In this document: one piece after another, positions 1 to 15,128 of the stretch
How positions within the stretch are numbered: the first letter of the stretch is position 1
Layout of the letters: each line of letters opens with the position of its first letter
Source: a virus
Lineage: Duplodnaviria > Heunggongvirae > Uroviricota > Caudoviricetes
Length of the DNA stretch: 15,128 nt
Reading direction: 5' to 3' (one strand)
Virus record (IMG/VR): IMGVR_UViG_3300021388_000002
Program-made: the position numbers and the translations under genes
Notes under the pieces: model-generated
The model's database searches: none
Seen by the model: only the letters and a program-made list of their open reading frames with translations
Told to the model about the DNA's origin: nothing

Positions 1-520
1 GGCGCTGGGCGCTGTGGCGTTCACCGCAGGCGGGTTCCAGCTGCGCTCCTGGTATGCCACGCTGGAGCCGCTGCCCGGTGCTCATCAGGACAAGGGCACC
101 ATGGCCTGGTGGAAGACCCAGCCGGAAGCCTGGGCCGAGGTGACCGCCTGCCCCATCCAGCCTGAGCACGCCATTCCGGACTTCGTGGCCTGGTGTGAGC
201 AGCTGCCCGGCAAGCCGGTGGCGGTGGGCTGGCCGATCGCGTTCGACTTCGCGTTCATCAACTACTACTGCTGGCAGTTCTGCGGCCGGAACCCGCTCGG
301 CTTCGGCGGCCTGGACATCCGCTCCTACGCCAATGGCCTGGCCGGGTACACCAGCTACCAGGGCCTGCCCGAGCGGGAGCTGCGCGCCCTGGCCGGCCGG
401 GTTGACACCACCGGGCTCCGGCCGCATGTGGCCGTGGACGACGCGATCGAGCAGGGCCGCCTGTTCATGGCGCTGCGCCGGTACGCCCAGCTGAACCTGG
501 AGGAGGTGGAAGTGCGGTGA
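1..520 (+). CDS. 3'-5' exoribonuclease, DEDDh / Rv2179c-like family (5'-partial)
   Basis: Frame is open from the window edge (ALGAVAF...). ExoII-like PIAFDFAFINYY and ExoIII-like HVAVDDAIEQ are present, plus the family-typical MAWWKTQPEAW segment. ExoI lies upstream of the window. GTGA overlap with the next gene. Confidence 0.8.
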   Translation, partial: ALGAVAFTAGGFQLRSWYATLEPLPGAHQDKGTMAWWKTQPEAWAEVTACPIQPEHAIPDFVAWCEQLPGKPVAVGWPIAFDFAFINYYCWQFCGRNPLGFGGLDIRSYANGLAGYTSYQGLPERELRALAGRVDTTGLRPHVAVDDAIEQGRLFMALRRYAQLNLEEVEVR

Positions 521-2586
521 GCGATATCGATGAGGACGAGGATTACGAGCGGGACGAGAACGCCGGCCTGGCTGAGGATGAGCCGTCCGGGGACGCCGGT
601 GAGGCCGGGCTGCTGGACTTCCGCCCGCGGGACGAGCGGGCCCAGCGCCCGCCACGCCAGCCGGTAGCTGTTGAGCACCATCTGTGGACGCACTCGATCG
701 AGAGTTCTGCCCTGGTTGCCCTCAGCATGCTCGCCGGGGCCTACTTCATTAACCGCACCAGCCTGAGCTGGGCCGTGATCATGCTGCCCGGAGCTGTGCT
801 GACCGCGGTGACCTGGTGGGTATCGCTGACCGCCACCGGCTCCCTGGTCATGGCTAACTACCTGGGTGCCTGGGGCGCGTTCGCCACCGCCTGGCTGACC
901 ACTGCCCGGTTCACCGGCCTGTGGCACACGCCACTGATCCTGGCCCTGATCACCGGTTCCCTCGTGCTGGCCCCGACCGGCGCCCTGGCCATCGGGCACC
1001 ACCGGGGCAAGCTGCGCCGTGCCGCCCTGGCCCGGACCGCTCAGGATAGCGGCGCGGACCTGCAGCGCTGGAAGATCCGGTTCGTCCGCCACGGCGTGCC
1101 GAACGTGGACATCCTGGAAGTGCTCCGGTTCGCCGGCGAGACCCAGGTGCACGGCCGGCTGGGCAAGGCTACCGACCTGATGCGCGCGCCCACGTTCGCC
1201 GCCCTGGAGGCCATTACCGGGCCGCTGGCTGTCGATGCCCGGGTCTCGCCGGACTGCGTGTACTTCCAGCAGGGCCGCACCGCGGCTGACTTCGTGCTGC
1301 ACCTGCGGGACAAGGCCACCCGGCGGGAGGTCGTGCCGCTGCCCCGGGACAACTCACCGACGACCATCAACGAGAAGATGGCCATCGGCGTGCAGGACAA
1401 CGGCCGGGAGTACAAGATGCTCCTGCGCGAGGTCTCCACGATGATCGTCGGGGTCCGCGGGTCGGGCAAGTCGAACCTGCTGAACGTGTTCCTGACCCTG
1501 CTCGCGCGGCACATGGACTGCCTCATCTTCATGATCGACCTCAAGGGCGGCCGGACGGCGCGGCCCTGGTTCGAGCCGTGGGTCCAGGGCGACTGCGACC
1601 GCCCCGTCATCGACTGGCTGGCCACCACCCGGGAGGAGGCCAAGATGATGATCGAGGCCCTGAACCGGGCGGGCAACGCGCGCGCTGAGTCCGGTGAGGG
1701 CTGGGAGAAGATCACCCCGACCAAGGACACCCCGGCCATCATCCTGGTCTGCGACGAGACCGCCATCATGACCGGGCACGGCACCCGCAAGGACGGCGTG
1801 TCCAACTACAACATCGCCATGGAGCTGGCCACGCTGGTGGAGACCTTCCGGTCTGAGGCCATCGACTATCTTGGCTCGGCACTTCGTGCGAACGTAGACA
1901 TCATGGGCTCCACTGCCGTCAAGTCCCAGTCTGAGGTCCGGATCGGCCTGCGGGTGACCTCCGTAGGCGACGGCATGTCCATCTTCCCGGACCACCCAGA
2001 CCAGGCCAAGCGGCTGGCCGCGCTGCGGGACAAGGGCGACGGCATCGTCAAGTACGGCGCTGACTTCAGCCCGGCCGTGCACTTCTACCGGGTCGGCTCC
2101 CGCAAGCGCATCCTGGACACCGCGCGGGCCACCGGCAACCACCGGCCCGCGCCCGAGCAGCGCATCGTGGAGGCCATGGGCGAGGCCTACACCGAGCGCT
2201 GGAACCGCGAGCACGGCCAGCGGCTGCTGAGCGCCTGGCGCCGGGACATCGGCCTGCCCGGCCGGGCGCCTGGTGACGAGCCGGAAGCGGACGTGGATGA
2301 TGAGTTCGCCGAGATCATCTCGCACTCGTGGAAGGAAGACCCGGAGAAGCCCCCGCACGCCAGCCGCAAGCGGATGTGGCAGCTCATCCACTCCAAGGGC
2401 ATGAACGGCCTGTCGGTGGCCCGGATCACCGCCATCCTGGACAGCGAGGGCCTGAACGTCCGCCGGGAGACCATCCAGCGCTGGCTGAAGGACGACGAGT
2501 CCCGCGGCCTGGTCCAGCGCACCGGGGCGCCCGTGCACCGCTGGGTCTGGATCGGCCGCGGGGAGAGCAACGAGCTGCTGCGGTAA
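517..2586 (+). CDS. FtsK/SpoIIIE-family DNA translocase, actinomycete TraB-like, with N-terminal membrane anchor and C-terminal winged helix
   Basis: 689 aa. Acidic N-terminus, about 4 hydrophobic segments (aa ~65-160), Walker A GVRGSGKS (1450-1473), MIDLKGG, Walker B ILVCDE (1741-1758), and a C-terminal wHTH-like segment ending HRWVW (2365-2550). Confidence 0.88.
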   Translation: MSDIDEDEDYERDENAGLAEDEPSGDAGEAGLLDFRPRDERAQRPPRQPVAVEHHLWTHSIESSALVALSMLAGAYFINRTSLSWAVIMLPGAVLTAVTWWVSLTATGSLVMANYLGAWGAFATAWLTTARFTGLWHTPLILALITGSLVLAPTGALAIGHHRGKLRRAALARTAQDSGADLQRWKIRFVRHGVPNVDILEVLRFAGETQVHGRLGKATDLMRAPTFAALEAITGPLAVDARVSPDCVYFQQGRTAADFVLHLRDKATRREVVPLPRDNSPTTINEKMAIGVQDNGREYKMLLREVSTMIVGVRGSGKSNLLNVFLTLLARHMDCLIFMIDLKGGRTARPWFEPWVQGDCDRPVIDWLATTREEAKMMIEALNRAGNARAESGEGWEKITPTKDTPAIILVCDETAIMTGHGTRKDGVSNYNIAMELATLVETFRSEAIDYLGSALRANVDIMGSTAVKSQSEVRIGLRVTSVGDGMSIFPDHPDQAKRLAALRDKGDGIVKYGADFSPAVHFYRVGSRKRILDTARATGNHRPAPEQRIVEAMGEAYTERWNREHGQRLLSAWRRDIGLPGRAPGDEPEADVDDEFAEIISHSWKEDPEKPPHASRKRMWQLIHSKGMNGLSVARITAILDSEGLNVRRETIQRWLKDDESRGLVQRTGAPVHRWVWIGRGESNELLR

Positions 2587-2594
2587 AGCAGCCC

Positions 2595-2610
2595 TGGTAG
2601 ACTGTAAAAT
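2595..2610 (+). promoter_or_regulatory. Candidate extended -10 promoter for the downstream operon
   Basis: TG-G-TAGACT (2595-2603) followed by TAAAAT (2605-2610) in an AT-rich gap, upstream of a strong SD GGAGGAGG (2630-2638). No clear -35. Confidence 0.4.
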
Positions 2611-2646
2611 GACACTAACGGACAAGCCTGGGAGGAGGAAGCGCAG

Positions 2647-2772
2647 ATGCTCTGGACCATTCTCGGCTGGGCGGTGGTCATCCTGATCATCCTGTGGGTC
2701 GTGCACAACCCGCAGGCAGCCGCCAACGACGTGCATGGCCTGTTCGCGTTCGGCAGCGACCTCAGCCACTGA
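2647..2772 (+). CDS. 41-aa single-pass membrane protein (not in the ORF track)
   Basis: ATG after a strong SD; MLWTILGWAVVILIILWVVHNPQAAANDVHGLFAFGSDLSH. One TM helix followed by P-x-x-A-A, a pattern I associate with small actinobacterial mobile-element proteins. Confidence 0.7.
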   Translation: MLWTILGWAVVILIILWVVHNPQAAANDVHGLFAFGSDLSH

Positions 2773-2822
2773 CAGCCGGTTACGCGCTAGATTGCGCAGG
2801 GCAGGCCGCTCAGAGGAGAGAC

Positions 2823-3002
2823 ATGATCACGATCACGACTACCAGCCCCGCCGAGGCCCGCGCTGCCGCTGACCTGGTAGCCAGCTTCCCGCCTGGCGTC
2901 TCATACCAGGTCTGGCTGGACGGCTCGGTTGTTGCCTCGCGCGGCGAGCCGGGCTCAGATACCACCCGCGGGCAGTGGGGCACCGAGCCCGAGATGCGCT
3001 GA
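2823..3002 (+). CDS. Hypothetical protein, 59 aa
   Basis: SD GAGGAG ahead of ATG 2823; MITITTTSPAEARAAADLVASF...; GC-rich third codon positions. Confidence 0.6.
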   Translation: MITITTTSPAEARAAADLVASFPPGVSYQVWLDGSVVASRGEPGSDTTRGQWGTEPEMR

Positions 3003-3040
3003 CCCCCGCCCGGAACACAGGAACAGGAGACCGCACGACC

Positions 3041-4090
3041 ATGACCACGCATGACCAGATCCCCCAGCTGGATGACGACGGCCCCGTTACCGTCACCGGC
3101 ATGGCCGCTAAGGTTGCGGCTGAGACAGCTGAGCGCCGGGCCCAGGATCGCGCTGGCCGGCTCGCCGCCCGTACCCGCACCGCCCGCAAGGACGCGCTGG
3201 AGATGGCCCGCTCGTTCGTCCTGAGCCAGCGCGAGGCCCCGCGGCTGGCGCTCGGGGTCGCGCAGCAGCTGGCCAGCTGGGTGCTGGCCGCCGGAGGCGA
3301 GACTGACGCGGATGTGCTGGACCGCCGGCTCCGGGCCGTGTGCCTGTATTTTGATGCCTGTACCCTGACCCGTGGCCGCCGGGGCCTGGACGGCCACGAT
3401 GTGGGCGAGTTCCTGGCCGGGGTGCAGACGTACCTGGATTACCTGGACACCGGCCAGATCCCCGCTGCGGACACCAGCCGGGAAGCCGTTTCCGGACCTG
3501 GCCGGGGGCCTGTTATCCCGCCTCCTGCCTCGTCCGGCCTGCCCGCCCGGCTGGCGGATGCGGCAGGCGCGCCGGAACCTGAGATTGACCCGCGGCACGC
3601 CTTTCTGCGGGAAGCGCTGATCCGGCACGGCGCCGATGGCGCCACCGTTCAGGAGCTGTGGGGTGAGCTGCTGTGCAGCAACCTGCCGGGCAGCCGCAGC
3701 ACAAGCCGGGAGCCCGTGTACCACTGGCTGCGGCAGGATCGTGAGGCTGGCCTGGTGCGCCGGGAGCCTGCGGACTTCGGGGTAGGCCGCCCGGCGCACC
3801 GCTGGTACTGGACTGCTGCTGAGCAGCCCGCCATCCGCAAGCTGACCCGGGCCGAATGGGCGCACCGGCTGGACCGGGCCGGCCTGGCTGGCGTTCAGGT
3901 GCAGGACGTCCTGCATTACCGGGACCGGGCCCTCGTGCGCGGCACCGCCATCATGCCGTTCACCACCTCACCGGGCCGGGTGCGCCAGGCGCTCATGCGG
4001 TTCCTGGGTGTTCCCGCGCTGGGCCTCGTCCAGTTCGAGTATGCCCAGAACGGCGAGTTCCTGCTGGACGTGACGGGAGCGCGCCCGTGA
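3041..4090 (+). CDS. Multidomain protein: helical N-terminus, TraB-like winged helix, and a copy of the TraB pre-ATPase domain (349 aa)
   Basis: SD AGGAG then ATG 3041. The wHTH segment at 3593-3811 aligns to TraB 2365-2550; the C-terminal segment at 3857-4074 aligns to TraB 1069-1305. No Walker motifs. Confidence 0.75.
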   Translation: MTTHDQIPQLDDDGPVTVTGMAAKVAAETAERRAQDRAGRLAARTRTARKDALEMARSFVLSQREAPRLALGVAQQLASWVLAAGGETDADVLDRRLRAVCLYFDACTLTRGRRGLDGHDVGEFLAGVQTYLDYLDTGQIPAADTSREAVSGPGRGPVIPPPASSGLPARLADAAGAPEPEIDPRHAFLREALIRHGADGATVQELWGELLCSNLPGSRSTSREPVYHWLRQDREAGLVRREPADFGVGRPAHRWYWTAAEQPAIRKLTRAEWAHRLDRAGLAGVQVQDVLHYRDRALVRGTAIMPFTTSPGRVRQALMRFLGVPALGLVQFEYAQNGEFLLDVTGARP

Positions 4091-4305
4091 GCGACGCCGA
4101 CCGGCGGCACACCCGGATGCGCGAGATGCTGGCCCAGCAGGGCGAGCGGGGTGCCAGCAGCCGCCAGCTGGCCGGCTGGCTGTCCGGGGAGGGGCTGAAC
4201 ACGCCGCTGGACCGGGTGCAGGGCTGGCTGGCCCAGGACATGAATACCGGGCTGACCCGGATGGTGGCCCCGCTGCACTGGGTCTGGACCGGGCCGCAGC
4301 CATGA
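4087..4305 (+). CDS. Stand-alone winged-helix protein paralogous to the TraB C-terminus (72 aa)
   Basis: GTG start overlaps the previous stop (GTGA). GERGASSRQLAGWLSGEGLNTPLDRVQGWLAQD...APLHWVW matches TraB GMNGLSVARITAILDSEGLNVRRETIQRWLKDD...APVHRWVW. Confidence 0.75.
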   Translation: MSDADRRHTRMREMLAQQGERGASSRQLAGWLSGEGLNTPLDRVQGWLAQDMNTGLTRMVAPLHWVWTGPQP

Positions 4306-4691
4306 GCGCGCACGCCCAGCTGGTGAGCTGGCTGGATGACCTGCACCGCCGGGCGGGCCGGCCGAGCACCCGCACGATCGGCGGGGCCGCCGGGGTCAGC
4401 CACACCACCGTGCACGACATGCTGACCGGGCAGCGCCTCCCGGCGTGGCCCCGGCTGGCCGCGGTCGCCCAGGTACTGGGCGGGGACCTGGAGGAGGCCG
4501 CCAAGCTGTGGGAGCTGGCGGCGGAAGGCCGTTCCGGGCGGCGGGGCCGTCAGGTCGTCATCATCCCCGATGAGGAAGCCGAGGCCATCGCCGTGGCGGT
4601 GGCCGTGCTGGCGCATCTCAGCCCGGCCGCCCAGGCCCGGGTCATGGCCTTCCTGGCTGAGCGGTTTCCCGAGACGGAGGGCATCCTGTGA
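4302..4691 (+). CDS. XRE-family helix-turn-helix regulator
   Basis: LDDLHRRAGRPSTRTIGGAAGVSHTTVHDMLTGQRLPAW is the typical actinobacterial XRE-HTH pattern. ATGA-coupled. Confidence 0.8.
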   Translation: MSAHAQLVSWLDDLHRRAGRPSTRTIGGAAGVSHTTVHDMLTGQRLPAWPRLAAVAQVLGGDLEEAAKLWELAAEGRSGRRGRQVVIIPDEEAEAIAVAVAVLAHLSPAAQARVMAFLAERFPETEGIL

Positions 4692-5173
4692 GCCGCCTGG
4701 TTTCCATCGGGTTCACCGGCACCCGGCACGGCATGACCCGGGCCCAGATGCTGGCGATGCACCAGCTGCTGTCCCACGAGGTGCTGGCCGCCGAGTGGGA
4801 GGACGGCGTGAGCTTCCACGCTCACCATGGCCGGTGCGTGGGCGCGGACACCGAGTTCAGCGCCATCGCCATGATCACCGGGTACCGGGTCATCGCCCAC
4901 CCGGGCCCGCCCTCACGCTGGTCCTCGGGCTGCCAGGTGGACGAGCTGCGGCCGGAGAAGCCGTTCCTGGCCCGGGACCGCGACATCGTGGCCGAGTCCG
5001 GCTGGCTGCTGGCCGCGCCGTACACGCACGCGCCGGTCCCGCATTCGGGGACCTGGACGACCATCTGGTACGCCCTTCAGGCTCAGACCGCGGTTACCGT
5101 CATCCGGCCGGACGGCAGCGCCGCCCCGCTGGAGCAGGTGGCCCTGCAGCTGACCCGGGTGATGGCGTCATGA
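4688..5173 (+). CDS. SLOG-superfamily (DprA/Smf-like) nucleotide-binding protein
   Basis: Motifs IGFTGTRHG, HHGRCVGAD, FLARDRDIV and SGTWTT match the short phage-type SLOG domain. Confidence 0.7.
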   Translation: MSRLVSIGFTGTRHGMTRAQMLAMHQLLSHEVLAAEWEDGVSFHAHHGRCVGADTEFSAIAMITGYRVIAHPGPPSRWSSGCQVDELRPEKPFLARDRDIVAESGWLLAAPYTHAPVPHSGTWTTIWYALQAQTAVTVIRPDGSAAPLEQVALQLTRVMAS

Positions 5174-5334
5174 AGACCCTCACCGAGCTGCGTGCCGCGC
5201 CCGGCCTGTGGCGCACGCTGATCTGTGCCGTGGTACTGGCCGGGATCTGGATCGCCGCCTTCCTGCTGTCTGTGCCCGGCCTGCTGGCTTATGCCCACAT
5301 GGTTGTTCTCGCTGAGCTGGGGGTGGCGCCATGA
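5170..5334 (+). CDS. Small membrane protein, 54 aa
   Basis: ATGA overlaps at both ends; hydrophobic LICAVVLAGIWIAAFLLSVPGLLAY. Confidence 0.65.
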   Translation: MKTLTELRAAPGLWRTLICAVVLAGIWIAAFLLSVPGLLAYAHMVVLAELGVAP

Positions 5335-5603
5335 GCGACCGCAAGCACCCGGGCTGGACCGGCGCGCTGCTGAGCGTCGCCTCGGCGTTCGGCTGGTGGC
5401 CCGCGATCAGCGGCCTGATGCTGGGGTCCGGGGTGGTCCTGGTCCTCAATCACTACAGCTGGGCCTGGGCTGTGCTGGGCCCGGCCATAGCCATGTTCGC
5501 GCTGTGCTCGCTGGGTACCACAATCCGTGCGCACATGGTTGTCCGCCAGGCCCAGCGCATCCTGGCCAGCAGCAGCGACGGCCCGCCGGGGGGCCGGCCA
5601 TGA
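5331..5603 (+). CDS. Small membrane protein, 90 aa
   Basis: ATGA overlaps at both ends; 2-3 hydrophobic segments. Confidence 0.7.
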   Translation: MSDRKHPGWTGALLSVASAFGWWPAISGLMLGSGVVLVLNHYSWAWAVLGPAIAMFALCSLGTTIRAHMVVRQAQRILASSSDGPPGGRP

Positions 5604-6256
5604 GCACTGTTACCCGCCGCCGGCGCCGCCCCATCCTCATCACGACCCGCCGCAAGCGGCGCCGCTACCGCGCCCCGGTCACCCGCGGCGTGCTGTTCGG
5701 CCCGGCGCTCGGCCTGCCGCTGTGGGGCTGGGCCGATCTTGGCTGGGAGCACCTGGCCCGGCCGCTGGCGTGGGGCACCCTGGGCGTCATGCTGGTGGCC
5801 TCCCTGCTCATCGTGCCCGCCGCCGCCCTGCTGGTGGCGTTCCTGCCCTCGGCCTGGGGCCTGCTCGTGCCGTGCAGCTGGCGCAAGGCCCACCGGGCCC
5901 GGCACGGCCGGGAGAACTGCCGCTCGGCGTACATCCCGGCGTTCCTGCGGCGGCTCATCTTCCGGACCGACCGCTGGCAGTGCGTGTGCTGCGGCAGCGC
6001 CATCAATCTGCAGGTCGATCACGTCTTCCCGTGGTCGCTCGGCGGCCTGACCGTGTTCTTCAACCTGGTCACGCTGTGCGCGGTGTGCAACCGGACGAAG
6101 TCCAACTACTGGTTCTTCCGCCGCTCCGGCCGGTCGGTCTACGTGCCGTTTGCTGGCGCAGGTGACCGTAGCCGTGCGGCGTACATCCTGGCGTACGAGA
6201 AGTCGCACCGCTGGCGCCCGCTGCGGCTACTCCGGGCCGCCTGGGCGCTGAACTAG
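5600..6256 (+). CDS. HNH endonuclease with Arg-rich N-terminus and transmembrane segment(s), 218 aa
   Basis: IPAFLRRLIFRTDRWQCVCCG...VDHVFPWSLGG...NLVTLCAVCNRTKSN is a complete HNH/zinc motif, preceded by the hydrophobic stretch LAWGTLGVMLVASLLIVPAAALLVAFLP. Confidence 0.85.
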   Translation: MSTVTRRRRRPILITTRRKRRRYRAPVTRGVLFGPALGLPLWGWADLGWEHLARPLAWGTLGVMLVASLLIVPAAALLVAFLPSAWGLLVPCSWRKAHRARHGRENCRSAYIPAFLRRLIFRTDRWQCVCCGSAINLQVDHVFPWSLGGLTVFFNLVTLCAVCNRTKSNYWFFRRSGRSVYVPFAGAGDRSRAAYILAYEKSHRWRPLRLLRAAWALN

Positions 6257-6261
6257 GAGTC

Positions 6262-6528
6262 ATGGTGGATGAGCACGGGAGCCAGGCCGGGGAGCTGGCC
6301 GCGGCCCGGGAGATGCTGCAGCGGTCGGCCGATCTGCTCTGTGACCGGGTCCAGTTCCGCGCGCTGGTAGGCGGCCAGGCCGGCAAGCCCCAGGCCGTAA
6401 CCGTGGTGGTGGAGGACATCACCTGGCTGCGCCGGGATGACTGCTGCCGGGAGCTGCTGGATTACCTGGCCCTGTACGGGCCGGGCGAGAACGTCATCCT
6501 GTGCATTCCCGGGGTAACCGGGCACTGA
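6262..6528 (+). CDS. Hypothetical protein, 88 aa
   Basis: SD AGGAG directly after the HNH stop; GC-rich third codon positions; no recognised motif. Confidence 0.65.
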   Translation: MVDEHGSQAGELAAAREMLQRSADLLCDRVQFRALVGGQAGKPQAVTVVVEDITWLRRDDCCRELLDYLALYGPGENVILCIPGVTGH

Positions 6529-6723
6529 GGTCTCGCCCCGGTCCGTGCGGCGTACCGATCAGGACACGCCAGGGGTAAACCACTGCGCACATCCGGCCGT
6601 CTCAGTACCATCGGGAAGGCTGTCCCGTGGCGTCCCATAAGGGCCGTTAAACCCGTTAAACGCGCAATGGCGGGCAAAGGCAGCATCCATCACCTTATCC
6701 CGGGAAGGCACGGAAAACCCACC
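6529..6723 (+). promoter_or_regulatory. Long untranslated leader with possible RNA structure (degenerate c-di-AMP riboswitch-like)
   Basis: About 195 nt non-coding. Pairings GGAC(AC)GCCA 6562-6571 with TGGCGTCC 6628-6635, and CGGGA 6612-6616 with TCCCG 6623-6627. Tandem CCGTTAAAC x2 at 6644-6661. The resemblance to ydaO-class motifs is only partial. Confidence 0.25.
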
Positions 6724-7989
6724 ATGCACAACAGGTATATCAGGGCGGCTGGCGCGCTGGCTACGCTCGTGCTCGCGGGCAGCACCGCCGCGCTCACGGC
6801 CGGGCCGGCTGGCGCCGCGACAGCCTCCTACAACGACACGCGGGTAACCGCGTCTGGCACACATGTTGTAGACCGCGTGACCGGCGCGGCAGGTGCACGC
6901 GACGTCGCGGCTGTCGCTCCTGCGGTCAGCACGCAGGTCAAGGTCTCGGGCTTGTTTGGCCCTGACTCGGGCGCCGGCACGTACTCGCTTGTGTCCCCGG
7001 CCAGCATCGACGGGGTGACGCTGCAGCTGTCCACGGTTGATGGCGGCAATGTCGTCATCTCAGGCAGCGGCACGCCGAGCAGCACGGCGACCACCAGCGA
7101 GCAGGGCACTGTCCGGCTGGTTTACACCGATGCTGACAACGACGTGGCCATTGTGGACGTCCCAGTAGTCGTTGGCACGAATTCCGTGCAGCTGCAGAAC
7201 CCGGCTGAGGGCAACGGCGGGGCGACGACCTATGAGGTCTCGGACATCAGCTCCGTCAATGACAACACTGACGGAGCCGTGGTGTTCTATGTGACCACGA
7301 CCGAGATCGCCCCGAGTGGCGGCAGCACCGTCACGACGACCAGCACCGCCGAGGCGGCCACCGCGTCCGAGAGCAACCTGCCGACCGGCCTGGCCAGCGC
7401 GCAGCCGCTTTCACCAGCCGGCGCCACTGCCACGCCAGGTGAGTACAACGACGTGCTCGTCCGGGCCACCGACTCGGTAGGCGCCAGTGCACTCGGGGAA
7501 ACCCGCATCACGATCACCGCCAGCCGCGTCAGGACCCCGCGCGTGAGCAGCGTCGGCGACTTCGCCAACGCTTTCGGCAATGGCCCGGACGCCTACCGCC
7601 AGCTGTACTACCCGGGTGCCCGGGTGGCCGGCTGGACCGTGACCCGGGGCGACATCGCCACCAACCTCATCCGCGTCCAGGTGGGCACCACGACCGGGGG
7701 CGCGCCCATCTACCGGCTGGAGTTCGAGCGCTACTTCGGCAGCTCCAGGGGCGCCTCGGGTGAGTGCATGACCCAGGTGAATACCTCCGTGCTGGAGGAG
7801 ACCTGCACCGAGAGCAGCCTGGCGCAGGACTGGTACCTCAACGGCAGCAGCTACCTCACCAATGCCGCTTCCGGCCTGTTCGTCACCCCGCACGGCACCG
7901 GGGCGCTGCTGACCGTCAGCACCGACCCCACCTCCGGCGGTGGCAGCGGTGTCTACCACTGGGTCAGCCTCGGTTCCTACCGCAGCTGA
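6724..7989 (+). CDS. Secreted protein with Ig-like segments and a C-terminal ricin-B-like beta-trefoil (421 aa)
   Basis: Sec signal MHNRYIRAAGALATLVLAGSTAALTAGPAGA/A. Ig-like NLPTGL...TPGEYNDVLVRATDSVGAS. Trefoil-like GECMTQV...ETC...LAQDWYLNG...LTNAASGLFV. The alternative start at 6667 would bury the signal peptide. Confidence 0.7.
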   Translation: MHNRYIRAAGALATLVLAGSTAALTAGPAGAATASYNDTRVTASGTHVVDRVTGAAGARDVAAVAPAVSTQVKVSGLFGPDSGAGTYSLVSPASIDGVTLQLSTVDGGNVVISGSGTPSSTATTSEQGTVRLVYTDADNDVAIVDVPVVVGTNSVQLQNPAEGNGGATTYEVSDISSVNDNTDGAVVFYVTTTEIAPSGGSTVTTTSTAEAATASESNLPTGLASAQPLSPAGATATPGEYNDVLVRATDSVGASALGETRITITASRVRTPRVSSVGDFANAFGNGPDAYRQLYYPGARVAGWTVTRGDIATNLIRVQVGTTTGGAPIYRLEFERYFGSSRGASGECMTQVNTSVLEETCTESSLAQDWYLNGSSYLTNAASGLFVTPHGTGALLTVSTDPTSGGGSGVYHWVSLGSYRS

Positions 7990-8044
7990 GCAGCCGTCAG
8001 CGTGCCCTGACTGTGGCATGATCTGACCATCAGGGGTAACGCAG

Positions 8045-8095
8045 CGGAACCCCGGGCCCGTCTGGTCTCCTCGGGCCCGGGGTTCCGTGTTTTCT
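8045..8095 (+). terminator. Intrinsic terminator
   Basis: Perfect 16-bp inverted repeat CGGAACCCCGGGCCCG (8045-8060) / CGGGCCCGGGGTTCCG (8072-8087), 11-nt loop, followed by TGTTTTCT. Confidence 0.85.
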
Positions 8096-8157
8096 CCCCC
8101 GTGGCCCAGGCGTTACCGGTAGGCTCGGCGTGCTCACTCCCGGCAGAACGGTGCCTG

Positions 8158-9150
8158 ATGACCACCACGTTCACGTACGACTCGCCGCAGGATCACGCGG
8201 CCTCGCTCCCGCAGTTCACCCGGTACGCCCAGAACCCGGTCTTCACCCAGTCCCAGCCCGGCCAGCCATCAGCGAGCCTCTACTGGCCATGGGTTATCCG
8301 GGTGGACTCGATCCTGGCCAGCCCGATCGACGTGTACTACATGTGGTATTCCACCGACCACGGGGCGGGCGGCATCTACCTGGCCACCGCCCCGGACCCG
8401 CGCGGGCCGTGGACCCCGCAGGGCCTGTGCTTCCAGGACAACGTGCCCTCCAGCCCGGCCGAGTGCCCGAGCGTGATCTGGAATGAGCAGACCGGGCTGT
8501 TCCACTGCTACTACAAGTCCGCCCTGCCCCCGGGCCGCTCCTCGCTGGCCACCAGCGCGGACGGCCGGACCAGCTGGACCTTCCACGACCAGATCATCAC
8601 CGCGCCGCAGCCCGCTTACCCCGGCGACGGGTTCGTGGGCTACAACCGGCCCGGCCGGATCGGCAACCTATGGTTCATGCACCACCTGATGGGCGGCGGG
8701 AACAACCCGCACTTCGGGATCAGCTGGAGCCACGACGGGATCACCTGGCAGACCGACCCGCGGCCCCTGGTCTATGACCAGCACCTGACCCAGGGCATCC
8801 TGTCGCCGGATGGCACGCCGCGGCGGATTGAGTGGAACTCCGGCCAGGTCATCCACTGGCGCGGCCGGGACATCTGGATCGGGGAGCTGGCCAACTTCAC
8901 CTCGGGCGGCAACCCCGTGGACCGGGTCATCGCCGCCGCGCCGATCACCGCGAACCTGCGGTCCCTGCTCGGCCCGCCCACCGTGCTGTTCACGCCCGAG
9001 CCGTCGCAGTACTCCTGGGAGAGCGCCAACATGCGCGCGCTGTTCATCCTGCATGACGACCCGGGTGACGGGCAGGGAGACAGGCTGTGGATGTATATCC
9101 AGTGCAACAGCAACGCTTTCGGGCTCGCCGTGGCGCAGGTGGCCGCATGA
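8158..9150 (+). CDS. Five-bladed beta-propeller glycoside-hydrolase-like protein (GH43/32/130-type fold)
   Basis: Blade-like repeats YAQNPVF, YYMWYSTDHGAGGIYLATAPDPRGPW, ECPSVIWNEQTGLFHCYY, FGISWSHDGITW. No signal peptide. The start could be 8101 or 8158. Confidence 0.7.
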   Translation: MTTTFTYDSPQDHAASLPQFTRYAQNPVFTQSQPGQPSASLYWPWVIRVDSILASPIDVYYMWYSTDHGAGGIYLATAPDPRGPWTPQGLCFQDNVPSSPAECPSVIWNEQTGLFHCYYKSALPPGRSSLATSADGRTSWTFHDQIITAPQPAYPGDGFVGYNRPGRIGNLWFMHHLMGGGNNPHFGISWSHDGITWQTDPRPLVYDQHLTQGILSPDGTPRRIEWNSGQVIHWRGRDIWIGELANFTSGGNPVDRVIAAAPITANLRSLLGPPTVLFTPEPSQYSWESANMRALFILHDDPGDGQGDRLWMYIQCNSNAFGLAVAQVAA

Positions 9151-9791
9151 GCTGGATTCAGGACCCCACCGGGGCGCAGGTCCCGGCCGGCCGCGTGGTC
9201 CGCACCCTGGTGGACTGGTCTCCCGGCTGGACGGCCATGCCCGCCACCATCGCCGTGGACGCCGGCACCGGCACCATCACCCCGCCCGCCAGCGGGAACC
9301 CCGGCACGCTGGCGATCTCCGGCTCCGCGACCCGGATCACTTTCGAGACCCAGCAGGATCTGGATGCCACCCAGTTCGCCGAGCTGAACTGGACCCTGTT
9401 CGGGGTGTACGCGAACGTCCAGACCAGCATCCGGCCGACCATCAGCATCGAGAACGCGGCTGGCTCGATCGGTGTGGGCTTCAGCCAGGGCGACGGGGAC
9501 GCCACCGCGTCCCTGCGGATCGGCCAGTCCGGCAGCCCCGTCACGGTGCCCAGCCAGTACATCTGGAACGCCGCCCAGCGCACCGCCCACCGCAACCTGA
9601 CCCTGCAGGTCCGGCCGCCCACGGGCGAGGTCCGGGTGTTCGAGGATGACCAGGTGGTGTTCGAGCTGCCTGCTCAGTACCGCAGCAATACGCTGTGGGG
9701 CGCGGTGCGCTGCCGGTACCTGACCAACACCACGGCGGCTAGCCAGGCGATGTACCTGAACCGGGTGCTGCTGACCGCAGCGCATTCCTAG
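9147..9791 (+). CDS. Beta-strand-rich hypothetical protein, possibly lectin/beta-sandwich-like (214 aa)
   Basis: ATGA-coupled to the propeller gene; Thr/Gly/Ser-rich alternating strands; fold is a guess. Confidence 0.65.
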   Translation: MSWIQDPTGAQVPAGRVVRTLVDWSPGWTAMPATIAVDAGTGTITPPASGNPGTLAISGSATRITFETQQDLDATQFAELNWTLFGVYANVQTSIRPTISIENAAGSIGVGFSQGDGDATASLRIGQSGSPVTVPSQYIWNAAQRTAHRNLTLQVRPPTGEVRVFEDDQVVFELPAQYRSNTLWGAVRCRYLTNTTAASQAMYLNRVLLTAAHS

Positions 9792-9876
9792 CCTGGCGGA
9801 AACCCTGCCTGAGCCCGGCGCCGAAGCAGGAGCCCAGCACCAGGGCGTTGAGCAGGATCACGATGAGAGCGAGCAT
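9739..9876 (-). CDS. Possible 45-aa membrane peptide
   Basis: MLALIVILLNALVLGSCFGAGLRQGFRQAR...; one TM helix plus a basic tail; weak SD; overlaps the convergent gene end by 53 nt. Confidence 0.35.
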   Translation of the reverse strand: MLALIVILLNALVLGSCFGAGLRQGFRQARNALRSAAPGSGTSPG

Positions 9877-9984
9877 GCGGGAGCCCCCGTTCTGTATAGG
9901 TGGTGGGCCAGATTGTCCGCACTCCTATTGTGCCTGGCGTTTTTCCCGCCGAATCTCATGCTGGTGTCTCCTGTTCCGGGCGGC

Positions 9985-10257
9985 TCAGTTCATTGCCCCG
10001 AGTATGCACGAGATAACCGTGACGACCAGGACCGAGAGCGCCGATGACGGGTGCACGATCAGCAGGATGAACGCGCCCAGCGCCCAGGCGACGCCGTTGC
10101 GGACCGCCTTCACGCTGTCCAGGCCCGAGCCGCCGATCGCCGCGACGAGGGTGATCGCCAGGTTCAGCCACAGCCGGTCCGGCCAGATCAGCGTGATGAG
10201 CAGCGCGGGCAGGCCCCAGGCCAGGGACAGCTTTATTGCGTAGATCATCTCAGCCAC
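9985..10257 (-). CDS. Small multi-pass membrane protein, 90 aa
   Basis: SD CAGGAG before GTG; about 3 hydrophobic helices; AT-rich patch at 10288-10300 upstream may be its own promoter. Confidence 0.7.
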   Translation of the reverse strand: MAEMIYAIKLSLAWGLPALLITLIWPDRLWLNLAITLVAAIGGSGLDSVKAVRNGVAWALGAFILLIVHPSSALSVLVVTVISCILGAMN

Positions 10258-10306
10258 AGCGTCTCCTGGTCATGGTCGTGCAGAGTCTCTTAAAGTATTA
10301 GAGCGC

Positions 10307-11047
10307 TCAGGCCGCGGCGATTTGTTCCGTGCGCCAGGCGGCTACCTGCTCAGCTTCCCAGGCGCCGACGTAGGGCGGGATGGCTTCCTTCACCGCATCT
10401 CTGCTGGACATCCAGTCTATTTGCATCACCGAGTACACCGCTGCCTTGCGCTCGTGCCCGGCCACCGAGACGAACTTCCCCGGTACCCAGTGCCCGGCCC
10501 GCGCCACCGGCACCGGATGCGGCCAGCCGCACTCGCGGTTTACCCTGGGTACCAGGTCCCTTCGCCCGGACTGTGCAGGCGGCGGCTCTGGTGCCTTCAG
10601 TACCAGGCCGCCGCCCGCCTCGAACAGCCGGTGCCGGTACCCGGGGCGGCCGAACATCCACATGCAGACCGTCACCGGGCGGATCATGTGCGCGCGGGCG
10701 CCCTCCACATTCTCGATCACGTACGGCAGCCCGGTCGCGTCCAGCAGGGGCCGGGCGGGCCCGATCAGCCGCGGGTACTTCAGCGCGATCTCCGGGCGGC
10801 AGCGGGTCATCTGGCTGTAGCCCTGGCAGGGCCAGTGCGATGTGATGAAGGTGAACTGGCGCACGAACCCCAGGTCGGCCAGCACGTCCAGGGCGTCCGC
10901 GCAGATGAACTCGGCTGCGCCCGAGCGCAGGTAGCCCTCCCGGCAGGCCGGGTTGATATCGACCCCGACGACGTGGTGCCCGGCTTGCACCAGCCCGCGG
11001 GTGCCGCCGCCTTCTCCACAACAAACATCCAATGTAATTTCAGTCAT
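10307..11047 (-). CDS. DNA (cytosine-5)-methyltransferase, short phage type, orphan (246 aa)
   Basis: Motif I LDVCCGEGG, VVGVDI, ADALD, motif IV WPCQ, motif VI YVIENV, YRHRLFE, C-terminal EAIPPY. The start at 11047 is ATGA-coupled to the upstream gene. Confidence 0.85.
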   Translation of the reverse strand: MTEITLDVCCGEGGGTRGLVQAGHHVVGVDINPACREGYLRSGAAEFICADALDVLADLGFVRQFTFITSHWPCQGYSQMTRCRPEIALKYPRLIGPARPLLDATGLPYVIENVEGARAHMIRPVTVCMWMFGRPGYRHRLFEAGGGLVLKAPEPPPAQSGRRDLVPRVNRECGWPHPVPVARAGHWVPGKFVSVAGHERKAAVYSVMQIDWMSSRDAVKEAIPPYVGAWEAEQVAAWRTEQIAAA

Positions 11048-11316
11048 GCGGTCTCCCCCGTTATCTCGGTGATCTCCATCGTGAACGCGCACCCAGAGCC
11101 GTCCGGGGCGACGTCCGCCGCGGCAATCCGGGCCCGGGCGGCGAGGCGGCCATTCAGCATGACCGGGACCTGCCGGCCGATCTGGTGGTCAAAAGCCCCG
11201 GGCGGCAGCTTCGGCGCGAACCAGGCCAGGTCCCGGCCCGGCAGGGGGAACCAGCCCGCGGGCTTCCAGACCCTGTACGTGCTCCCGGCAGCCAGCGGGA
11301 ATGGCGGCTCGTTCAC
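11044..11316 (-). CDS. Hypothetical protein, 90 aa, paralogue of 11753-12055
   Basis: SD GGAGGAG; PPGAFDHQIGRQVP...ARIAAADVAPDGSG aligns with the product of 11753-12055. Confidence 0.75.
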   Translation of the reverse strand: MNEPPFPLAAGSTYRVWKPAGWFPLPGRDLAWFAPKLPPGAFDHQIGRQVPVMLNGRLAARARIAAADVAPDGSGCAFTMEITEITGETA

Positions 11317-11393
11317 CGTCTCCTCCTGGGGTCAGGGGCCCTATGCCTTCTGCTTGTATGTAAGCGTCATGTTGGAGTGCCTATACTCATTCT
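11317..11393. promoter_or_regulatory. Divergent promoter region
   Basis: AT-rich gap between divergent genes. Plus-strand TATACT (11382-11387) ends 6 nt before ATG 11394; minus-strand TAGAAT lies at 11394-11389. No canonical -35 at 17-nt spacing. Confidence 0.55.
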
Positions 11394-11630
11394 ATGAGCA
11401 CCGCCCAGTGCAAGCATCTGATCGAGCAGCGGGGCCGCCAGCGGGCCACCCTGGAGGACTTCCTGCGCCAGGTGCCCGGTGCCCGTACCGTAGAGCCCGA
11501 TGGGCCCGGGCCCTGGTTCATCGCCGGCTACCACGGGGCCTGCTCGGCCTGCGGGTTCGACATTGAGCCCGGGGACGAGATCCGGGCTGACGGCCAGGGA
11601 GGCTGGGAATGCCGTGAGTGCGATCGCTGA
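11394..11630 (+). CDS. Small zinc-finger-like phage protein, 78 aa
   Basis: AGYHGACSACGFDIEPGDEI...WECREC (two CxxC pairs); probably leaderless. Confidence 0.7.
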   Translation: MSTAQCKHLIEQRGRQRATLEDFLRQVPGARTVEPDGPGPWFIAGYHGACSACGFDIEPGDEIRADGQGGWECRECDR

Positions 11631-11645
11631 GCTGCAGGAGGGCAG

Positions 11646-11756
11646 ATGGGGACGCTTATCCTGATCGGCTGGGTGCTGATCGCGCTGGCCGCGGGCACCC
11701 TGGCGGGCGGTGCCGTCATGCTGCTGTTCCGCCCGGGCCAGGGAGCGCGGCGGTGA
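11646..11756 (+). CDS. 36-aa single-pass membrane peptide (not in the ORF track)
   Basis: SD AGGAGG; MGTLILIGWVLIALAAGTLAGGAVMLLFRPGQGARR; its stop overlaps the next GTG (GTGA). Confidence 0.65.
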   Translation: MGTLILIGWVLIALAAGTLAGGAVMLLFRPGQGARR

Positions 11757-12055
11757 TACGGGTTGAGTTCCGGCAGCCCGCGGGCGAGGTCACCGTCCCG
11801 GGTAAGGGCACGTTCCGGGACCGGTTCGCCCCGGATGCGTTCGCCGGCATGCCAGGCCAGCGGGTGCCGTTCCGGTCGGTCCCGGGCGGGCCCCAGGTCG
11901 GGTGGGCCACGGTCGCAGAGGTCCGGGTGGATGACGACGGGCTGGGTGCTACCTGGGTCGTGGACGTGGACCTGCCGGGAACTGCTGACGTGCTGAACCA
12001 GTCAGGCCCGTTCAGCATTGAGGAGAAGGCCAGGGTCGCTGACCAGGAGACATGA
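11753..12055 (+). CDS. Hypothetical protein, 100 aa, paralogue of 11044-11316
   Basis: GTG start in a GTGA overlap; RFAPDAFAGMPGQRVP...ATVAEVRVDDDGLG. Confidence 0.75.
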   Translation: MIRVEFRQPAGEVTVPGKGTFRDRFAPDAFAGMPGQRVPFRSVPGGPQVGWATVAEVRVDDDGLGATWVVDVDLPGTADVLNQSGPFSIEEKARVADQET

Positions 12056-12768
12056 TGGACATGAAGTTCGAGGTTCACCCTTACCAGGCTGGCCACTGGA
12101 CCGACCCGGAAACCCCGTCTGAGGCCCGCCGGGGCAGCGCCGCGTTCCGGCAGGCCGGCCGGCGCCAGGGTAATGAGCGCAACGTCAGCTTCTGGCGCTC
12201 CACCCTGGAGCTGCTGGAGGCCGAGACCAGTGCGCTGAAGCCCGAGCGCGGCAGTTATGTCATTATCGAGGCCGGGTTCGCGGACTGGGACCTGCGCCAG
12301 GATCGCACCGGCCCGCTGGCCCGGGTCGCCGAGTCCCATCCCGGCGTGGTTGTCTCGTTCACCAGCACGCTGTGGGGGCCGATGCGGTACGCCACCGACG
12401 CGTACGAGGCCCGGTATTACGGGGACCCGCCCAGCTGGCAGGCCAACGTCCGCGCGGTCGCCCTGACCCTGGGGGCGCTGCGCTCGATCGACCGCTGGGG
12501 CGTGGCCCGCCGGGGCCAGCAGTACACCGGCTGGAAAGCCCTCCCGGCCAGCGCCGGGGTCACGTTCCCCTCCGCGGATGAGGCACTGCGGTGGATGCAC
12601 GAGCACAAGCCGGAGGGCTTCCTGGGAGACACCACCCGGGAGCTGTACCGGGCGCTGGCTATCCGCATGCACCCGGATTCGGCTAAGCACGTTCCCGGCT
12701 GGTCCCCGGAGGACTGGGAGAAGCTGGAGGCCGCCAAGCTGCTGCTGACCTCAGCGGGCATGCTGTGA
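12052..12768 (+). CDS. Phage-type protein with a C-terminal minimal J-domain (DnaJ-like)
   Basis: SD AGGAG. Core WQANVRAVALTLGALRSIDRWGV...GQQYTGWKALP, and C-terminal LYRALAIRMHPD...WEKLEAAK carrying the HPD motif. Confidence 0.75.
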   Translation: MMDMKFEVHPYQAGHWTDPETPSEARRGSAAFRQAGRRQGNERNVSFWRSTLELLEAETSALKPERGSYVIIEAGFADWDLRQDRTGPLARVAESHPGVVVSFTSTLWGPMRYATDAYEARYYGDPPSWQANVRAVALTLGALRSIDRWGVARRGQQYTGWKALPASAGVTFPSADEALRWMHEHKPEGFLGDTTRELYRALAIRMHPDSAKHVPGWSPEDWEKLEAAKLLLTSAGML

Positions 12769-13283
12769 GGCGCAGCCACAAGCCGCGGGTGCACCACTGC
12801 GGCAGCTGCCCCGGGGAGTTCTCTGGCTGCACCGGGCTGGCCGAGGAGGCCATCGTGACCCGCTGGGCGCGCCGCGTCTTCAGCGGGCTGCCGCTGCACC
12901 CCGACGACCCCACGATGCTCGATGAGCTGCGCGAGTTCCTGCGCGAGCGGGCAGCGGGCCGGACCGGCTGCCTGTGGCGGGAGCGGCGCGAGAACGCGGC
13001 CGGGATGACGTACTGGCTGGAGTGGTGGTGCCGGCTGCCCGCCAGCCAGACCCGGTACCGTGTAAAGCGCGAGGAGTGGGTTCCGCCGGGCGCTGATGGG
13101 CTGGACATCCGGCGGGTCTATGAGATCGAGGTGACCGGTGCCCAGGAAGACCCCATCGCCGGAGCTGCCGGACCCGGTGGTATTCGGCCCGCCTGCGCCC
13201 TCGGGGGGACCGTCACCGGATTCACCCGCGCCCCCGCCCCGCCGGCCGAGGAAGGGACCGGTGGAGACCGCGCTGCGGGCTGA
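12765..13283 (+). CDS. Hypothetical protein, 172 aa
   Basis: GTGA-coupled; N-terminal HCGSC...C; its 3' end overlaps the next gene in another frame. Confidence 0.6.
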   Translation: MRRSHKPRVHHCGSCPGEFSGCTGLAEEAIVTRWARRVFSGLPLHPDDPTMLDELREFLRERAAGRTGCLWRERRENAAGMTYWLEWWCRLPASQTRYRVKREEWVPPGADGLDIRRVYEIEVTGAQEDPIAGAAGPGGIRPACALGGTVTGFTRAPAPPAEEGTGGDRAAG

Positions 13284-13527
13284 CCTGGCCCGGCTGCCCG
13301 ATGGCCTGCGCAAGGGCGCGATCGCGGCGTCCCTGATCCGGCTGGCCGCCGAGCTGGACCTGGGCATGGTCACCGGGCGCGACGCCGCCGGGCACGCCCG
13401 GGAGATCCGGCTGGGCATGCTGACCCTGGCCGAGCTGGCCCCGGCGGGCGAGAAAGATGACACGACCGACCGGACCCGGGAGCGGCGGGAGCGGCGGCTG
13501 GCGCCCGTGCAGTCCCTCGCCGGGTGA
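13138..13527 (+). CDS. Terminase small subunit-like protein (actinophage type)
   Basis: SD GAGGT before GTG. GPVETALRADL...AASLIRLAAELD...AAGHAREIR...L...DDTTDRTRERRERR follows the helical pattern of actinomycete phage TerS. The exact start is uncertain (13138 vs 13261). Confidence 0.6.
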   Translation: MPRKTPSPELPDPVVFGPPAPSGGPSPDSPAPPPRRPRKGPVETALRADLARLPDGLRKGAIAASLIRLAAELDLGMVTGRDAAGHAREIRLGMLTLAELAPAGEKDDTTDRTRERRERRLAPVQSLAG

Positions 13528-13599
13528 GGCCGGAATAAGACGCCCCGTAGCGTCTCTTACAGTATGCTGAGAGCACTGCCTGGCTGAGGGGGAACCGAC

Positions 13600-13833
13600 G
13601 TGACCCACGATGATGCTGGCCGTTCCCGGCCACGCGCGCAGGCCACCTGCCGTCACTGCGGTGCCGTGCTGGAGCAGCGGGCTGGCGGCTGGGCGGACGC
13701 GGACGGCTTTCCCGCCTGCATCAAGGGCGAGATCCATGACCCGCACCCGGAGTCCGGTCTGTTCCACCAGCTGGAGGTCTCCTCGCCTGTCTTCCACGAG
13801 CCAATGCCTGCCGGGCTGCGGGGCGCGGCGTGA
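13600..13833 (+). CDS. Small Cys/His-containing hypothetical protein, 77 aa
   Basis: SD-like GAGGGGG; CRHCG...W...C...H..H pattern; GTGA-coupled to the next gene. Confidence 0.7.
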   Translation: MTHDDAGRSRPRAQATCRHCGAVLEQRAGGWADADGFPACIKGEIHDPHPESGLFHQLEVSSPVFHEPMPAGLRGAA

Positions 13834-14024
13834 CCCCCGGGCCGGATCTGTGGACCGCGCTGGGATGCATCGCGTTCCTGCTGGCTGCCTGGTTCCGCTA
13901 TGAGCATGGCCGGGACCCCGATCTGCCCGTGGCTAACTGGAAGTTCCTGTATGCCGCCTGCCTGCCTGTCCTGGCGTTCACCGTGACGGCTTACGTGATG
14001 GAGGGCCTGGTGACCCGCGCGTGA
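13830..14024 (+). CDS. Small two-pass membrane protein, 64 aa
   Basis: Two hydrophobic segments; GTGA overlaps at both ends. Confidence 0.65.
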   Translation: MTPGPDLWTALGCIAFLLAAWFRYEHGRDPDLPVANWKFLYAACLPVLAFTVTAYVMEGLVTRA

Positions 14025-14536
14025 ACCTTGTGACCAGCCTGGGCCCCGTGCCCGTTACCGCGTTCCGGGGGGAGCACTGGTTCCTGGCTAACCCGTGCGC
14101 CTGCCCGGTGGCGTTCGAGGGCATCCTGTACCCGTCCGCCGAGCACGCTTTCCAGGCCGCCAAGACCCTGGACCAGGACACGCGCCGGGGCATTGCCGCG
14201 CTGGCGGACTGGCGCCAGGCCAAGCAGGCCGGGCGGGCGCTGGTGCTGCGGCCCGGCTGGAACGGGCTGCGCCGCGCCGTCATGCTGCAGATTGTGCTGG
14301 ACAAGTTCACCCGCAGCCCAGAGCTGCGCACCCGGCTCGCCGCTACCGGCCGGGCGGTGCTGCTGGAGGGCAATTCCTGGGGCGACACTGACTGGGGCGC
14401 CGTCCTGTCCGGGCACCCGGCGTGGTCCGCGGAGCTGCCCTGGTGGCATACCCAGGGCGCTGTCTGGGCCGGGCACAACTGGCTCGGGTTCACCCTCATG
14501 GTCGTGCGGGACGTGCTGGACCCGGACGCGGCATGA
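14021..14536 (+). CDS. NADAR-family (YbiA-like) N-glycosidase / ADP-ribosylhydrolase
   Basis: FRGEHWFLAN, YPSAEHAFQAAK, KFTRSPELRTRLAATG, LLEGNSWGDTDWG, GHNWLGFTLMVVR: all NADAR blocks are present. Confidence 0.92.
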   Translation: MNLVTSLGPVPVTAFRGEHWFLANPCACPVAFEGILYPSAEHAFQAAKTLDQDTRRGIAALADWRQAKQAGRALVLRPGWNGLRRAVMLQIVLDKFTRSPELRTRLAATGRAVLLEGNSWGDTDWGAVLSGHPAWSAELPWWHTQGAVWAGHNWLGFTLMVVRDVLDPDAA

Positions 14537-14715
14537 GCGAGAGCGCCGAACCGGCCCCGCGCTGCAACCCGCTGCTGCCTAGTGCCCACTCGCCCGTGCC
14601 GCATGATTACGCGGTTACTGACACCGAATACGGCGACCTGGGCTCCGGCGGCTCGTATGAGGTGCTGGAATGCCAGGCGTGCCAGCGCATCGCGTACCGG
14701 CCGCTGCCGGACTGA
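14533..14715 (+). CDS. Small Cys/His-containing hypothetical protein, 60 aa
   Basis: ATGA-coupled; C...H....H...CQAC pattern. Confidence 0.65.
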   Translation: MSESAEPAPRCNPLLPSAHSPVPHDYAVTDTEYGDLGSGGSYEVLECQACQRIAYRPLPD

Positions 14716-15128
14716 TGGCCCCGGAGACTCACCCGGCCGGTCTCATGGAGACCCTGGGGCAGCAGGAGGCCCGCGGGCGGCGGTGGTGGCGCCAGGTGGC
14801 CCGCGGGCTGGGCTGGGCTGCGCTGATGATCGCGTTCGCCGCCGCGGGGGTGCTCGTGGTCACGCACTTCGTCCCGCACGCGCGGGTCAGCCCCTGGGTG
14901 GTGCTCGGGCCGACGTTCGCGCTGTGCGGCCTGCTGGTCATCGCCCTGCTGCGCAGCCCGCCCGCGTCCCCGGCCGCGGCTGAGCAGGTGGTGCCCGCCC
15001 AGACCGAGTACCGGACCTGGTATGAGATCACCCCGGACGAGCTGCCCGCCCGGCTCGGCATCGGTGTCCCGGAGGGCGGCCAGGTGCACCTGGAGCACGT
15101 CAGCGCCACCAGCAAGCGGGTGACAGTG
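14715..15128 (+). CDS. Membrane protein (3'-partial; not in the ORF track)
   Basis: TGATG overlap at 14713-14717; frame open to the window end; two TM segments (GLGWAALMIAFAAAGVLVV; PWVVLGPTFALCGLLVIALL). Confidence 0.7.
   Translation, partial: MAPETHPAGLMETLGQQEARGRRWWRQVARGLGWAALMIAFAAAGVLVVTHFVPHARVSPWVVLGPTFALCGLLVIALLRSPPASPAAAEQVVPAQTEYRTWYEITPDELPARLGIGVPEGGQVHLEHVSATSKRVTV

Follow-up and report, generated by a model that had tools for sequence, protein, structure and literature searches.

The window is a stretch of 15,128 nucleotides that lies on the minus strand, at positions 46290-61417, of a 164,420-bp IMG/VR virus record. The record has terminal repeats and a GC content of 70%. 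The large terminase, TerL, is encoded just beyond the 3' end of the window (phrog_9, E 2e-62), and the record also encodes helicases and a 1952-aa protein with tape-measure and transglycosylase matches. A conjugative-plasmid setting, supposed when only the letters of the window were read, conflicts with TerL, the tape-measure-like protein, and the virus record itself. Judged by these genes, the source is a tailed phage, and it belongs to the large uncultured phages of soil. In a DNA run from a rock metagenome, two 151-nt pieces were identical, the other matches were short and dissimilar, and no variants were seen. The part of the window considered here is composed of an FtsK/TraB-like pump gene and the small genes behind it:

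517-2586, + strand: FtsK/TraB-like dsDNA translocase (the pump), 689 aa, with three membrane helices, a long helix, an FtsK-alpha-like domain, a RecA-type beta motor, a linker, and a winged helix.
1036-1311, + strand: translocase residues 174-265, the FtsK-alpha-equivalent subdomain and template of the claimed duplication (structure alignments and AF2 secondary structure).
2353-2556, + strand: C-terminal winged helix of the translocase, residues 613-680, the parent type of the satellites (AF2 model; aligns with p72 and the middle of p349).
2647-2772, + strand: p41, a 41-aa single-pass membrane protein with homologs directly after the translocase gene.
2823-3002, + strand: p59, a small protein that starts MITIT and has an N-terminal module of ~40 aa (BLASTP to relatives).
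3041-4090, + strand: p349, 349 aa in four parts (translation; AF2 single-sequence model, pLDDT 53).
3551-3829, + strand: p349 residues 171-263, a linker and winged helix paralogous to the translocase C-terminus (hhalign E 7.4e-12).
3830-4075, + strand: p349 residues 264-345, a probable copy of the FtsK/TraB alpha subdomain, pI 11.1 (hmmsearch, hhalign, secondary structure, Atlas neighbors).
4087-4305, + strand: p72, a stand-alone winged helix of 72 aa (BLASTP, hhalign, ortholog L014_85).
4302-4691, + strand: XRE-type HTH protein, 129 aa, coupled to p72 (Pfam HTH_31 E 9.7e-8, above the cut-off; ATGA overlap).
4688-5173, + strand: p161, a 161-aa protein, the last of the coupled chain (GTGA overlap; weak phrog_289 match, E 4e-5).

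The two open reading frames on which the sequence-only reading was built, 3041-4090 and 4087-4305, exist as described, and the stop of p349 and the start of p72 share GTGA. The stop of p72 and the start of the XRE-type HTH gene share ATGA, and the HTH gene and p161 again share GTGA. GC3 is 0.83 for p349 and 0.95 for p72, as expected of coding frames; the range across the coupled frames is 0.83-0.95, and the neighbors of p349 lie at 0.92-0.95. A scan of window positions 1-6700 gave no promoters or terminators above shuffled expectation.

The translocase was modeled with AlphaFold from a 54-sequence homolog alignment, which also supplied the family profile, and the model has a pLDDT of 86.6. Three hydrophobic helices (residues 54-133) are followed by a long helix to residue 191 and an alpha/beta domain to ~265. 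The C-terminal part is composed of a RecA-type domain (~266-562), a disordered linker (589-608), and a winged helix (615-678) made up of helices 615-630, 634-643, and 650-662 and two short strands. The alpha-like domain consists of the helix that ends at residue 191, strands 197-205 and 208-215, helix 227-240, and strands 248-252 and 258-264. In structure alignments, chains of FtsK and TcpA align with the translocase from residue 174-183 on, and the beta-only ATPases EssC and EccC align from ~266. FtsK is a hexamer in which the alpha domains make one of two stacked rings (structures 2IUT and 6T8B), and its alpha subdomain stacks on the motor ring. The translocase model matched both of these structures and possesses an alpha+beta motor fold with a P-loop. 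As modeled, the pump is an FtsK alpha+beta motor with a winged helix.

The pump is TraB-like in architecture only and lies outside the curated plasmid TraB family. It reaches 28.2 bits against the NCBIfam plasmid_TraB model (NF041214), where the cut-off is 800, and 16.1 bits against Pfam PF01580 (FtsK_SpoIIIE), below the gathering cut-off of 24. PF01580 is present in the precomputed annotation of many homologs at 35-45% identity, and the PHROGs match is phrog_31069, a group of phage FtsK/SpoIIIE-like proteins (E 6e-36). Homologs with 35-59% identity are numerous in metagenomes, several of them on 130-165 kb contigs, while identity is 26-30% to proteins of cultured actinophages and 25-33% to homologs on actinomycete plasmids. 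Across the family, the recognition helix of the winged helix is conserved as R-E-T-x-(H/Q)-R-W-L, and the winged helix of this pump has a charge of +6.2.

By sequence comparison, p72 is a clear paralog of this winged helix. The two are 39% identical over 62 aa (BLASTP E 6e-10), and p72 matches the 54-sequence family profile with an E of 5.7e-10 (hhalign), in agreement with the earlier description of the GTGA-coupled gene as a lone copy of the terminal winged helix. In p349, the order is a helical N-domain (18-137), a Pro-rich linker, a winged helix (171-263), and an alpha/beta C-domain (264-345). Residues 171-263 hold a copy of the winged helix and part of the linker that precedes it (BLASTP E 1e-6; against the translocase family, hhalign probability 97.5%, E 7.4e-12). 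Originally described simply as the alpha domain, p349 instead has its alpha-like domain only after a helical domain and a winged helix. The claim that the two genes together give the TraB domain order with anchor and motor removed is correct for the last domain of p349 followed by p72, but it overlooked the winged helix that p349 itself contains at 171-263. The broader claim, that motor-less copies of translocase domains lie directly downstream of the translocase gene, was confirmed. p72 and the middle of p349 are old paralogs of the C-terminal winged helix of the pump.

The three winged helices are gamma-like in fold and in position within the protein. Nevertheless, Pfam FtsK_gamma (PF09397) does not match the translocase, p349, or p72 at E <= 0.1, an alignment of the satellites does not match it even at E <= 10, and a PDB profile search gave generic winged helices only, e.g., Fur. 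The recognition helices read SREPVYHWL in p349 and PLDRVQGWL in p72, and the R-E-T that starts the recognition helix of the pump family is absent from p72 and its ortholog. Both winged helices are near neutral, with charges of -0.8 (p349) and +0.7 (p72) versus +6.2 in the pump. DNA binding by p349 and p72 is therefore not assured, given the near-neutral charge and the loss of R-E-T in p72. Since their recognition helices differ from the pump pattern, the two proteins may read different DNA words.

As a whole protein, p349 is a singleton. An exhaustive HMMER search of 1.8 billion representative proteins returned only p349 itself and a C-terminal fragment of the translocase of another phage, which is 42% identical over the winged-helix stretch. 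No homolog was found by tblastn in phage or plasmid collections or by a word-indexed search.

Relatives were compared through the neighborhoods of 13 further translocase homologs, 14 elements with this phage, in which all open reading frames were scanned with HMMs of the three translocase parts. Extra winged helices, referred to as satellites, lie downstream of the translocase in 4 of the 14: this phage (G000), L003, L004/L005, and L014. This phage has two such genes, L003 has one of 127 aa, L004/L005 one of 115 aa, and L014 one of 85 aa and one of 208 aa with two tandem copies. All satellites with enough context (G000, L003, L004/L005, L014) are within 5 kb downstream of the pump gene. The same scan found no extra copy of the alpha domain or motor in any of the elements. 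In the other ten, no satellite was found within the DNA covered; one of these relatives is a 100%-complete genome of 162 kb, which was searched whole and has only the winged helix of the translocase itself. A survey of this kind had been proposed together with the cassette, and it recovered the satellites in part of the family, whereas p349 itself remained a singleton. The satellite family is rare: a profile search of 5.8 billion proteins gave only seven clusters, in the range of 39-223 aa.

The ortholog of p72 is the 85-aa protein L014_85 (45% identity, E 1e-18). The corresponding translocases are 49% identical, so the rate of change in the satellite is about as low as in the pump. In a tree of the winged helices, six of seven satellite domains, including those of p72 and p349, are grouped apart from the pump C-termini with support of 83/86. 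In the same tree, p72 and L014_85 are sisters (94/87), as are the two L014_208 domains (97/94). The clustering of the satellite label on the tree was not equaled in any of 500 shuffles. The satellites thus form a clade of their own and p72 has a 45%-identical ortholog, which together indicate that they are a rare, old, maintained lineage of paralogs tied to the pump rather than products of decay. The same two results are at odds with local, recent duplications of the phage's own gene. The initial remark that the copies are strongly diverged yet intact holds: the frames are intact, p72 has its ortholog in another phage, and the satellites form their clade.

The other small genes are also found in relatives. 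In BLASTP, p59 matches L006_65 (E 2e-13), the N-terminus of L003_127 (E 6e-7), and L014_50 (E 3e-6). The p59-type module of ~40 aa stands as a separate protein in L006 and L014; in L003_127, L004_115, and L014_208, it is the N-terminal part of a fusion with one or two winged helices. In L014, L006, and L016, the translocase gene is followed by a homolog of p41 that shares its hydrophobic helix and an HNP...A..DV motif. The satellite family belongs to a subset of related uncultured actinobacterial phages of 130-165 kb, whose satellites are single, in tandem, or joined to a small N-terminal module. Within this family, p349 is an elaboration specific to its lineage, placed between genes of the conserved p59 and p72 types.

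The C-terminal domain of p349 is the less certain copy. BLASTP finds no significant match between p349 272-345 and translocase 184-263. A Smith-Waterman comparison of these regions scores 42 versus 23.5 +/- 4.5 for shuffles, with only the first 29 residues aligned, and against the whole translocase another place scores slightly higher. Using hhalign, the p349 C-terminus matches the alpha domain profile over 32 columns (P 4.7e-4, probability 33%), and its best match on the full-length translocase profile falls exactly at the start of the alpha subdomain (P 5.9e-3, probability 6%). The profile alignment once suggested as a check of the duplication thus places the domain where it was expected, but over few columns and at low probability. 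The family consensus W-E-x-L-L-A-R-x-G-V-x-G-V-x-V-x-D-V is nearer to p349 than is the sequence of the phage's own translocase. A targeted hmmsearch of the p349 C-domain gives 13.3 bits, a score that none of 3000 composition-preserving shuffles reach (maximum 10.7 bits); the hmmsearch over all open reading frames at E < 0.01 does not report the domain. Pfam FtsK_alpha (PF17854) does not match p349, p72, or the alpha domain of the pump itself.

Structural comparison lends the assignment more support. The predicted elements of the p349 C-domain (helix 270-279, strands 285-293 and 296-303, helix 311-322, and strands 327-334 and 339-345) are the same six, helix-strand-strand-helix-strand-strand, that are predicted for the translocase alpha domain, at a constant offset of 88 residues. 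For residues 262-349 of the ESM Atlas model of p349, 7 of 10 neighbor rows belong to FtsK_alpha or FtsK_SpoIIIE families or carry the TraB name (TM by query 0.60-0.70), and the nearest clusters include a "plasmid transfer protein TraB" of 681 aa, with a TM by query of 0.70, and several that bear FtsK_alpha, among them a motor-less one of 156 aa with FtsK_gamma as well. Foldseek on a separately made p349 model gave short local matches to TcpA and FtsK with a probability of 0.84-0.93 and non-significant E-values (>= 0.29), and GspL/PulL-type domains score alike. Confidence in the p349 models is low (pLDDT 53 and 0.57). The whole model has no significant match in the Atlas, AFDB clusters, or the PDB, and PilN, GspL/PulL, and designed proteins are among its hits with non-significant E-values. 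The domain is strongly basic, with a pI of 11.1. A complex prediction of translocase 170-565 with p349 262-349 scored 0.00 and speaks neither for nor against binding.

The alternative for this domain is convergence, in which the C-domain of p349 is an unrelated small alpha/beta (ferredoxin-like) domain that has arrived at a common fold and only the winged helices were duplicated. The missing BLASTP match, the hhalign probabilities of 33% and, on the full-length profile, 6%, the silence of the general hmmsearch, and the PilN, GspL/PulL, and designed-protein hits of the whole model are all what convergence would give. Convergence does not readily account for a best full-length match exactly at the alpha subdomain start, for an HMM score that no shuffle reaches, for six secondary-structure elements in register, or for Atlas neighbors that are mostly FtsK_alpha, FtsK_SpoIIIE, or TraB-named, and it is considered doubtful. 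Owing to the weak sequence match, the in-register secondary structure, and the FtsK_alpha and TraB structural neighbors taken together, homology of the C-domain to the translocase alpha subdomain is probable, not proven. The alpha-domain match claimed at the outset is accordingly weak by sequence and supported by structure.

Several known systems resemble parts of this module. TraB of the Streptomyces plasmids pSVH1 and pIJ101 has an N-terminal membrane anchor, an FtsK-type motor, and a C-terminal winged helix, as does the phage pump. Streptomyces plasmid TraB acts in a multiprotein complex with small co-encoded Spd partners, of which the DNA-binding SpdA is proposed to link DNA to the pump (PMC4447253). 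The phage differs in being tailed rather than a plasmid, with a plasmid_TraB score of 28 bits vs 800, in that no clt-like repeat array was found near its pump, and in that its partners are paralogs of domains of the pump itself, which is not reported for the Spd proteins in PMC4447253. The likeness to FtsK lies in the C-terminal winged helix on a flexible linker, which sits where gamma does in FtsK. On its own, an FtsK gamma domain works in trans, where it activates XerCD-dif recombination (PMC3130261), and this is a precedent for free reading heads with activity. Unlike FtsK, the translocase, p349, and p72 have no Pfam FtsK_gamma or FtsK_alpha match and the phage has no tyrosine recombinase. 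Activation of a phage-encoded target of the gamma-Xer type is unsupported, as the phage record has no tyrosine recombinase.

FtsK/SpoIIIE-like proteins have been noted in genome papers on Streptomyces phages, with their role left unexplained (PMC13587820, PMC11536984). Cultured actinophages (Keanu gp94, Hiyaa, PIS 136, P1312, ZL12/pZL12) encode FtsK-like translocases that are 26-30% identical to the pump. They differ in that ZL12, PIS 136, and Keanu have no paralog of their own translocase C-terminus within 9 kb. The ESM Atlas has motor-less FtsK_gamma/FtsK_alpha clusters of 156-187 aa as the nearest neighbors of p349 262-349; in one of these, with 64 members, FtsK_gamma is assigned to 100% and FtsK_alpha to 56%, without a motor domain. 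Their domain content is that of the C-terminal half of p349, but they are known from automatic cluster labels and are not linked to p349 at the sequence level. In the literature searched, no natural case of free gamma or alpha paralogs beside a motor gene is described, which agrees with the initial statement that no system of this kind was known. The arrangement is unusual and the homology real, and it represents an undescribed pairing of a pump with free copies of its domains, for which we infer a function.

In the reading preferred here, which is tentative and falls somewhat short of an even chance, the genes of the cassette are accessories to a membrane-anchored dsDNA pump of the FtsK/TraB type that the phage encodes. 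Without a motor, p349 and p72 could not translocate DNA by themselves. The satellites would bind DNA through the winged helix, and the helical N-domain and basic alpha-like domain of p349 may serve in oligomerization or in docking beside the alpha ring of the pump. Together, they may mark DNA for the pump or bring DNA to it, or adjust the place and time of its loading. An accessory role is supported by the homology of the three winged helices, by the alpha-like C-domain of p349, and by a pump model equal to the FtsK alpha+beta motor plus winged helix. It is also supported by the chain of translationally coupled genes directly behind the pump gene (p349, p72, the HTH gene, and p161), by the closeness of the satellites to the pump gene, on its downstream side and no more than 5 kb away, and their separate clade, and by the precedents of the isolated FtsK gamma domain in trans and the Streptomyces TraB complex with a Spd protein.

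Against an accessory role stand the missing DNA motif, the near-neutral winged helices, and the restriction of p349 to this phage, and also an alpha-like assignment that depends on low-confidence models of a fold class that matches GspL/PulL and PilN as well. No local k-mer array lies near the module and no 7- or 8-mer with outstanding skew occurs genome-wide that could be the motif of p349, p72, or the pump. A clt- or KOPS-like motif tied to the module was not found by local k-mer clustering, Markov-corrected over-representation, or strand skew. Locally enriched 6-8-mers are absent in and near the window, with the top clusters elsewhere in the genome, and window positions 1-7000 contain no family of direct or inverted repeats. 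Because no satellite was found within the DNA covered in ten of the 14 elements, including the complete 162-kb one, the pump clearly works without satellites.

The satellites could instead be ordinary regulators of early-gene transcription, for which the winged helix was recruited as a generic DNA-binding domain that controls phage or host promoters independently of the pump. The next coupled gene encodes an XRE-type HTH regulator, the divergent recognition helices imply new targets, and sporadic occurrence among relatives is often seen with accessory regulators. This explanation is nonetheless unlikely, as all satellites with enough context stay within 5 kb of the pump gene, p349 has a probable second pump-domain copy that a plain repressor would not need, and there are no operator-like repeats around the cassette. 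Decay of a duplicated translocase gene into functionless remnants has in its favor that p349 is a singleton with a GC3 somewhat below its neighbors, and that the order winged helix, alpha-like domain, winged helix may be the residue expected of a tandem duplication after deletions. It is very improbable in view of intact frames with coupled starts and no frameshifts, the intact ortholog of p72, and an old clade of intact satellite genes in several phages.

The two remaining explanations place p349 and p72 at the pump itself. If the two proteins act as a dominant-negative brake or exclusion factor, p349 would cap or enter the hexameric ring with its alpha-like domain while the free winged helices compete for loading sites, so that pumping is turned off at a set time or the pump of a competing element is blocked. 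This fits proteins that hold alpha-like and winged-helix modules without a motor, that are presumably co-transcribed, judging from the overlaps, just after the pump gene, and whose alpha-like domain has its counterpart in the ring of the FtsK hexamer. It is quite unlikely, since the recognition helices are unlike those of the pump, a difference that speaks against plain competition for shared sites, the satellites are absent from most relatives, and a brake made from the operon of the pump in similar amounts would require additional control, of which none was seen. The other is that the motor-less alpha+gamma paralogs are regulatory subunits that co-assemble with a TraB-type pump and choose which DNA is moved and when. 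Such subunits would suit a phage whose genome passes, without a virion, from one hyphal compartment or cell to another, and this reading is regarded as a decidedly long shot.

If the satellites are only regulators with a borrowed winged helix, they are a modest case of domain recruitment. If they are regulatory subunits, they would represent a class of translocase regulators made from the ring-forming and DNA-reading domains of the translocase itself. FtsK/TraB-like pumps are common in actinophages, and the cassette offers a handle on them in the form of small soluble proteins that share the DNA-reading head and probably a ring domain. Should p349 and p72 bind the pump or its sites, they would show how a dsDNA translocase can be controlled in trans through duplicates of its domains, and they would point to the DNA sequences that the phage pump recognizes.

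The FtsK/TraB-like dsDNA translocase (the pump) is preceded by an exonuclease-like gene and followed by small genes that recur in related elements carrying translocase homologues (loci labelled L). The features, with their counterparts in those loci, are:

Window 14-520: 3'-5' exonuclease-like gene (phrog_255, E 3e-10)
Window 2647-2772; L014:2811-2933; L006:3449-3583; L016:3978-4145: single-pass membrane protein of 40-55 aa
Window 2823-3002; L003:14125-14508; L004:9341-9688; L014:3690-4316: module of ~40 aa starting MITIT or MIIV
Window 5225-6256 (putative start): long ORF with an HNH endonuclease domain at its end (Pfam, E 3.5e-9)

The 3' end of the exonuclease-like gene lies 4 nt within the start of the translocase, and the pump gene is therefore translationally coupled to the nuclease gene. 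The HNH-bearing ORF has a hydrophobic middle part, and L003, L006, L014, L015, and L016 also have HNH genes at a similar place downstream of the pump.

The small membrane protein has the conserved motif W-(V/I)-(V/I)-H-N-P...A..D-V and, in at least four elements, is encoded directly 3' of the translocase gene. It could act with the pump as a small partner in the membrane. The ~40-aa module is found on its own or joined to one or two of the satellite winged helices, the motor-less paralogues of the pump's C-terminal domain.

Several translocase homologues are lengthened to 830-1140 aa by an insertion adjoining the P-loop (L003:7001-9529, and proteins P0016, P0053, and P0025). In the L003 protein, the translocase match is interrupted at about residues 318-323, and two of the lengthened homologues contain a LAGLIDADG domain (PF14528). 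These insertions probably represent inteins located within the ATPase site of a phage pump.

Further downstream, the large ORF at 6667-7989 has no family match in PHROGs, Pfam, or NCBIfam. Its product is rich in Thr, Ser, and Ala, has a hydrophobic stretch at the N-terminus, and is possibly secreted. A second large ORF, at 8101-9150, had no match in a scan of PHROGs alone. Local k-mer clustering in the genome is strongest for AGCGTGGC and its relatives (17 copies in 1.5 kb; G000:C1:158601-164420), which fall inside a very long ORF close to the end of the record. The likely source of this clustering is a repetitive structural protein rather than a DNA site.

Two stretches of the p349 coding sequence (window 3041-4090), at window 3205-3355 and 3453-3603, are each identical to a 151-nt contig from a 2018 rock-metagenome run. 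The same or a very near phage is therefore present at low depth in that sample.
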